Shown here: positions 1 to 64,000 of the stretch, piece after piece
How positions within the stretch are numbered: the stretch's first letter is position 1
Layout of the letters: each line of letters opens with the position of its first letter
NCBI GenBank assembly: GCA_977020255.1
Contig: CDROCS010003321.1
Coordinates: 62,001-126,000 of the forward strand
Source of the DNA: Obrimoposthia wandeli
Lineage: Eukaryota
Direction: 5' to 3'
DNA: 64,000 nt
Position numbers and translations under genes: made by a program
Notes under the pieces: generated by a model
Databases searched by the model: none
What the model was told of the DNA's origin: nothing
The model's input: the letters and a program-made list of their open reading frames with translations, nothing else

Positions 1-15
1 GTTGATAGATTTCAT
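1..15 (-). CDS. 5' end of a CDS running off the window (MKSIN...)
   Basis: Minus strand reads ACAGGAG-N7-ATG AAA TCT ATC AAC; only 5 codons visible. Confidence 0.45.
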
Positions 16-298
16 ATTGATATCTCCTGTTAAAAAGGTGTTATCAAGTGTGCCTTAGCTCTGCGAAGCAAATATAGTCAGTAATTTGAAAGTGCGTGCC
101 CTGAGTGTTCGTTATCGAGCAAAGGCGTAACTACAATATCGAAACAAAAGCGGTAAACATCGAATGTTCTTGGCCGTATATTCGTATATTGCAGCTACCA
201 ACTTGGCAATCATATTATGAATGATTTTAAGTCTGAATGACTATATTTGGCCGATTTCAGCCACAGATTCAAACATTCGAATGAGTTGGGATTTGACA

Positions 299-449
299 CA
301 GACTGTGTAAAAACTCCTAAAACCATGTTGAAAACGCCTTTCATACACATCTTATAAAATATCGGGCTCATAAGATCAATAGCTTAGACTATAGCTATTT
401 TTTCAAATGCCGCTAATTGACAGTTTAATCTGAGTTTTCACACAATCTG
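299..449. mobile_element. MITE-like non-autonomous element with IS1182/IS5-like ends
   Basis: Terminal inverted repeats CAGACTGTGTAAAAACTC (299-316) and revcomp CAGATTGTGTGAAAACTC (432-449), 16/18 identical; about 115 bp non-coding interior; family assignment from recalled end sequences. Confidence 0.55.
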
Positions 450-469
450 GACAAAAGCGGACATATCCG

Positions 470-566
470 CGCCAACCACAGCAGCGTAGTAAGCTTGCCA
501 TTTTTGTACGTTTTTTGCACAAAAAGTGACACGCTTACGGAGTCTTATAGCTGGTTTTTGTTATAT
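470..566 (-). repeat. attC-like imperfect palindrome (integron cassette recombination site-like), R' end damaged
   Basis: Minus strand starts ATATAAC, has nested complementary arms (AACCA/TGGTT, CGTAAGC/GCTTAC, TTTTTGTGC/GTACAAAAA) and ends GGTTGGCG without the expected GTTRRRY; lies 36 nt after the stop of the minus-strand GFA gene. Confidence 0.55.
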
Positions 567-601
567 TCTTTTACTCTTAGGCTTCCTGTTTTGTTAAACT
601 T

Positions 602-1018
602 CTAACTTCCCATTCCTGGCGGTAGAATGTCAAATTTTGGCACATCGTTAGGGAAGGTTGCCCATGATGGTGCTGAAGATGTGTAGATTGACATTCTAGG
701 AGTGAACTTATTATTTTTTAATGAAGCTGCTGACACAGAGTAAAAATTACCCGCTGTTACCTCTGCGCACAAAGCAGTGCTACAAATGCCACAGAACTGA
801 TAATTTACCGCTTTGCCTGAATCGCCAGTACGTGTATATGATGAAGGGATGCCTTTGGTAAATTTAAAATTATCTTTTGACACCCAAAGTCCAAACCATT
901 TGTCTGAACTAGTGAGCGTTTGACACTCCTTGCAATAGCAAAAAATAGAATTTATCGGGTCGCTATCAAAGTAAAATTCAATGTCGTTGCAACTACAACT
1001 TCCAATATGTCTTTCCAT
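602..1018 (-). CDS. GFA family (glutathione-dependent formaldehyde-activating-like) Zn protein
   Basis: GSCSC, CYCKECQ and FCGICS motifs; likely start MERHIG at 1018 with GGAG RBS (ORF track extends to 1087). Confidence 0.85.
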   Translation of the reverse strand: MERHIGSCSCNDIEFYFDSDPINSIFCYCKECQTLTSSDKWFGLWVSKDNFKFTKGIPSSYTRTGDSGKAVNYQFCGICSTALCAEVTAGNFYSVSAASLKNNKFTPRMSIYTSSAPSWATFPNDVPKFDILPPGMGS

Positions 1019-1160
1019 GTTATCTCCGATCTGGTTGATGTCCAATGACGATATCGTAAAAACATTCAAATTTAATTTCCTTTCCAAAGATGGGACTTCA
1101 TCTTAGAGTAGATATTATATATGATAAATAACATATTCAATAATAAGAAGGCTCAATCCT

Positions 1161-1742
1161 ATGCCCTATACAAAGGCGCACAAGAACAAAACCCGGGAGA
1201 GAATTCTTGATAGCTCCTTCAGACTATTTGCAATAAAAGGTTTTGAAGGCGTTACAATCGATGATTTGATGAATAACTGTGGGCTTACTCGCGGCGGGTT
1301 TTATGCGCATTTCACGAGTAAAGCAGAACTTTACCGTGAGGCATTAAAATTCAAAGCCAGCGGCACTAAACTTGCCAGCCTTAAGCCAGAGGGCACATCT
1401 AATAAACAGTGGTTGTCTTTGTTGTTAAATAAATACCTAAGCTTGGAACATGTGAAAGGAGAGCGCTCTTTGTCTTGTCCGTTAGCGTTCTTGGCCACTG
1501 ACATCAATATGCAAGATAAGGCAATAAAAACAGCTTATGCCGATGTTTACTATGGCATGAATACAGCAATTATGGAGTATGCGAATAGCTATACAGACTG
1601 TGACGAACAAGACATTTTATCAGTAACCGCAATGATGATTGGCGCTGTCGCTATAGCTAGAACGCTTCAAAATCAAGATTCGATTGAGAGTCTACTCGCA
1701 GCGTGCAGACGAGAAGCAGGTGTGAAGTTGGGTGGAATATAG
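1161..1742 (+). CDS. TetR/AcrR family transcriptional regulator
   Basis: N-terminal HTH (KGFEGVTIDDLMNNCGLTRGGFYAHF); divergent from the GFA gene. Confidence 0.9.
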   Translation: MPYTKAHKNKTRERILDSSFRLFAIKGFEGVTIDDLMNNCGLTRGGFYAHFTSKAELYREALKFKASGTKLASLKPEGTSNKQWLSLLLNKYLSLEHVKGERSLSCPLAFLATDINMQDKAIKTAYADVYYGMNTAIMEYANSYTDCDEQDILSVTAMMIGAVAIARTLQNQDSIESLLAACRREAGVKLGGI

Positions 1743-2046
1743 CAGCTTGATTGTGCGACGTCTCATTTACGTAAAAGTGAAAGTGATAGTCAGACAACGC
1801 GTTAATTTTTAAGCTGTTTTTAAATTTCAAACTGCAGTTTTCGAAACGTCTTACTTTCCCCGAACTGTATATGAATTAATAAGTACGTTTACTGGAAATA
1901 GGTGATCAGCAAGGTTTGTGTTGATATGCAAATAGATCATAATTTTTATGATCTACAAGAAAGCCCTTTCAACAAGGAAGATGCCACAAAATCGAGTAAG
2001 TACCGCAGTAGGGTACCGACTTACAAACTGTGCATTAGAAAGGAAT

Positions 2047-2080
2047 AGAGGTTAGCCTTAAACAGCTAAAGCTAACCTCT
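2047..2080. terminator. Hairpin downstream of mmsB
   Basis: AGAGGTTAGC (2047-2056) pairs with GCTAACCTCT (2071-2080), just after the mmsB stop. Confidence 0.45.
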
Positions 2081-2088
2081 GTTTAAGA

Positions 2089-2976
2089 TTATTGCTGATA
2101 TTTTTTGATAATGCTTGAAAAGTCTAACCCGCCGTTTCCAGCGTTAGCATGTTCTGTAAACAGCTGGTTCGCTTTAGAACCCATCGGTGTCGCTGAATCA
2201 CTTTGCTTACTTAAATCCATAGCCAAACCTAAATCTTTAGCCATTAAATCAACCTGAAAACCACCTTGGTAATCATTTGATGCAGGCGCATTAGGCATTA
2301 CACCTGGGTATGGGTTATATACTTCTAGCGCCCAGTTGCCGCCAGAGCTTAAGCGCATAATTTCAGAGAGTACTTTAGGGTCTAGGCCGTTATCTACTCC
2401 CATGTTAAGCGCTTCACTGGTGCCGCTCATCAAGATAGATAGCAACATGTTGTTACATGCCTTGGCAACCTGGCCACTGCCTTGCAGACCTGCATGAAAG
2501 ATATTTTTGCCCATGATATCCAGTACTGGCTTTGCCGCAGCAAACTGCTCATCACTTGCACCTACCATAAACGATAATGTACCTGCCGTTGCACCGCCTA
2601 CTCCACCTGATACGGGCGCATCTATAAAGCTAATACCTTTAGCGTTAGCAACTGTCGCTACACTTTTTGCGGTTTTCGCATCAATGGTTGATGAGTCGAT
2701 CACTAAAGCGCCATCGGGTAAATGATCAAATAATGGTTGCTCACCACTCACGTACAAGCCTTCTACATGCTTGCCAGCAGGTAGCATGCTAATCACGTAT
2801 TGTGCATCACTGACAGCATCTACCGCAGAGCTTGCACATGCACCACCAGCGCTTTCTACCGTTGCCATTGCCTGTGGTGATAAATCAAATACTTTGACGC
2901 TATGGCCGGCTTTAACTAAGTTAATTGCCATTGGGCCGCCCATATTACCTAAACCAATAAATCCTATATTCGCCAT
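2089..2976 (-). CDS. mmsB: 3-hydroxyisobutyrate dehydrogenase
   Basis: IGFIGLGNMGGPMA Rossmann motif, DAPVSGG, AKACNN; in operon with mmsA. Confidence 0.93.
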   Translation of the reverse strand: MANIGFIGLGNMGGPMAINLVKAGHSVKVFDLSPQAMATVESAGGACASSAVDAVSDAQYVISMLPAGKHVEGLYVSGEQPLFDHLPDGALVIDSSTIDAKTAKSVATVANAKGISFIDAPVSGGVGGATAGTLSFMVGASDEQFAAAKPVLDIMGKNIFHAGLQGSGQVAKACNNMLLSILMSGTSEALNMGVDNGLDPKVLSEIMRLSSGGNWALEVYNPYPGVMPNAPASNDYQGGFQVDLMAKDLGLAMDLSKQSDSATPMGSKANQLFTEHANAGNGGLDFSSIIKKYQQ

Positions 2977-3053
2977 TGTCTTTTTCCTATCATCTTATTA
3001 GCGAGCTTACAAAGCAGCGCTTTAAATTCGCATTGTGTTTATATTATTAAGAG

Positions 3054-4169
3054 CTACATTGTTAATAGTTTGTTTTCAGAGAGTTCGCCGCCTGCAAAAG
3101 GATCTGCAAACATTTTGTCTAAAAAGCTCTCTTCTACTAAGTCGATTTGCTTATAGCGCCAATTTGGCTTGCCATCTTTATCAACTAATAGCGCCCTCAC
3201 ACCCTCTTCAATTTCACCAATGGCACAGCATTGGGTCGTTAACTCAAGCTCTTTTACGAACGCTTCTTTTAACGATAAGTGTTTAGTCGTTTGTAATTGA
3301 CGATATATCATGGCGATAGAAAGAGGGCTGCCGTGTTTAACTGCTTTTTGCGCTTTATTTATCCAAATATCTTCTGTTGAATAACCCAGTAGAGCATCAA
3401 CAAATTGCGCTGCACTGTCCACATCGGTCAATTGCTGTATCAGATCAAAATGCTCTCTGACAGGCGAGCTTTGCTCGCTTGCTTGGCTGTTGTTTTCTAA
3501 GCCTTTCAATATTTGGTTTATATCGCGATGCGCGCTGTCATTATCGGTATAGGTATTAGCCAATAGCTGCGCTAAAAATTCAGCTTTTTGCTCATTATCT
3601 AATTGGCGATCTGCAATGCCAATAAATTTAGCATCCGCCCCATTAATACGTTGACCAGTAATGCCTAAGAACAAACCTGTACGGCCAGGGCAGCGATTTA
3701 AAAACCAACTGGCACCCACATCTGGGTATAAACCAATCGTTACCTCAGGCATAGCAACCATTGTTGATTGTGTCACTACTTTGTGGCTACAACCTGATAA
3801 TAAGCCCAGCCCACCTCCCATCACAATACCAGCGCCCCATGCAATAATAGGCTTAGGGTAAGTGTGTATGCTGTAATCTAATAGGTACTCGCTACTAAAA
3901 TAGTCTACTGCCTGCTCAACACCCGTTTCTTTTTGCAGCATGTTGTACAAACTGACTATATCGCCACCAGCACAAAATGCTTTTTCGCCGACACTGTCAA
4001 GAATGATCGCAATCACCGAGTCATCGGTTTTATAGCGATCTAATGCAGGTTGGATCAATTTGATCATTTCAAATGCGAGCGCATTCAGCGCTTTTTCAGC
4101 ATTTAAAGTGATCTCAATAATTTTGCGACCATCTTGGGTTAGATGCTCATTAAATAAAACACAGCTCAC
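3054..4169 (-). CDS. Enoyl-CoA hydratase/isomerase family, probable 3-hydroxyisobutyryl-CoA hydrolase
   Basis: FCAGGD, GIVMGGG, AMPE, EGVRALLVDKD motifs; 371 aa. Confidence 0.88.
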   Translation of the reverse strand: MSCVLFNEHLTQDGRKIIEITLNAEKALNALAFEMIKLIQPALDRYKTDDSVIAIILDSVGEKAFCAGGDIVSLYNMLQKETGVEQAVDYFSSEYLLDYSIHTYPKPIIAWGAGIVMGGGLGLLSGCSHKVVTQSTMVAMPEVTIGLYPDVGASWFLNRCPGRTGLFLGITGQRINGADAKFIGIADRQLDNEQKAEFLAQLLANTYTDNDSAHRDINQILKGLENNSQASEQSSPVREHFDLIQQLTDVDSAAQFVDALLGYSTEDIWINKAQKAVKHGSPLSIAMIYRQLQTTKHLSLKEAFVKELELTTQCCAIGEIEEGVRALLVDKDGKPNWRYKQIDLVEESFLDKMFADPFAGGELSENKLLTM

Positions 4170-4247
4170 AAATATTACCCCTTAAAATTACGCTGATTAA
4201 CAAAGTGCTATGAAGCTCAACACTGGTTTTGATTATTTATTGCGCCG

Positions 4248-5033
4248 CTATTTGTTTTGCCATTTAGGTGCACGTTTTTCTAAGAAGGCATTCACCCCTT
4301 CTTTTTGATCTTGTGTGTGAAATAGATCAACAAATAATTCACGCTCAATAATATAACCTTGATCCCAATGGCGGGTACGGTTTGACTGAATTAGTGTCTT
4401 GCAAGCACTTACCGCTTTAGGGCTTTGTTGCGCTACTTGTTCTGCCAGCTCAAAAGCACGCTCAAACGACTTGCCGTTTTCGACCATTTCCTCTACCAAG
4501 CCGATACGCAAACCAGTAGTCGCATCAATGCGCTCACCACAAAGAATAATTTTTTTAGCCCAGCCCTCACCAACCAACATTGTTAGGTTTTGAGTGCCAC
4601 CTGCGCAAGGTAAAATACCCACTTTAGCTTCAGGCAAAGCCATCACTGCTTTTTCCTCTGCTATACGAATATCACAAGCCAGCGCTACTTCTAGCCCTCC
4701 ACCCATCGCCCAACCGTTAACGGCGGCAATAGATACGCCTCTAAACTGAGTGAGTGCATAAAAGGCATCACCGAAGTATTTACCTATATCGCGAGCATTG
4801 GCTAAATCGCCATCGGCAAACAAGTTTAAATCAGCGCCGGCTGAGAAAAATTTCTCATTACCCGATTTAATAACCAAGCTATAGACTGATGTATCTTTAT
4901 TTAAGTCATCTACTATATTGATTAACCCAATCAAACTCTCTTTGTTCCAGGTATTAGCGGGTGGATTATTTAACGTAAGTACCGCTACATTGCCTTTTTG
5001 TTCTAATACTAAGGTGTCAGGATAGCTATTCAT
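4248..5033 (-). CDS. Enoyl-CoA hydratase
   Basis: FSAGADL, GGGLEVALACDIRIA, LPEAKVGILP, EGVNAFLEKR. Confidence 0.92.
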   Translation of the reverse strand: MNSYPDTLVLEQKGNVAVLTLNNPPANTWNKESLIGLINIVDDLNKDTSVYSLVIKSGNEKFFSAGADLNLFADGDLANARDIGKYFGDAFYALTQFRGVSIAAVNGWAMGGGLEVALACDIRIAEEKAVMALPEAKVGILPCAGGTQNLTMLVGEGWAKKIILCGERIDATTGLRIGLVEEMVENGKSFERAFELAEQVAQQSPKAVSACKTLIQSNRTRHWDQGYIIERELFVDLFHTQDQKEGVNAFLEKRAPKWQNK

Positions 5034-5071
5034 TATTATTCTCTTTTTAAATTTATAGTAAGCTCAGCTGA

Positions 5072-6235
5072 TTATAGTATTTGATTGGTTTCTTCAATCA
5101 AAATACGACGTGCAATGATCACATTCATGATTTCATTGGTCCCCTCAAGGATACGATGCACTCTGGTATCACGTAAATAACGCTCCATCGGGTATTCTTT
5201 CATGTAGCCATTGCCACCAAATATTTGCAATGCTTGGTCGCATACCTCAAAACATGCATCGGTTGCAAAGCGTTTTGCCATTGCACAATAGGTGCTTCTA
5301 TCGGGATGTTTATTATCAAGCTTAGTTGCCGCTAAGCGAACCATTTGTCGTGCTGCAACCAAATTGGTATTCATATCCGCTACTTTAAACTGTAAAGCCT
5401 GAAAACTTGCCAGCTCTCGGCCAAACTGTTTTCTTTCATGTAAATACTTCAATGCATGGTTTAAAGCCGCTTGTGCAGTACCTACTGAGCACGTCGCTAT
5501 GTTAACGCGCCCGCCATCTAAACCTTGCATCGCTATTTTAAAGCCGTCACCTTCAGCGCCTAACAAATTATGCGCTTCTACTTCGACATCTTCAAAAGTA
5601 ATAGTGCGTGTCGGTTGTGAATTCCAACCCATTTTTTGCTCTTTACGACCATAGCTAATACCTTTGCTATTCGCTGCTACTGCAAAGGCTGAAATACCTT
5701 TAGCGCCATCGCCCGATGTTCTCGCCATTACTAACAGTAAATCGGTGGAGCCTGCGCCTGATATAAACACTTTAGAGCCATTGAGAATGTACTTGCCATC
5801 TTCTTTACGTGCCGTGGTTTTCAATGATGCAGCGTCTGAGCCTGCATTTGGCTCTGTTAAGCAATAAGAACCGAGCTTTTCTCCACTGCTAAGCGCTTCA
5901 CTCCATTGGCCTTTTGTTTGCTCACTGGCAAAAGAGCTCAACATCCAGCTGACCATGTTATGGATGGTTAAATAAGCGGTTGTCGAGGTACAGCCCATCG
6001 CTAGCTGTTCAAAAATAATACTTGAATCTAAACGCGACAAACCCAAGCCTGCACCCTCTTCAGGGGTATACAGACCACACATGCCCATTTCACCGGCTTT
6101 TTTTAAGACCTCTATAGGGAAATGCTGTTCCTCATCCCAACTGGCCGCATGAGGCTGCATTTCCTTTTCAGCAAATGCTTTGGCCATTTCACTAAAAGCC
6201 AATTGGTCTTCGTTTAATTCAAAATCCATAGCCAC
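5072..6235 (-). CDS. Acyl-CoA dehydrogenase (probable isobutyryl-CoA dehydrogenase)
   Basis: YCLTEPNAGSDA, NGSKVFISG, QIFGGNGY, RILEGTNEIM. Confidence 0.92.
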   Translation of the reverse strand: MAMDFELNEDQLAFSEMAKAFAEKEMQPHAASWDEEQHFPIEVLKKAGEMGMCGLYTPEEGAGLGLSRLDSSIIFEQLAMGCTSTTAYLTIHNMVSWMLSSFASEQTKGQWSEALSSGEKLGSYCLTEPNAGSDAASLKTTARKEDGKYILNGSKVFISGAGSTDLLLVMARTSGDGAKGISAFAVAANSKGISYGRKEQKMGWNSQPTRTITFEDVEVEAHNLLGAEGDGFKIAMQGLDGGRVNIATCSVGTAQAALNHALKYLHERKQFGRELASFQALQFKVADMNTNLVAARQMVRLAATKLDNKHPDRSTYCAMAKRFATDACFEVCDQALQIFGGNGYMKEYPMERYLRDTRVHRILEGTNEIMNVIIARRILIEETNQIL

Positions 6236-6340
6236 TCCAAACAGTAAGGTTATTTTTTTAATCTAGATGGATTAGGCCACGCCTAAATCATCAATCGCGT
6301 CATACTCTTAAAAAAGAGCACAAAGCAGCGTTAATAATCA

Positions 6341-6389
6341 CGTTTAAAATACTCTTTTTATTGGTTAATTTAAAAGAGTATTTTAAACG
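6341..6389. repeat. Perfect 18-bp inverted repeat between mmsA and the acyl-CoA dehydrogenase gene
   Basis: CGTTTAAAATACTCTTTT (6341-6358) and AAAAGAGTATTTTAAACG (6372-6389), 13-nt loop. Confidence 0.8.
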
Positions 6390-6432
6390 CACTATCACTC
6401 AATCATTTCTTCATTGACTTTTCATGCGTTTA

Positions 6433-6464
6433 AAAACAAATAAAGAGAGCCTAACGCTCTCTTT
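6433..6464 (-). terminator. Rho-independent terminator-like hairpin after mmsA
   Basis: AAAGAGAGC-ctaac-GCTCTCTTT, followed on the minus strand by a T-rich tract. Confidence 0.6.
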
Positions 6465-6475
6465 GTTTATTATTT

Positions 6476-7969
6476 TTACTTCAATTCAATTGTGGTATTA
6501 ACACCGGTGTCAATGTCTTCATCGAACCAGCGTGAGGTGACGGTTTTAGTTTCGGTGTAAAACTTAACTGCCTGCTTACCGTATGCATGTTGATCACCGT
6601 AAAACGATTTTCTCCAACCAGTGAACGAGAACATAGGCAATGGCACAGGTACGGGTACGTTAACACCCACGTTACCGACTTTTATTTCATGCTGGTATTT
6701 GCGTGCTGCTGCACCAGATGAGGTAAAGATTGAAGTACCGTTACCGTATGGGTTTTCATTAATAAGAGCAATTGCCTCCTCTAATGTATCTACTTCAATA
6801 GTGATCAATACCGGGCCAAAAATTTCTTCTTGGTAGATTGACATATCAGTCGTAACGCCTGTGAACATAGTAGGGCCAATGAAGTTACCCTTCTCCAGTC
6901 CTTTTACCACAACATCAGAACCATCTAGAATGCAGTTTGCACCAGCAGCTTTGCCCTCTTCAATAAACTTCAGCACACGTGCTTTAGCCGCTGGGTTGAT
7001 CTGTGGACCATAACCTGCATCCGCATCATCCCAAGCACCTGGGCGAACCTTAGCAAGGGCATCTTTAATTTCAGGAATGAGCTTTTTCGACTCACCCACA
7101 AATACGGCAACAGAAATAGCCATGCAACGCTGACCAGCAGCACCTACTGATGCACCAGCAATATTATTAACTACTTGCTTTTGAGCGGCATCTGGCATAA
7201 TGACCATATGGTTTTTAGCACCGGCAAACGCTTGTACGCGCTTCATGTGATCGGTACCTGTTTTATAAATATACTCACCTACTGCAACCGATCCAACAAA
7301 TGAAATTGCGGGTAAATCTGGGTGAACCAACAACTGTTGAACCACTTCTTTAGTACCGTGCAATACTTGTAACACACCTTTAGGTGCACCTGCTTCTACA
7401 AACAACTCAGCGAGTCTGTTAGGCGTTAGTGGATCTTGCTCTGATGGCTTAAGGATAAAGGTGTTACCGCAAGCGATAGCCATTGGGAACATCCAAAGTG
7501 GGATCATTGCAGGGAAGTTAAACGGTGTAATACCAACACATACACCTAAAGGCTGGGTGAAGCTAGAGCAGTCAATTTTGCGAGCCACGTTTTCAAGTGT
7601 TTCGCCCATGGTTAAAGAGGCAACGTTCGCTGCATGCTCTACCACTTCGATACCGCGCCATACATCACCCATTGCATCTGGGAATGTTTTACCGGTTTCT
7701 TGCGCAATAATAGTTGCCAGCTCTTCTTGGTGTGTTTTAAGCAATGCTTGATAAGCCAGCATAACGCGCGCTCTATCGCCAACTGATCTTTCTTTCCATA
7801 GCTCAAAGGCATCTTTTGCTGTTTCAATAGCCAGCTCAACTTCTTCATCCGTAGCACAAGGCACTTGCGCGATAACTTCTTGCGTTGCAGGGTTTACAAC
7901 ATCCAGTAGAGTTGTGCTTTTACTGGTGACGAATTCGCCGTTTATTAATAGTGGGACTTGCTTAATCAT
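6476..7969 (-). CDS. mmsA: CoA-acylating methylmalonate-semialdehyde dehydrogenase
   Basis: [43 protein letters not shown]. Confidence 0.95.
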
Positions 7970-8200
7970 GAGCGCTATACCTTTGATTTTTTTATAGAGT
8001 GCTTTTCAAGCAAAGCGCCTTTAAATGGGTATTACATCCACTTTTTTAAGCGAGATATAATTCATTGAAACGGCTTTTGAAGAGCAGCATTTTTTTATTG
8101 CATTGATTTAAGCACAATAATCAGCTGCTAAGGATTGATAATCTTGTGCTATTGATGGATTATATTGCGATTCGCATCATCCTTTAGTCTAGGTCTTATT

Positions 8201-9100
8201 ATGAGCCAAACATCCAACTGGCCACTTCCCAGTGGTAGCCATCGACTTGTAGTCCCTAGGACTATAACTGCTAAGTTGCATCAGCACGCGCTGTGCGCCG
8301 ATCTTTATCCAAAGGCCTCTGGTTTCTATAAACAAGCAAAAAAGCATACAATGTTGCGCAGAACGCATGATGACAATTTACTTATATATTGCATCCAAGG
8401 CTCTGGCCAATTTAGTGTTGATAGCACCACGCTAAAGGTCAATAGCGGAGATTTACTGCTGCTACCCAGTGGTGTGGCGCACGCGTACCAAGCCGATGAT
8501 GAAAACCCTTGGAGCATCTATTGGATCCACTTTAGCGGGGAGAAAAGTAATGATTTTATGCAGTATATAAAGACAGAAAAAGAAAGCTTAATCATACGAG
8601 TAGGAGTCAATGCAGGGCTAATTAACAACTTCGACATGCTCTTAGAGAGCCTACAATCTAGTATTAATATATCCTCGTTTATTCATGCATCTAACATGCT
8701 AAGGCAAATTTTAACCCACATCCCGTTATTGCGACCTTTAGCCAAAGCCCAACAAATGGCGCATCAATTTGATTTAGAGCGAGTACACGCCATGATGCAA
8801 TCTAACATACACAGTAATTTAGACTTAGATACCATAGCGAACAGCATCAACCTTTCAAAGTTTCATTTTATAAAAAAGTATAAAGAGCTCACTAACACCA
8901 CCCCTATCAATTACTTCATTCATTTAAAAATTGAACGCGCTTGCCACCTTTTAGATATTTCAACAAAACCCATTAAAGAGATCAGCTTCAACCTAGGTTA
9001 TGAGGACACTTACTACTTTTCTAGAATTTTTAAGAAAGTAATGGGCATATCGCCAACCCAATATCGACAGATGCGTAATAGTACGTTTAATAGTGATTAA
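8201..9100 (+). CDS. mmsR: AraC family regulator (MmsR-like)
   Basis: Cupin-like N-terminus plus AraC HTH (LGYEDTYYFSRIFKKVMGISPTQYR); divergent from mmsA; ATG at 8201 preferred over TTG at 8165. Confidence 0.8.
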   Translation: MSQTSNWPLPSGSHRLVVPRTITAKLHQHALCADLYPKASGFYKQAKKHTMLRRTHDDNLLIYCIQGSGQFSVDSTTLKVNSGDLLLLPSGVAHAYQADDENPWSIYWIHFSGEKSNDFMQYIKTEKESLIIRVGVNAGLINNFDMLLESLQSSINISSFIHASNMLRQILTHIPLLRPLAKAQQMAHQFDLERVHAMMQSNIHSNLDLDTIANSINLSKFHFIKKYKELTNTTPINYFIHLKIERACHLLDISTKPIKEISFNLGYEDTYYFSRIFKKVMGISPTQYRQMRNSTFNSD

Positions 9101-9297
9101 TGCTCAGTGGTGTAATCACTGGACTTAACTTATTTCTAACATATACTGCGTGACTAAATCACTTGATCATACAAAGCACTTTATTGTAAATTTTTTATAA
9201 ATAAAGAAACGAGATCAAGAGGGTTCTCATTACTCACTGTTAGCACCTGTTTTAGTTAAATAGTGTATCTAGCGGCTATTAGCTCAAAAGAAGATAT

Positions 9298-9807
9298 TTG
9301 AATATGCAATTTAAAACCATTAATAAAGCGCGCTATAACAAACAATTAAAAACCCTATTTTTTGCTACCTGTGCCTATATGCTAATTGTGGGTGTTGGAC
9401 TCTCTTCCCTGCTCATCTCTTTATTTAATACCACTGCAGGTGACAATTTTTGGCTCAACGCAGCCGGTGCTATTATTGCAGCGATTAGCGTAGGGTTGCT
9501 GTTTTTGAAATTTAAAACCCACCCATACCTTCAAGACATTGTTTATGTGCGCGCACTTAAAGCACAGTTAAACTACATCTACAGGAAGCAGCATAAAATC
9601 AAAGCGGCGGCTCAAGATGGTGATGCGACTGCAATGGCGATATTAGATTACAGCTATCAGACATCAAAATATGTATATGAGCTTGATAACAACACACTCA
9701 CTATTGATGAAATTAACGCATCACAGCAAGAGCTAAAGAGCTTAGCTATCCAATATCAAATTACTGACTTTCAAACATATGACCAGGCGCTATTAAAAGC
9801 GTATTGA
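9298..9807 (+). CDS. DUF3087-like membrane protein
   Basis: Two hydrophobic helices, NFWLNAAG, AMAILDYSY...LDNNTLT pattern recalled for DUF3087. Confidence 0.65.
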   Translation: MNMQFKTINKARYNKQLKTLFFATCAYMLIVGVGLSSLLISLFNTTAGDNFWLNAAGAIIAAISVGLLFLKFKTHPYLQDIVYVRALKAQLNYIYRKQHKIKAAAQDGDATAMAILDYSYQTSKYVYELDNNTLTIDEINASQQELKSLAIQYQITDFQTYDQALLKAY

Positions 9808-9814
9808 GTTTTTG

Positions 9815-10600
9815 AATCCAATCTTGGCTGGGATTTAATTGAGACTTGAAGAGAGCTGCCAGCTTGGGCCTAACTCTTCTCTGATTACCAACAAAACGCA
9901 ACTTGAGGATAATAGTCTAAATTTATAGTAGGGTATCTCAGTGTAAATAGGCAGAAAATGACATCAAGCGAACTTTTGACGCCCTAAATTACGAGAAGTC
10001 TTAAGAGAATAACGAATGGAAAGTTTTTCCGAAAACCTGCGCTTATTAGAAGGCGCTGGTACACCTCAAATTAACTAATTTTTTAAAGCAAATCATCCTC
10101 TTTCAGATACTGCTTCGTATTTATCTAATGCAAACTGTTCGTTGAGCTCCCTAGCGATAGCGCACAGATTTCCTAACTCCTAAATCAGAACCTCTGCTGA
10201 GATATCTCGAGTAACAGGTGAGCGATCTTCTACAGAGTTTTTAAATAACTCAAGTAATTGTGTTTGGACATTTAGTTTTAATCTGCCTTTGGCTTCAGCG
10301 CGCTTGTACCCTAAAGCTTTAAGATTAAGCTCGTCGAGGCAGGCTCCAATTACCCTGGAACAATTATCACTGCCGAGAGAATCAAATATCAGCTTTGCTC
10401 ATTGCAGCTTAAATATTGAATACTAGGCTTTGAAGGGAGCTTGATTTACATACTCGATTACTTCTCAGTAAAGCAGCTCGTTACCCTTCCTAGCTGATAT
10501 GCCCAAAAACAATAAATCAAAGGCTCCATTATAACTCCTGTGCCTATATTTTCTTTTTGCCCATCACCTCAGCGCATACCGCTCTTCTACCAGATTAGAA
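9815..10600 (-). pseudogene. Decayed CDS of unknown function
   Basis: One minus-strand frame reads as protein-like for about 200 codons (LIFDSLGSDNCSRVIGACLDELNLKALGYKRAEAKGRLKLNVQTQLLELFKNSVEDRSPVTRDISAEVLI*ELGNLCAIARELNEQF) with scattered stops. Confidence 0.4.
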
Positions 10601-10758
10601 ATAACACACACCTAATTAAATAGAATATTAAAATCAGCTCGCCACATTCACTAAAGGGCATTCTATCGCTCCATTTAGGCTACTTTTTATCGGTTAATCA
10701 ATCTATTAACAGTGCTGCTGATCACAAAAATAACATATGTCGCAATTTCTAAACAAAC

Positions 10759-10788
10759 CACAATACATATTATTTAATATGTATTGTG
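10759..10788. promoter_or_regulatory. Perfect 30-bp palindrome, putative protein-binding site
   Basis: CACAATACATATTA-TT-TAATATGTATTGTG, 14-bp perfect arms. Confidence 0.55.
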
Positions 10789-11039
10789 TATTTTAAATAT
10801 CAATTAAATACATTTTTTGTATGTTTATTGACCTTTTGTTTTTATCAGCTTACTTGCTTCTTATATAAAATATCGGAGACCATAACTAATAAATCCACAT
10901 TTATAAGGGACATCTTCTGTGTTCTGCACAATACAAAGCCAATCACTTTTTGAACGATCTCTTCCATCCAAACAACACAAGCGAGCTCTCTCATAACTTA
11001 TAGACGCTTTTAAGCAGAGATCGCAGTGATAATATTTTG

Positions 11040-11495
11040 ACCTACAGCACAACAAGCCTAACCACTGCACTCATTACAATATTTCTAGCACCAATTCTCA
11101 TGCCTACCCTTTATCTCCCAATATCACTTCTCTCTTTATTTAACCTCTCTCAACCCACCTTTATGCAGTGAATAAAATCAGCATATAGCGGATTTCATAA
11201 CACCACTTTTAACTTACCTATTATCCTCTTTTACCCCCTCTCTCTAATTCCTCCCTCTAAATCTCACTTAAAAAACATTCTCCCTCCTTGAAAACCCCGA
11301 CAGTAAAACCCAAAGCAATATATAAGCCTGTCAGACACCCACTAATCTATTGCGAAACCAGAATTTGTTTATATTCCCCGACCTATTGCTAACTAACCCG
11401 CAGATACACCGCTAAAGGCTGGAAATCAACCTCAAATCTTATTTCCCACTACAACCAACCAAGCCCTCCAGGCTCCTAGCCCCTCCCCTCTTTAA
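11040..11495. other. G-depleted, C/T-rich non-coding tract
   Basis: 11221-11280 has no G in 60 nt and 11101-11160 has one G; no credible ORF. Confidence 0.75.
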
Positions 11496-11709
11496 TTGAA
11501 CTAATTAATTAAATTATGTATTGGTATTTGCGATCTAAAAAGATCTTTGATTAAAAACTTACTAACTTTTGAGTTAATATATGTTTTTTTAAACGATAGC
11601 TGCCACCCAACGTTAAAAACTCATCAATAGCCGCTATTAATTAACCAGCTTATTTCCTTATAATGCTTTTACTTAAACCAACCACCTTACTTACGGTTAA
11701 CTAAATTTT

Positions 11710-12447
11710 ATGAACCAAACCATCAAGCTCCTAAAAGCGCATCGCTCTATAAGAAAATTTACTGAGCAAACAATCCCACAAGACACTATTAATGAGCTGA
11801 TGCAAGCAGGCCAAAGCGCTGCAACATCCAGCTTTATACAAACAACAACAGTTATTCAAATAAACAAACCAGAAAACAGAGAGAAATTGACGGCTTTTGC
11901 TGGTAACCAATCGTATGTCAGCACTGCCAGTACGTTTTTAGTGTTTTGTGCTGACATGCATCGCCATAAGCTAGCCTGCGACATGAATAACCAAAACATG
12001 CAATCAGGCTTTACAGAGCAGTTTTTAACCGCGTCTTTAGACTGTGCTTTATTTGCACAAAACCTAGTTATTGCTGCTGAATCTTTAGATTTAGGGGTTG
12101 TATATATAGGCGGCATCCGCAACAAGATAAAAGAAGTTAGCCAGTTATTAGAGCTACCTCACTTGGTTTATCCTGTATTTGGCTTATGCCTTGGTCACCC
12201 AGCTCAAAACCCCGAGGTAAAACCACGTCTGCCTTTAAATACCGTCCTTAAACAAGACAGCTATAGCGATAAAGATGACAGACAATCGATTGCAGAATAT
12301 GATTTACAAATCAAAGAGTACTATGCCAATCGCAGTAGTAACATTAAACAACAAGGGTGGAGCGAGCAGATATCTAGCATGTTAAATAAAGAAGCTCGAC
12401 CACACATGCTGAGCTTTTTAAATGAAAAAGGCTTTATTGAAAAATGA
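11710..12447 (+). CDS. nfsA: Oxygen-insensitive NADPH nitroreductase / flavin reductase
   Basis: HRSIRKF, AATSSFIQ, VYIGGIRN, KPRLP motifs. Confidence 0.9.
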   Translation: MNQTIKLLKAHRSIRKFTEQTIPQDTINELMQAGQSAATSSFIQTTTVIQINKPENREKLTAFAGNQSYVSTASTFLVFCADMHRHKLACDMNNQNMQSGFTEQFLTASLDCALFAQNLVIAAESLDLGVVYIGGIRNKIKEVSQLLELPHLVYPVFGLCLGHPAQNPEVKPRLPLNTVLKQDSYSDKDDRQSIAEYDLQIKEYYANRSSNIKQQGWSEQISSMLNKEARPHMLSFLNEKGFIEK

Positions 12448-12489
12448 TTTTTAACAACAACTTACATTGATATTTAAAAGGATTTTACA

Positions 12490-13548
12490 GTGTATAATAA
12501 TCGTGAAAAATTACTCGACTGGCTACAAGCCGATGTAGTAAAAAACGACAATTTAGCGCATCTCATTGATATTGCTAACGCAAAACCTAGTACCGAACAA
12601 TGGTTAGTATTTACCAAACAGGCTTTACTTTGGTTAGCTGTTATTTGCTCAAGTGTTGGGGTCATATTTTTCTTCGCTTACAATTGGCAAGAACTCACCA
12701 GGGTTCACCGCTTCGCGCTTGTAGAAACAGCAATGCTGGCGGCTAGTTTTACTTACTTGCGTATCTCGGCCAACTTGCAACTAAGCAAAGGCTTGTTGAT
12801 GGGCATGGTACTACTGACAGGCTCGCTGCTCGCACTGGTAGGGCAAACTTACCAAACAGGCGCAGATCCTTGGCAATTGTTTGCTGTATGGGCCGCTTTT
12901 ATTACTCCCTGGGCATTAAGTGTTAATTCCAGTGTCATTTGGATTTTTTGGGCAGGCCTAATCAATCTATCTTTTAGTTTATATATTGATATTTCAAATA
13001 ACTTTTTCTGGTTTCACGCTAGTAACCGCTCATTTATATTGATTTTATGCACCATTAACTGCTTGTTTTTAATCGCGTTTGAGCTGCATAAACATTACTT
13101 TCAAGCGTGCAAGAGCCACAATAGATATACCCAGCAAGTATTAGCTAGCGCCGCAGGTTGTTGTATCAGTTTTTGGGCGATAAGTAATATTTTTGAAGAA
13201 CATATAAGCACTGCGCTAAACGTTAGTACGTACCTAAGCTGGATTATCATTACCTCTGCTATTTATAGATTTTTATTAAAAGATTTGTTTATCATCGCTA
13301 TTTGCAGTTTGAGTTTTTTAGCGGTATCTACATTTTATCTTATAGAGTTTTTAGACAGCTCAAACTTGGAAGCTTTACTTTTATTATCTGCTATTTATAT
13401 TTTAGGCGTATCCACTGCGATTGGTTATTACTTAAAAAGAGTAGCTAAATTGTTTGATGATCAAACAAATGCTCGCTCTCTACATAGCTCTCATAGCCCA
13501 CTGACTCCAGATCAATCCATCGAGAATCAGGAGCAACGCAATGGATAA
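12490..13548 (+). CDS. DUF2157 domain membrane protein
   Basis: FFAYNWQEL and LALVGQTYQTGADPWQLFAVWA signature; many TM helices. Confidence 0.85.
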   Translation: MYNNREKLLDWLQADVVKNDNLAHLIDIANAKPSTEQWLVFTKQALLWLAVICSSVGVIFFFAYNWQELTRVHRFALVETAMLAASFTYLRISANLQLSKGLLMGMVLLTGSLLALVGQTYQTGADPWQLFAVWAAFITPWALSVNSSVIWIFWAGLINLSFSLYIDISNNFFWFHASNRSFILILCTINCLFLIAFELHKHYFQACKSHNRYTQQVLASAAGCCISFWAISNIFEEHISTALNVSTYLSWIIITSAIYRFLLKDLFIIAICSLSFLAVSTFYLIEFLDSSNLEALLLLSAIYILGVSTAIGYYLKRVAKLFDDQTNARSLHSSHSPLTPDQSIENQEQRNG

Positions 13549-15229
13549 GCTAGATATATCCTCTTCTGAAAACAACTCTCAAGCAACAGTTAACGGATCA
13601 GGTTTGGATCAGAACTTATGGAATAAGTTAAAAGCCAAAAAACTAGTAGCGCAAGATAACCCACCTCCCCTCTCTGAGCATTCGACTTGGTATATACGTG
13701 TACTACTTGGGTTTTCTGGTTGGATTAGCGCGTGTTTTTTGTTCGGCTTTATAGGCATACTCTTATTTGATGTAATATTTGATGACGGTAATGGCATTGC
13801 TATATTGATAGGCACTGGTTGTTGTATTTTTGCTTATGTGAACTTTCGCACCAAAAGCATTAAAGACTTTACTGCACAACTCGCTTTAGCCTTTAACTTG
13901 TGTGGCCAAATTTTGATTAGTGTAGGGATTTGGAATGTATTTGATTTTGAATACTCAAACCCTAAACATTTTTTTTATCTAGTCCTTTTTGTCATGCAAT
14001 TATTGCTAGTTTTCATTATACCTAGCTTCACTAGCCGAGTGCTATCCACTGTATTTTCATTAGCCGCCTTGTTCTTTTGCTTACAAGAACTAGGAGTGGC
14101 TAGTGTATTTGAATCACTGATATTCTTTATATTTATCCTTGTATGGTCTAAAGATTTAGCTTGGAAAAATAAAAAACACCTTTGGGAGCCAATTGGTTAT
14201 GGCCTTGCTTTAACTCTGCTGTCTTTTAGTGGTGAATCAATTTACAGCTTCTTATTTGGATTTATCTCGCGCGGGCAAACAGACTCAGCATTTTTAACGA
14301 CCTACTTACCATTATTTAGCACTTTCTTTATTAGCTTAGGTTTTGTTTATTTATTGAACGCCATACGAAAGGATTATCAAGTAGCGCTATATAGCACCCA
14401 GACCTTAAAGTTACTTATTGTTGCCGTTTTTCTTGCGGCTATTAGCTACTTAATACAAGGAGCCAGCGCAGGCTTTGCGCTATTAATCATTGGTTTTCTA
14501 AAGCAGAGGCGATTACTTGCTATAACCGGCATACTCAGCTTATTAAGTTATATTTCTTGGTATTACTATTCACTTGATTGGACACTATTATATAAATCAA
14601 TCGTTTTAATAGGCTTAGGTGCGCTCTTCGCTATTACGCTAGCTTGTATGCATTTTGCTACTCGCCTAAATGAAATAAACATACAAGCAATGACTCAGCG
14701 TTACCGTTTTACTAAAACAAATATAACTATACTTTCGTTTATGGTGCTTATACTCACGCTAGTTAACGCGAATATCTATCAAAAAGAAGCGATTTTAAAC
14801 GATGGGAAAATTGTTTTATTGCAGCTCGCACCTGTTGATCCACGCTCTTTAATGCAAGGTGATTATATGCGTTTGAGATTTAAAATAGAATCAATGCTAG
14901 TAGCTAAATCTGAAAGCAAAAAAGATGCGAGCCTACCAGTTACCCAAGGGCTTTTCGTGGTTGATTTAGATGACAACTTCGTCGGTACTTTTAACACAAT
15001 TTATAGCCAGCAAGCGCTAACCAGTAAGCAGATTAAAATGCAATTTAGAGTACGAAAAAACCGTATTCAATTGGCCACCCATGCATTTTTCTTTGAAGAG
15101 GGTACGGCATCTCTTTATGAAGCCGCTCAATATGGTGAGTTTCGGGTCGCTGCAAATGGAGAGCTATTGCTTAATAACTTAAGAGATAAGGATTATAAAG
15201 TCATTGGTTATAACCGACCTAACAACTAG
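13541..15229 (+). CDS. DUF4401 membrane domain fused to GDYXXLXY domain
   Basis: Multi-TM N-terminus (PWY-like, SWYYYSLDWTLLYKS) plus C-terminal LAPVDPRSLMQGDYMRL and FFFEEG; overlaps the upstream stop by 8 nt. Confidence 0.8.
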   Translation: MDKLDISSSENNSQATVNGSGLDQNLWNKLKAKKLVAQDNPPPLSEHSTWYIRVLLGFSGWISACFLFGFIGILLFDVIFDDGNGIAILIGTGCCIFAYVNFRTKSIKDFTAQLALAFNLCGQILISVGIWNVFDFEYSNPKHFFYLVLFVMQLLLVFIIPSFTSRVLSTVFSLAALFFCLQELGVASVFESLIFFIFILVWSKDLAWKNKKHLWEPIGYGLALTLLSFSGESIYSFLFGFISRGQTDSAFLTTYLPLFSTFFISLGFVYLLNAIRKDYQVALYSTQTLKLLIVAVFLAAISYLIQGASAGFALLIIGFLKQRRLLAITGILSLLSYISWYYYSLDWTLLYKSIVLIGLGALFAITLACMHFATRLNEINIQAMTQRYRFTKTNITILSFMVLILTLVNANIYQKEAILNDGKIVLLQLAPVDPRSLMQGDYMRLRFKIESMLVAKSESKKDASLPVTQGLFVVDLDDNFVGTFNTIYSQQALTSKQIKMQFRVRKNRIQLATHAFFFEEGTASLYEAAQYGEFRVAANGELLLNNLRDKDYKVIGYNRPNN

Positions 15230-15335
15230 TTAAGGCAAACTTCTTAAATGAGCAGTTATTCTTTAAGTCTTTGCAATAACAGGGATTTATTCTCGATAAA
15301 GAAAAATAACTATCGTGTAAAACCTTACTTAAAAC

Positions 15336-15378
15336 AAAAAAACCTTGTTGGCATAAGCTATGCCTAACAAGGTTTTTT
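15336..15378. terminator. Bidirectional rho-independent terminator
   Basis: A-tract-CCTTGTTGGCATA-agc-TATGCCTAACAAGG-T-tract between convergent genes. Confidence 0.75.
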
Positions 15379-15451
15379 GACTTATATACTTAAATAAAGC
15401 TCAGTAACTAGTTATTTATAAATGATTAATATTTTTCTAGTTACGCTTCGG

Positions 15452-15766
15452 TTAACTTCTAGATGGAAATATCCCGCTCAATCGAATAATGTATTTTGGT
15501 CCATTGAGTACTTTTTCAGCTTCTTTCAAATTAGGCAAAGCAAAAGTAGTTCTGCCATCTCCGCCATACATAGTACCAAGAATTGAAAATAACGCAGTGT
15601 TTGAGGATATGGGTAACAGTTGGCCTTCGCAAAAAGCATGTTCTCTTGGTGCAAAGTTTCCTGCAAAAATAGAAACCTCCCCAATGTAGCCACCTTCGCC
15701 TGCTGTAGCGGTTGAAGACAAAAATAGCATAGTCGCTGCTAAAAGCATCACTTTAATAAATTTCAT
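15452..15766 (-). CDS. Short secreted phage tail-collar domain protein
   Basis: IGEVSIFAGNFAP...CEGQLLPISSNTALFSILGTMYGGDGRTTFALPNL motif; true start probably MKFIKV at 15766 with signal peptide and AAAGG RBS. Confidence 0.8.
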   Translation of the reverse strand: MKFIKVMLLAATMLFLSSTATAGEGGYIGEVSIFAGNFAPREHAFCEGQLLPISSNTALFSILGTMYGGDGRTTFALPNLKEAEKVLNGPKYIIRLSGIFPSRS

Positions 15767-16017
15767 AAAAACACCTTTTATTATGATTGTAGAATTATGT
15801 TGTATTACTAGTATAGGACAAGCATTGTGAAATTCATTACAGGCTTTTAAATAAGCAATTTGTAATGACCAACTGCAGAGATAAATTTTGCGACAGAACG
15901 AGAAGAGCACTACAGATGAGCTAAATCCAAAAACTGATCGCACTGTAGGTTTTTTAATGCAACAGGCCTTTAAGATGAGCAAATACTGGATAGTATTTTC
16001 ACTTACCCTGACTCATC

Positions 16018-16539
16018 TTAAACAAGCTTACCCTCAGCACGCTTAATAGAGGATGGGACTATTAACTGGTGCATTGGCTGCACAAAAAACATGTAAAACT
16101 TACCCAAAAAATTATGAACATGTACTACGCTAGAAATTGAAATCAAACCGCTTTGTACATCTTGCAGGTATATCGAAATTTTTACATCCAAATGCTTATC
16201 CGAATCAACCAAAATTACTTCGTTATCGCTTAAATAGAGTAAAGTAAATATCCCTACTCTATCACCTACTTGATAATCACTGGTTAACTTATTAGGCTCA
16301 AAATCGCTTAAATGACCAATGTTTTTTAGCCCAACGAGTGACACTAATTTATTGCGGGCAGCCATCAAAAAATTGACCCAAGCTGGCGTCTGGGACGCCT
16401 GATCTAGCCATACTTTCAGCGCAACTCTATTGCTTTGTTTTGAGCTAAAGGCATAGCAATCACTATAATAAGCGTTGTCCAGCGCGCTAAAAATTTCACT
16501 TTGAGCTGGAATAGCGATTTTATCTACTATTACGGTCAT
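16018..16539 (-). CDS. DUF2867-like protein
   Basis: YYSDCY, PAWVNFLMAARN, DKHLD, HNFLGKFYMFFVQPMH. Confidence 0.75.
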   Translation of the reverse strand: MTVIVDKIAIPAQSEIFSALDNAYYSDCYAFSSKQSNRVALKVWLDQASQTPAWVNFLMAARNKLVSLVGLKNIGHLSDFEPNKLTSDYQVGDRVGIFTLLYLSDNEVILVDSDKHLDVKISIYLQDVQSGLISISSVVHVHNFLGKFYMFFVQPMHQLIVPSSIKRAEGKLV

Positions 16540-16694
16540 ACATAAATTTCCTTTTTATACGCAACTCTCATATGAAAAATAGAATCACCTACCGAAGTAC
16601 AAGTAGCTCACTCAACCCAAAAATGCAGAATTCTATTAAATCCCCGCATCTCGAAGTGAAGTCAAGCGTAGCAAAAGAACTTGCCTTGGGGCCT

Positions 16695-17564
16695 TTAATC
16701 CTGGAGTGCGATTGATGCCATTTTCAAAGCACTATCAAATGTCTCTGTACCGGCTATAAATAAACCATTATGGCAAAACATCGCGTCTTCAATGCCTGTT
16801 ACTTCTATTAGTTGAGCGCCTGATAATCCAGCCCAAGCTTTAGGTAATGATTTTCTGTCCTCAAATGAGCCAAGCTCAACTGGTACCGTTTGGATTCTCC
16901 ACTGCCCAGAGTCCGACGGATAAATCATGAACAATGCATCTTTAGATAATTTATGAACAGTGGTTTTCCATGGTGTATATTTTTCTAATACGATAACCCG
17001 TGGGTCAGCTGCATTCTCAATTGCTTTAGCAACGATTACTTTTGCGCTAATACCGCCCTTAGAGGATGCAATAAAGCGCGCTAACACCCGTGATGCAAAA
17101 TTAACGGCCTCATCAAAGCATTCATCAAAACTCGCATCTTCTTGCCATGTTGGGTTAAACATTGAAATCGTTTGGCTCAAACTAACCCCTTTAGAAACCC
17201 CCCCCACATGACCACAGTCAATCGCATCAATCGTTGAAACTAAACCTGCATCAACTGAATTGGCAACATCTTGGTTGCCCTCACATATATCTAATCCGTA
17301 TTTTTTCCAAATCAAACCGAATGAAGAATAAGGAATACCATTTTCACGCTCCCCGGCTCCACCGCGCTGGTGGTGATCAAAGCGCCCTGTATCAGGATCG
17401 TATTCACCGCCTACATCAATCACAATATCAGCTTTACTGATACGCTCTAAATCGCGGGTACGCACTAACTTAAAAACAGGAAATATTACCTTAAGCGCAG
17501 CGATACTAAAGACATCATCTGCATGAAAATTACCATTGTGAGTTGCTATCGTTTTATCATTCAT
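16695..17564 (-). CDS. MYG1 family protein (DHH-fold exonuclease)
   Basis: THNGNFHADD, DVGGEYD, FDHHQ, FCHNGLF. Confidence 0.92.
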   Translation of the reverse strand: MNDKTIATHNGNFHADDVFSIAALKVIFPVFKLVRTRDLERISKADIVIDVGGEYDPDTGRFDHHQRGGAGERENGIPYSSFGLIWKKYGLDICEGNQDVANSVDAGLVSTIDAIDCGHVGGVSKGVSLSQTISMFNPTWQEDASFDECFDEAVNFASRVLARFIASSKGGISAKVIVAKAIENAADPRVIVLEKYTPWKTTVHKLSKDALFMIYPSDSGQWRIQTVPVELGSFEDRKSLPKAWAGLSGAQLIEVTGIEDAMFCHNGLFIAGTETFDSALKMASIALQD

Positions 17565-17979
17565 TGGTTTTATATTGTTTCTTATTAAGAAGGTTCTTGT
17601 TAAAGATTATTACTAAAAAGGCTTCTTGTTAAAAGGCTTTAAGCTGAAAAGAATAAGAGGTTTTAGGCGTGACTATGTACTTAAAAAATCCCAAGGAGGA
17701 TTCTATACGAAGACAGCAAACAAAAATAGCTGATTTATTCGAGATAAATTGCACTAAAGCGGATTATCAGAGTCTCAACCTCAGATTAAAAACTTAAACG
17801 CACCAATACCTCGCATAATGAAGTGAAGTATCATTACACAAGAAGGTTAGAACCTAGAACCTTTATTTACATATGATCATTATCTAAATGCCTAATAGCG
17901 TATAGTTAGCCATATCAATGTTGATGCTTTTAAAACTGTATATACAAGCCTCATTATTTAGCGAGTTAAACCGTATTTT

Positions 17980-19176
17980 ATGTATAAAATATTAGTTGTC
18001 TGCCTTTGCTCATCGCTCATTGCTTGCTCTTACGCATCTTCGCACTCTTTAGCAAATAAACAAAATGTAGCGAGCACTGTATCTTTCCCAATAATGGGTA
18101 ATAGTTTTAATCTCTACCAATCAGCTGTAGAGCGCTACTTAAAAGGGCAAAGCTTAGCAAATAGAGATACCGCTGACATTGAACTCAACCAGCCTTTTAA
18201 CTTAACTGCTAATAAAAAGGTGGCTTACCAGGGCAGTTTTTTGTTGTTCCATGGGCTAAATGATTCACCCTATGTATGGCGAGATTTTGCTAAAGAAATG
18301 ACAAATAAAGGTTTTGATGTACGGGCAATATTACTGGAAGGACACGGCTCTCATCCACGCAATATGCTAAAGGTAAACGCAACTAAGTGGATAACATCTG
18401 CTAAAGCTCACTATCAGTCATGGGCTAAAGAGAACACAGGGCCGCTCTATTTAGGAGGCTTTTCAATGGGTGCAGTTTTAGCCACGAGCATAGCCATAGA
18501 AGAGCCAGCGGTAAAAGGGCTTTTTTTAGTGTCACCGGCCTTTCATAGCCAACTAGATGACATGTTAAAATTTTCCTGGATGTACAGTAAGTTTAAAACA
18601 TGGCTATTTGGCCAAATGCTAACGGAAGATAACCCAACCAAGTACAACTCAATAGCAATTAATTCTGCTAGCGCCTACTATGATGTTACTCAATATCTTA
18701 AAACAAAATGGTTAGCTCGCACCCTCGATATACCCGTATTAATGGTGCATAGCCTCAATGATTCTGTTGTGGATGTGCAATACTCCAGAGACCTTTTTAA
18801 TAAAAAGTTTATCAATAATAACAACAAACTATTACTTTATACTGCAAATGGTAATGATCAAAAAACTAACGACAATGAAGAGTTAAGAAACAGCTATTAC
18901 CCTACATTAAGAATATTAAACCAATCTCATTTAAGCCTTATTAATCACTCAAACAATCCGTTACTAGGCCAGTCTAAAAAGCAATTGATCTGCAACGGCA
19001 ATGAATACCCGATTTTTTTAGCCTGTATGAAATCAAAGAATCATTGGTATGGTGCGCAGCATACGCAATCACCTGATAATGTAAGCGTTGCAAGATCTAC
19101 TTATAATCCTGATTTTGATACGATAGTTAAGCGCTTCGAAGCGATTTTTATTAGCAATATAATGAGTACTGAGTAA
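17980..19176 (+). CDS. Alpha/beta hydrolase lipoprotein (esterase-like)
   Basis: Lipobox-like LIAC, FHGLNDS, GFSMG nucleophile motif. Confidence 0.8.
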   Translation: MYKILVVCLCSSLIACSYASSHSLANKQNVASTVSFPIMGNSFNLYQSAVERYLKGQSLANRDTADIELNQPFNLTANKKVAYQGSFLLFHGLNDSPYVWRDFAKEMTNKGFDVRAILLEGHGSHPRNMLKVNATKWITSAKAHYQSWAKENTGPLYLGGFSMGAVLATSIAIEEPAVKGLFLVSPAFHSQLDDMLKFSWMYSKFKTWLFGQMLTEDNPTKYNSIAINSASAYYDVTQYLKTKWLARTLDIPVLMVHSLNDSVVDVQYSRDLFNKKFINNNNKLLLYTANGNDQKTNDNEELRNSYYPTLRILNQSHLSLINHSNNPLLGQSKKQLICNGNEYPIFLACMKSKNHWYGAQHTQSPDNVSVARSTYNPDFDTIVKRFEAIFISNIMSTE

Positions 19177-19271
19177 AAATCAAAACCCCGGGGCAGATCT
19201 TTGGCGTATAGAGGTTTATCGTCATAAAACAACCGCATTTACCCTTGATAATTTAGGTTACGGCTAAGTTA

Positions 19272-20135
19272 TTACTCAATATAAACCATTACTGTATCGA
19301 TAATACGCGTAAAACCACCCACCTTTACATCACTAATAGCTGAGCCATTTGATGTTATAGATGCCTCAATAATTGATGCACAGCCCATAGCCCTGCCTTG
19401 CTCAAACACATATTCACTGCCAAGAGATAAATGTTCGCTAAGATAACATGCTAATGCGCCATTAGAGCTACCTGTCGCTGACTCTTCAGTAATACCAAAT
19501 AACGGTGCGAAATTACGACAACTTGCCGTTAATGTGCTTTCTTGATTACATAATTCAAACACATGAAAACCAACAATTTTATTTTTTTTACAGAATTCAG
19601 AAATAGCTTTATCTGCTGGCTGTATTGAATCGAGACAACCGTGAGGCACAGCAATAATGGCATCCGCTAATCCTGTTGAAATAACTTGGATAGGCAATGT
19701 GGTGCTTGCTAATACATCACATTCAATACCGATAAGCTGAGCAATTTCTTGGTAAGAAAAGCTAGCTAATTTTTGCGGTAATTTTTGCTCCATAATAACC
19801 TTACCACTCGCTTTGACATCGACTACTAACGTTCCAGCTTTAGTGCGTTGCAAATAAGCGCCTGCAGTTAGCATACCCTTTTCATACATTGTAGAAAAAG
19901 CTGCCAGTGTTGCATGCCCACAAAAATCAACTTCGTCAGTTATCGTAAAAAAGGAGACTTCATAGTCAGCGGCATCGTCACAGGAGACAAAAGCGGTTTC
20001 TGAAAACCCAACCGCTTGTGCAATCTTTAATTTTTGATCATTAGATAAGTGATCCGCATTAAGTACTACTCCGGCCGGATTACCACCCGCTCCATTTTTA
20101 GTAAACGAGTTGACCAATGTTACCTCAATATCCAT
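19272..20135 (-). CDS. PhzF family isomerase/epimerase
   Basis: GGNPAG, SETAF, EVDFCGHATLA, EESATGSSNG, EQG. Confidence 0.92.
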   Translation of the reverse strand: MDIEVTLVNSFTKNGAGGNPAGVVLNADHLSNDQKLKIAQAVGFSETAFVSCDDAADYEVSFFTITDEVDFCGHATLAAFSTMYEKGMLTAGAYLQRTKAGTLVVDVKASGKVIMEQKLPQKLASFSYQEIAQLIGIECDVLASTTLPIQVISTGLADAIIAVPHGCLDSIQPADKAISEFCKKNKIVGFHVFELCNQESTLTASCRNFAPLFGITEESATGSSNGALACYLSEHLSLGSEYVFEQGRAMGCASIIEASITSNGSAISDVKVGGFTRIIDTVMVYIE

Positions 20136-20181
20136 CTACGCCCACCCCTTGTGGTTTTTCTCGATTGTTGTTTTGTTATAT
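20136..20181 (-). repeat. Collapsed attC-like junction
   Basis: Minus strand ATATAAC...GGGCGTAG directly followed by the PhzF ATG; inner arms absent. Confidence 0.3.
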
Positions 20182-20341
20182 TTACAGGTCTTTTAGAGAC
20201 GACTAATTTACACATTTAGATGAGCTCCATTTAACTATAATCTGTGATCAATGCTGTACGGACAAGTGAGACAGCATGTACTTGTTAACCGGGCAGTAAC
20301 AATCTGTGGTTCAAAGATTTTTACGACTAGGGTTTAGAAAA

Positions 20342-20716
20342 CTAAGACTCTAAAAAATAAGACTCATAAACAAGCGTCAAGCCAATCACTAGAAATACCG
20401 GCCATGAAAAGTGTTTACCTTTAGAGCCAACAAGAGCAATTATTGCATGCGCTATAAAGGTAATAGCAATAATCTTAGTCACTACTCTTATATCAACATC
20501 ACCATTCGCTAAATGTAATAATAAGGCCGCAAAGCCAAACCAGGCAGCGGTTGTTAAATGCCAAGCAAAACGTAAAGTGTTCTTGGTAAACTCTGTACTG
20601 GCAAACAATTTCGGCAAGTTAGCTCTGTTAAAAAGTCGTATCAGAATATATCTCTCACCTAAATAAGAATGTAATATACCAATAATTATTAATAAACTAG
20701 CGCCTAAATAAAACAA
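20342..20716 (-). CDS. Small integral membrane protein of unknown function
   Basis: Four hydrophobic segments; HSYLGE, AWH and H..W motifs. Confidence 0.7.
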   Translation of the reverse strand: MFYLGASLLIIIGILHSYLGERYILIRLFNRANLPKLFASTEFTKNTLRFAWHLTTAAWFGFAALLLHLANGDVDIRVVTKIIAITFIAHAIIALVGSKGKHFSWPVFLVIGLTLVYESYFLES

Positions 20717-20832
20717 TTAAAGCCCCTTTGCAGATATGTTGGTTATTGTTTTTAAGGCTGAGTAACTAAGTAAAAATGTAACGCTCGTTAGTTCACCAAA
20801 ACCTTTTAAGCTGAAGAGTGTAAGTATTTGGA

Positions 20833-21330
20833 TTATCCCTTTAAGATCATATTAATAACGGGAATTTTAATATCTGCACTGCCATGAGAAAAATAGCCTC
20901 GACCAACCTCTTCAAAGCCTAATTTTTGATAGAAAGCAGCGGCCGTTATCGTTGACTCAAGCCTAACTTGCCAATTGCTAATAGCCCGTTCATCAGGGTT
21001 ATGCTTAGCTTTGGCTATTTGCACACCCAATTGAGCTAACTTTTTTCCTATGCCTTTATTTGCGTAAATTGGATCAATAAATAAAGCAACTAATTCTCCA
21101 GGGACCGCTACTAAATAGCCAGCGATGACACCCTCTATTTCAGCAACCCATAAAGAGTTTTCTGTAATTGCTGCAAGGCGCGCCTCTGCTGGGGTCGACA
21201 CTTGCCAATGCGCAATAATATGTGCTGGGTAATCATCCTTACATAGCTCACGAACAGAGCCTGCATATACGCTTGCAATAGCGTGTATATCAGCCGGCTC
21301 AGCAAGCCTGATTAATAATTGTTCTAGCAT
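20833..21330 (-). CDS. GNAT family N-acetyltransferase
   Basis: ALFIDPIYANKGIGKKL, AAFYQKLGF. Confidence 0.88.
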   Translation of the reverse strand: MLEQLLIRLAEPADIHAIASVYAGSVRELCKDDYPAHIIAHWQVSTPAEARLAAITENSLWVAEIEGVIAGYLVAVPGELVALFIDPIYANKGIGKKLAQLGVQIAKAKHNPDERAISNWQVRLESTITAAAFYQKLGFEEVGRGYFSHGSADIKIPVINMILKG

Positions 21331-21435
21331 AAGTAAAGACCTCCTCTGTGATTAAAAATAGAGATGATTTAGGTGACTTGAGTATAATGAATGAAGCTAA
21401 ACTAAGAGTGCTGATTAAACATGAAAGCTAAAGCT

Positions 21436-21801
21436 TTAAACCCAAACATCATTTTTTGCGGTCAGCTCGCTGTTGCTAGCGCCCGTATTCACGACACCTT
21501 TGGGTTCTATTATCATTATCTTGCACTCATTATCAGCATTAGGTTTATGCTCTATACCTTTTGGAATAACGTACATTTCCCCGGCCTGCAATGTCACTAT
21601 CCCATCACGAAACTCTATGTTCATAGAACCTTCAATCACAATAAAGACTTCATCAGTATCTGGATGATCGTGCCATACAAACTCACCCTCAACTTTGACT
21701 AGCTTAAATTGGTAGTCATTCATTTCAGCAATAACTCGTGGTGACCAATGCGGTGAAAATTGATTAAACTTATCTACAAAATTAATTGATTCATGCTTCA
21801 T
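21436..21801 (-). CDS. Cupin domain protein
   Basis: FVWHDHPDTDEVF, IPKGIEHKP. Confidence 0.9.
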   Translation of the reverse strand: MKHESINFVDKFNQFSPHWSPRVIAEMNDYQFKLVKVEGEFVWHDHPDTDEVFIVIEGSMNIEFRDGIVTLQAGEMYVIPKGIEHKPNADNECKIMIIEPKGVVNTGASNSELTAKNDVWV

Positions 21802-21852
21802 TTTATTTCCCTTAAAAATTAGTCATCTCTAGTATGAAATGACGCTAAATCA

Positions 21853-22485
21853 CTATTTACTAGCGGCTAAACGTACTGCTAAGCCTAAAAAGATAACAGC
21901 GAGCAAACCGTCTATATGACGCCCTAAATTCAGCTTTTTTGCCATTAGCTTGCCAAAGGCACTAAACACTATAGAAAAGCTGCAATTAACTAGCATAGCG
22001 AAACAACTTAGCATAAAACCTAAAATTAAAATCTGTAGCGTAAGTGAACCATTAGCCGTTGTAAACTGAGGTAAAAATAAACTAAAAAACAGTAACGCTT
22101 TGGGATTAAGCAGATTGTTTAAAAATCCTTTATTTACTAGGCCTAAATGAGTTGAAATTTCAGCCGGTTTTTTCATGTTGTCTTGTTGATGATTACGATA
22201 CCAACTCAGTAGCATTTTTAGCCCCAAAAAACTTAAATACAATGCGCCTGCTATTTTTAAAACATAAGCAAATAGAGGAATAGTTTGCATTAACTGACCT
22301 AAACCAAACGCAACCAGTAGCGTTTGCAATATGCCGGCTGCAAACACTCCTATTGATACCATCAAACCAGCGGTAAAGCCTTTAGTAGATGAATATGTTG
22401 AAATCAGGACCAAATCAGGGCCTGGGGATATAGCAAGAAAAAAAGCAGCAGTAAAAAATAGCGGTAAAACAGTAATATCTATCAT
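21853..22485 (-). CDS. LysE/RhtB family translocator
   Basis: SPGPD, GALYLSFLG, NLLNPKA. Confidence 0.92.
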   Translation of the reverse strand: MIDITVLPLFFTAAFFLAISPGPDLVLISTYSSTKGFTAGLMVSIGVFAAGILQTLLVAFGLGQLMQTIPLFAYVLKIAGALYLSFLGLKMLLSWYRNHQQDNMKKPAEISTHLGLVNKGFLNNLLNPKALLFFSLFLPQFTTANGSLTLQILILGFMLSCFAMLVNCSFSIVFSAFGKLMAKKLNLGRHIDGLLAVIFLGLAVRLAASK

Positions 22486-22524
22486 TTCAATATCTCAAAT
22501 AAAAGGCGTATTGATTGGCTGGAT

Positions 22525-22992
22525 TTAATTTTCCTTTATTAAGAGTCGTAACCTTGAGCCTGTGCACTCAAACCCTTTACTTTCATAAAACTTAATCGTT
22601 CTAGGGCTTTCATTTACAGGTGGGCTACCAACTTCTAATCGCATCCAGCTTAGCTCTTTCCCCTTGTTGATCGCCGCTTTTATTAAAAGCTCTCCTATGT
22701 TAAAACAGCGAAATTCTGGTTTAACATACAACTCTGATATTTCACCAAATAATCCGCCTGCATATATAGAGGCACATTCATGGAGTGTGATAACACCAAT
22801 ACTTTGATCATTGTGTCGAGCTAAAAATGCCCAAATTTTTGATGTAGCCATCAAATGTTTTGTGACTGACTCTAACCCAGCGTTCTCAATTTCTTCCTTT
22901 GCACAAGGCTCTAACTCAATCAATAATGCTTTCACTAAATTAGCGACATCTTCAACATTATTTGATGCCTCACAAACTTCTATTTCATGCAT
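22525..22992 (-). CDS. GNAT family N-acetyltransferase
   Basis: ELYVKPEFRCFNIG, KFYESKGF. Confidence 0.85.
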   Translation of the reverse strand: MHEIEVCEASNNVEDVANLVKALLIELEPCAKEEIENAGLESVTKHLMATSKIWAFLARHNDQSIGVITLHECASIYAGGLFGEISELYVKPEFRCFNIGELLIKAAINKGKELSWMRLEVGSPPVNESPRTIKFYESKGFECTGSRLRLLIKEN

Positions 22993-23104
22993 AATAGTTT
23001 AATGCCTCTTATTCCCTCATCTGTAATTATTTATACAAAGCAGGTATGTAATTGTGTTGCTAGCAGTAGTCGATATAAATCACGAAAATAACACTACATA
23101 GTGG

Positions 23105-23581
23105 TTAAGTGCTTAATTTATTTACTGTGAAAGCTTCGATGACACTCGGTAGGTGATTCAGCTTATTTTTCAAAAACGCTGGCTTTAGGTTAATTTGATC
23201 AATATTTGCTAGTGGTACCCATCTAAATATAAGCTCTATAGGTGTCTCTATCCCTTTAAAATCTACTGCTGATTCTATCACTGGCTTATCAGTGAGGCTG
23301 ACTAAAAAGTAATGACCCAATTCATGATATTTTTTAGCGTTATACTCAAAGAAGTTTTCTACCTGCCACAATTGCCTTTTGACTACACAGTGCATTGCCA
23401 GCTCTTCACGCATTTCTCTTACAACAGTGTCATGGGATGCCTCAAAAAGCTCTACACGCCCGCCCGGTAGCGCCCAAAAGTCATCGCCCACCGCTCTATG
23501 AATCAATATGTGTTGCTGGTGGATAATGACAGCAACACTTCTAAAATTAAAACGAATATTGTTAGAGTCAAAACAAATCAT
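23105..23581 (-). CDS. NUDIX hydrolase
   Basis: Nudix box WALPGGRVELFEASHDTVVREMREEL. Confidence 0.9.
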   Translation of the reverse strand: MICFDSNNIRFNFRSVAVIIHQQHILIHRAVGDDFWALPGGRVELFEASHDTVVREMREELAMHCVVKRQLWQVENFFEYNAKKYHELGHYFLVSLTDKPVIESAVDFKGIETPIELIFRWVPLANIDQINLKPAFLKNKLNHLPSVIEAFTVNKLST

Positions 23582-23648
23582 TGCCTCTCCTGCTTCTAAG
23601 AAATTATTTTGTACTAATTTTTTGATTTAAAAAATAACCCAATTATTA

Positions 23649-24767
23649 TTAAACCTTAATTTCTTGCTGTGTTGCACAGTGGATACTCCCTCCGCCTGAA
23701 GCAATTGCATCGATTGCTATTTGCTCTATCGCTCTGTTGGGGAAAGCTTTTTCTAACGTTTTTCTTGCTCTCTCATCTGTTGTTTTATCACCGAATTTTT
23801 GTGCGATAATGGCGCTATTACAAACGTAATAACCGATATAACCCGCTGCGAAATCACTACTATCATAGGTTTCGTTAATTTCATCAGGCGTATCCACAAT
23901 TATTACTTTTAGCTTGTTACCAAAAGCATCTTCACTCTTATTTAATACTTCAATATTTTTTCTAGTTATCTGGTAGTCAAATGAGTCACGATAATTATCT
24001 CTGCTTACTATTACCTCTCCAGGCTTGGTAAAGCGCGCATAAAAATCAGTATGACCATCAGTAATATCTTTACCTTTAATACCTTCTAACCAAATTATTT
24101 TTTTTAATCCAAGTAATTGTTTCAGCTCAAACTCAATCGCTTTTTGGCTTATGCCAGGGTTACGATTACCGTTAATGATACAGCTCTTAGTCATGATCGC
24201 CGTTCCTGCACCATCTACCTCAAAGCAGCCGCCTTCAAGGGTTAGTTTTGATCTTTTAGTGATAGAGTTTGTAGAATTACTTATAAAGCTGGCTACTTGG
24301 GAATCTAGCTCATGCTCTTGTTTTCCTCCCCAACCGTTAAAGTTAAAGTCAATTGCGTATTTTTTACCATCAGAGCCTTTAACAAAGGTAGGTCCGGTAT
24401 CTCTTAACCACAAATCATCTGTTTCAAATTGAATCAAATCTAGCGGATAATTGTTAGCACTAAGGTCTCCTAATAGTGAAAGGGCTTCATTATAATCATC
24501 GGATGACACCAGCATTGACACAGGCTCGTATTTGGCTATAGTTTTAGCAATTAATACTAAATTTCTTTTCACTTCAGGTATTTGCCGTTTAGACCATATA
24601 TAGTCATTTGCGACAAAAGACATCCAAGTTCTTTCATGAATTCCACTTTCATCTGGCATTGTGAGAGATATGGCTGAGGAGCTATTTTGGGCAAGAACGC
24701 TGTCAGCAAGAACAAAACCTGCCGATAAATAACCCATACTTTTTGTAAAATATCTTCGAGTAATCAT
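23649..24767 (-). CDS. Agmatine/peptidylarginine deiminase family protein with Tat signal
   Basis: DLWLRDTGP, LEGG, TDGHTD, GGGSIHCATQQ; N-terminal TRRYF twin-arginine motif. Confidence 0.9.
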   Translation of the reverse strand: MITRRYFTKSMGYLSAGFVLADSVLAQNSSSAISLTMPDESGIHERTWMSFVANDYIWSKRQIPEVKRNLVLIAKTIAKYEPVSMLVSSDDYNEALSLLGDLSANNYPLDLIQFETDDLWLRDTGPTFVKGSDGKKYAIDFNFNGWGGKQEHELDSQVASFISNSTNSITKRSKLTLEGGCFEVDGAGTAIMTKSCIINGNRNPGISQKAIEFELKQLLGLKKIIWLEGIKGKDITDGHTDFYARFTKPGEVIVSRDNYRDSFDYQITRKNIEVLNKSEDAFGNKLKVIIVDTPDEINETYDSSDFAAGYIGYYVCNSAIIAQKFGDKTTDERARKTLEKAFPNRAIEQIAIDAIASGGGSIHCATQQEIKV

Positions 24768-24784
24768 CTTAATACCTCTATGTG

Positions 24785-24824
24785 CTCATAACTTTTTGGT
24801 ATGCCACGTTGGTCGCGTTATGTG
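24785..24824 (-). repeat. Collapsed attC-like junction
   Basis: Minus strand CACATAAC...GTTATGAG inverted core-like pair, followed by GAGG RBS and the deiminase ATG. Confidence 0.35.
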
Positions 24825-24861
24825 AGCTTCGCTATGAGATGAATTGCTTCATTTGATAAGT

Positions 24862-25323
24862 TTAAACCACTAAATATTTCAGCTTAGCTAACATTCTATT
24901 TTGCGCTGCGCTGTAAACTTCTCCAACGGGTATTGCGCCTTTTTTTAGATAGAAGTCCTGCGCATCGGGATCAGATACTATATAAAATTCAGCTATGGCC
25001 AAAAAATCACACTCCTTTAGTATCTGTTTAAATGCAAGGCTGCCGATACCTTTACCTATTGCTTCAGGTAGTAACCAAAGGTGATCCAACATATTCTCTT
25101 CGCCTTTAGTTATTGCAATAGTTATCGCAAAAAAGCCGATGACCTTCGCATTTTTAGTCATTAACTTAACGGTATTGTCGCGAATGTATTTACTTTCAAA
25201 TTGCAGCTTTGAGCGCCATACTTCTAATTGTTCTCGCGAATAACCCCAGTGCCCTTTCGATTCGATCAATATATCTCGAAGTAGCTGATGTTGATCTGAT
25301 GTTGCATCTGCAAATTCAACCAA
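24862..25323 (-). CDS. GNAT family N-acetyltransferase
   Basis: LDHLWLLPEAIGKGIG, SDPDAQDFYLKKGA. Confidence 0.88.
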   Translation of the reverse strand: MVEFADATSDQHQLLRDILIESKGHWGYSREQLEVWRSKLQFESKYIRDNTVKLMTKNAKVIGFFAITIAITKGEENMLDHLWLLPEAIGKGIGSLAFKQILKECDFLAIAEFYIVSDPDAQDFYLKKGAIPVGEVYSAAQNRMLAKLKYLVV

Positions 25324-25474
25324 TTACTTCACCTTTCATCCTTTCATCTTTGACCCAGGCATGAGTCGTCTGTAATAAAACGCGAACCCCATGATTAAAA
25401 TTGTATTAAATAACTCTTACACTGTCGAATAATACGACTATCACGCTTTTGTTATCAGACTTCTTTATCGGTGT

Positions 25475-25921
25475 TTATAATGAAGGGCGAGAGATATAGG
25501 CTGTTTTTTCATCTGAGGTAAAACCGCATGCTCGATAAAATGCATGTGTCGACTCTTTGTTTGAACCTGTTAGCAACATTACTTTATAACACTGTACTGA
25601 CCAACAGTAATTAAGTGCATGGGCCATAGTTTTTCGAGCATATCCTTTACCTTGCTCAGCAGTTTGGGTGATAACGTTTTCAATGACAGCATAAGGCGCA
25701 GCCGCTCTGGTCAGATTTGCTATAATATTAACGTAACAACTTGATAGCAGCTGCCCATCACTTTTTTCTAAGACAAATATAGTGAGCCAATCACTTTCTA
25801 TAATCTGTTTAAACACAGCCTTACCGATTTTATCCTCAAGTATAGGGTCTTCTGGCTGAAGTTGCCTATAGAGGATCATAATCGAATCAAAATCTTCATA
25901 AGCCGCTGCTCGTACTATCAT
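25475..25921 (-). CDS. GNAT family N-acetyltransferase
   Basis: IENVITQTAEQGKGYA, CYKVMLLTG, FYRACGF. Confidence 0.9.
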   Translation of the reverse strand: MIVRAAAYEDFDSIMILYRQLQPEDPILEDKIGKAVFKQIIESDWLTIFVLEKSDGQLLSSCYVNIIANLTRAAAPYAVIENVITQTAEQGKGYARKTMAHALNYCWSVQCYKVMLLTGSNKESTHAFYRACGFTSDEKTAYISRPSL

Positions 25922-25967
25922 CTAACTCCCTAATATTTAAGACATCTGTTGCACGTTACTGTTAAGT
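25920..25967 (-). repeat. Collapsed attC-like junction
   Basis: Minus strand ACTTAAC (RYYYAAC) ... GTTAGAT (GTTRRRY) overlapping the GNAT start codon; only 48 bp and inner arms do not pair. Confidence 0.35.
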
Positions 25968-25991
25968 TGAGCTTTTGCATACACACTCTCT

Positions 25992-26759
25992 TTACTTTTT
26001 TAATCCAGCCTCACGAGGACCAATAAAACGAGCGAGTGCTTGCACTAACTTAGAAAATCTATGCGCTTCAATGCTTCCCTGTGATGGAGTAGCATACGTT
26101 GCGTTAATTTCCATTTGTATGGCAGGCACCCCATGCTTGAGCGAAAACTTAGTAAGCGTGGCATTTTTAGCAGCACTAAAACGATTATACGAAATACTGA
26201 CAATGCCCTCTTTTTGCAGCTGTTCTATTAGCTTAAATAGCAGTGAGTCATTACCCATGAGAGACTCGCCATTCATTGTACCAAGATCTACATCAAATGA
26301 GCGGTATGGGTGACTTGCATGCAGATCTAATATATAAGCGGGTTTTACCTCTCGGATTAAATCGGCCAGCTGTTCTTTGAATTGGTTATCATCGTAATAG
26401 TTTGGATCAGAAGGCCCTTCGTAACTTGAATATATAACATATGCACCTGTTAGCTCCCCAAGAGTAACGGCTAGCGCAGCTGTCCCACCACCATCAGCAA
26501 ACCTGCGCTTTCCATTTCTTAGTGGGCGCGTAGCGTGCGGTGCCGTTACAATAACAGGTATTGTACCTTGCACTACTTCAAACCATTTTTTTCCATCAGG
26601 GATGGCCATATTCTCACGCGTATTTAGCTCTTTTTCAAGAGAGATAGCAGCGATTACCTGTTGAGGTCCTACCAGTGCTCGAAGAGGAAAATCGGGCTTT
26701 ACTGAACATGCTGATAGCACTATTAACATCATTAAAGCTAGGATATATTTTAACTTCAT
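25992..26759 (-). CDS. Lipoprotein with N-formylglutamate amidohydrolase-like (Zn hydrolase) domain
   Basis: Lipobox LSAC; TAPHA, DPN, LDLHA, DLGT, IQME. Confidence 0.6.
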   Translation of the reverse strand: MKLKYILALMMLIVLSACSVKPDFPLRALVGPQQVIAAISLEKELNTRENMAIPDGKKWFEVVQGTIPVIVTAPHATRPLRNGKRRFADGGGTAALAVTLGELTGAYVIYSSYEGPSDPNYYDDNQFKEQLADLIREVKPAYILDLHASHPYRSFDVDLGTMNGESLMGNDSLLFKLIEQLQKEGIVSISYNRFSAAKNATLTKFSLKHGVPAIQMEINATYATPSQGSIEAHRFSKLVQALARFIGPREAGLKK

Positions 26760-27060
26760 AGAGATTCCATTTTTGTCACATCAATGCCTAAGTTACAATT
26801 TAAACGTGTTTTTCGATTTCATAAAGCTCACTTTTTTCATGATCAAAATAAAATACCACCGACTATCATTGTACATCACTCTATCGTTTTCCCAATTTAG
26901 CAAATAGCTCTGACAGTTATTTTTAAAACTGTTGCAGCTTGTGGTAACAACCAGCAAACCAAAAAATAGCATAATTTTCAATATATTAAAAACACTTATT
27001 AATGTAATAACAAGCCAAGCTGAATAAAACACACCGCTAATACTTCACATGGTGTTTTAG

Positions 27061-27516
27061 TTATTTGTTAGAGGGCTGCTGTATGTACGTATAAGTACCA
27101 TCATCGCCATTGATCAATATTTCGAACGAAAATTCACTTCCATCATGACCATTTGTCGCGCTCGCCTGCACTTTTACTGTGTTTATTTTTACTTGTTTAC
27201 AGCTTAGGCCATCGAGTTCTATTTCAGCATGATCATTATTTATTTCAGAAAACGAAAAGCCTACTACAGTGTTATATTGCGTTTGCTCAAGGTTAATAGC
27301 AACCATATCAACGAACAACATATCTTGCCCCCCATAGTACAGTTGAAAAACCCTAAACTCGCCACTTTGCTCCTTCTTTCTCCATTGACCACATTTTGTG
27401 AGATGCTCAATCGAGCCAAACAAGCTCGACTTTGCTTCCTCATAAGAGACAACTCTACCTAGAGCATGAGTAACGCTTGAAATAAGTAACAATGAGATGG
27501 CAAAGAATATTTTCAT
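27061..27516 (-). CDS. Secreted hypothetical protein
   Basis: Signal peptide MKIFFAISLLLISSVTHA; 151 aa; two Cys. Confidence 0.7.
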   Translation of the reverse strand: MKIFFAISLLLISSVTHALGRVVSYEEAKSSLFGSIEHLTKCGQWRKKEQSGEFRVFQLYYGGQDMLFVDMVAINLEQTQYNTVVGFSFSEINNDHAEIELDGLSCKQVKINTVKVQASATNGHDGSEFSFEILINGDDGTYTYIQQPSNK

Positions 27517-27746
27517 GTGAGCTCTTATATGTAATTAATATGTGCAGCTTACTGAGTCAGGTTGGTTTTGTCTCGTTAAAACAATGGCCACTTATCTTGA
27601 TAAATAAACGGTCAGTACAAGCTAAGAATACCTGTTAGAACTATTTCAATAGTTTTGAATGCTGACTTTGGAGATGTAGTACTTTGACTTATAAGCACTC
27701 TATTTAAAGTAGAGGGTGCAACATCTAATTGCTTTGCTACTGTAGA

Positions 27747-27911
27747 AGTAACACAAATGCATTACTACTATAACTAGTAACGTAAATAGGTAGCTATCAT
27801 AAGCAATAACACAAACGCGTCCTCACTGGAAAAGTAACTTAAATACGTTACTACTAGAAAAAGTAACATAAACACGTTACTATAAAAGTTAAGTAATATT
27901 GAATCACTACA
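27747..27911 (+). repeat. Array of six ~29-bp units, each an AGTAAC-N8-GTTACT palindrome (putative operator array)
   Basis: Unit starts 27747, 27776, 27805, 27833, 27862, 27892; units 4 and 5 are perfect palindromes; ends about 20 nt before the SatD start. Confidence 0.8.
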
Positions 27912-27932
27912 TAAGTTTGTGAGAACCTAGAT

Positions 27933-28595
27933 ATGCAAGAACTAGAGCAAGAAGAACCAAACAAGTCAATAGCAGTACTAAGTGGAGATATTATTGGTTC
28001 TACCGAGCTACCACACACTATGTATGAAGATTTACTATATACATTGCATAATCAACTAGCCTTTATTGAAACTCTTAACCCAAACAACAAGTTTGAGATA
28101 AGTAGAGGCGATTCATTTCAAGTTCTAATACAAGATGCCGAAAATGCAGCCAAATATGCACTACTCCTTAGAACGAGTCTAAGAAGTAGAAATAACAATT
28201 ATGACTGCAGAATAAGTATTGCTATAGGCCATGATGTATCCATCCGGCACACAATAGCTAGTTCAACTGGTGATGCTTTTACAATGTCAGGTCGGGCATT
28301 AGATAACATGACTTCTGACACATTGAAAGTCACGACAGTACTACAACCGTTCAATGAGCATTTTGGTCTACTTACCAAATACTTAGATCAACACATATCA
28401 CAGATGACAGAGAGACAATGTGCAATTACATATATTATATTAAAAAATCAGCAGTCACTCACTCAGAAAGAAATCGCTGAGTTGTTGGGGGTAAATAGAG
28501 TGTCAGTAAATCGCTCTATCAACACCGCAAATTTAAACTTTGTAGCTGAATATACCCAGTTATTTTCACAAAAAGTAAGAGAGTTTTTCCTTTGA
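27933..28595 (+). CDS. SatD family protein: class III nucleotide-cyclase-like domain plus C-terminal HTH
   Basis: AVLSGDIIGS, RGDSFQ, RISIAIG, TGDAFTMSGRALD; HTH TQKEIAELLGVNRVSVNRSI. Confidence 0.82.
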   Translation: MQELEQEEPNKSIAVLSGDIIGSTELPHTMYEDLLYTLHNQLAFIETLNPNNKFEISRGDSFQVLIQDAENAAKYALLLRTSLRSRNNNYDCRISIAIGHDVSIRHTIASSTGDAFTMSGRALDNMTSDTLKVTTVLQPFNEHFGLLTKYLDQHISQMTERQCAITYIILKNQQSLTQKEIAELLGVNRVSVNRSINTANLNFVAEYTQLFSQKVREFFL

Positions 28596-29323
28596 GTACC
28601 TTCCTTGTATTATTTTTATCTCTAGTTATATTGCACCTCCTGGTTGACTTTTATTTCCAGCCTACAGCGTGGGTTCAAGATAAAAACGATAGGCATGCAA
28701 AGTCTTCTAAGTTGCATTTACACGCAGCAATACAGGCTATTGTTTCATGTATTCCCATTTTATATATCACTACAGATTGGCAATCAGTCGTTTGTGTGTT
28801 GCTCATAATTGGGTCTTCGCACTGGATAATTGATCTTGGGAAAACATATTTGAACAGCCGGCTGCGCTATTTTATTCTTGATCAAATATTACATATCATT
28901 GTTTTAGCCGGAGTCGCTCTACATATATCACAGCTAGAGTGGTCATTTTCTGAACTGATAAGCGTGATTATTACAGAAAACAACCTAGCGATAGCACTCG
29001 CTTATGTTGTTATTTTCAAACCTACGTCTATTTTAATCGGCTCTATTTTAACCAATTACATACCCGAAGAAAGTGAGGAAAACGAAGGCTTAATTTCTGG
29101 GGGAGAAGTTATTGGGTATTTAGAACGAACGCTCATACTGACCTTTACAATCACAGGGCAACTATCGATTATAGGTTTCATATTAGCAGCTAAATCCATA
29201 TTCAGGTTTGGCGAGTTGAACAATTCAAAAAACCATAAACTTACAGAGTATGTACTCTTAGGATCATTGCTATCTGTGACCATTACCTCATTGGTTGGAT
29301 TAGTCATAAAGAATTTTCTTTAG
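28592..29323 (+). CDS. DUF3307 domain membrane protein
   Basis: LHLLVDFYFQ, HAAI, SHWIID, DQILH, IGYLERTL, AKSIFRF, EYVLLGSLLS; TTG start overlapping the SatD stop. Confidence 0.85.
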   Translation: MSTFLVLFLSLVILHLLVDFYFQPTAWVQDKNDRHAKSSKLHLHAAIQAIVSCIPILYITTDWQSVVCVLLIIGSSHWIIDLGKTYLNSRLRYFILDQILHIIVLAGVALHISQLEWSFSELISVIITENNLAIALAYVVIFKPTSILIGSILTNYIPEESEENEGLISGGEVIGYLERTLILTFTITGQLSIIGFILAAKSIFRFGELNNSKNHKLTEYVLLGSLLSVTITSLVGLVIKNFL

Positions 29324-29329
29324 TAAGTG

Positions 29330-29561
29330 TTTAAGGTAAAACGGCACAGTTACCTGTGCCGCCTCCATACAGATCCTGACATGAAAAATCGCCCATCTAT
29401 TATTTCACCGCTTGTGTAAGTTACGCGCCCCCTGAATACTAATTCACCATGTATGCCGCTTGGATACACCCAAGGGCTGGATCTGATAATAACGTAACAT
29501 ATCTTCAGATCTCGCCTGTTAAAACTATTCAGTCGACTTAGCCGATTCAGCCATTTATACG
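29330..29561 (-). mobile_element. 3' remnant of a second (outer) group II intron
   Basis: Minus strand encodes a maturase C-terminus YKWLNRLSRLNSFN.../MLRYYQIQPLGVSKRHTW*, then a degenerate DV and a DVI hairpin GGCACAGGTAACTGTGCC (29343-29360). Confidence 0.65.
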
Positions 29562-30971
29562 GTCGCGGTAGGAATGGTCATTACTGCCTCCCCGGCACAG
29601 ATCCGGACGTGCACTACTAACGCATCCGGCTTCTACCTCGGGTATTTGGCGTAAAAACGCTGTTTAGATAAGGATGTACAATCCTAAGTTTAGGTAACCA
29701 ATATCTCATATAATACTTAAATCGCTCCCTCGTCATTCGGTGCTGTTGACTGCGTCGTCGTAAGTTTTTCAACCATAGCTGCTTAACTCCTTCTATAAAT
29801 TGCCTCTGCTTGTGACCATTGTAAGGGACGCCATAATAATTTATGTGCCCTTTCACTACTCGCCTTAGCCAGCGGCACGTCTCCCACGGTTTATCACAAA
29901 GTCGCTTTCGAAGCGCTAACTTTATCCGTTTCAGTTGAGCTAATTGTCTAGTACGTTTCGTCTTTCTCTTTACAATTACTTCACCTGACAATTTCCTGCC
30001 TATATAGTGAGTAAAACCTAGAAAATCAAACGTCCCCGGTTTAGCCCTTGACGGTTTATCTCTACATTGAGCTAGAGAAAATCGACCAAAGCGTATCAGT
30101 TTTTTTCTTAGGATGTATTTTCAAACCAAAACTCAATAGCCTATGAGTCAGACCATACTGGAAATCAAGCGCATCTTGATACGTTTGAAATCCCAGCACA
30201 GCATCATCTGCGTATCTTATGATAGTAACGTTACCACGAGCATATTTTCGTTGCTTATTCAGCAAAAGATCAAAGCTATAATGCAGGTAAATATTGGCCA
30301 ATAGTGGCGATATCACCGCTCCTTGTGGAGTGCCTATTTTTGACTGCTGTCGGTGATTATGCTCATCGACAACTCCCACTTTAATCCATTGCTTAATAAG
30401 TCGAATAATACGCTTATCACCTATTCGGTGTTCGATGAACTTTATGAGCCAGTCATGCTCTACTGTATCGAAGAACTTGCTGATACCCAAATCCAACACC
30501 CAATTTACTTTCCTTTTCATTATCGCTATATGCAATGCATCATGCTGCCCTCTGCCAGGTCGAAAATCATATGAGAAACCAAGAAAACCGGCTTCATATA
30601 TTTGATTGAGCAACCACACTATTGCTTGCTGGACGATTTTATCTTCCAAACATAAAATACTCAGCCCTCGTTCACTGCCGCCTTCTTTTGCGATAAACAT
30701 TTACCTTGCAGGCTTAGGTTTATAGCTTCCTCGCTGAAGCTTTTGGTGTAGTGCTTGGATGTTCTCTTCCAAAGATGACGTATAATCATGCCACGTTACT
30801 CCGTCACACCCAGCTGCCGCCCCACGCTTAAATTGAAGGAAATTCTGGCGAAGTAGATCTACGTTTATATGATGGTAAAGGTTGGTAAACTGTTGCTTCT
30901 TATCTTTCTTTGCGGCATTTCGCACACCCCGCAAGCGAGACATCACATTATCCCAGCTCTGAGTCTGACTG
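29562..30971 (-). mobile_element. Group II intron, 5'-truncated, with frameshifted RT
   Basis: DV GAAGCCGGATGCGTTAGTAGTGCACGTCCGGATC (29633-29600) and DVI ending CTACCGCGAC at 29562; RT fragments upstream. Confidence 0.88.
29633..30971 (-). pseudogene. Group II intron reverse transcriptase/maturase, at least 3 frameshifts
   Basis: Fragments AAAGCDGV, EDKIVQ, GTPQGAVISPLLANIYLH, RYADD, TFDFLGFTH, GHINYYGVP, RRRSQ, ...YAKYPR* in different frames. Confidence 0.9.
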
Positions 30972-31235
30972 TTACCCGATTGATAATAATCGTGCGGAAA
31001 ACAGCGTACCTCCGTGCGTGATAGGTCGCAAAAACTGGCTGTTTAGTGCAAGTCAAAAAGAGGCTAAAAGTAGTGCTAACTTATATAGCATTATAGATAC
31101 AGCCAAAGCCAATGGTTTAGAACCATACTGTTATCTAAAATTACTCTTTACCCAATTACCTTCAGCTGAAACGTTAGAAGATATCGACGCTCTACTGCCT
31201 TGGAACTGCAAGGGTGTAGTTACTTAGCCGCTTAC
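30972..31235 (+). mobile_element. IS66 right-end remnant (TnpC C-terminus plus right IR)
   Basis: YPIDNNRAEN...GRKNWLF...AKANGLEP...LLPWN; ends CCGCTTAC (revcomp GTAAGCGG); no left end. Confidence 0.85.
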
Positions 31236-31768
31236 TCACGTAATTTAGCTTTGTAATCCATCGCTCATCTGAACTGATGAGTATCTCTAGGCTGCATCAC
31301 TTTACGCCGGTCATCTAAATTGATGCCTAAAAGCGATAATATAGGAGTAAGGCAATCGCCTATCGAGCCACGCTTTCCCTCTATTACGAGTCTGCCATTC
31401 CAAGGTATTTGATCTTTTAAATATTCGTCTTTAAGCAAGAACTCTTTAAGGGATAACTCTGACTTTTTCTGCTCAGCAGCTTTAAATTTAACGAATGTGT
31501 CGATGATTGGTTTTTATCTATTCGCTGATTTATTGATGTGATCTCTGACCTTTCTGGTGTGCCAGCCATCTGAACTCTTATTGGATTTATCCCTATACAA
31601 GCTTTTTGATCATTTATATAGTCGCTATTAAAAGCTATTTAAGTTTACTCGTTTTTAATATATAGCCATAGGAACTCATCGTTGCTAATGTAGTCACATT
31701 CGCATATATGTATCACCTTTAAATGTCATCTTTGTTTAAATACTGAGATTTGCCTGGAGTAATTAATA

Positions 31769-32380
31769 ATGTCCTCAACTTTATTTTATGTACATGATCC
31801 AATGTGTAGCTGGTGCTGGGGGCACTACCCGCAATGGCAACTGTTACAAAAAAACTTGCCTAAGTCTGTTAGTGTAAAAAACGTCGTCGGTGGTTTGGCA
31901 CCTGATAGCGATGAGACCATGCCATTAGCTCAACAAGCGGCAATAGCAGGTTATTGGAAAAACATAGAAAACCTGCTCGGCACCCAATTCAATCATGACT
32001 TTTGGCAGGAAAACTCGCCGCGCAGATCAACTTATCCAGCTTGCAGAGCCGTTATTGCAGCACGTTGGCAAGATGCAGAAGAGCGGATGATATTGGCATT
32101 ACAAGAAGCGTATTATCTAAAAGCCAAGAACCCTTCTGATATATCTACACATCTTAATTTAGCCACTGAACTAGGCCTTGATTACGAGAAGTTTGCAGCC
32201 GATCTTAACTCAGAAAAACTAGATCGTGCTTTTTATGAAGAGCTACAGTTTGCTCACAGTTTACCAATAAACGGTTTTCCATCCATGGTGTTACAACATA
32301 ATGAGGAAATGTATGTCATACCTCTTGATTATAAAGACTATAAGGGCGGACTTAAGGCCATCACTGACATTATTACTTAG
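31769..32380 (+). CDS. DsbA/FrnE-like thioredoxin-fold protein
   Basis: HDPMCSWCWG, TYPACRAV, INGFPS. Confidence 0.88.
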   Translation: MSSTLFYVHDPMCSWCWGHYPQWQLLQKNLPKSVSVKNVVGGLAPDSDETMPLAQQAAIAGYWKNIENLLGTQFNHDFWQENSPRRSTYPACRAVIAARWQDAEERMILALQEAYYLKAKNPSDISTHLNLATELGLDYEKFAADLNSEKLDRAFYEELQFAHSLPINGFPSMVLQHNEEMYVIPLDYKDYKGGLKAITDIIT

Positions 32381-32388
32381 ATGAAGCC

Positions 32389-32421
32389 CATTATGAATTA
32401 GGCTTAGCCTAATTCATAATG
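32389..32421. terminator. Perfect 15-bp-stem hairpin between convergent genes
   Basis: CATTATGAATTAGGC-TTA-GCCTAATTCATAATG. Confidence 0.55.
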
Positions 32422-32615
32422 TCTCTGAATGCCCTTAAATGCAGCGTTACCTATAAATCAGCAATAAAATCAGCCTAAAGCAGCAAGATTATTAGATAAT
32501 AGACAGTTATTGACCACTGTATCAAACTGTTTTAATTTTGGTTTCTGATCCTTTTGATCGAGGGTTCTAACCCCTCCAAGCACACCCTTTTTTTTACCCC
32601 ACTTACCCTCTAACG

Positions 32616-33575
32616 TTATATTTCTTTGCCATTAGCAATACGCACCATTTCTTTGCCTAGCCATGAAATATAATCCCAAACGTGATTTGTAGACATCTTT
32701 TTATCAGGCAATACAAATTGAAAAATTCGTTCACAAGGTAAGCTTTGCTCAAATGGGGCGATTAAGAAGCCCTCTTTGATTGCATCACAAATATATAAAT
32801 CGCGCAAAATTGCCATACCTCTTCCTGCAATTGCACTTTTAAGTATCAAATCAGCATTGTTAAAACTAAGCTGCTGGTTTAATAAGCCAGTAAAATTAGG
32901 CGTAAATGCTGTGAGGTATTTTTGCCAATAGAAAGTATCTTCTTCATGTATCAATTGCATGTTGAGTAAAACTAAGGGGGATAAAAAACCATCACAGGCA
33001 CTCTTTGAATGATGCTTAGCTAAATAATCAGGAGAACAAACCACGCGCATTCTTTCATTGGGTACTGGTATCAATGGATTTGACGTGGTGATTGCAGTAT
33101 CAATCTCTAATCGAGGTAATAGCCTTAGCGTTACATCAATTCCTTCATTAGCAAAGTCAGTGTAGCGGTTCGACGCATTCAATTTTATATCAATATTAGG
33201 ATGTAATTGGCAAAAATCGTCCAATATTGAGACCAATACAATAGAGGCAAATGAAGTAGCCACCCCAATAGATAAAGGCTTAACTCTACTCTTTTGGCTC
33301 AAGTAAAATGATAAATCATCTATGCTTGATGTAATGGTCGATATTTGTGGGTAAGTATCGTGAACTAGTTCAGAAGGCTCTAGCTTTCTTCCTTTTTTAT
33401 GGAATAATTTAGCATCCCATCGCAACTCTAATTGTTTGATATGATAAGAAATTGTCGGTTGGGAAACATTTAACTCTAAAGCCGCAGCGGACACAGAGCC
33501 CAATCTAGCAACAGCTTCAAGTGCTCGAATTTCTGGTAATGTGGGAACAAAGTGTTGTGGAGTTTTCATTATCAA
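32616..33575 (-). CDS. LysR family regulator (GcvA-like)
   Basis: HTH SVSAAALELNVSQPTISYHIKQLE; substrate-binding domain. Confidence 0.92.
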   Translation of the reverse strand: MIMKTPQHFVPTLPEIRALEAVARLGSVSAAALELNVSQPTISYHIKQLELRWDAKLFHKKGRKLEPSELVHDTYPQISTITSSIDDLSFYLSQKSRVKPLSIGVATSFASIVLVSILDDFCQLHPNIDIKLNASNRYTDFANEGIDVTLRLLPRLEIDTAITTSNPLIPVPNERMRVVCSPDYLAKHHSKSACDGFLSPLVLLNMQLIHEEDTFYWQKYLTAFTPNFTGLLNQQLSFNNADLILKSAIAGRGMAILRDLYICDAIKEGFLIAPFEQSLPCERIFQFVLPDKKMSTNHVWDYISWLGKEMVRIANGKEI

Positions 33576-33852
33576 AGCATAGAGTTTTTCTATATATAGA
33601 TCAATATAACTGAATTGTTTTAGTCACTTTTAGCCCTTAAAGTGCGTTGAGACTTTAGCATAAATACTATATTTGCAAATATGTGGTTAAAAACGAACTC
33701 AAAGTGCGCACTTGCTCTAGTAACACCCATGAAGAGGGGCACACTGACTCCGCTGTTTTGCTTTGTTTGTTTTTTCTTAGTCTTTGCTGCATTCATCACG
33801 TTATGAATAGGTCTCGCTTTATCACCTGTCTTAATCCTTTGGAGATTAGAAA

Positions 33853-34683
33853 ATGAAAAAAATAATTAAAAATGTTCTATTAAGTTCTGCAATGATGGCC
33901 GCTTGCATAAGCTCTAGTGTCTTTGCAGGTAAAGTGCTGGATACTGTTAATCAAAAGCAGTTATTAGTGGTGGCAACAAATTCTGATTATCGACCTAACT
34001 CTTTTTTGGGTGATAAAAATGAGCTAGAAGGCTTTGATATTGATGTATCCCGCGAGGTAGCAAAGCGTTTAGGAGTAAAGATAAAGTTTGTTACTCCAGG
34101 TTGGGAAATTATGACGGCAGGGCGTTGGGTAGGCCGCTGGCATATGGCTGTTGGATCAATGACACCCACCAAAAAGCGTGCACAAGTATTGGACTTTCCT
34201 GCTGTTTATTATTTTACTCCTGCAGGAGTCGCTGTGCATAAAGATGCAAAACTACAAAAGATTGCAGACCTCAATGGTAAAAAAATCGGCGTTGTATCTA
34301 CCTCTACTTACCATCGTTATCTTGAGAAAAAGTTGGAAATTGACGCAATAGGTACACCACCCTTTGAATATCAAATTAATCCAGGTGAAGTACGTTTGTA
34401 TGGTGATGTAAATGAATTTGATGACCTTTCATTAGGTGAAGGAGTACGTTTAGATGCAGTTGTACAGTCTATTCCGGTCATTAAACAAGCCATCGAAAAA
34501 GGGTTACCTGTCAAGTTATTGGGTGCGCCAATTTTTTATGAGCCCCTCGCTATCGCAATCGATAAAGGTGATGCTGAATTTGGTCATAAGGTAGCAAGCG
34601 TTATCGAAAAAATGAAAGCTGACGGTACTTTATCTCACTTGTCGACCAAGTGGCATGGCACTGATTACGTGACGGTTAAATAA
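33853..34683 (+). CDS. Polar amino-acid ABC transporter periplasmic binding protein
   Basis: Signal peptide; GFDIDVSREVAKRLGV, SMTPTKKR, LSTKW. Confidence 0.92.
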   Translation: MKKIIKNVLLSSAMMAACISSSVFAGKVLDTVNQKQLLVVATNSDYRPNSFLGDKNELEGFDIDVSREVAKRLGVKIKFVTPGWEIMTAGRWVGRWHMAVGSMTPTKKRAQVLDFPAVYYFTPAGVAVHKDAKLQKIADLNGKKIGVVSTSTYHRYLEKKLEIDAIGTPPFEYQINPGEVRLYGDVNEFDDLSLGEGVRLDAVVQSIPVIKQAIEKGLPVKLLGAPIFYEPLAIAIDKGDAEFGHKVASVIEKMKADGTLSHLSTKWHGTDYVTVK

Positions 34684-34808
34684 TTATAGAACATATTTTA
34701 TGAGTCTTTTGCATGAAGTAGGAACCACAATATTCGTGCAAATGCCTCACTTGATTTCAATATTTCTTCAATCATAAACTTATAACCCGTTCTGTCCTTA
34801 GGTCTGCT

Positions 34809-35786
34809 ATGAATAATTCAATATTAAATATCTCTTTTAATAAGGGTGCTGCAAGAGTAAAAGCTGCATTAGTCTTAGGAGGGGTTTCATTTTTGTTAGG
34901 CATTGTCTTGTCGGCAAATGCTACGTTTATTGGCAACTTACTGTTAGTGGCAATGAACAGTGAAGCACTTGCTGGTGGGTGGGGCTTGTTTTCGTCAGCA
35001 TTAGTTGCAGGTATTGTTATTAGTGCATTGTCTTATGCACTATTTGGGCTACCAGATAAATTACAAGCTTGGATTGTATGGGGGCTACTGGCAATGGGAG
35101 CTTTTGCTAGCTTTTACTCATTTGATCTCAGTTTTAGCTTTATCAGTAGCAAAGTGCCTTTTCTGATTTCTCAAGGCGCAGTTACAACCCTTTATGTATC
35201 AGCCATATCGATTGTTCTGGCATTTACGTTTGCCATGCTGGGGGCGACAGCTAAGTTATCTGGCGTATCAGTTTTAAAAGGTGTGGGTGATTTTTATACG
35301 TCTTATTTTAGAGGCGTGCCCTTATTAGTGCAGTTGTTTTTAATCTATTTAGGCCTTCCTCAACTCGGTATCATCGTATCTCCTATTCCTGCGGCTATTA
35401 TCGCTTTGTCATTGGTTTATGGAGCATATATGACTGAAATTTTTCGTTCAGGCATTCAATCTATTGCCCAAGGGCAATGGGAAGCTGCAGATGCTCTTGG
35501 TTTAGCTCGATTGAGAACCTTTCAAAAAGTGATACTGCCGCAAGCTATGCGTTTAATAGTGCCGCCAACCGGTAATCAATTTATCGCTATGTTAAAAGAT
35601 TCATCCTTAGTGTCTGTTGTAGGTGTTTGGGACATCATGTTTATTGCCCGTACTCAAGGCAGAGCTGACTTTAAAATACTAGAAATGTTGATTACTGCTT
35701 CCGTTATTTATTGGCTGATGTCGATAGTATTAGAAATGCTGCAACAGCGTATAGAAGCTCACTATTCAAAATCTTTGAAGCACTAA
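34809..35786 (+). CDS. Polar amino-acid ABC transporter permease
   Basis: FRGVPLLVQLF, EAA loop (EIFRSGIQSIAQGQWEAADALGL), LKDSSL. Confidence 0.92.
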   Translation: MNNSILNISFNKGAARVKAALVLGGVSFLLGIVLSANATFIGNLLLVAMNSEALAGGWGLFSSALVAGIVISALSYALFGLPDKLQAWIVWGLLAMGAFASFYSFDLSFSFISSKVPFLISQGAVTTLYVSAISIVLAFTFAMLGATAKLSGVSVLKGVGDFYTSYFRGVPLLVQLFLIYLGLPQLGIIVSPIPAAIIALSLVYGAYMTEIFRSGIQSIAQGQWEAADALGLARLRTFQKVILPQAMRLIVPPTGNQFIAMLKDSSLVSVVGVWDIMFIARTQGRADFKILEMLITASVIYWLMSIVLEMLQQRIEAHYSKSLKH

Positions 35787-35819
35787 TTCTCATTGCTAAC
35801 TTTTAATAGAGCCACCTTT

Positions 35820-36620
35820 ATGAATTCATCTCTAAAAATTAATGATGCTAAACCTCAGTTAGACCAAGTAAGTAATAAGTGCACACCTTTGGTTGGAGTT
35901 TTAGCCAATACCGATAAGTCACAAGAGTTAGTGGCACAAACTATTGATAATAAATATTTACTTGCAGCGATTAATGGAGCCGGTGCTACGCCGATTATTA
36001 TCCCAACCATATTGTCACAAACGCATTTGCAACGATTATTTGATTTGGTTGATGGCATCATACTCACCGGAGATGCATCCAACATAGACCCAAAACTTTA
36101 TGGAGAAGCTGGAGATGAAAACTCCCACGGACCTTTTGATCAAAACAGAGATTCATCAGCTCTTTGGCTAATTAAGCAAGCCTTAAAAATAGACAAGCCA
36201 ATATTGGGTATTTGCCGGGGCATGCAGGAAATGAATGTTGCTTTAGGCGGTACACTACAAACAGGTATCATTGAAGAAGCGAATTACAAAGATCATAAAA
36301 AAATTGATTATCAACTATCAGCTGAACAGCGCTACAGCCACTCTCATCTAGCTAGCTTATCAAAAGAGGGTGTATTGAAAGAAGTTTTGTCAGTAGATGA
36401 AATAGCAGTTAATTCTCTTCATGAACAGGCTGTTGCCAAGCTCGGTGAAGGACTAATTCTAGACGCAAGCTCGGAAGACGATTTGATTGAAGCTTTTCAT
36501 CACCCTAAGATGAAATTCTTTTTAGGAGTTCAATGGCATGTAGAATATGCCATTGATAGTGACCCAGTTTCAAGTGAGATATTGGCTGCTTTTACTCGTA
36601 GCCTTACGGTTCATTGTTAA
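35820..36620 (+). CDS. puuD: Gamma-glutamyl-gamma-aminobutyrate hydrolase family (peptidase C26)
   Basis: PILGICRGMQEMNVALGG, VNSLHEQA, LGVQWHVE; ATG at 35820 preferred over TTG at 35793; symbol is family-level. Confidence 0.85.
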   Translation: MNSSLKINDAKPQLDQVSNKCTPLVGVLANTDKSQELVAQTIDNKYLLAAINGAGATPIIIPTILSQTHLQRLFDLVDGIILTGDASNIDPKLYGEAGDENSHGPFDQNRDSSALWLIKQALKIDKPILGICRGMQEMNVALGGTLQTGIIEEANYKDHKKIDYQLSAEQRYSHSHLASLSKEGVLKEVLSVDEIAVNSLHEQAVAKLGEGLILDASSEDDLIEAFHHPKMKFFLGVQWHVEYAIDSDPVSSEILAAFTRSLTVHC

Positions 36621-36679
36621 AAACGAAAAGCTATTCATAATCAGAATCTATCGTATCGTTCTGTTTAATTGATTGAGGC

Positions 36680-37115
36680 ACCATGAAAGCAGCAGCACCC
36701 GCACGTTTGTTTTTAAGCGCATCATCCTGTTGAATTGCTTTTTTTAACTGTTCTGTTTTTTCTGTTCCAGTTTGATCAGATCCAGAACCTTCTGCTGCAT
36801 TAAAACATGCACAAAGCTATAGGCGAATACTATACCGATTAATTTCAGATTATCTTTTACTAGCCTGCACTCTTTACGACGATCCTCATGACTCACTAGG
36901 TACACCGGTAAATGTTATCCCAAAGATAAGTGCTGACGGTGCAGATCTCACTAAAAGGAGCAGTTTGTACAGTACCTAAAGATGGCGTAGACGGAATACT
37001 TATTCAACTGTAGCGCACAAGTCAGTAGCTTCAATGTACTCGCCACGTCTAAAAGCATCATCAAGTAAGAAGACAACACCTGAGATAACAGTTTGGTATA
37101 ATTTTTGAACACCAC
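36680..37115 (-). pseudogene. MscS mechanosensitive channel fragment
   Basis: Minus strand GVQKLYQTVISGVVFLLDDAFRRGEYIEAT..TVE* then GTVQTAPFSEI, and later GIVFAYSFVHV; stops, frameshifts and deletions. Confidence 0.6.
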
Positions 37116-37232
37116 TGTGGGCAGTTTAAGCTAACTTTTTATGACGAAGCCTAACGATCTTTTCATCGTTAGTGCCCACATTAGATTATTTATGGGCCGG
37201 ATTAAATTGAACAAAACTAACGTAGTACTCTT

Positions 37233-37712
37233 TTAGCTTTTTTGTTGCGCCAGGACATAGTTAGCGGCCTCATCATCTAAACAGCTTTTTGAAATATAAC
37301 TCGCACCTTTAGTGTGGCGAATAATCAAGCCGAGATCTGTTTGCTCTAACGCCGTAATTTCTTGCCATTTAATCGTTTCATTAACGTGTATCGAGCTATT
37401 ATTAACGCCCTCTTGGTTGATCAGCATGGTGACTTTACTGTTATACGATTTACCCAGCATTTGTCGCCAAAGCCACCAAGTTTTACGATAACGGGTACTA
37501 AGAGCTTCTAGGATTCCCAGTGAAATCACAAAATAGGCAATATAGTCACTGGCTAGTTTAAGCACTAATAAGCTAACACCAAATACAAGTGAGATAATAG
37601 CTCGCTTATAATCTAAAATAGATATATCCGTCGCTACAGATTGCTCATAACACTCACTTAAATGCGCTTTGTTAAGTGTAATGGTAGTGCTAAAAGAATA
37701 TGCATCTGTCAT
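37233..37712 (-). CDS. YcxB family membrane protein
   Basis: Two TM helices followed by IKWQEI...YISKS soluble domain. Confidence 0.7.
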   Translation of the reverse strand: MTDAYSFSTTITLNKAHLSECYEQSVATDISILDYKRAIISLVFGVSLLVLKLASDYIAYFVISLGILEALSTRYRKTWWLWRQMLGKSYNSKVTMLINQEGVNNSSIHVNETIKWQEITALEQTDLGLIIRHTKGASYISKSCLDDEAANYVLAQQKS

Positions 37713-37841
37713 GCCAAGCTCCGTTATTTAATGATTCTAAGTAGCGCCATACAATACCGACTTTAATGACAACAACAACTGATAAATTCACTTTTAAGAT
37801 CTATAACGATCCACTGGATAAAATTTTTAGCTTAGTTCTTC

Positions 37842-38492
37842 TCAAGCACGTAAAACAAAGCTCTCCCCTAAAAAAGTTTTTACAGGGTTTCCACGCTCTA
37901 CCTCCCAGTGCTGTTGCCATCGAGATTTTTCTTGTTGTGTCATTTTCTCAAGCTTTGACTCTTCTAACTTTTGATACAACAATGCAATTGCAATGCGTTT
38001 ATTTGCATGCTGGCTTCGCTCGCTTTCAACACGAACACAAATCCCGGTTTGTGTATGCGTTGCTCTAATTGCTGAATCTGTTGTATTAACGTGTTGCCCG
38101 CCAGCACCTGATGCTCTACAAGCTTGAAAGGTAATCCCTTTATCAAATGCAGCTTCATCTACTTGATACATTTGACCGCTGAAAAACCAATTCTTGCGCT
38201 TGTGTTTTGGCCGATACTTACTTTGGCAAACCCACAGCATAGCGCCTTGCCACGATTGCGCTAATTGCTGCACTTGCTCATAATTTACGGATCTAGCGTC
38301 ACCTATATCAAGTTTCAAAAGAACAGACTTAAAGCAGCCGCGATTTTTGGTTTCAACACACTCCACAATGCTTAGCTCTACTCCATTTTCCCGACATTGT
38401 TTATCGATGGTCTTTAACGCTAACCCAATCGCTTGCGCGCATTCAACAGGGCCATGCCCTGCTGATAGTTGCAGTAATATCATGATGAACAC
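37842..38492 (-). CDS. prfH: Peptide chain release factor H
   Basis: [33 protein letters not shown] (GGQ), RSQHANK; overlaps the rtcB stop. Confidence 0.93.
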
Positions 38493-39670
38493 GCTCCATT
38501 TGTTTTAAAGGTTAAAACTGGGCGCATTTTTGCTACAACTTCAATTAATCCAGCATCCACCATATCTTTGATAACCGTTTCACATTTTTTATAAGCTTGA
38601 GGGGCTTCATCATATAAAAGCTCCTTATTCGCGCAAACTACGCGACTCCCTAGTGCTGTTTTATATAAATCCTCACGCTTAAATTTATGACCTAAACGCG
38701 CATGACACTCACCGCGTTTCCATTTTCTGCCAGCGCCGTGTGCTAGCGAAAATAAGCTCTCACTTAAATTTTCAATCGCTGCGTGTGTGTTAGCTGTCGG
38801 TTGCAACGATAGCGGTTTTACTAAATAACTGTAGTCGCCACGCGAACCTGGAATAACCACGTACCCCTTATCACTTGGTGTAGCACCTTTACGGTGCAAC
38901 CAGCCGTGAGAGTCTTCAATGTTTTTAGCGCTAACCAAATTGTGATTAATATCTAAAGCGCACTCACCGTTCGCTCTAATAGCGTCTAGAAAACGCTTGG
39001 CAATTAACTCACGATTTAATTCAGCCCAACGTACAGCCTCATCATGCTTTGTCATATAAACATCAAAGTCAAGGTCATCAACATTTAACCCATCGTGATT
39101 ATGCCGCGTTATATGTTCAACTAAAATAGATTGGCCAAAGCCTCTTGATCCCGAATGAACGAGTAGCTGCAAGTGTTTGATATCCAAACCTAACTCATCT
39201 AAAACTGTTGGCTCATAAACCTCTTCAATCGCTTGGAACTCAGCAAAATGATTACCACCTCCAATGGTACCTAAGGCACGATCAAAACTATCTGTGGTAA
39301 TACCTTTATCCTGTTTAGCTTGTTCAATAATACAAGCCCAACTTTCGTCTAATGGCTGTTCAACATGTTTAAATTTTTTTGCCATTTTTTCCAAATTGAC
39401 TTTAGAGACTTTCGCTGATGTGTGCCAAAATGACATACCGCAACCAATATCGTTTCCGACCAATGCTGGGTAAATTTTATTGGTTGTAAAAAATGCGGCC
39501 CCTATCGGGTAACCTCTTCCTGGATGCAAATCAGGCATGCCCACAACACGTTGCATACCTGCTAATTCTGATGTTTTTATCAGTTGCTCTATCGCTAACC
39601 CCTCTATCCACGTATTTGCAGAAGCTATAAGGTTAACTTTCTCTGTGATTTTTTGGACACATTTGTCCAT
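38480..39670 (-). CDS. rtcB: RtcB family RNA ligase (PrfH-associated RtcB2 type)
   Basis: [47 protein letters not shown]. Confidence 0.95.
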
Positions 39671-39854
39671 AATACCAATTCCTTGCTATTTATTTAGAAA
39701 ATAAGGATGTAAACGTAAAACGTATTGGCAGGTCGATAGGTGCAAACAAATGAATGTAACAAGATTAAACAACGGGCGTTTATAGCTTATGTTTAAAGCG
39801 TTTAGACTTTCTAGATTTAATGTTTAGTTAAAAAAGAAGCTAACTACACGTATC

Positions 39855-39896
39855 TTATTGGGTAAGACCTGCAAAGGATGTCGATGTAATTGTCAT
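39855..39896 (-). CDS. Putative leader peptide MTITSTSFAGLTQ upstream of rtcB
   Basis: AAGGAG RBS 8 nt before ATG, TAA at 39855-39857; not in the ORF track because too short. Confidence 0.6.
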   Translation of the reverse strand: MTITSTSFAGLTQ

Positions 39897-40130
39897 AATT
39901 TATTCTCCTTTTACAGTTAGTTGATTGATCCACCCATAACGAATGAGTAGATGTATATTGAAGACCTGCATATTAAATAAACAAAACGGATAAAGCAACC
40001 GCTAATTCGATTAATAAATACTCAAACATACTGTGATTGCCATTATCTATTCTTAATAAGGAGGCGCTTAAGCCTCCTTTGTTACACTAATCAAATATTG
40101 ATAATTTAGGCTTTGCCTTGTTTATCTCTA

Positions 40131-41246
40131 TTAATATTGTGAAAGCTGTAACATACGGTATCCATCACCATCAGTAGCTTTTAACTGGCTATTTTTTTTA
40201 GCATAATCAAACGGTGTTTTTCCGGACTTATCTTTCAAAGAGGTGTCCGCACCCGCTTGAATTAGCTCTGCTATTACCGCCGGGTCAGCATTACCTATAG
40301 CAGCAGAGTGTAGCGCAGTAATACCATCAGTGGCACGTGCGTTTACTTTAGCTCCCGCTGTAATTAATGTTTCTATCATTTCAGGGTAGTTGGTAAATGC
40401 AGCAACCATTAATGGGGTATATCCATCTTTATTGCGTGCATGTAAATCAGCGCCTTGAGCAAGTAGTGCTCCCAACACAGCTGGCGTTCTATTGGCATCT
40501 GCCGCTATATGTAAAGGAGTATATCCATCTCTGTTTAAGGAATTAACATCAGCACCAGCCTTTACCAGAATATTGATTACTTCTGGGTTTTTAGTACCTT
40601 TTGCAGCAGCATGTATCGGTGTATACGCTGCATGCTGTGCTCTAACACTTGTTTTACCGCGTGCGTTAACATCTGCACCGCCTTTCAGTAAAGCCTCTAT
40701 TACTTGAGCATTTCTATTGCCAAACGCCGCCGTATGTAACGGCGTCATATTATCAAAATCCCCGGCATTAGGATTCGCACCTTTATTAAGTAACAGCTCA
40801 ATAATTTCAGGGTTATTAGCTATCGCTGCTAAATGTAATGGCGTCCCAACTATCCCTTCTTTATCAGATGAGTTGATGTCAGCCCCTGCTTTTAATAGTG
40901 CATTTATCACTTGCACTGAACTATTTTTTTTATCCAGTGCGACATGCAAAGGAGTATAACCGAGCATATCTTTAGCATGAATATTAGCACCTGCTTTCAA
41001 TAACATATCGATAACTGCTGCGTCTGTGGTGCGTGCTGCGGCCCAATGCAAAGGAGTTCTACCTAATTCATCTTTAGCACTAAGGTCTACTGAATGTATT
41101 TGATTCGCTGTAACAGTTGTCCAATCAATACCTAGGCAACTATTGGCAGTATAAGTATTACAACTCTGCGCAGCTTGTAACCCACCTGTGGTGCAAAACA
41201 AAGCGGCGACAAGTGCAGCGGTCGTATATTTCTTTATTGATTTCAT
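40131..41246 (-). CDS. Secreted ankyrin-repeat protein
   Basis: About 9 TPLH/TPLM ankyrin repeats; signal peptide from MKSIKK (41246). Confidence 0.92.
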   Translation of the reverse strand: MKSIKKYTTAALVAALFCTTGGLQAAQSCNTYTANSCLGIDWTTVTANQIHSVDLSAKDELGRTPLHWAAARTTDAAVIDMLLKAGANIHAKDMLGYTPLHVALDKKNSSVQVINALLKAGADINSSDKEGIVGTPLHLAAIANNPEIIELLLNKGANPNAGDFDNMTPLHTAAFGNRNAQVIEALLKGGADVNARGKTSVRAQHAAYTPIHAAAKGTKNPEVINILVKAGADVNSLNRDGYTPLHIAADANRTPAVLGALLAQGADLHARNKDGYTPLMVAAFTNYPEMIETLITAGAKVNARATDGITALHSAAIGNADPAVIAELIQAGADTSLKDKSGKTPFDYAKKNSQLKATDGDGYRMLQLSQY

Positions 41247-41547
41247 GTGATATATCCTCATCAAGGGTTACTAACTATATAAAACCATCCTTATTAATAG
41301 AATGATCATTCGCATAATACAGAATAAAACTATAACGTCAATTAAAAATACGACCGTTCGCTTTATTAATATTATACAGCTTACAGCCTATTGATGAATT
41401 TGAGTTTTAATTTTCAAAAGCTAGCATCTTATTAATGTTGAACGTTATTAGTTACTACTATATTATGCGAGTAGTCATTCTCTTTATAGATTTGGCATTT
41501 TATTTAAAATAACAAAGAGCATGCATATTCATACAATAAGGGAAATT

Positions 41548-42150
41548 ATGGCGAGAACAATTAACCCCGTGCTGCGAGCAAAAAAGAAGCAAGATATTCT
41601 TAACGCAGCTATGCAGTGTTTTATCGAAAAAGGCTTTCATAGCACCTCCATGAAGGATGTTTGCAAAGCAGCTGTCATGAGCCCTGGTGCACTTTATCGT
41701 TATTTTTCTTCCAAGGATGAAATCATCATCGCAATCGTTGAAGAAGAGAGAAGAAAAAGTGATGATTTTACCCTAGAGATAGCTCAAAGCAGCAACCTAC
41801 TTGATACGCTCGATGATTGTTTTGCTCAAGTCATTCATCAAAGCAATGAACCCGGTTATGCTCAACTATCGGCAGAGGTATATGCTGAATTACTACGTAA
41901 TGAAAAAGCAACACAATTGGCGAGCGATGCACATACCAAAGCAGCGCATGCTTTTTCGCAAACAATTACAAAAGCAATGGATGCAGGCAAGGTGGACAAC
42001 CATTGGGATTCAGACGCTCTTGGGGAAATATTATTAGGCTTGATAGATGTATTTGATTCTCGCCCCGCATTGATGAGGTCAGTTTCAGATGAGAGATTAC
42101 ATAAAACAGTTATTCAGCTCATCAATTGCATTACCCCAAAAGATTCATAA
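41548..42150 (+). CDS. TetR/AcrR family regulator
   Basis: KGFHSTSMKDVCKAAVMSPGALYRYFSSK; start MART with GGGA RBS. Confidence 0.9.
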   Translation: MARTINPVLRAKKKQDILNAAMQCFIEKGFHSTSMKDVCKAAVMSPGALYRYFSSKDEIIIAIVEEERRKSDDFTLEIAQSSNLLDTLDDCFAQVIHQSNEPGYAQLSAEVYAELLRNEKATQLASDAHTKAAHAFSQTITKAMDAGKVDNHWDSDALGEILLGLIDVFDSRPALMRSVSDERLHKTVIQLINCITPKDS

Positions 42151-42215
42151 ATAAATGTTTCTATAATATAAACCGCTACTTGATTTATTATTAAACTACT
42201 AGCGTTAGGTGAATC

Positions 42216-42797
42216 ATGAAAAACCCTTTAATTACCGCGATTCTTACCCTACTCAAAAAGAATTTAGAGGGTATTAGTGAGTTTGAGATTCTAACAGCCT
42301 TGAAAGAGCAGTTTTTAGAGTTCAACTCTTTGGCACAAGATAATAATTTACAGCTGTTTCGCCAGCATTTTCTTATTATGAATGCCCTTTATCAACTGCA
42401 AGCTAGCCTTTGGCAGGATGAGAAATTAGTTCTATCTATCCATGCATTAGAGATAAAACTGTTATTTACTCATCATTTAGCGCCATCTAACAGCAATGAG
42501 CTAAGTAATCACGTCGATGCCAACTTGGCCGCCTATTACTTAGATTGGGATGAATACGAAAAAACCGATGCGACAGAAGTATCACGCCTGATTAACAGTT
42601 TTTATCAAACAATGGACTCAGATAGTAATAAACAGAACGCCCTTAGCACGCTACAAATAAACATCTCAAACCCCAGCAAAATTCAAATAAAACAACAGTA
42701 TCGAAAACTAGTGCAAAAGCACCACCCTGATACTGGGGGAAATCCAGCGACCTTTATTGAAATACGCCAAGCATACGAGCAGCTGTTGCATTCATAA
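42216..42797 (+). CDS. DnaJ-related protein with C-terminal J-domain
   Basis: LFRQHFLIMNALYQL, AYYLDW; IKQQYRKLVQKHHPDTGG (HPD). Confidence 0.85.
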   Translation: MKNPLITAILTLLKKNLEGISEFEILTALKEQFLEFNSLAQDNNLQLFRQHFLIMNALYQLQASLWQDEKLVLSIHALEIKLLFTHHLAPSNSNELSNHVDANLAAYYLDWDEYEKTDATEVSRLINSFYQTMDSDSNKQNALSTLQINISNPSKIQIKQQYRKLVQKHHPDTGGNPATFIEIRQAYEQLLHS

Positions 42798-43010
42798 AAA
42801 TTGGGATAGCTTTTCTTGACCCACAGCATCAACTTAGCAGTATCTCTTGTACTTGGGCGACATCAGACATTTTGGTGACCCATCTATAAGAGAGAAACCG
42901 GAGTTTGCAGTGAGCACACCAAACGCATCAAGGACAAATAATTGTGATATACCATACATGCTTAAAGGCTGACGTTACAATCACATCTATTCAACCTGCA
43001 TTTGAGACAA

Positions 43011-43409
43011 TTAACCTTTTGCCGGTTGATTAAACTTTATCACATTGTTATCTGGATCTCTTATAAAAAAGAATTTAGCACCGTTTATTTCTACTCTTTC
43101 TGTAATGGTTAGCCCCATATCTTCAAGTTGTTTAGAGACCGATTCAGCGTCTGTAATTTGCAAGGCAATATGCGTGTACCCCGGGTATTTTATATCTTTT
43201 CTCATCAAGATATTTTCTTCAGGTATATCTTGGGATGCGTTAAGAATAAAGTTTATATTAACGCCACTAGGGTGTTCAATAATCACGGCAGGTTCTGGTC
43301 CAACTGGCCCAGCCACATATTTAAAACCAAGCTGTTCATAGAACTTTTGAGAGATTTCTAAACTCCTTACTCTTAAACCAACATGATTTATTCGGGTAAT
43401 TTCTATCAT
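43011..43409 (-). CDS. VOC/glyoxalase family protein
   Basis: INHVGLRV, HIAL, FIRDPDNNVI(K); the usual final Glu appears as Lys. Confidence 0.88.
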   Translation of the reverse strand: MIEITRINHVGLRVRSLEISQKFYEQLGFKYVAGPVGPEPAVIIEHPSGVNINFILNASQDIPEENILMRKDIKYPGYTHIALQITDAESVSKQLEDMGLTITERVEINGAKFFFIRDPDNNVIKFNQPAKG

Positions 43410-43584
43410 TTTAAAGCTCCATCATAATGAGAATCGAGGCACGACATAACGCCTAAGACACTAACCATACAAATACGGTTTATTCCGTAAGAGAGTCAAT
43501 TTATACCATAACGCTTGCTTATAGCTTTATAAACTATCATTTCTTGCTAACATAACTCCGCTTTTGAGAACAAAGATACATCAC

Positions 43585-43650
43585 ATGATTCACGACATTA
43601 ATGGCATGATTGCTTTTTTGGCTGTAGTTAAAACCAGCAGCTTAACTATT
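43585..43650 (+). pseudogene. Possible truncated LysR-type regulator N-terminus
   Basis: MIHDINGMIAFLAVVKTSSLT resembles a LysR HTH start, divergent from the VOC gene; similarity is lost after about 21 codons. Confidence 0.3.
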
Positions 43651-44029
43651 TTAGAAACAACCAGTCTAAGTTTATTTGTGTTGCTCTATATCAAATCTGT
43701 CGCAATCATTTGGTCTACTTTGCTTTACATAGCTTAATTTTAACGACATCGATCTTACATATTAGAGCGTATAAAATTTCCCAATAACCATCCTCTGTGC
43801 AATCGCTCTCACCTAGCGAGACTTCACTTGGTGAAATGAGGATCTTTAGCGCCTCCTTACTTGAATTAAACGTATTTAAGGCAAGCCTAATAAACCGGCG
43901 GAAACCTCTTACTCTGCGTAGAATATTATCAATTGGCAAGAATTATGATTTTTTATCCTGTACTCTACTGCTACTAAAGCGCCCACCAGATCTGGTTACT
44001 TTTTAAGCGCCCTATTAAGAGGTGTTACG

Positions 44030-44944
44030 ATGCAAGTTAAAGCCATACATTATTTATTAATCTTAGTATTAGCTGTTGTCTGGGGGAGCTCTTTTACCGC
44101 GGTAAAAGTGGCCGTTAGTCAATTCACTCCGGTGCAAATAGCTTTTATTCGCGTGTTAATTGGTGCCATTATCGTATTGGCAATCGCAGCATTTAGTAAA
44201 ATAAACTTACCAAATAATAGCAAGAATTGGTTTTTACTATTGCTCATTGCACTGTTTAGTAACGTTATTCCCTTTTCTCTCATTGGCTGGGCCAGCATTA
44301 GAAGCGACAGCTCCACTGTCTCTATCCTAATGTCTACCTCTCCAATATTCGCCTTAGTTGTAGCCCATTTTTTCACTAACGATGATAAGTTCACTCCTTT
44401 TAAACTGATCAGCGTCTTGTTAGGATTCACCGGCGTTATTGTGCTCAGTTGGCCAGCAGATTATTCGATAGCCAGCGGGCAACTATTACCGAAAATTGCC
44501 ACGCTATTAGCAGCACTTAGCTATGTTATTGCAGGTGTACTACCAAGAAAATTAACCGGTAACCTCGGTGTTCCATCCATCACTTGCACAGTGTTGTGTT
44601 TAAGCTCAATAATACTGGCGCCCATTGCTATAGGCCAAAACTTCGCAACTATGACGAGTTACTCCAATGAAAGTTTGTTTGCAGTGTTTTATTTAGGCGC
44701 TTTTTCAACCGCACTCGCACTATTGATTCGCTACAGCCTAATCCTACAAGTGGGATATACTTTTGTCTCATACACTGGGTTTCTAGTTCCAGTATTTGCA
44801 GTAATTCTTGGTGCTGTACTTTTACAAGAAGAGCTCGGCAAAAATGCCTATATATCGCTGCTTTTGGTCTTGTCAGCTTTAGCTGTCTCTAGATTAGATT
44901 ACGCTAAATTGGTGCGCTTAATGTCTTCGTATAGGCGCTCTTAA
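44030..44944 (+). CDS. DMT/EamA family transporter
   Basis: VWGSSF, two EamA repeats, about 10 TM helices. Confidence 0.92.
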   Translation: MQVKAIHYLLILVLAVVWGSSFTAVKVAVSQFTPVQIAFIRVLIGAIIVLAIAAFSKINLPNNSKNWFLLLLIALFSNVIPFSLIGWASIRSDSSTVSILMSTSPIFALVVAHFFTNDDKFTPFKLISVLLGFTGVIVLSWPADYSIASGQLLPKIATLLAALSYVIAGVLPRKLTGNLGVPSITCTVLCLSSIILAPIAIGQNFATMTSYSNESLFAVFYLGAFSTALALLIRYSLILQVGYTFVSYTGFLVPVFAVILGAVLLQEELGKNAYISLLLVLSALAVSRLDYAKLVRLMSSYRRS

Positions 44945-45387
44945 ATCAACCTAGTCATAACCTTGTGTACGCGTAATAAAGGTTCATGCTGCATGAGTTC
45001 TGTTGGTGCTCATACGTGTCTGCATATGAACTCGCTTTGCTATGCATTTATACCTTCAATAAATTGATTAATACTGAGTAGCGTATCTTGCTCATTGTGG
45101 TTTTTAAAAAGCTAATTAAAAATAGGCTTCTTAGACATAAATAATTTCCTAAAAGGCTTTTATTCCCGTGTCTATTCATAGCCCTACATTTAACACACTC
45201 TAATTACTTTGCGCTTAAATAATTGTCATAGTGCTCTAAAGCCCCTTATATTTTATTTTTCGAAACGTAAAATTAGTCATTTAGAGAACAACAAAAACTT
45301 AACCGGATGACAATGATTCTAATTGCATTCATTACTGGAGGTAGTTATTATCAATAAAGTTTGTTATGCGTCCAACAATATTAAATA

Positions 45388-46020
45388 GTGAATATTATCG
45401 AAACTAAAATACGCAAACCCCGCCGTCAGGCTGAAATTCGTACTTATCGTCGTGATAGCCTTCTTCATGCTGCACTGCAAACGGTGGCAAAATTTGATAT
45501 TGAAGGCGCCACTGTTGCTCGTATATGCCTAAAAGCTGGTGCATCACGCGGTCTGATATCTCATTATTTTCAGAACAAAGAAGAGTTGTTATTGGCCGCA
45601 CTCACAGGCCTCTTCGATGATGCTCAATCGATTAAACAAGCCATTGCAAGCAACACTGCGCTTCCAGTGCTAGATCGTATTAGAAGCATTGCACATGTCA
45701 GTTTTAAAAGCCCTATTTATAGCTGGGAAACTGCCGCAGCTTGGCAGGCATTCACCAATCGATGTAGATATAACCGTGCATATCAGGCTCCCATCCTCCT
45801 CTCTAATCAGAAGTTTATAAATACCCTGCTGCCAATGTTTGAAGCAGCATCACAGCAGCATAGTTTACGTGTCGAACCCAAAGATGCAGCCGTCGGCCTG
45901 GTTATTCTGATAGATGGATTATGGAACAGTCTTGCTGTCGACAAGGACGGTTTACTTTTAGAACAGGCAATGTCGCATTGCGACATTTATATTGATGGCT
46001 GCGTTAAACCCAGTCAATAA
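45388..46020 (+). CDS. BetI-like TetR family regulator
   Basis: ATVARICLKAGASRGLISHYFQNKEELL; LIDGLW C-terminal motif; GTG start. Confidence 0.82.
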   Translation: MNIIETKIRKPRRQAEIRTYRRDSLLHAALQTVAKFDIEGATVARICLKAGASRGLISHYFQNKEELLLAALTGLFDDAQSIKQAIASNTALPVLDRIRSIAHVSFKSPIYSWETAAAWQAFTNRCRYNRAYQAPILLSNQKFINTLLPMFEAASQQHSLRVEPKDAAVGLVILIDGLWNSLAVDKDGLLLEQAMSHCDIYIDGCVKPSQ

Positions 46021-46641
46021 ACAGAGACTAAATTATGACTAGCACCCTACTACCAGAGCAAATCATTAATTACTCAAGTTATCCAATTGATGATGTCAAT
46101 AATGCAAAAAGACAAACTATTATTGATCAAATACGAACCAGTCTAGCTGATGATGGCTGCGCAGTGATTCGTAATTTTTTTAGTAATGAAGGGCTACAGG
46201 TACTATTAACAGAAGCAGAAGAACGAAAAGCAGAAACATACTATTCGCCAAGTAAGCTTTGTAATGTTTATCTTAACGAAGGGAGTCCAAAGTTTCCTGA
46301 AGATCATCCCATTAATGTTTTCCTTCCTCGTACTAATGGTTTTATTACGTCAGATCTTTTCAGTGATAAAACACACGCACATCAGCTTTATTATTGGGAA
46401 CCGCTAAAACAGTTTCTACGGGAATGCCTTGGTAAAGATGAATTACATATTTATGAAGATCCAATATCGAACATGATCGTCAATGTAGGCAAACCAGAAC
46501 AAGAGTTCAATTGGCATTTTGATACCAATGAATTCACCATTACTATGCTGTTACAACGTAAGCGCTTAATGAACTGACGTACTTACCAACCTTGAACCAT
46601 TAAGCCATAATTTTCTCATCACGTACGCATGAGGAAATAAA

Positions 46642-46965
46642 ATGACTGCCTTAACACAAGCAACACCGAAACAACAATTCTGGCGAGAGCATATTTTACA
46701 ATGGAGTGACTCTGACTTGAGCCAGGCAAACTATTGCCGAAAACATGGCTTGAACCAAAATAGCTTAAGCTATCATAAGCTTAAACAGTCAGATCCTACA
46801 AAGAAAAGCACAGTAAAAACAGCAAGGTTTATGAGCTTGCCATTACCGCAGGTGCTGCCTATTGATAATCCATTAACGCTGCACCTAATTAACGGAATGA
46901 CATTATCAGGAATCCACAGCAATAACATTGCCACCGTTAAACAGCTCGCGATGGCTCTATCATGA
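46642..46965 (+). CDS. tnpA: IS66 accessory protein TnpA
   Basis: FWREHILQWSDSDLSQANYCRKHGL. Confidence 0.9.
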   Translation: MTALTQATPKQQFWREHILQWSDSDLSQANYCRKHGLNQNSLSYHKLKQSDPTKKSTVKTARFMSLPLPQVLPIDNPLTLHLINGMTLSGIHSNNIATVKQLAMALS

Positions 46966-47327
46966 CTCCCATCATGCGCCCTGCAATGGCGCTAACTCAG
47001 GTCTACTTGTACCCGCAACCCATCGATTTTCGTAAATCATTTAGGGGAATCTCAGCGATTATTGAATGTGAGTTAGGGCACAACCCCTTTGCGGGGCACC
47101 TATACGCATTCACCAACAAACAACGCAATAAGATCAAATGCCTTTTCTGGGAAAATAACGGCTTTGTGCTCTATTACAAAAGCCTTGAAGAGGATAAATT
47201 CATTTGGCCGAAAAACCATGAAGAGTTGATGACACTGACAGGACAGCAAATAAACTGGTTGCTTGATGGCCTTGATATTAGCGCCATGAACGGTCATAAA
47301 AAACTACAATATGACAGTGTTTATTGA
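46962..47327 (+). CDS. tnpB: IS66 accessory protein TnpB
   Basis: IDFRKSFRG, NKIKCLFWENNGFVLYYKSLE, WLLDG. Confidence 0.93.
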   Translation: MTPIMRPAMALTQVYLYPQPIDFRKSFRGISAIIECELGHNPFAGHLYAFTNKQRNKIKCLFWENNGFVLYYKSLEEDKFIWPKNHEELMTLTGQQINWLLDGLDISAMNGHKKLQYDSVY

Positions 47328-47362
47328 ACCTTTTTAACATTGAATTTGTTATAATATCCAGC

Positions 47363-48916
47363 ATGAAATCCCCCATGCAAGGCGTTAGCAATCAGTCTCT
47401 TAACTCTGAAAACATAGTATCTGAGTTACAGGATTTGCTGTCTAAAAAATCTGATGTCATCGCCGAGCAACAACGTCGTATTAAAATACTTGAAGAGTAC
47501 TTGAGTTTATCAAACTCAAAACGATTCGGACCAAGCAGTGAACAAACACACTCAGATCAAGGCTGCCTGTTTAATGAAGCGGAAGTGTCTAGCGAGCCCG
47601 AGCAAGATGAGTTACCACTGGATAAAGACAGTGGCAGCAATCTCAAAACGGGCCGAAAGCCTTTTGCTAAAAACCTACCTCGTCATCAAGTGTTCGCCTA
47701 TTTAAGCGACGAAGACAAACAAGGGGCTATTAATACCTTTTTTGTAAAAGTCAGAGAAGAGCTCGATATTATTCCTGCTAAGGTTCAGATCCTAGAGTAC
47801 ATGCAAGAAAAAGCGGTATTTATGAGTGCCAATAACGAACGCACTCTGAAAGTGGCTGATGTTATTAAACACCCTATCGCTAAGGCAATGGGCAGCGTTA
47901 ACTTGATGACTTACATTGTTATTTCAAAATACGCCGACGGCCTACCACTGTACCGCCTTGAAACGATCATTAAGCGTTATGGCGGTGATATATCAAGAGC
48001 TACCTTGGCTAACTGGATGATAGCACTGAGTAAACAGGCGCAACCGCTGATCAACTTGCTAAGAGAGCACCAGCATAGTGGTTCACTCATTATGGCGGAT
48101 GAAACCCGCATTCAAGTTCTGAAAGAACCTGGTTACTCGCCCACAGGCGATAAATATATGTGGGTGACTTTAGGAGGGCCACCCGCCGAGCAAAGTGTGT
48201 TATTTGATTACGATCCTTCGAGAAGCAGGGAGGTTCCATTACGCCTGCTCGATGGGTTTGAGAATGGTTACTTACAGACTGATGGTTATGCGGGATATAA
48301 CGAAGTCTGTCGAAAAAACCAGCTGATTCACTTAGGCTGCTGGGATCATGCACGTAGAAAATTTAAAGAAGCACAACAGGCTCAACCTAAAGGAGCTAAA
48401 GTTAAAGTGACTAAAGCGGATATGGCTTTGAGCTTTATCAATAAATTGTACCTCATTGAACGGGAGATAAAAGAGCTGAGTGATACTGAAAAATTAACCG
48501 TGCGGCAACAAAAAAGCCAGCCTGCTTTAGAAAAATTAAAGCAGTGGTTAGATAAGCATCGCTCAAGGATTGCCAAGGATAGTTTGACTGGCAAAGCGAT
48601 GACCTATTTGCATAACCAATGGGAGAAGCTGACTGTTTACATCACAGATGGGCAATTACGTATCAGTAATATACTAGCAGAGAACGCCATACGACCTTTT
48701 GCAATAGGCAGAAAAGCGTGGTTATTTAGTGATTCCCCAGCGGGAGCAGATGCAAGCGCCGTGCATTACAGCCTAATTGAAACAGCAAAGTTAAATAGAC
48801 TTGAGCCATATAGCTATCTCAACAGTATCTTTAAAGCGCTACCTTATTGTGAAACAGTTGAGGATTTTGAAAAGCTGTTACCGTGGAATTTTAAAACAAA
48901 GTCTCAAAATAGTTAA
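47363..48916 (+). CDS. tnpC: IS66 transposase TnpC
   Basis: FGPSSE, KYADGLPLYR, ADET, QTDGYAGY, CWDHARRKF, NILAENAIRP, GRKAWLF, LLPWN. Confidence 0.96.
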   Translation: MKSPMQGVSNQSLNSENIVSELQDLLSKKSDVIAEQQRRIKILEEYLSLSNSKRFGPSSEQTHSDQGCLFNEAEVSSEPEQDELPLDKDSGSNLKTGRKPFAKNLPRHQVFAYLSDEDKQGAINTFFVKVREELDIIPAKVQILEYMQEKAVFMSANNERTLKVADVIKHPIAKAMGSVNLMTYIVISKYADGLPLYRLETIIKRYGGDISRATLANWMIALSKQAQPLINLLREHQHSGSLIMADETRIQVLKEPGYSPTGDKYMWVTLGGPPAEQSVLFDYDPSRSREVPLRLLDGFENGYLQTDGYAGYNEVCRKNQLIHLGCWDHARRKFKEAQQAQPKGAKVKVTKADMALSFINKLYLIEREIKELSDTEKLTVRQQKSQPALEKLKQWLDKHRSRIAKDSLTGKAMTYLHNQWEKLTVYITDGQLRISNILAENAIRPFAIGRKAWLFSDSPAGADASAVHYSLIETAKLNRLEPYSYLNSIFKALPYCETVEDFEKLLPWNFKTKSQNS

Positions 48917-49309
48917 CCCCGTAGGTTCATTGAGCGCTTACGTTACAACCCGCCGAATCAGGTGGATATTTTGAGTACGTTCCAGGACTACGAAGTGCTA
49001 AGGATGAATGTTACGACGAAGTCGGTAAAGTGCTAAACGGTGATCGAAGTAGAGTTAAACGTCTCGAATTAAATGCTGGAGACCTACAGTTTTTCCTTGG
49101 CCGTTTCTCCCTACACCAAGTGACTGAAAATACTGGCGATGGAGATCGGTTATTGTTGATCATGTCGTTCAGCGAGCAACCAGGCATGGTTGGCAGTATG
49201 GAGCGAGTTCAATCCCTCTACGGAAAAACAACGGATGCCCATAAGCAAACAATGGTTCGTGCCGACGGCTTAGTTGATTAATACAACACAGTGTAAATTT
49301 AACTCAATA

Positions 49310-49460
49310 AAGGCTACGCACATTTCAAATTGGCGAAAAACCATCCAAAAGTACGTCATGTATTAGTTGCTGAAATCGCCGATAAATGGCGTCAAAGGCT
49401 GGAGCATATTAGTTGGTTTGCGCTGCTTTATGAATATATCGCCTAAAAAGCTAATAATGC
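49310..49460 (+). pseudogene. Fragment resembling a Y1 (RAYT-like) tyrosine transposase
   Basis: DKWRQRLEHISWFALLYEYIA*KAN resembles the recalled RxRLxDISWFMxxLNExIARxAN motif. Confidence 0.4.
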
Positions 49461-49579
49461 GCATTTTATTTTAAACTTCTCACAACCAATTGATATATTG
49501 AGAGATTTTAAAAACACCAAATCCAATCCATCACAATGTTCGTTTGATTTTTTTGATTGGATAACACGCATTATAATTT

Positions 49580-50119
49580 TTATGAATTAGTATCATCTTC
49601 TATTAGTGGAGTGATATGTGAGTTTATTTTTTCAATATCCAAAAATATAACCATATTATTATTATAAAAAGCGACACCCTTTATAAATGTGCTTTTTGCA
49701 TCTCCACCAGAGACTCTTGGTGTAATTTCAATACTCTTTGTTGGGATATTTACCACTTCATTTACACTATCTACTATAAAACCTGCTATTTCATCTTTGT
49801 TAAAATCGACAAGAACAATATTAGTCTTATCATCAGGATCTTTGGGGGGTAAATTGAACAGTATTCGAGTATCTATAACAGTTATTACTTTGCCTCTTAG
49901 ATTTACGAGTCCACAAACATAATTCTTTGAGCCTGGTACAGGCGTTATTTCTCCGTATTTCTGAACTTCTATAACTTGCAAAGCATCGACAGCAAATAAC
50001 TCGTCATTAATGATAAATGTTACCCATTGCTTAAATTCAATATCTTCGCCATTAATACGAGATTGAATTGAAGTTTCAGAGCTCCCTTTCATTTCTTGCT
50101 GCACAGCTTCCATATCCAT
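49580..50119 (-). CDS. cheW: Chemotaxis coupling protein CheW (stand-alone)
   Basis: QWVTF, EITPVPGS, GLVNLRGKVITVIDTR, GFIVDSVNEV. Confidence 0.93.
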   Translation of the reverse strand: MDMEAVQQEMKGSSETSIQSRINGEDIEFKQWVTFIINDELFAVDALQVIEVQKYGEITPVPGSKNYVCGLVNLRGKVITVIDTRILFNLPPKDPDDKTNIVLVDFNKDEIAGFIVDSVNEVVNIPTKSIEITPRVSGGDAKSTFIKGVAFYNNNMVIFLDIEKINSHITPLIEDDTNS

Positions 50120-50820
50120 TCTTACTTACCTTCTAGGTTAAATTCTTTGATCGGCATGCGCTATACAGATTCTCTTTATTTCTATATAGTTTTTTTGTTC
50201 TTTAGTCGGTTTATACAGTGTTTTGAAAAACGCCTTATCCTAAGTACTGAAATTACAAACTTATCGAAAATACCAATATTTAAGGTAAGTATAATTCACT
50301 ATAACCAAAGTAACAGAGTTTAATTAGAATAGATGCGATTTTAGAACGTTTAGTTTTAAAATCAGAGCTTACATATTTAAGAGGATTTTGAATAGCGACA
50401 GTAACCTATCAGTTACTCTTCATAAGGAACACACTGATGTTTCTTCGCATTATGTTTCTATCTCATTAGCCCAATGCTTAGATCGATCCTTGGATTGTCC
50501 AAAATTGACTTTAGGTTAATACATTAATATTTATAGGAAAATATAATGAGTAAAGGATAATACAATAAAAAATGCTGAAGAGAAATCCGCTTTAACCACG
50601 AAACATAAAAGAGCGGTAAAATTATCAAATGAGAAATTAAACTGATGCTTTAGAGTATTAAGTTAAATTAGGTTATTACAATTTTTGTGGCAGTCTATTC
50701 TAGAGAACTTCGAGTAAATATTAAACAGTATCTTTTTATTACAGCCCCTTATTATAAACTCACAATATTGCCGGTTATTTAAATTAAGTACAAATGCAAT
50801 TAGAGATAATAAGAATTAAA

Positions 50821-50855
50821 TAAAAAAGGGCTTACTTATGAAAGTATGCCCTTTA
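50821..50855 (-). terminator. Terminator-like hairpin after the cold-shock gene
   Basis: AAAGGGC...GCCCTTT stem with an A-tract on the + strand (U-tract on minus). Confidence 0.55.
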
Positions 50856-50915
50856 ATTAACGACCGTTACTTAAAACAGCAGTTTGTGCCTTTAATCAAT
50901 AAGGCATTTATAGTA

Positions 50916-51125
50916 TTAGATTGCTACTATGTTTTCAGCTTGCGGGCCTTTTTGGCCTTCAGCTAAAACAAACTCAACACGCTGACCTTCAGCCAGTGTT
51001 TTAAATCCATCACCAGCAATAGCTGAAAAATGTGCGAAAACATCCGCACCAGATTCTTGTTCGATAAAACCGAAACCTTTCGCTTCGTTAAACCATTTTA
51101 CCGTACCTGTAGTTGTATTAGACAT
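50916..51125 (-). CDS. cspA: Cold-shock protein (CspA family)
   Basis: [31 protein letters not shown]; symbol is family-level. Confidence 0.96.
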
Positions 51126-51451
51126 TATATTATCCTGTAATTTAAATATTTGATTTAGCCTATATTAGGCGTATGAAGATGTATCGGACTAAATTATTTG
51201 CAACATATGGAAACGACAGGACGAGGTATTACGAAATGAAGACTTCAGAGATGGTACTTACTTTCTAGTTAAAAGAACCATATAGAAAACTAACCTAAGC
51301 GTCAATCTTTAAACGCATGTTTCGTCAAACTAGCCAGCCACTAGGTTTTATTTTTAGTGATTGCTCTTCATTAAAAAAACCTTTTAGTAATCAATAAAAC
51401 ATAAAAAACATCAATTTCTAACCAAGTATTTATTCTTTGATTCAGATCAAA

Positions 51452-51499
51452 TATCAATATGTAGTATGGATATATCATAATTAACACAATATATGCTAC
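51452..51499 (+). promoter_or_regulatory. Tandem NrdR boxes
   Basis: TATCAATATGTAGTAT (51452) and ACACAATATATGCTAC (51484) match acaCwAtATaTwGtgt partly and are 32 bp apart, directly upstream of an RNR gene. Confidence 0.65.
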
Positions 51500-51521
51500 A
51501 TCAGCATTTCATCATCTAAGG

Positions 51522-53672
51522 GTGTTTATTTTGGATTCTACAATTAAAGAACGTCAAACATTACAAGAGCTTTCACTACAACCGGCCTCTCAAGACATTT
51601 GGAGCACTAAATATCAATTACATGATCTGTCTGCAAAGTCGATAGATTTAACCCCAGATGATACGTTAAAACGAATAGCTAAAACCTTAGCTAACATTGA
51701 AAAAGATAACACCCAACTATGGTATAAAAAATTTTTACAGGCATTACGAAGTGGAGCAATGCCTGCGGGTCGTATCATTGCAAACGCCGGAGCACAGCAG
51801 TATAAACCCGCAACCTCTACTATAAACTGCACTGTCTCAGCGACTATTGATGATTCATTAGATTGTATTTTAGCTAAAAACCACCAAGCGGGCTTAACTT
51901 TAAAAGCCGGCTGTGGCATAGGTTACGAATTTTCTACCCTTCGCCCTAAAGGTGCATTTGTTTCTGGTGCAGGTGCCTACACCTCGGGCCCTTTGTCCTT
52001 TATGGATGTATTTGACAAAATGTGTTCCACAGTTTCATCTGCCGGTGGTAGGCGCGGTGCACAAATGGCGACCTTTGATGTGGGTCATCCAGATGTATTA
52101 GCTTTCATTAAAGCCAAAAGAGAAGATGGCCGTTTACGTCAATTCAATTTATCACTCTTGATCAGCGATGCATTTATTGAAGCGGTTAGCCAAGACGCAC
52201 AATGGCCCTTGGCTTTTCCGATCACGATTGAGCAACAACGTACTGAAACCATTGACCTGGACGATGATCAAAAGGTGCTATGGAGACAATGGCCAATCAC
52301 AGAGAACTATATTAGTAACGAAAATGGACTAGTGGCTTGTAAAATCACCCAATGGATACGCGCTAAAGGCCTATGGGACACCATCATGAATTCAAACTAT
52401 GATTTTGCAGAACCCGGTTTTATTTTGATCGATAAAGTAAACAAATTAAATAATAATTGGTTTTGTGAAGACATACGCGCAACAAACCCATGTGGCGAAC
52501 AACCGCTACCCCCTTTTGGCAGCTGCTTATTAGGCTCGATTAACTTAACAGGTTTTGTCATTGATCCCTTCACTGAAGATTCAAAATTCGACTGGGAAAA
52601 ATTTCGTGATGTGGTCGCAATATTTACCCGCATGCTTGATAACGTAGTTGAAATTAATGGTTTACCGCTGGCGCAGCAACGCCATGAAATTGAACACAAA
52701 CGTCGCCATGGTATGGGATATTTAGGCCTAGGCTCTACCATCACTATGCTACGTATGCAGTACGGTGACGCTGCATCTTTAGCGTTTACAGAAGAGGTCA
52801 GTAAAGTGCTCGCTATTACCGGATGGAAGGTCGGCTTAGAGCTCGCAAAAGAGAAAGGAGCCGCTCCTATCATGGACCAATTGTTTACGGTTAATGCAGC
52901 GATGTTGAGTAAACAGCCGCAATTAATCGAAGATGGTTATAAAATGGGTGATCAAGTTTTAGGTAAAGTCCTGCACGCAAAATACAGCCACTATATGCAA
53001 AAAATTGCAGAACAAGAACCTCTCTTAGTTGAGCAGTTAGCTAAACACGGTAGTCGATTTACTCACCACTCCTCCATTGCGCCAACAGGCACCATCGCAT
53101 TATCTTTGGGCAACAATGTAAGTAATGGAATAGAGCCAAGCTTTGCTCATCACTACAGTCGAAACATTATCCAAGAGAATAAAAAAACCAAACGCAGAGT
53201 CGACGTTTACTCTTACGAACTGCTTGCTTATCGCCAATTAATCAACCCCCAAGCCATGCCTTATACTGAAGATTTAGAGAAAAAACTACCCGACTACTTT
53301 ATTACCGCCGATGATATTGACCCTAAACAACATGTTGATGTGCAAGCAGCTGCCCAACTGTGGATTGACTCTTCAATATCCAAAACAGCCAATATCCCAA
53401 GTGACTATCCTTATGAGCAATTTAAAGACATTTATTTATACGCATATGAACAAGGGCTTAAAGGTTGCACCACCTTTCGCTTTAACCCCGAGGCATTTCA
53501 AGGCGTCTTAGTCAAAGAGCAAGACCTTGAAAACACTCAATATAAATTTACTTTAGAAGATGGCACGCAAGTCACTGTAAAGGGTAACGAAGATATTGAG
53601 TACGATGGGGAAATTCACAGTGCAGCTAATTTATACGATGCTTTAAAAGAAGGTTATTACGGACGACTTTAA
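51522..53672 (+). CDS. nrdJa: Class II (adenosylcobalamin-dependent) ribonucleotide reductase, large part
   Basis: PAGRI, TINC, RRGAQM, ATNPCGEQPL (NxCxE), IAPTGTI, GIEP. Confidence 0.92.
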   Translation: MFILDSTIKERQTLQELSLQPASQDIWSTKYQLHDLSAKSIDLTPDDTLKRIAKTLANIEKDNTQLWYKKFLQALRSGAMPAGRIIANAGAQQYKPATSTINCTVSATIDDSLDCILAKNHQAGLTLKAGCGIGYEFSTLRPKGAFVSGAGAYTSGPLSFMDVFDKMCSTVSSAGGRRGAQMATFDVGHPDVLAFIKAKREDGRLRQFNLSLLISDAFIEAVSQDAQWPLAFPITIEQQRTETIDLDDDQKVLWRQWPITENYISNENGLVACKITQWIRAKGLWDTIMNSNYDFAEPGFILIDKVNKLNNNWFCEDIRATNPCGEQPLPPFGSCLLGSINLTGFVIDPFTEDSKFDWEKFRDVVAIFTRMLDNVVEINGLPLAQQRHEIEHKRRHGMGYLGLGSTITMLRMQYGDAASLAFTEEVSKVLAITGWKVGLELAKEKGAAPIMDQLFTVNAAMLSKQPQLIEDGYKMGDQVLGKVLHAKYSHYMQKIAEQEPLLVEQLAKHGSRFTHHSSIAPTGTIALSLGNNVSNGIEPSFAHHYSRNIIQENKKTKRRVDVYSYELLAYRQLINPQAMPYTEDLEKKLPDYFITADDIDPKQHVDVQAAAQLWIDSSISKTANIPSDYPYEQFKDIYLYAYEQGLKGCTTFRFNPEAFQGVLVKEQDLENTQYKFTLEDGTQVTVKGNEDIEYDGEIHSAANLYDALKEGYYGRL

Positions 53673-53734
53673 GCAAATATCACTCCTAGAATTACTTTAC
53701 CCTTGATGATTTAGGCTAGGCCTAACGCATCTTT

Positions 53735-54520
53735 ATGATAAGAGACAGTATTGTGAATACACCAATGAATAACGAAAAAAAGCCAAACGTTGTACGTATT
53801 GATCGTAAAATTTTAAACTTTGAAATTGTTTTGCCTACCAATGATTCACAACAGAATGCGCAAGCCACTACGCTTGTTCAAGATTCAGCTCCTCAAAACA
53901 CAGCACCTCAAGAAACAGCGCTTGAAGCTGTACATGAGCACCTTGATAGACCAGAGATGTTACTAGGATCAACCTATAAAATTAAAACACCCATGTCCTC
54001 GCATGCTTTGTATATAACAATAAATGATGTGTTATTAAATCATGGGACACCCCACGAACAGCGCCACCCCTATGAAATTTTTATCAATTCGAAAAATATG
54101 GATCATTTTATGTGGGTCGTCGCATTAACACGTGTCATTTCAGCAGTATTTCGTAAAGGTGGCGATGTTATTTTTATGGTCGAAGAGCTAAAAGCTGTTT
54201 TCGATCCAAAAGGTGGATATTTCAAAAAAGGCGGAAAATATATGCCCTCTTTAGTCGCTGAAATAGGTGAAGCGATTGAAAGCCATCTGTGTGCAATAGG
54301 CTTAATAAAACCTGCGCAATTAGATACGCACCAACAGCGCTTAGTGGATGAAAAACGAGCGGCTTATAATGAGCAAAAAACGGATACTAGCAGCAAAGAA
54401 AAACTTGATGAGGGTTATCCAAACGAATCACAACTGTGCAACCAGTGCCTGGTAAAAGCGGTAATTCTTTTAGATAATTGCTATACCTGTTTAAGTTGCG
54501 CCGACAGCAAGTGCGGTTAA
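53735..54520 (+). CDS. nrdJb: Class II RNR C-terminal partner (TSCPD domain, terminal Cys cluster)
   Basis: GSTYKIKTP, LYITIND, SAVFRKGG, CNQC...CLSCADSKCG. Confidence 0.85.
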   Translation: MIRDSIVNTPMNNEKKPNVVRIDRKILNFEIVLPTNDSQQNAQATTLVQDSAPQNTAPQETALEAVHEHLDRPEMLLGSTYKIKTPMSSHALYITINDVLLNHGTPHEQRHPYEIFINSKNMDHFMWVVALTRVISAVFRKGGDVIFMVEELKAVFDPKGGYFKKGGKYMPSLVAEIGEAIESHLCAIGLIKPAQLDTHQQRLVDEKRAAYNEQKTDTSSKEKLDEGYPNESQLCNQCLVKAVILLDNCYTCLSCADSKCG

Positions 54521-54576
54521 TTTATTAGCGCATAATTGATGACAGTATGAATGTAATTGTGTTTTGTTTATACAAA

Positions 54577-54691
54577 CTGCCAACCTAATATTAAGCATGT
54601 TCTTAATCGGGTTGGCAGCTAGCAGTCTGCCGGGCTTGGCCGATCGTAGTGAGAGAAAGCAGACTTAGTGCTAAGTCCGACAAACTGCTAG
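54577..54691. other. Compact multi-hairpin intergenic element
   Basis: CTGCCAACC/GGTTGGCAG stem (54577-54618) followed by CTAGCAGT/ACTGCTAG (54619-54691), which encloses GACTTAG-TG-CTAAGTC. Confidence 0.55.
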
Positions 54692-54750
54692 GCTTAGCTT
54701 AAATAAATAGCCAAAACTTAGTCACTTCACATACTTTATCATTACTGTAT

Positions 54751-55758
54751 CTAAACCTTAGATACCCTGCCAACTAAAGGGTATGCCGGATCGTTATAAC
54801 CAGGGGTTGAGGAATGGCCGGTAATAACTAATTTGTTAATTAACGCTTCATCTACTGCCCTAAATTGATAGCTCAGCGCGGCTAAATATTCTTGCCATTG
54901 CTCCATTGTACGGGGCCCTGCTATAGCACCGCTAATTAAACGGTTATTCAACACCCAAGATAATGCAAACTGTCCAGCAGTAATACCCTGCTCTAGTGCA
55001 TGTGTCTTAATTTGTTGAGCAATTTCCAGTGATTCTTCGCGCCATTCAGTTTGCAATATACGGGTGTCTTTTTGGCCTGCCCTCGTATCGGCTGGTGCTG
55101 TTTGATGAGGTAAATATTTACCCGTTAACACCCCTCTGGCCAATGGGCTATAGGAGAAAACGCCAATTCCGTAATGCTCGCAAACCGGCAAGTGCTCTAT
55201 TTCAGGCATACGATTGAGTGCATTGTAATAAGGCTGACTCACTACTGGGTGAGGTACATTTAACTCATCGCACAAGCGAATTATTTCAGCGACCCGCCAG
55301 GCCCTGAAATTACTCAACCCAAAATAGCGTATTTTACCTTGGCTAATTAAATCGCCAATTGCAGCAATTGTTTCTCGCAGCGGTGTATTTAAATCTTCAA
55401 GGTGCAAGTAGTATATATCAATATAATCAGTATCTAAGCGCTGTAAGCTATCATCAGCGGCTTGCATCAACCATTTCCGGCTTAGGCCCTTCCTATTAAC
55501 TCCTGCCCCCATTGCATTACCCACTTTTGTAGCGAGTACCCAATCGTGACGCGTATTTTTAATCAATTGTCCTGTTATTTGCTCAGACACACCTGCATTA
55601 TAAACATCGGCCGTATCGATAAAATTAACACCGGCATCAATGGCACTATCAACAATTTTTTTACTTACATTTTTATCGGTGCGTCCGCCAAACATCATAG
55701 TGCCTAAACACAATGGAGATACTTTAAGACCTGATTTTCCTAATTGCGTATATTGCAT
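54751..55758 (-). CDS. Aldo/keto reductase
   Basis: LCLGTMMFG, IDTADVY, LATK, DIYYLH, PYSPLARG-like motif. Confidence 0.94.
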   Translation of the reverse strand: MQYTQLGKSGLKVSPLCLGTMMFGGRTDKNVSKKIVDSAIDAGVNFIDTADVYNAGVSEQITGQLIKNTRHDWVLATKVGNAMGAGVNRKGLSRKWLMQAADDSLQRLDTDYIDIYYLHLEDLNTPLRETIAAIGDLISQGKIRYFGLSNFRAWRVAEIIRLCDELNVPHPVVSQPYYNALNRMPEIEHLPVCEHYGIGVFSYSPLARGVLTGKYLPHQTAPADTRAGQKDTRILQTEWREESLEIAQQIKTHALEQGITAGQFALSWVLNNRLISGAIAGPRTMEQWQEYLAALSYQFRAVDEALINKLVITGHSSTPGYNDPAYPLVGRVSKV

Positions 55759-55904
55759 ACTTATAGACCTATATTAAGAATAAAAAACGATGAAACACTC
55801 ATAAACCTTAATCTACATTCACCCCATGACATTGATTTTTTGAAGATAATAATATGCTTGCAGATCAGTCAAATCTAACTCTAAAACTAAGCTTTACGCA
55901 GTAG

Positions 55905-56804
55905 CTACGTTCTTTTGTTACGCTTTACATCAAACAGCCCCAACGCATTAATCAATGCGCCGCCAAGAATAAGACCACCACCGACTAAAGTCCACAATGA
56001 GGGAAGTTCGTTAAATATAACAGCACCTAGAATCATCGCGAAAACCACCTGAATATAAGAAAAAGCAGTAATTTTACTCGCCACTTCATGCTGAAGCGCT
56101 TTCGTTAATCCAAGCTGTCCTATTTGAGTAAAAATCCCCACAAATATCATCAACATCAACGCTTGCCCACTAGGCATTACAAAATCCGAACCTAGCAACA
56201 CTATTGACAGTGGTAAAGCAACCATCGGAAAATAAAGAATAATCACAGAGCTGTCTTCAGTTTTACTCAATTGTTTAACAATAACATAAGCAACCGCACT
56301 ACCAAATGCCCCCAGTAATGCTAACAATACACTGAACAACGGTAAATTAGCACTACTGGTAAACGCAGTTCTGGGATCAACAATCGCGATTAAACCAAAA
56401 ATACACAACACAATGCAGACAAGCGTTGAATTTTGTACTTTCTCTTTAAGAAAAATCACAGCTAACAACGCAGTAAATATCGGGTGAACATATTGAAGAA
56501 TTGTCGCCTCTGCTAGTGGTAGCGTTGTGACTGAGAAGTAAACGCAAATTAAGGCAAGTGTGCCTACTGCTCCACGGGCAAAAAGTAATTTATGATTATG
56601 GCCCAGCGCTGATATGCGTTTACGTTTAATATCTAAATAACTTAAAACGAGAGAGACAACAGAGCGAACAGCAACAATTTCAAACACTGGGATATGATGA
56701 TTGTTCACTAATTTCACAAAACTGGTCATCAAAGCAAAACCGAGTGCAGAGAGAACAATATATCGAACACCTAAGGGTATTTGATTAAAATTATTAAGAA
56801 ACAT
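55905..56804 (-). CDS. DMT/EamA family transporter
   Basis: Two EamA repeats, LPLAEAT, FNELP. Confidence 0.92.
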   Translation of the reverse strand: MFLNNFNQIPLGVRYIVLSALGFALMTSFVKLVNNHHIPVFEIVAVRSVVSLVLSYLDIKRKRISALGHNHKLLFARGAVGTLALICVYFSVTTLPLAEATILQYVHPIFTALLAVIFLKEKVQNSTLVCIVLCIFGLIAIVDPRTAFTSSANLPLFSVLLALLGAFGSAVAYVIVKQLSKTEDSSVIILYFPMVALPLSIVLLGSDFVMPSGQALMLMIFVGIFTQIGQLGLTKALQHEVASKITAFSYIQVVFAMILGAVIFNELPSLWTLVGGGLILGGALINALGLFDVKRNKRT

Positions 56805-56995
56805 AATTGCCTGTTAGGTAACGCTGGTACGAGTGCGTGTGGATAGAAGAAATGATAAAACATGAGTGGCCAGAATAGCGTTTAACCTCGTTTGATACCA
56901 TGCATAAATTAATGACCATTCATAATTAGTTACCCTGCATAAACAGATATCTACTAGATAAACCACCAGCAAACTAACGCTGATTATCATGATGC

Positions 56996-57886
56996 TTATA
57001 GCAGCGACAAATTTCCCTCATAGCTAAAACCCCTTGGGTTGTTAGTCACAGGGTCGATAAACTGTAGCTCTTTAGCGAGTAGTTGCAAAGGAGCGGCAAA
57101 ATCATCTTCTGATAACGGTTGTAATTGCGGGTAATACTTATCATTGAGAATAGGCCAGCCCAGTGTCTGCATGTGCACCCGTAATTGATGGGTTTTACCG
57201 GTAATGGGGTTTAATTCAAATAGCGCCTTTGTAGCTGATTGTTGCAAACATCGAATCACAGAATGACTATTTGCAGCCCCAGCAGTTACACTCATGCGAA
57301 AACGAGGCTCACCTTGCACGATACAATTTTTAACGTCCCACTTGTGCCCTACCAAATCATCTTCCTGATCAATGTTAGCAATCGCCTGGTAGGTTTTGTG
57401 TATTTGTCGGGTTTTAAATAACTGATGATAACGGTGCCGAGTATCTGGATTAACAGAAAATATAACCAAGCCTGCCGTCACTCTGTCTAAGCGATGCAAC
57501 GCTTGTAGTGATTCAATCCCAGTGCTTAATCGCAACCGGTTTTGTAAGCACTCGTTGACATACTTACCGCCTGGGGTAACCGGTAAAAAATGCGGTTTAT
57601 ATGCCACCAGTATGTGTTGATCCTCAAATAGAATGGTTTCCTTAAAGGGAATTTTCGGCTCGTTTTCTACTTCTCGATAATAATAGACGCGTTGCTGTGG
57701 CTCAAAGGGTGATTGTGTCGTTATGAGAGAGCCATCATGAAAATGCACCTTGCCATCAAGCATGCGTTGCTGCCATGTTTGAGCATCAATATAAGGAAAT
57801 TTAATAATCAGGTATTGCAGTATTGTACTAACACCTGGATTAACTTCAGGTAAGCTCAGCTTTGAAGCACGCTCAGAAATAGCCAT
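56996..57886 (-). CDS. RluA-family pseudouridine synthase
   Basis: KPHFLP, HRLDRVTAG (catalytic Asp), GKTHQLRVH. Confidence 0.92.
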   Translation of the reverse strand: MAISERASKLSLPEVNPGVSTILQYLIIKFPYIDAQTWQQRMLDGKVHFHDGSLITTQSPFEPQQRVYYYREVENEPKIPFKETILFEDQHILVAYKPHFLPVTPGGKYVNECLQNRLRLSTGIESLQALHRLDRVTAGLVIFSVNPDTRHRYHQLFKTRQIHKTYQAIANIDQEDDLVGHKWDVKNCIVQGEPRFRMSVTAGAANSHSVIRCLQQSATKALFELNPITGKTHQLRVHMQTLGWPILNDKYYPQLQPLSEDDFAAPLQLLAKELQFIDPVTNNPRGFSYEGNLSLL

Positions 57887-57938
57887 TTAATGCTCCAAAT
57901 GCTTACTTATATCCATATAATAAGTGCTGATTTTTTTG

Positions 57939-58520
57939 TCAGGCAACCTTTGCTTTACCGTCAAACAGCGCTGCTAGCCTGCTAGAGCGAATCAGCTCAA
58001 TATTATTCTCTTGAGCGTATTGATCAGCCGAGGCTGAAATTTCACCTAAAGTTACATAAAGATATCCTGTGGCTTCAATTTTTTCACCTGCAGCGACTAA
58101 TAATTTCAAAGGCTCTATGCCTGTGTTGGCCGCTTTAAACCGCTTGCTGGATAACAACAGTTTTCGGCTATTATAAATCAACTCTAAATCGGCGCCCTTG
58201 CCTTTAAATATGCTAGCTTGGTAACCGCTTTTTATATAATTAGCCGCTACTTTCTCAGCAATAACCCCTGCAGATAATTTTTGCGCCTGCTCTGTTACTT
58301 GCAACACTCGTTTTTTTGAAGGGTGTTGCAATTGCTTATAAGCAGCGTATCCACCTATTGCGAAAAATGGCATCGAACCCGTCACACTCAATACTACGTA
58401 CTGTGCATCGGTAACAAATAAACTGATCGCCAAAATGAACAATCCGATTAATATGCTATACCACCAAGAAGATCGCAATAATACTGCGAACAATGACCCT
58501 TTAGCCATTTTAAATGCCAT
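57939..58520 (-). CDS. Membrane-anchored Mrr-like restriction endonuclease domain protein
   Basis: Two N-terminal TM helices; GADL...SSKRFK...A...A..N.IELI pattern typical of Mrr_cat. Confidence 0.7.
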   Translation of the reverse strand: MAFKMAKGSLFAVLLRSSWWYSILIGLFILAISLFVTDAQYVVLSVTGSMPFFAIGGYAAYKQLQHPSKKRVLQVTEQAQKLSAGVIAEKVAANYIKSGYQASIFKGKGADLELIYNSRKLLLSSKRFKAANTGIEPLKLLVAAGEKIEATGYLYVTLGEISASADQYAQENNIELIRSSRLAALFDGKAKVA

Positions 58521-58888
58521 AAATAAATTACCTTTAAAAATTGAAGCGCTATAGTATCATTTTTCTTAACCAACGCTGCTCAAAAAATAAGGATTCATTT
58601 CTATTAAAGGATTTAGCGTAAATAGACTGTGCTTAAGTGCCCTCTAAATAATGACTTACGCAGCATCGCTGGATAAAGTCTAGGTCGTTATATTCTGGTA
58701 CAAATATCAAATATTACTCTGTAGATACTATCATTGCTGTCCGGTTTAGCTTTTGTTGCTCTCTAACTGATTGACTTTACGTTGTAGATAAAGGCAATTT
58801 TGTTGCAAAGTCACCTTTAGCGATAATAGATAGCTAGAAATAAACGCGTTAGAGGGCTTACATTTTTTAACCTAACAGTAATGAGATA

Positions 58889-59668
58889 CTAAACTAAAAA
58901 CTCCTGAAGACGACGCTTTTGAACACCTGCAGAATCAAAATTATCGACACCAAGCCATCGCTCAAAAGCTATTTTTTGTTGAGGCCACTCTGAGTCAAGC
59001 ATAGAAAACCACGCCGTGTCTCTGTTGCGATTTTTATAAATAAGTGCTTGCCTAAACACCCCCTCAAACGTAAACCCAAGCCTTTGTGCTGCTTTTATCG
59101 AGGGTGCATTTAAATTATCGCATTTCCATTCATAGCGTCGATAGCCAAGCTCATCAAACACTCTGTGCATCATCAAAAACATTGCCTCTGTAGATAATGG
59201 TGTTTGCTGAAGCCTTGAGGAGAAGTGAATATTACCTACTTCGATCACGCCATGTGCAGCCTCAATTCTCATAAATGCAGCCATGCCTACTGCCTTGCCA
59301 TCACTTTTATCAATAACTACGTGAAACAGAGGATCTAAAGCGCAACAGCTGGCCTGCAACCACTGTTTGAATGCCTCAAAATCTTTATGAGGCTCAGAGA
59401 AAAGATAAGTCCAGTTGCGCCCCTCTGGATCTTCAAGAAATACATTAAACAGTGCCTGTGCATGCTTTAGCGGATCTAGCGGAACGACATCGCAGTAATG
59501 CCCTTGCATTGGCGTTCTCATGGGTTGCGGACACGGCTGCCAATTTGGTAAATCAGCTCCTATAGGCTGCCCAAGAGAATTAATCTGATTACTTTTCATT
59601 ATCGCACTCCCAATCATGTGGTCATCAGCATTACTGTTTAGTGCGTAAACTCTGCCAACGCAACTCAA
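58889..59668 (-). CDS. GNAT (RimJ/RimL-type) acetyltransferase
   Basis: IEVG, LGYRRYEWKCDNLNAPS, RLGFTFEG, RNRDTAWFS; true start probably internal (MKSNQ). Confidence 0.9.
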   Translation of the reverse strand: MSCVGRVYALNSNADDHMIGSAIMKSNQINSLGQPIGADLPNWQPCPQPMRTPMQGHYCDVVPLDPLKHAQALFNVFLEDPEGRNWTYLFSEPHKDFEAFKQWLQASCCALDPLFHVVIDKSDGKAVGMAAFMRIEAAHGVIEVGNIHFSSRLQQTPLSTEAMFLMMHRVFDELGYRRYEWKCDNLNAPSIKAAQRLGFTFEGVFRQALIYKNRNRDTAWFSMLDSEWPQQKIAFERWLGVDNFDSAGVQKRRLQEFLV

Positions 59669-59935
59669 ATGCCAAATTGAATATTTAAATCAATATTAGA
59701 TAAAATGTGGTATTTAATAAATATCCAGTTTCCTATTTTTTTAAGATACCAATACAATATATTCAAGGTAGTTCAGTCATTACTACGACTAATAACCCAC
59801 CCATTCAACTAAGCTATTCTATCCCGCTATAGGGTGATCAGTACTAAACAACAAACATAGATAGCAGTAATATTTAGCATAAAAATATAAATAAACTACT
59901 TTATAAAAACCAAATAATTCACTGTTTTAAAAGAT

Positions 59936-60838
59936 TTAACTAGGTTCTAAGAAAAATTTTAGTGCTCTAGATATAGCAGCATATTTAGCTGATCCATGGT
60001 CTTCGCCTTTTAATGCAATATATTCAAATTGGTTTTCAAACACCCGCTTCGATATTTTTGCGACGAAGCGTTTAATACTGGGTAGCATTTTTCTATTTGC
60101 TAATATTTTCATTATTTCAGGCGAGCGCTTTGCATGTTGATCCTCTAAAGAGCCCACACTAATGAATACGTTTTTAGATAAACTGTATGCTTCAGGTATC
60201 TGCGCCAACATCATTTGATCACCCCACCATAAAGATGGGCTAGACGCTAAGTAGCTAGTAAACAGTTGTGGTTGATTGAGTAATACATGTAATGCAAATA
60301 ATCCACCGTAAGAGTGACCAAATATAGCCTGTTTATTACGATCAACAGGAAATAACTCAAAAATTAATGGCTTAAGCTCTTTGCCTATAAATTGTGAGAA
60401 TTTATCAGCGCCGCCAGTGTTTGGCCCTCCATTTACTATCCAAGGCGTATAGTCTTTTGATCTCAAATCATACAGTTTGTTAGTTGATTGCTTGTACCCA
60501 ATCGCCACGATAATAGCCTGTTGGTAACCCGTTACTTTGCTGCGCCGAGCCTTTTGTTTGTTGATTTGTCGAAGTGTTGCAAATGTACTGCCGCCATCTA
60601 ATGCGTAGATAATTGCAAAGCCATTTTCTGGTGCATCTCCAGGCGGAACATCTATGTATATTTGGTAATTATGTCCTGTTATCTTTGATGCTAGCACTGT
60701 TTGAATTGAGCCTTCTAAAATGACTGGTTGCCAATTTACTTGCTGGCTGTTTGCAGTATTACTGATTAAATTACTCATTAAGATCACTAAAAGTAGTGCC
60801 TGCTTGCCATAGTTAAAACTATTTCGAAAAGGTTGCAT
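59936..60838 (-). CDS. IroE/Fes-like alpha/beta hydrolase (siderophore esterase)
   Basis: IYALDG, R.KDYTP, GGADKF, GHSYGGL, SPSLWW, EDHGS. Confidence 0.88.
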   Translation of the reverse strand: MQPFRNSFNYGKQALLLVILMSNLISNTANSQQVNWQPVILEGSIQTVLASKITGHNYQIYIDVPPGDAPENGFAIIYALDGGSTFATLRQINKQKARRSKVTGYQQAIIVAIGYKQSTNKLYDLRSKDYTPWIVNGGPNTGGADKFSQFIGKELKPLIFELFPVDRNKQAIFGHSYGGLFALHVLLNQPQLFTSYLASSPSLWWGDQMMLAQIPEAYSLSKNVFISVGSLEDQHAKRSPEIMKILANRKMLPSIKRFVAKISKRVFENQFEYIALKGEDHGSAKYAAISRALKFFLEPS

Positions 60839-60892
60839 TAGAATATCCTAGTCAATAGCTTCGCTCATTTATAAATGAGCGAAGCTTGCACA

Positions 60893-63214
60893 TCAAAATT
60901 GCAGATCTACGGTTAAACCAAACGTGCGAGATTGCCCCACTTTTACCGATTGGCCAAAGCGATTAGTTGATGCTCTATAATAGATATTTTCGTCAGTCAG
61001 ATTTTTAACATAGGCACGTACTTGAAAGTCTTTTATCTTATACCCTGCATTCACATTAACGACAGTATAATTACCGGCTTTATCAACGTCACTGTTATCA
61101 ACTGCTGAGTAATAAGCGGCGGTGTGAGCGACATTAGCACCATAGAACAACCCGTTGCCAAAATTTTTCTTAAACCCTAGGTTTGCAGTAAATTTAGGCG
61201 CATTACTAAAGTCGTTGCCATCAATTGCTTCGTTACCTACTCCGGCTGCTGTGATTTTAGTTTTTAATAAACCTGCTGCTGCACTTACGACCAATGAGGG
61301 TGATATTTGCGCATTTAGCTCTACTTCTAAGCCATAGCTTTTACCCTTATCAATATTCACCAAGCGTCTATTGAGTACCCCTTGATAGTCTTGGTACTTA
61401 CTGTAAAACAAGTTAGTGTTAAAGCTAATTCTTTGATCCTTAAAAGTAGATCGAGTACTCAACTCATAGGTTGTCACCTCTTCTTTTGAAAACTCATAGT
61501 AATCATTAGTAGTAAAATCAATCGCGCCACCCCCTGGGCTATAGCCTTTTCTTGCAGTAAACCCTAGTTTAGTGTTATCACTTAATTGATACATTAGCCC
61601 TACTTTGGGTAAAAGCATGGTATTTGAAATATTAGTTAATAACCGTGCTTCGTATGGTCTTGTAGGCCAAGCCAAAATATCACGATCTTGTTTTTCTTTT
61701 TCTACTCGCCCGCCTAGTAACACATCTAGCCTGTCAGTAATGGCTATGTTTGAATCGGCGTACAGCGCCACCGTCGATACTTTATCGTCACCTTTAAAAG
61801 TATCCGGCCCTGCATCTAAATCTTGCTTACGATGATAAAAATATGCACCAAGAACGCCACTATTACTACTATCTGCCGCATTGTAGAGTAGCCTTGCTTC
61901 TAAGGTATTGCTGTTTTCATCTTGGCGTAAATTTAAAGACCCATCAGATTGTTCAAACCGGGAGACGCTTTCACCCCTTGAGTAGACAAAATGACTGTCT
62001 AGCTCAGCATTTATTTCATAATTCACATCGGCTATTAATGCATTACTGGATGAGTCAGTACGACGTGTATTAGAGGTAATACCGCAAAATTCTAAGTCAG
62101 ATAAATTTTGACACTCACTGTTTTCTACCTCCTCTATGCTATTTAAATACTCGCCTTCTTGTGTGCGATGGGCAAGTGTTAGTTTCGCTCTTAGCTCAGG
62201 TATGTTTGATGGCTCCCACAATAGTTTGGATCTAATACTGCGTCGGTCTATTTCAGAGGGGTCCCAGCTAGGTGTTTTATTTGCAGGTAAAGAATAATCA
62301 ATATAACCATGCCCCATCACGCCTTCTGCGCTCACTCGTATAGCCAGTTCGTCCTCAATAATGGGTTCTGAAATCATCGCGGCTAATGAGTATTTATCAT
62401 CGTTATTTTCATAACCTAAGCGCAGTGCATTTTCTGATTTAAAACTGGGGTCTTTAGTTTTGACAACGATAGCACCGCCTAAGGTACTGCGCCCTTGGGT
62501 CGTTGATTGCGAGCCACGTAGCACCTCCACTTGCTCTACATCCCACAAACCTAAGTCTAAATAGCGCTGGCCTGCCCAGCTTTGACTCACACCATCTACG
62601 CTGGTACTCACCCTTGGACGAGCGCCAGTAATAAAGGTAAATACTCCTGTAGTAGGTCCACTGCCTGACACACCGCGTATTGAGGGTAAACCGGCCACAT
62701 TATTGGTGACATTAGCAACAGACTCTAGTGCTTGATACACCGAGCGCTGTTCGTTAGAGTCAACGCTCTCTCCTTTAATTACACTGACAGAGGTTGCTGT
62801 ATCCTGCAGGCTTCTGGAAAATTTTTCACCGGTAATGATCAAATCGTTTTGATTTAATGTCACTGCTATTACTTTTTGGATTACAAAATTATTATTGCCA
62901 ATATCTACGGCTTTAAGCTGGTGGATCTCCAGTAGTTTTTCAAAGGCTTGTTTAACACGATAGCGACCCTCCACCCCTTCGCTTAGTAAACCATTAATCA
63001 GTGCGGGATTAATTGATAAATTAATTTTGCTTTGGGTTGCTAGGGTATTCAGCGTATCTGTTAATCGCCCTTTGTTGATAGTGTACTCTCGATTCTCCTG
63101 CTGCTGGGTTAGCAGGTTTTCATTCGCAAAAACAACGCCAGAGCAAGGTAATGACAACGAGATACAGGCCGTCAATGCAATCGCATATGGCTTAGTGAAA
63201 TTAAGGGGGCTCAT
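60893..63214 (-). CDS. TonB-dependent receptor with N-terminal signalling (STN) extension
   Basis: Signal peptide, STN-like domain, plug (VEVLRGSQST..GRSTLGG), C-terminal RTFGLTVDLQF. Confidence 0.93.
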   Translation of the reverse strand: MSPLNFTKPYAIALTACISLSLPCSGVVFANENLLTQQQENREYTINKGRLTDTLNTLATQSKINLSINPALINGLLSEGVEGRYRVKQAFEKLLEIHQLKAVDIGNNNFVIQKVIAVTLNQNDLIITGEKFSRSLQDTATSVSVIKGESVDSNEQRSVYQALESVANVTNNVAGLPSIRGVSGSGPTTGVFTFITGARPRVSTSVDGVSQSWAGQRYLDLGLWDVEQVEVLRGSQSTTQGRSTLGGAIVVKTKDPSFKSENALRLGYENNDDKYSLAAMISEPIIEDELAIRVSAEGVMGHGYIDYSLPANKTPSWDPSEIDRRSIRSKLLWEPSNIPELRAKLTLAHRTQEGEYLNSIEEVENSECQNLSDLEFCGITSNTRRTDSSSNALIADVNYEINAELDSHFVYSRGESVSRFEQSDGSLNLRQDENSNTLEARLLYNAADSSNSGVLGAYFYHRKQDLDAGPDTFKGDDKVSTVALYADSNIAITDRLDVLLGGRVEKEKQDRDILAWPTRPYEARLLTNISNTMLLPKVGLMYQLSDNTKLGFTARKGYSPGGGAIDFTTNDYYEFSKEEVTTYELSTRSTFKDQRISFNTNLFYSKYQDYQGVLNRRLVNIDKGKSYGLEVELNAQISPSLVVSAAAGLLKTKITAAGVGNEAIDGNDFSNAPKFTANLGFKKNFGNGLFYGANVAHTAAYYSAVDNSDVDKAGNYTVVNVNAGYKIKDFQVRAYVKNLTDENIYYRASTNRFGQSVKVGQSRTFGLTVDLQF

Positions 63215-63288
63215 GATTAATCCTTTGATTAGTTTTAGTCTATTTATCTTTAATACCGAACCAAACGTAATGAACCCGTAAAACTATT

Positions 63289-64000
63289 TTACTTTTTTGC
63301 TAATTTAATTCTGGTGAACCATTTTGTGGCGTTATTAATTTCAACGGGCAGGCTGGCTTTAATTGCCAATAAAGCATTTTTACTGTTATTTAATTGAAAA
63401 GTACCGCTTATTTTTAAATTACCCGCAGCCTTTGAATAGCTTAGAAAACCTGAGTGGTAGGCTCTCAGCTTATCGATTACATCACTGAGCTTTGCGTTAT
63501 CAGCCTCAATCACAAACCTTGTCCAGCCAGCAGGTTTTATGGTCATATGGCTACTATTCATAGGTAAAGCAACACCTTTTGCTAAAATCCACCCCTGATT
63601 AGCAACAACCTGCTCAAGCATATTGTCTGTCTTTATCGTCACTGCGCCCTCAAGCACTTGTAATCTCGTTTCGTTTACACTGTTATTAACGACAAACTGA
63701 GTGCCCGTGGGCGTAAAGCTACCCCTTTTAGTTAAGACGCTGGGTTTTTGTATCGTTGGGGCATGTGCCGAATCTATAAAAATTGAGCCCTCTAATAATT
63801 CAATGTTAGGGCGGCTATTAACGTAATCAACAACGATCGTTGTATTACTGTTTAAAATGAGCTTGGCGCCACCAGTAAGCTCCATGCTTTTGTGCTCTCC
63901 CTTAGCTGTTGAGTAATCTGCACGCCAATAATTGAGGTCTAATACACCCCAATAATATGCGCTTGCCAATATGCATAGACAAAAGGAGCTGCTAAGTGCC
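63289..64000 (-). CDS. FecR family anti-sigma factor (5' end outside the window)
   Basis: DYSTAKGE, LNSNT, GTQFVV, VLEGAV, LKISGTF; directly upstream of an STN-TonB receptor. Confidence 0.88.
   Translation of the reverse strand, partial: ALSSSFCLCILASAYYWGVLDLNYWRADYSTAKGEHKSMELTGGAKLILNSNTTIVVDYVNSRPNIELLEGSIFIDSAHAPTIQKPSVLTKRGSFTPTGTQFVVNNSVNETRLQVLEGAVTIKTDNMLEQVVANQGWILAKGVALPMNSSHMTIKPAGWTRFVIEADNAKLSDVIDKLRAYHSGFLSYSKAAGNLKISGTFQLNNSKNALLAIKASLPVEINNATKWFTRIKLAKK

Follow-up and report, generated by a model that had tools for sequence, protein, structure and literature searches.

A fixed-pitch palindrome array upstream of a SatD-like regulator gene: a candidate autoregulatory operator

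A row of 20-bp palindromes, set at a pitch of about 29 bp, lies just upstream of the gene for a 220-residue protein with a predicted nucleotidyl-cyclase fold and a helix-turn-helix (HTH) domain in the 64-kb stretch of DNA analysed here (the window). Such arrays, often built from quite different palindromes, recur upstream of homologous genes, and we think it likely that they act as cooperative autoregulatory operators, probably repressing ones, for the protein encoded next to them. The array would then be the cis-regulatory part of a self-contained module that also comprises the satD-like gene and a gene for a DUF3307 membrane protein. Each 20-bp dyad would bind one dimer of the adjacent protein through its C-terminal HTH domain, and dimers held at a fixed pitch of 29 bp (28 bp in most other lineages) would probably touch, leading to cooperative occupancy. 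With the gene-proximal units placed on the core promoter, a filled array would most likely shut off transcription of both the regulator and the DUF3307 gene, and a ligand or nucleotide on the N-terminal cyclase-fold domain would presumably set the affinity. Binding by the SatD-like protein, cooperativity, repression and modulation by a ligand are all steps that we infer from sequence only.

The array and the genes beside it

Direct reading of the sequence places the palindromes, with the consensus AGTAAC-N8-GTTACT, in a 416-bp intergenic gap between a divergent 151-aa ORF and the 220-aa gene (Table 1). The sequence-only reading had described six units with start-to-start spacings of 29/29/28/29/30, a central AAA kept in five of them and the best matches close to the gene. 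All of this was confirmed: the AAA is found in units 1-5, and units 4 and 5 are perfect dyads. The strong copies, with 0-2 mismatches, are units 1, 2, 4 and 5; units 3 and 6 are weak. Unit 3 is nonetheless still in register, 29 bp past unit 2 and 28 bp ahead of unit 4. Unit 6 appears to be more than noise, since the nearest relatives carry an imperfect dyad at the same 30-bp offset from the last full unit, either AGTAGC-N8-ACTACT or one with a perfect AGTAAC left arm.

Table 1. Features of the module and its surroundings, in window coordinates
Feature	Position	Strand	Description
Deiminase and two acetyltransferase genes	23649-25921	-	Porphyromonas-type peptidyl-arginine/agmatine deiminase (E = 7e-98); two GNAT acetyltransferases
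Divergent 151-aa ORF	27061-27516	-	upstream border of the gap that holds the array
Array	27747-27911		row of 20-bp palindromes
Unit 1	27747-27766		AGTAAC-ACAAATGC-ATTACT; 1 mismatch to the dyad consensus
Unit 2	27776-27795		AGTAAC-GTAAATAG-GTAGCT; 2 mismatches
Unit 3	27805-27824		decayed, 4 mismatches; AATAAC left arm and centre ACAAACGC kept, right arm lost
Unit 4	27833-27852		AGTAAC-TTAAATAC-GTTACT; perfect dyad, 0 mismatches
Unit 5	27862-27881		AGTAAC-ATAAACAC-GTTACT; perfect dyad, 0 mismatches; starts at -71 from the ATG
-10-like hexamers TACTAT/TATAAA	27878-27886	+	overlap the right arm of unit 5 and the next spacer; candidate core promoter
Unit 6	27892-27911		gene-proximal imperfect dyad AGTAAT-N8-ACTACA; 4 mismatches
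220-aa regulator gene	27933-28595	+	class III nucleotidyl-cyclase fold, residues ~13-156; HTH, residues ~160-219
DUF3307 membrane protein gene	28592-29323	+	PF11750, E = 6e-27; start overlaps the stop of the regulator gene
Reverse transcriptase, two ORFs	29617-30700	-	group II intron type; ORF of 212 aa (RVT_1, E = 4e-32; group_II_RT_mat, E = 4e-62) and second ORF of 124 aa (weak match to the maturase C-terminal end)

At two or fewer mismatches, the window contains 8 dyad sites against 2.6 expected from shuffled sequence; 4 of the 8 lie within a 135-bp stretch of the array and the other 4 are scattered. All three sites with no more than one mismatch are in the array. Tandem Repeats Finder did not report the array, which says nothing against it: with spacers and unit centres that differ, the similarity between whole 29-bp units is only about 55%. 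A repeat search did recover the 29-bp family, and also a super-repeat of 86 bp that reflects the likeness of units 1-2 to units 4-5.

The 220-aa protein was modelled by AlphaFold2 as a cyclase fold followed by a helical HTH domain (pLDDT 92.7, pTM 0.89), and the best Foldseek matches to the model are class III adenylyl, guanylyl and cUMP cyclases. A profile built from 60 family members matched the adenylyl cyclase Ma1120 over the N-terminal domain (E = 3e-4). The class III cyclase fold dimerises. The HTH region (residues ~160-200) gave weak matches to the Crp, HTH_11, Sigma70_r4 and MarR models, with NRVSVNRS as recognition helix, and some SatD relatives match the Sigma70_r4 or GerE models. 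The gene had earlier been called satD, a name that is upheld by relatives of the protein and not by the protein itself: homologues at 61-76% identity carry the Pfam SatD domain (PF16264), and 20 of the 60 aligned sequences (the window protein and 59 relatives) match it at E<=1e-3, but the window protein gives no match even at E<=10. It appears to be a divergent member of the SatD family.

Since the start of the DUF3307 gene overlaps the stop of the regulator gene, the two are predicted to form one operon. A DUF3307 (SatE-type) gene follows satD in 50 of the 55 homologous loci described below; at the other five, little downstream DNA was available. PADLOC returned only a weak WYL-type HTH match for the module (E = 0.004) and nothing for DUF3307, and makes no case for a known defence system.

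The split reverse transcriptase just downstream of the DUF3307 gene is probably a broken intron ORF. The deiminase and acetyltransferase genes upstream are all on the strand opposite to the module. No attC-like repeats were found around the module between positions 20000 and 34000 of the window.

A period of 28 or 29 bp in homologous loci

A pattern scan of 185,579 species genomes yielded 55 homologous loci. Upstream of homologues in the close gamma-proteobacterial clade, the palindrome of the window is again set at a period of exactly 29 bp, with 9 units in Aeromonas, 3 in each of two Vibrio, 4-6 in Oceanisphaera, 5 in Alteromonas, 10 in Shewanella, 5 in an Alteromonadaceae MAG and 3 in Psychrobium and relatives; a unit logo was built from 78 distinct units. 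In eight relatives (L001-L003, L056, L059-L062), as in the window, the last full unit has its start at -71 relative to the ATG. Similarity between the window and its relatives begins at the array (27734-27831) and ends at 29310-29328, that is, at or within 13 bases of the DUF3307 stop, with unrelated DNA on either side. Thus, the array belongs to a module of three parts that travel together. The arrays are found on large contigs, up to a complete chromosome of 4.3 Mb, in several genera.

Four Vibrio cholerae assemblies (L059-L062) encode an identical protein behind 5, 8, 6 and 7 units; copy number is therefore polymorphic within the species, and the exact number of upstream units is not under tight selection. 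There the module lies among short minus-strand ORFs (DUF645, glyoxalase) with neighbours that differ from strain to strain, surroundings that read as integron cassette arrays. In Shewanella mangrovi (L006), the ten-unit array, from -300 to -29, is made of two alternating unit types that form a 58-bp super-repeat, and at one junction two units abut without a spacer (a 20-bp step).

Homologues at 25-35% identity have different palindromes in the same architecture. The period is 28 bp for TGTTAC-N8-GTAACA in Paraglaciecola, TATCTG-N8-CAGATA in Parapedobacter, GACAGG-N8-CCTGTC in Alpha-proteobacteria and Steroidobacteraceae, TGTGAC-N8-GTCACA in Celerinatantimonas and TATAAG-N8-CTTATA in a Bacteroidota MAG, as it is for four repeats in Pseudanabaena; for ATTCGCC-N6-GGCGAAT in Parasegetibacter it is 29 bp. 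Read from the start of the match, the frame of the homologue of Celerinatantimonas yamalensis (L040) ends after 35 aa, so that this satD looks frameshifted or broken; its TGTGAC-N8-GTCACA pair is still present, at 28 bp.

The sequence-only reading had called for comparison with the upstream regions of homologues, and we applied a uniform test that scores the two best-matching dyad units within 250 nt upstream of each gene, allowing gaps of 6-10 and periods of 22-35, with a cut-off of 19/24 (stretches of N in L034 were kept). Comparable arrays turned up at 40 of the 55 loci, in several phyla. Every one of the 40 has a period of either 28 bp (26 loci) or 29 bp (14 loci). Of 198 control windows from other parts of these loci, no more than 6 reached this score, with periods of 22, 24, 25, 28, 31 and 32. 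By the scans used, 15 of the 55 loci had no array (Bacillota, Bacteroidales, Planctomycetota, Verrucomicrobiota and others). The array is not a product of chance, and it is not private to the genome from which the window comes.

The assembly that holds the window contains five more SatD homologues, at 26-35% identity (contigs C5499, C2963, C372, C3472 and C3343). Three were examined (L064-L066), and the best period was 28 in all: two (L064 and L066) have clear arrays, TTAGCC-N6-GGCTAA (score 24) and CGAATA-N6-TATTCG (score 22), and L065 has a weak 28-bp repeat whose score of 18 is below the cut-off. Evidently this 1.35-Gb assembly contains several bacterial genomes, and the window contig looks bacterial.

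That the array is a functionless minisatellite produced by slippage seems scarcely credible. Copy number is polymorphic and some arrays contain recent 58-bp duplications, as slippage would predict, but Pseudomonadota, Bacteroidota and Cyanobacteriota all have arrays that agree in period, dyad symmetry and position although their unit sequences are unrelated. Two other kinds of array were considered and rejected. The units are palindromic, their neighbours are a regulator and a DUF3307 gene and the arrays lie on large contigs, none of which speaks for replication iterons; and a CRISPR array would have repeats of 23-50 bp and unique spacers of similar length, whereas these units measure 20 bp and the 8-9 bp between them are conserved too (ACTAGAAAA type).

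Recognition, pitch and promoter

Alignment of the HTH regions across loci indicated that the class of half-site goes with the protein's own recognition helix. GTAAC is found with NRVSVNRS, TGTTAC with KTRSNxTKLL, TATCTG with ISQGRxSERQ and GACAGG with PPVSKQTVTxSL. Each of these four classes is represented at several loci; other helices pair with motifs seen at a single locus. The correspondence had predictive value. We looked for GACAGG-N8-CCTGTC at those loci that have the PPVSKQTVTxSL helix but had shown no array at first, and pairs 28 bp apart were found in L030 and L052; the outcome was weaker in L024, with a GACAAT/GACAGT pair, and in L038, with one clear site only. Moreover, a two-unit pattern (up to 3 mismatches) was run against five whole genomes of 3.7-4.5 Mb: all its matches fell within the satD array, and the reversed control pattern gave 0. 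A single-site search of the 1.35-Gb assembly was uninformative (1849 matches, 5360 for the control).

We infer that the sites are docking sites for the adjacent regulator, through its C-terminal HTH domain. The link between SatD and the DNA is indirect, being drawn from sequence, and the sites might instead belong to a different, unlinked DNA-binding protein such as a global regulator or a nucleoid protein. We regard this as very unlikely: between phyla, motif and SatD recognition helix change together, array and gene turn up jointly in genomic surroundings that are otherwise unrelated, and tandem sites occur nowhere else in the five genomes searched. Conservation, covariation of helix and half-site, exclusivity to the locus and, in the GACAGG clade, overlap with the promoter (see below) argue together for the proposal, made in the sequence-only reading, of an operator array through which the adjacent HTH protein regulates its own gene.

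With a layout of 6 + 8 + 6 + 8 = 28 bp, one half-site follows another every 14 bp, each in the opposite orientation to the last; in the 29-bp clade, the step is 14/15. Except at the ends of an array, it therefore makes no difference whether pairs are taken as inverted or everted, which explains the seemingly swapped arms in Paraglaciecola. The gap within the unit varies (6 or 8 nt) and the period is constant at 28-29 bp, a distance that is probably set by contacts between neighbouring dimers. It corresponds to about 2.7 helical turns, such that successive dimers would be rotated by about a quarter to a third of a turn and three units would span about eight turns. Neighbouring dimers would then not share a face of the helix, so that simple cooperativity along a single face is not the geometry one would first expect. 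The unit centres are A/T tracts in all clades, G+C-rich genomes included, and in either orientation, which would suit DNA-shape readout or bending at the dyad.

The relation of the sites to the promoter is clearest in the GACAGG clade (alpha-proteobacteria and Steroidobacteraceae), where 10 of 12 loci conform to TTGACAGG-N8-CCTGTC-c-TATAnn-n-GACAGG-N8-CCTGTC. The left arm of unit 1 is preceded by TT, which completes a TTGACA -35 hexamer, and TATAnn follows 17 bases on. Unit 1 thus covers the -35 element and the spacer, the -10 element falls in the 8-bp spacer between the units, and unit 2 covers the predicted start. In this clade, the array itself would appear to be the promoter, and a protein bound to the sites would have to compete with RNA polymerase, which argues for negative autoregulation. 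A second GACAGG-N8-CCTGTC pair, also 28 bp apart, is found at the satD/DUF3307 junction, at about +660 to +715 from the satD start (L029, L030, L033 and L050, also L027, L028 and L037). Its position at the end of satD, just ahead of DUF3307, suggests separate control of DUF3307 in this clade and would agree with both genes being controlled directly. In Parapedobacter, a TAnnTTTG box, which we take to be the Bacteroidota -7 element, directly follows the last unit at 2 of 5 loci, with near matches at the others.

In the window's clade, AT always follows the last full unit, giving GTTACTAT, and so a -10-like hexamer: TACTAT, or TATAAA in the window. We take these hexamers as a candidate -10 element; unit 6 would then lie over, or just after, the start of transcription. 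A scan of the region for consensus promoters and terminators called none, and the -35 is weak; for this clade, repression is therefore argued partly by analogy with the GACAGG clade.

The same weak -35 would suit an activator. Possibly, the array bound by SatD is mainly a scaffold or activating platform, on which the cyclase-fold domains form a helical oligomer that switches on transcription or a nucleotide-transferase activity. The period is far more conserved than either the half-site sequence or the gap within the unit, which points to a protein-protein ruler; the alternation of half-sites every 14 bp makes inverted and everted pairs geometrically equivalent; and all 60 aligned sequences keep D19 and D60, the two metal-binding aspartates of the cyclase fold. 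Against this, units placed on the -35, the spacer and the predicted start, as at TTGACA-17-TATAnn promoters, are in the typical position of a repressor, and in the window the last full unit would centre near -18. In addition, the Asn of the cyclase Asn...Arg pair reads as Thr in the aligned window protein. On balance, we consider an activating platform unlikely. The geometry, with half-sites alternating every 14-15 bp and about eight DNA turns for three dimers, would also have room for a molecular ruler along which cyclase-fold/HTH dimers polymerise into a helical nucleoprotein filament. Cyclase-fold domains paired on the DNA template would then switch an activity, nucleotide transfer or signalling, by which the protein communicates with the DUF3307 membrane protein, and the strain-variable number of repeats would set a threshold. 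This, too, we consider unlikely.

Another alternative to an operator is that the repeats act as RNA or as single-strand hairpins, for instance as short RNAs, which the sequence-only reading had offered as its second choice, or as a structured leader. A 6-bp stem is possible in each unit, and the segment 27740-27932 folds somewhat better than shuffled sequence on both strands (z = -2.6 and -2.3). The predicted folds, however, pair different units with one another and do not form unit hairpins. Among 54 distinct units, the broken pairs (10 G.T, 14 A.C and 20 others) had no wobble bias on either strand. Furthermore, there was no Rfam match at gathering score, and no promoter-like or terminator-like sites were called for the individual units. 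The likely promoter is downstream of most of the array, and the central A-tract can have either orientation, which DNA-shape readout would lead one to expect. The short-RNA proposal thus found no support, and we hold a role as RNA or hairpins to be highly improbable.

Known tandem operators and the biology of the module

In kind, the array would be a tandem-operator autoregulatory switch, comparable to lambda OR, the operators of ArgR and MetJ and the omega arrays. The OR1-OR3 region of phage lambda, read by CI and Cro, likewise consists of tandem dyad operators for an HTH dimer. These overlap the promoter of the regulator itself. Neighbouring dimers bind cooperatively there, and three 17-bp sites at 23-24 bp control two divergent promoters. 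The arrays described here differ in having 2-10 sites at a fixed 28-29 bp, a single promoter and, in their putative reader, a cyclase fold in place of a CI-type oligomerisation domain. The ARG boxes of ArgR and the metboxes of MetJ are also tandem palindromic boxes placed on promoters in variable number (2-5 for MetJ) and are bound by ligand-controlled oligomeric repressors. ARG boxes, however, are 18 bp long and, at a step of ~21 bp, share one face of the helix. Metboxes are contiguous 8-mers bound by a ribbon-helix-helix protein. In the present arrays, the units are 2.7 turns apart, and the putative reader is an HTH protein.

Long repeat arrays with variable unit number are also found upstream of promoters in the heptad arrays of the omega repressor (pSM19035) and in ParR/parC, with 7-10 units along which dimers polymerise in a helical path. 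Those units are contiguous, measure 7-11 bp and double as plasmid centromeres, in contrast to the present 20-bp dyads with 8-9-bp spacers, which are chromosomal or cassette-borne with no partition ATPase nearby. The single unit resembles the boxes of LuxR/GerE-type proteins (lux box, tra box), 20-bp palindromes of the 6-N8-6 form read by a dimer of four-helix HTH domains. Unlike these, which are single sites serving mostly in activation, the present sites are arrayed and would be embedded in the promoter. New with respect to the known tandem operators would be a reader that combines a cyclase fold with an HTH domain, a non-integral pitch conserved across phyla, a promoter inside the repeat unit and a unit number of 2-10 that varies between strains. 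Our search of about 8.4 million papers and preprints for SatD, DUF3307 and satCDE found nothing on operators, and only passing mention of the satCDE cluster of S. mutans.

SatD-DUF3307 is a widespread two-gene module without known function, present in Pseudomonadota, Bacteroidota, Cyanobacteriota, Bacillota and other phyla; its neighbours in Vibrio are small, cassette-like genes. With the array, the module gains a testable regulatory logic, namely a defined candidate operator, a rule that relates recognition helix to half-site and a predicted promoter built into the repeat. The pitch, strictly kept at 28-29 bp, asks for an explanation in structural terms. The change in unit number from strain to strain suggests a tunable set-point, and the array may also provide a handle on the signal, in that whatever relieves its occupancy would be the input sensed by the cyclase-fold domain.

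What the first reader, a model, noticed from the sequence alone, without database searches (positions are those of the whole stretch)
27933..29323. Candidate undescribed two-gene system: nucleotide-cyclase-like HTH protein plus metal-site membrane protein
Seen: SatD has two acidic motifs (GDIIGS, RGDSFQ), RISI and GDAFTMSGR spaced like a class III cyclase palm, followed by an HTH. The coupled DUF3307 protein has HxxxD, H, HxxID and DQxxH residues within TM helices. The pair sits between a cassette-like array and intron/IS debris. Knowledge: Pycsar uses a class III cyclase with a TM effector for anti-phage defence; to my knowledge SatD/DUF3307 has no established mechanism. Inference: a cyclic-nucleotide signalling or abortive-infection module that controls itself through the upstream array.
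Basis: partly seen in the sequence, partly recalled or inferred. Interest (0 to 1): 0.8.

Follow-up and report, generated by a model that had tools for sequence, protein, structure and literature searches.

The report
Self-regulated SatD–DUF3307 two-gene module
This is a small, widely distributed bacterial operon in which a DNA-binding protein built on a nucleotide-cyclase-type fold switches itself and a metal-site membrane protein on or off through a phased row of DNA sites. Its cyclase-like build is real, but nothing around it points to phage defence.

Summary
The window holds satD (27933-28595) and a DUF3307 gene (28592-29323) that overlap by 4 nt.

- **SatD fold:** the model (pLDDT 96) has an N-terminal palm domain of the cyclase / GGDEF / Cas10 superfamily and a sigma-70-region-4-like HTH. 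Both metal-binding aspartates (D19, D60) are invariant in 145 diverse homologues.
- **What is missing:** the Asn/Arg transition-state pair of class III cyclases is not conserved. The domain is as close to GGDEF as to class III, so it is a separate branch with unproven activity.
- **Pairing:** DUF3307 follows satD in 76 of 76 loci with room for it, and satD precedes DUF3307 in 19 of 20 loci found from the DUF3307 side. There is no conserved third gene.
- **Strongest new result:** tandem palindromes 28-30 bp apart lie upstream of satD in 48 of 98 loci across phyla, against 15 of 3922 control windows. Their half-site sequence changes together with the HTH recognition helix, so SatD very probably regulates its own operon.
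- **Defence reading:** neighbouring genes are ordinary housekeeping genes, PADLOC does not match either protein, and DUF3307 has no cNMP-binding domain. A Pycsar-like reading is not supported.

The family is catalogued (Pfam SatD, DUF3307; the Streptococcus mutans sat operon) but has no described mechanism. The scan noted a second SatD+DUF3307 pair on another piece of this genome.

The parts
27734..29328 (+). Whole conserved module (operator array + satD + DUF3307 gene)
   Evidence: blastn homology to the Aeromonas, Vibrio, Oceanisphaera, Shewanella and Alteromonadaceae loci L001-L007 starts at 27734-27831 and ends at 29323-29328. The flanks are unrelated.
27747..27881 (.). Operator array: five 20-nt units AGTAAC-N8-GTTACT at a 29-bp period (28 bp between units 3 and 4). 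Units at 27833 and 27862 are perfect, the unit at 27747 has one mismatch, and units at 27776 and 27805 are degenerate.
   Evidence: the repeat finder. The only two perfect GTAAC-N8-GTTAC matches in the 64-kb window lie here. The same motif and period occur upstream of satD in relatives.
27891..27910 (.). Possible sixth, degenerate unit in register, between the array and the start codon
   Evidence: Read from the sequence. It is in the 29-bp register but only the left arm (AGTAAT) is recognisable. Weak.
27933..28595 (+). satD, 220 aa
   Evidence: ORF. 33 close homologues. 2114 clusters at 50% identity with E<=1e-3. AF2 model pLDDT 96.4.
27960..28367 (+). SatD palm domain (residues about 10-145) of the cyclase / GGDEF / Cas10 superfamily, with invariant D19 and D60
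   Evidence: fold and profile; conservation.
28404..28529 (+). SatD helix-turn-helix (residues about 158-199), sigma-70 region 4-like; recognition helix about 189-198
   Evidence: The recognition-helix sequence covaries with the operator half-site across clades.
28592..29323 (+). DUF3307 (satE-type) membrane protein gene, 243 aa, TTG start overlapping the satD stop (TTGA)
   Evidence: Model pLDDT 91.3, all-helical. Directly downstream of satD in 76/76 loci with room.
28592..28966 (+). DUF3307 N-terminal four-helix membrane bundle carrying H15, D19, H44, H77, D81, D97, Q98 and H101 on the predicted cytoplasmic side
   Evidence: The Pfam model covers residues 7-125.
29069..29320 (+). DUF3307 C-terminal domain with the invariant motifs IG-x-LER, AAKS-x-x-RF and EY-x-x-x-G-x-x-x-S
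   Evidence: This half also occurs as separate short proteins in AFDB clusters.

Best explanation
This is a self-contained, autoregulated two-gene operon of the SatD/DUF3307 (satD-satE) family.

SatD is a one-component transcription factor. Its C-terminal sigma-70-region-4-like HTH binds as dimers to 18-20-bp palindromes (here GTAAC-N8-GTTAC). These are laid out in tandem at a fixed 29-bp register in front of the operon. Neighbouring dimers probably touch each other, so several sites are occupied cooperatively and the promoter region is covered (repression).

The N-terminal palm domain is the input. It keeps a two-aspartate, two-metal nucleotide-triphosphate site typical of cyclases. I propose that binding or turnover of an NTP-metal complex changes palm-palm pairing, and with it operator occupancy, in the manner of a 'trigger enzyme' such as BirA.

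The only regulated product besides SatD is the translationally coupled DUF3307 protein. This is a seven-helix membrane protein with a cytoplasm-facing His/Asp metal site, which makes it a likely metal-dependent membrane enzyme or transporter. It is probably SatD's functional partner.

Shown: the fold, the conserved residues, the obligatory gene pairing, the phased operators and their covariation with the HTH.

Inferred: repression rather than activation, the nature of the ligand, any catalysis, and what DUF3307 does.
For: - **Fold and motifs:** PDB profile hit to the class III cyclase Ma1120 at E 1e-4, with D19 and D60 aligned to its metal aspartates. AF2 model pLDDT 96. Foldseek and VIA-align 2 place residues about 8-150 in the cyclase / GGDEF / Cas10 palm superfamily. 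D19, G59, D60, Q63, S119 and G120 are invariant in 145 sequences sharing mostly 25-35% identity with the query.
- **Operators in this window:** the only perfect GTAAC-N8-GTTAC sites in 64 kb are the two next to satD. The same motif at a 29-bp period appears upstream of satD in Aeromonas, Vibrio, Alteromonas, Shewanella and others.
- **Operators across the family:** tandem palindromes 28-30 bp apart occur in 48/98 satD upstream regions against 15/3922 control windows.
- **Covariation:** each recognition-helix type has its own half-site. NRVSVNRS goes with GTAAC, TQPTINRR with ATAGC, EQSTIHRR with TATGC, KQTVTDSL with GACAG, and SQPAVHKR with ATAAC.
- **Pairing:** 76/76 from the SatD side and 19/20 from the DUF3307 side, often with the same 4-nt overlap. 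There is no conserved third gene.
- **Module limits:** homology to relatives stops exactly at the array and at the DUF3307 stop codon.
Against: - No experiment exists for any member. DNA binding, ligand and direction of regulation are all inferred.
- About half of the loci showed no tandem palindrome under my strict rule (perfect 5-nt arms), so the operator layout may not be universal.
- No sigma-70-type promoter was found by the consensus scan in front of satD, so overlap of operator and promoter is not shown.
- Invariant metal aspartates fit a true enzyme at least as well as a pure sensor.
- DUF3307 has no structural relative among solved structures, so its role as an enzyme or transporter is a guess from residue chemistry.
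- From memory, unverified (the paper is not held): Kremer et al. 2001 saw no acid-tolerance phenotype for satD/satE mutants in Streptococcus mutans.
Confidence: 0.55

Rival explanations
1. Dedicated second-messenger pathway, not for defence. SatD is an active nucleotidyl cyclase or transferase, possibly activated when dimers are lined up on the operator array. Its product acts on DUF3307, either gating it or being hydrolysed by its His/Asp metal site, so that the pair forms a synthase-receptor or synthase-phosphodiesterase unit.
For: - The metal aspartates are invariant, and the phosphate-loop-like D-I-x-x-S-T, R58 and R93 are nearly so.
- The palm superfamily fold is clear.
- Pairing and translational coupling are strict.
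- The conserved polar residues of DUF3307 all face the predicted cytoplasmic side, where a nucleotide could reach them.
Against: - The positions equivalent to the class III transition-state Asn (117) and Arg (121) are variable. Position 117 reads R40/T23/V22/I18/E14, and R121 is kept in only 72/145.
- In the GGDEF-like motif the fourth-position Glu is Ser, giving RGDSF.
- The beta-hairpin dimerisation arm is cut down to a short loop.
- DUF3307 has no known nucleotide-binding domain.
Confidence: 0.2
2. Metal-homeostasis pair. SatD senses a divalent metal through its two aspartates, with or without a nucleotide, and represses a DUF3307 metal transporter. The twin HxxxD motifs of DUF3307 in membrane helices recall the transport site of cation-diffusion-facilitator zinc transporters. 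The layout would then resemble ArsR/CzrA-type regulator-plus-exporter operons.
For: - The layout is a two-gene, autoregulated operon of regulator plus membrane protein.
- H15xxxD19 and H77xxxD81, together with H44, D97 and H101, lie in transmembrane helices.
- The resemblance to the HxxxD site of CDF transporters is from my own knowledge, not tested here.
Against: - There is no sequence or fold match to ZIP, CDF or any other transporter family.
- The conserved residues cluster at the cytoplasmic end of the helices rather than mid-membrane.
- The best-conserved part of DUF3307 is its C-terminal half, which lacks metal ligands of that type.
- Neighbouring genes show no metal theme.
Confidence: 0.12
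3. Pycsar-like anti-phage or abortive-infection system. Infection triggers SatD to make a cyclic nucleotide, which activates DUF3307 as a membrane-disrupting effector.
For: - Foldseek lists Pycsar uridylate cyclases among the matches (rank 14; ranks 2-4).
- The logic of a cyclase-type protein plus a membrane protein fits.
- In the window's own subfamily the module behaves as a mobile cassette: in Aeromonas it is flanked by repeated palindromic elements that also separate the next small genes, and homology stops at the module's ends.
Against: - PADLOC has no model for either protein.
- 145 neighbours in 38 loci are housekeeping and diverse (pantoate ligase, XdhC, Hsp70, tRNA synthetase, OTCase). 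Only a few generic helicase-type PADLOC matches appear.
- DUF3307 has no cNMP-binding domain.
- A DNA-binding domain and elaborate operators are not features of PycC.
- The catalytic Asn/Arg pair is not conserved.
- Only 20 of 2.9 million viral contigs carry the pair, so there is no phage link either way.
Confidence: 0.07
4. Toxin-antitoxin-like addiction module. SatD would be an HTH antitoxin and autorepressor, and DUF3307 a membrane toxin. This would fit the cassette-type mobility of this subfamily.
For: - The order is regulator first, then a partner overlapping by 4 nt, with palindromic operators.
- In Aeromonas the surroundings are cassette-like.
Against: - A 243-aa seven-helix protein with ten invariant residues across phyla is unlike known membrane toxins.
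- In most phyla the pair sits among housekeeping genes.
- A 145-residue conserved palm domain with an intact metal site is unnecessary for an antitoxin.
Confidence: 0.05

Closest known systems
SatD/SatE of the Streptococcus mutans sat operon (Pfam PF16264 SatD, PF11750 DUF3307)
   Same: Same two families in the same order. 99/145 homologues of the window's SatD match PF16264, and the nearest Atlas clusters are SatD. The second protein matches PF11750 at 6e-27.
   Different: The window's SatD itself falls below the Pfam model (no hit at E<=1). Here the pair is a free-standing module with its own operator array, whereas in S. mutans it is listed in a cluster with ylxM and ffh (PMC12077213). No mechanism is known for either.
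Class III adenylyl/guanylyl cyclases (for example Ma1120, Rv1264, CyaC)
   Different: There is no conserved transition-state Asn/Arg, no recognisable base-specifying residues, and the dimerisation arm is reduced. The window's SatD has no Pfam Guanylate_cyc hit. SatD is fused to an HTH.
GGDEF diguanylate cyclases
   Different: The first Gly is Arg and the catalytic fourth-position Glu is Ser (116/145). There is no Pfam GGDEF hit.
Pycsar (PycC cyclase + PycTM effector)
   Same: A cyclase-fold protein next to a multi-pass membrane protein. PycC structures appear among the fold matches.
   Different: The membrane protein has no cNMP-binding domain. There is no defence context and no PADLOC hit. 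SatD carries an HTH and operator array.
PucR/YxkF-type regulators (GGDEF-like domain + C-terminal HTH) and trigger enzymes such as BirA
   Same: The architecture is the same: a nucleotide-enzyme-type domain followed by an HTH. PucR and YxkF appear in the AFDB Swiss-Prot matches across both domains (ranks 7 and 13).
   Different: Superposition is poor (TM 0.26-0.38, rmsd 15-19 A). SatD is much smaller, keeps the metal aspartates, and always has a DUF3307 partner. The BirA analogy comes from general knowledge and concerns logic only.

Membership tests
SatD family (PF16264) | Match to the Pfam model | tested here: inconclusive
   The window protein has no PF16264 hit at E<=1. However, 99/145 of its homologues do (best 7e-17), three close homologues carry a precomputed PF16264 hit, and the nearest Atlas clusters are SatD at score 0.96. 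It is a member by transitive homology.
SatD family (PF16264) | DUF3307 (SatE-type) gene directly downstream on the same strand | tested here: met
   76/76 loci; 19/20 in the reverse direction.
DUF3307 (PF11750) | Match to the Pfam model above its cut-off | tested here: met
   E 6.2e-27, 94.6 bits against a cut-off of 23, residues 7-125.
Class III nucleotidyl cyclase | Palm (beta-alpha-beta-beta-alpha-beta) fold | tested here: met
Class III nucleotidyl cyclase | Two metal-binding aspartates | tested here: met
   D19 and D60 align to those of Ma1120 and are invariant, 145/145.
Class III nucleotidyl cyclase | Transition-state Asn and Arg on helix alpha4 | tested here: not met
   By motif register (G+4, G+8) these are positions 117 and 121. 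Position 117 is variable, and Arg at 121 is kept in only 72/145. The register rests on my own alignment, not on superposed coordinates.
Class III nucleotidyl cyclase | Base-specifying pair (Lys/Asp or Glu/Cys) and the beta4-beta5 dimerisation arm | tested here: inconclusive
   There is no conserved Lys before the G-D motif. Only a 14-residue loop lies between strand 92-99 and helix 114-125.
GGDEF diguanylate cyclase | GG(D/E)EF active-site motif | tested here: not met
   The motif reads R-G-D-S-F, with Ser at the fourth position in 116/145 and Glu in 7/145.
Pycsar | Effector with a cyclic-nucleotide-binding domain | tested here: not met
   DUF3307 is the only credible Pfam family in the window protein and in 65/68 relatives.
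Pycsar | Recognised by defence-system models, or located in defence islands | tested here: not met
   PADLOC gives only a weak HTH (WYL) match for SatD and none for DUF3307. Neighbours are not enriched for defence genes.
Pycsar | cNMP synthesis on infection and protection from phage | not testable with these tools
   This needs LC-MS and plaque assays.
Autoregulated HTH repressor operon | Cognate palindromic operators next to its own promoter, covarying with the recognition helix | tested here: met
   Binding itself has not been tested.

The most novel reading that the evidence does not exclude
SatD is a DNA-templated enzyme. Dimers held at the fixed 29-bp register on the operator array pair their palm domains across neighbouring sites. 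The half-site centres alternate at about 13 and 16 bp. Only in that arrangement do they make, or stop making, a so far unknown nucleotide messenger. Its receptor or hydrolase would be the cytoplasm-facing His/Asp site of DUF3307. This would be a new messenger pathway with a new fold of membrane partner, present across bacterial phyla.
Probability: 0.12. Interest if true: 0.85.

Novelty: new variant of a known kind. Interest (0 to 1): 0.55.

Why it matters
SatD/DUF3307 is a common pair. SatD alone has 2114 clusters at 50% identity, spread over many bacterial phyla and at least one archaeal MAG. It has carried a gene name since 2001 but has no mechanism.

This work gives three handles that can be tested directly:
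- a palm domain with an intact two-metal site,
- a predicted operator whose sequence can be read off for each clade,
- a conserved 29-bp spacing that implies contacts between neighbouring dimers.

A cyclase-fold domain wired straight to an HTH would add a compact type of nucleotide-linked transcription factor. DUF3307 would be a membrane protein fold with no solved relative. This work also removes a tempting but unsupported 'new defence system' label.

Tried and rejected
- **Defence reading:** PADLOC on both proteins, and Pfam plus PADLOC on 145 neighbours, showed no enrichment.
- **Third conserved gene:** all-against-all clustering of neighbours and Pfam on the genes directly downstream gave unrelated housekeeping genes.
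- **SatD-DUF3307 fusions:** the four long SatD hits carry TPR, DUF285 or plain extensions, not DUF3307.
- **attC or other repeat family around the module in this window:** none found, so I do not call it an integron cassette here.
- **Rfam:** no RNA family in the array.
- **Promoter scan:** no consensus sigma-70 promoter before satD.
- **Literature:** no paper on DUF3307 or SatD mechanism. Kremer et al. 2001 is not held.
- **Sequencing runs:** only the source sample holds the stretch and there is no RNA run.
Full report
**What is there.** The stop of the first and the start of the second share the tetranucleotide TTGA. This is the classic layout for translational coupling, and the same 4-nt overlap recurs in many relatives.

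**Family assignment.**
- The second protein is a clear DUF3307 member (PF11750, E 6e-27).
- The first gives only weak HTH matches in Pfam and NCBIfam, and does not reach the SatD model PF16264 even at E<=1.
- Its homologues do match: 99 of 145 diverse relatives hit PF16264.
- The protein-language-model search places it among SatD clusters at score 0.96.
- It is therefore a divergent SatD. The family is large, with 2114 clusters at 50% identity at E<=1e-3. By a pattern-limited scan, 256 loci in species-representative genomes span Pseudomonadota, Bacteroidota, Planctomycetota, Acidobacteriota, Verrucomicrobiota, Chloroflexota, Cloacimonadota and one archaeal MAG.

**The cyclase question.**
- A profile of 145 homologues hits the class III adenylyl cyclase Ma1120 in the PDB sequence set at E 1e-4. 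SatD's D-I-x-x-S-T aligns to the enzyme's first metal-aspartate motif, and its G-D to the second.
- The AlphaFold model is very confident (pLDDT 96.4). It shows a beta-alpha-beta-beta-alpha-beta palm at residues 13-135, followed by helices that include the HTH.
- Foldseek's best PDB and Swiss-Prot matches are class III cyclases and Pycsar uridylate cyclases.
- Conservation is telling. D19, G59, D60, Q63, S119 and G120 are invariant, and T17, G18, S23, R58, F62, R93, G99, G113 and A115 nearly so.
- By motif register, position 117 corresponds to the class III transition-state Asn and is variable. Arg 121 is kept in only 72/145.
- Read against the GGDEF motif, the site is RGDSF and lacks the catalytic Glu.
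- I conclude that a two-metal nucleotide-triphosphate site is very likely retained, but canonical cyclase chemistry is not assured.

**The membrane partner.**
- The model (pLDDT 91.3) is all-helical.
- Hydropathy and the positive-inside rule place the N-terminus outside (inference). On that topology H15, D19, H44, H77, D81, D97, Q98 and H101 all lie in the cytoplasmic half of the first four helices. Each is conserved in 61-67 of 68 sequences. This looks like one metal centre open to the cytoplasm.
- The C-terminal half is even more conserved, with ten invariant residues in the motifs IG-x-LER, AAKS-x-x-RF and EY-x-x-x-G-x-x-x-S. It also exists as a separate small protein elsewhere.
- No solved structure resembles the protein. 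Only DUF3307 clusters match in AFDB.

**Obligatory pairing and autonomy.**
- Among the 80 fetched loci, every SatD gene with enough downstream sequence is followed by DUF3307 (76/76).
- Starting independently from DUF3307 in viral contigs, 19 of 20 loci have SatD directly upstream.
- No third gene is conserved. The genes next door are unrelated housekeeping genes such as pantoate ligase, XdhC, a short-chain dehydrogenase, CDP-alcohol phosphatidyltransferase, alginate lyase and HesB-type Fe-S proteins.
- DNA homology between the window and its nearest relatives begins at the array and ends within five bases of the DUF3307 stop codon. The unit is therefore array + satD + DUF3307, about 1.6 kb.
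- In Aeromonas australiensis this unit lies between copies of a roughly 75-nt palindromic repeat that also separates the next small genes. This suggests cassette-type mobility for this subfamily. I found no such repeats in the window itself.

**The operator array, which is the main new result.**
- Upstream of satD lie five 20-nt units AGTAAC-N8-GTTACT at a 29-bp period. The two nearest the gene are perfect, and they are the only perfect matches in the 64 kb.
- Relatives carry the same motif at the same period: three units in two Vibrio species, five in Alteromonas, eight in Aeromonas and ten in Shewanella mangrovi.
- In a motif-free search, I looked for two palindromes with perfect 5-nt arms, the same spacer and near-identical arms. 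Such pairs 28-30 bp apart occur in 48 of 98 satD upstream regions, against 15 of 3922 control windows from the same loci. The distance histogram has a single peak: 15 at 28 bp, 33 at 29 bp and 3 at 30 bp.
- The half-site differs between clades: GTAAC, ATAAC, ATAGC, TATGC, GACAG, TGGCC, TATAG. Each change goes with a change in the HTH recognition helix.
- A conserved geometry, with sequence that co-evolves with the DNA-reading helix, is the signature of a cognate operator. The fixed 29-bp register across phyla implies protein-protein contacts between neighbouring dimers.

**Why not defence.**
- PADLOC has no model for either protein.
- Neighbours are not defence genes.
- DUF3307 lacks a cyclic-nucleotide-binding domain.
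- An HTH and an elaborate operator array are not features of PycC.
- The catalytic Asn/Arg pair is not conserved.
- In S. mutans the genes are listed within a cluster that also holds ffh and ylxM (PMC12077213).
- I give the Pycsar-like reading about 0.07.

**Most likely mechanism.**
- SatD is an autoregulator whose palm domain is the input. An NTP-metal complex is bound, and perhaps turned over, and this alters palm pairing and cooperative operator occupancy.
- DUF3307 is made in step with SatD through translational coupling. It is the sole output and a probable partner, most likely a metal-dependent membrane enzyme or transporter.
- Rivals are a true messenger synthase acting on DUF3307 (0.2), a metal sensor plus transporter (0.12), Pycsar-like defence (0.07) and a toxin-antitoxin-like module (0.05).

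**Novelty and score.**
- The families are catalogued, and automatic pipelines already attach 'cyclase domain' names to some members.
- No paper in the searchable library describes a mechanism, the operators or the pairing statistics.
- I rate it a new variant of a known kind: a palm-domain one-component regulator with an obligatory membrane partner. Interest is 0.55.
- The scan has also noted another SatD+DUF3307 pair on a different piece of this genome (s1-208577). I did not examine it.

Noticed in passing
window 29562-30946 (- strand): Remnant of a group II intron. The reverse-transcriptase ORF is split into three pieces (30701-30946, 30062-30700 with RVT_1 at 4e-32, and 29617-29991). A weak Rfam Intron_gpII domain V/VI hit (25 bits, E 0.06, below gathering) lies at 29562-29634.
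   Followed up: partly
window 30910-31227 (+): C-terminal fragment of an IS66-family transposase (DDE_Tnp_IS66_C at 2e-15) abutting the intron remnant. This is stacked mobile-element debris.
   Followed up: no
window 23649-27516 (- strand): A row of five closely spaced minus-strand genes upstream of the module: an agmatine-deiminase-type PAD_porph (7e-98), two GNAT acetyltransferases, a weak N-formylglutamate-amidohydrolase-like protein, and a 151-aa protein with a hydrophobic N-terminus and no family. The layout is cassette-like, but I found no shared attC-type repeat.
   Followed up: partly
window 29336-29361: An operator-like site with one mismatch (GTAAAACGGCACAGTTAC) lies 13 nt after the DUF3307 stop and overlaps a GGCACAG/CTGTGCC hairpin. 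It lies outside the region homologous to relatives, so it may be chance.
   Followed up: no
L001:5595-5696, 7492-7593, 8041-8142, 8888-8989, 9042-9106 (Aeromonas australiensis): A roughly 75-nt palindromic repeat (stem GGACACCCAYC...GGTGGGTGTCC) brackets the satD-DUF3307 module and each following small gene. This is a cassette-array-like organisation without the usual attC core sequences.
   Followed up: partly
L006:5750-6000 (Shewanella mangrovi): This is the longest array seen, with about ten units. Two spacer variants (CATTTTTG and ACCTTAGA) alternate, giving a 58-bp super-period.
   Followed up: no
L082, L083 and other IMG/VR loci L081-L100: The pair occurs on 20 viral-collection contigs, with its own GC-rich operator type (TGGCC-N10-GGCCA) at the same 29-bp period. 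I did not check whether these are true phage genes or host flanks of prophage calls.
   Followed up: no
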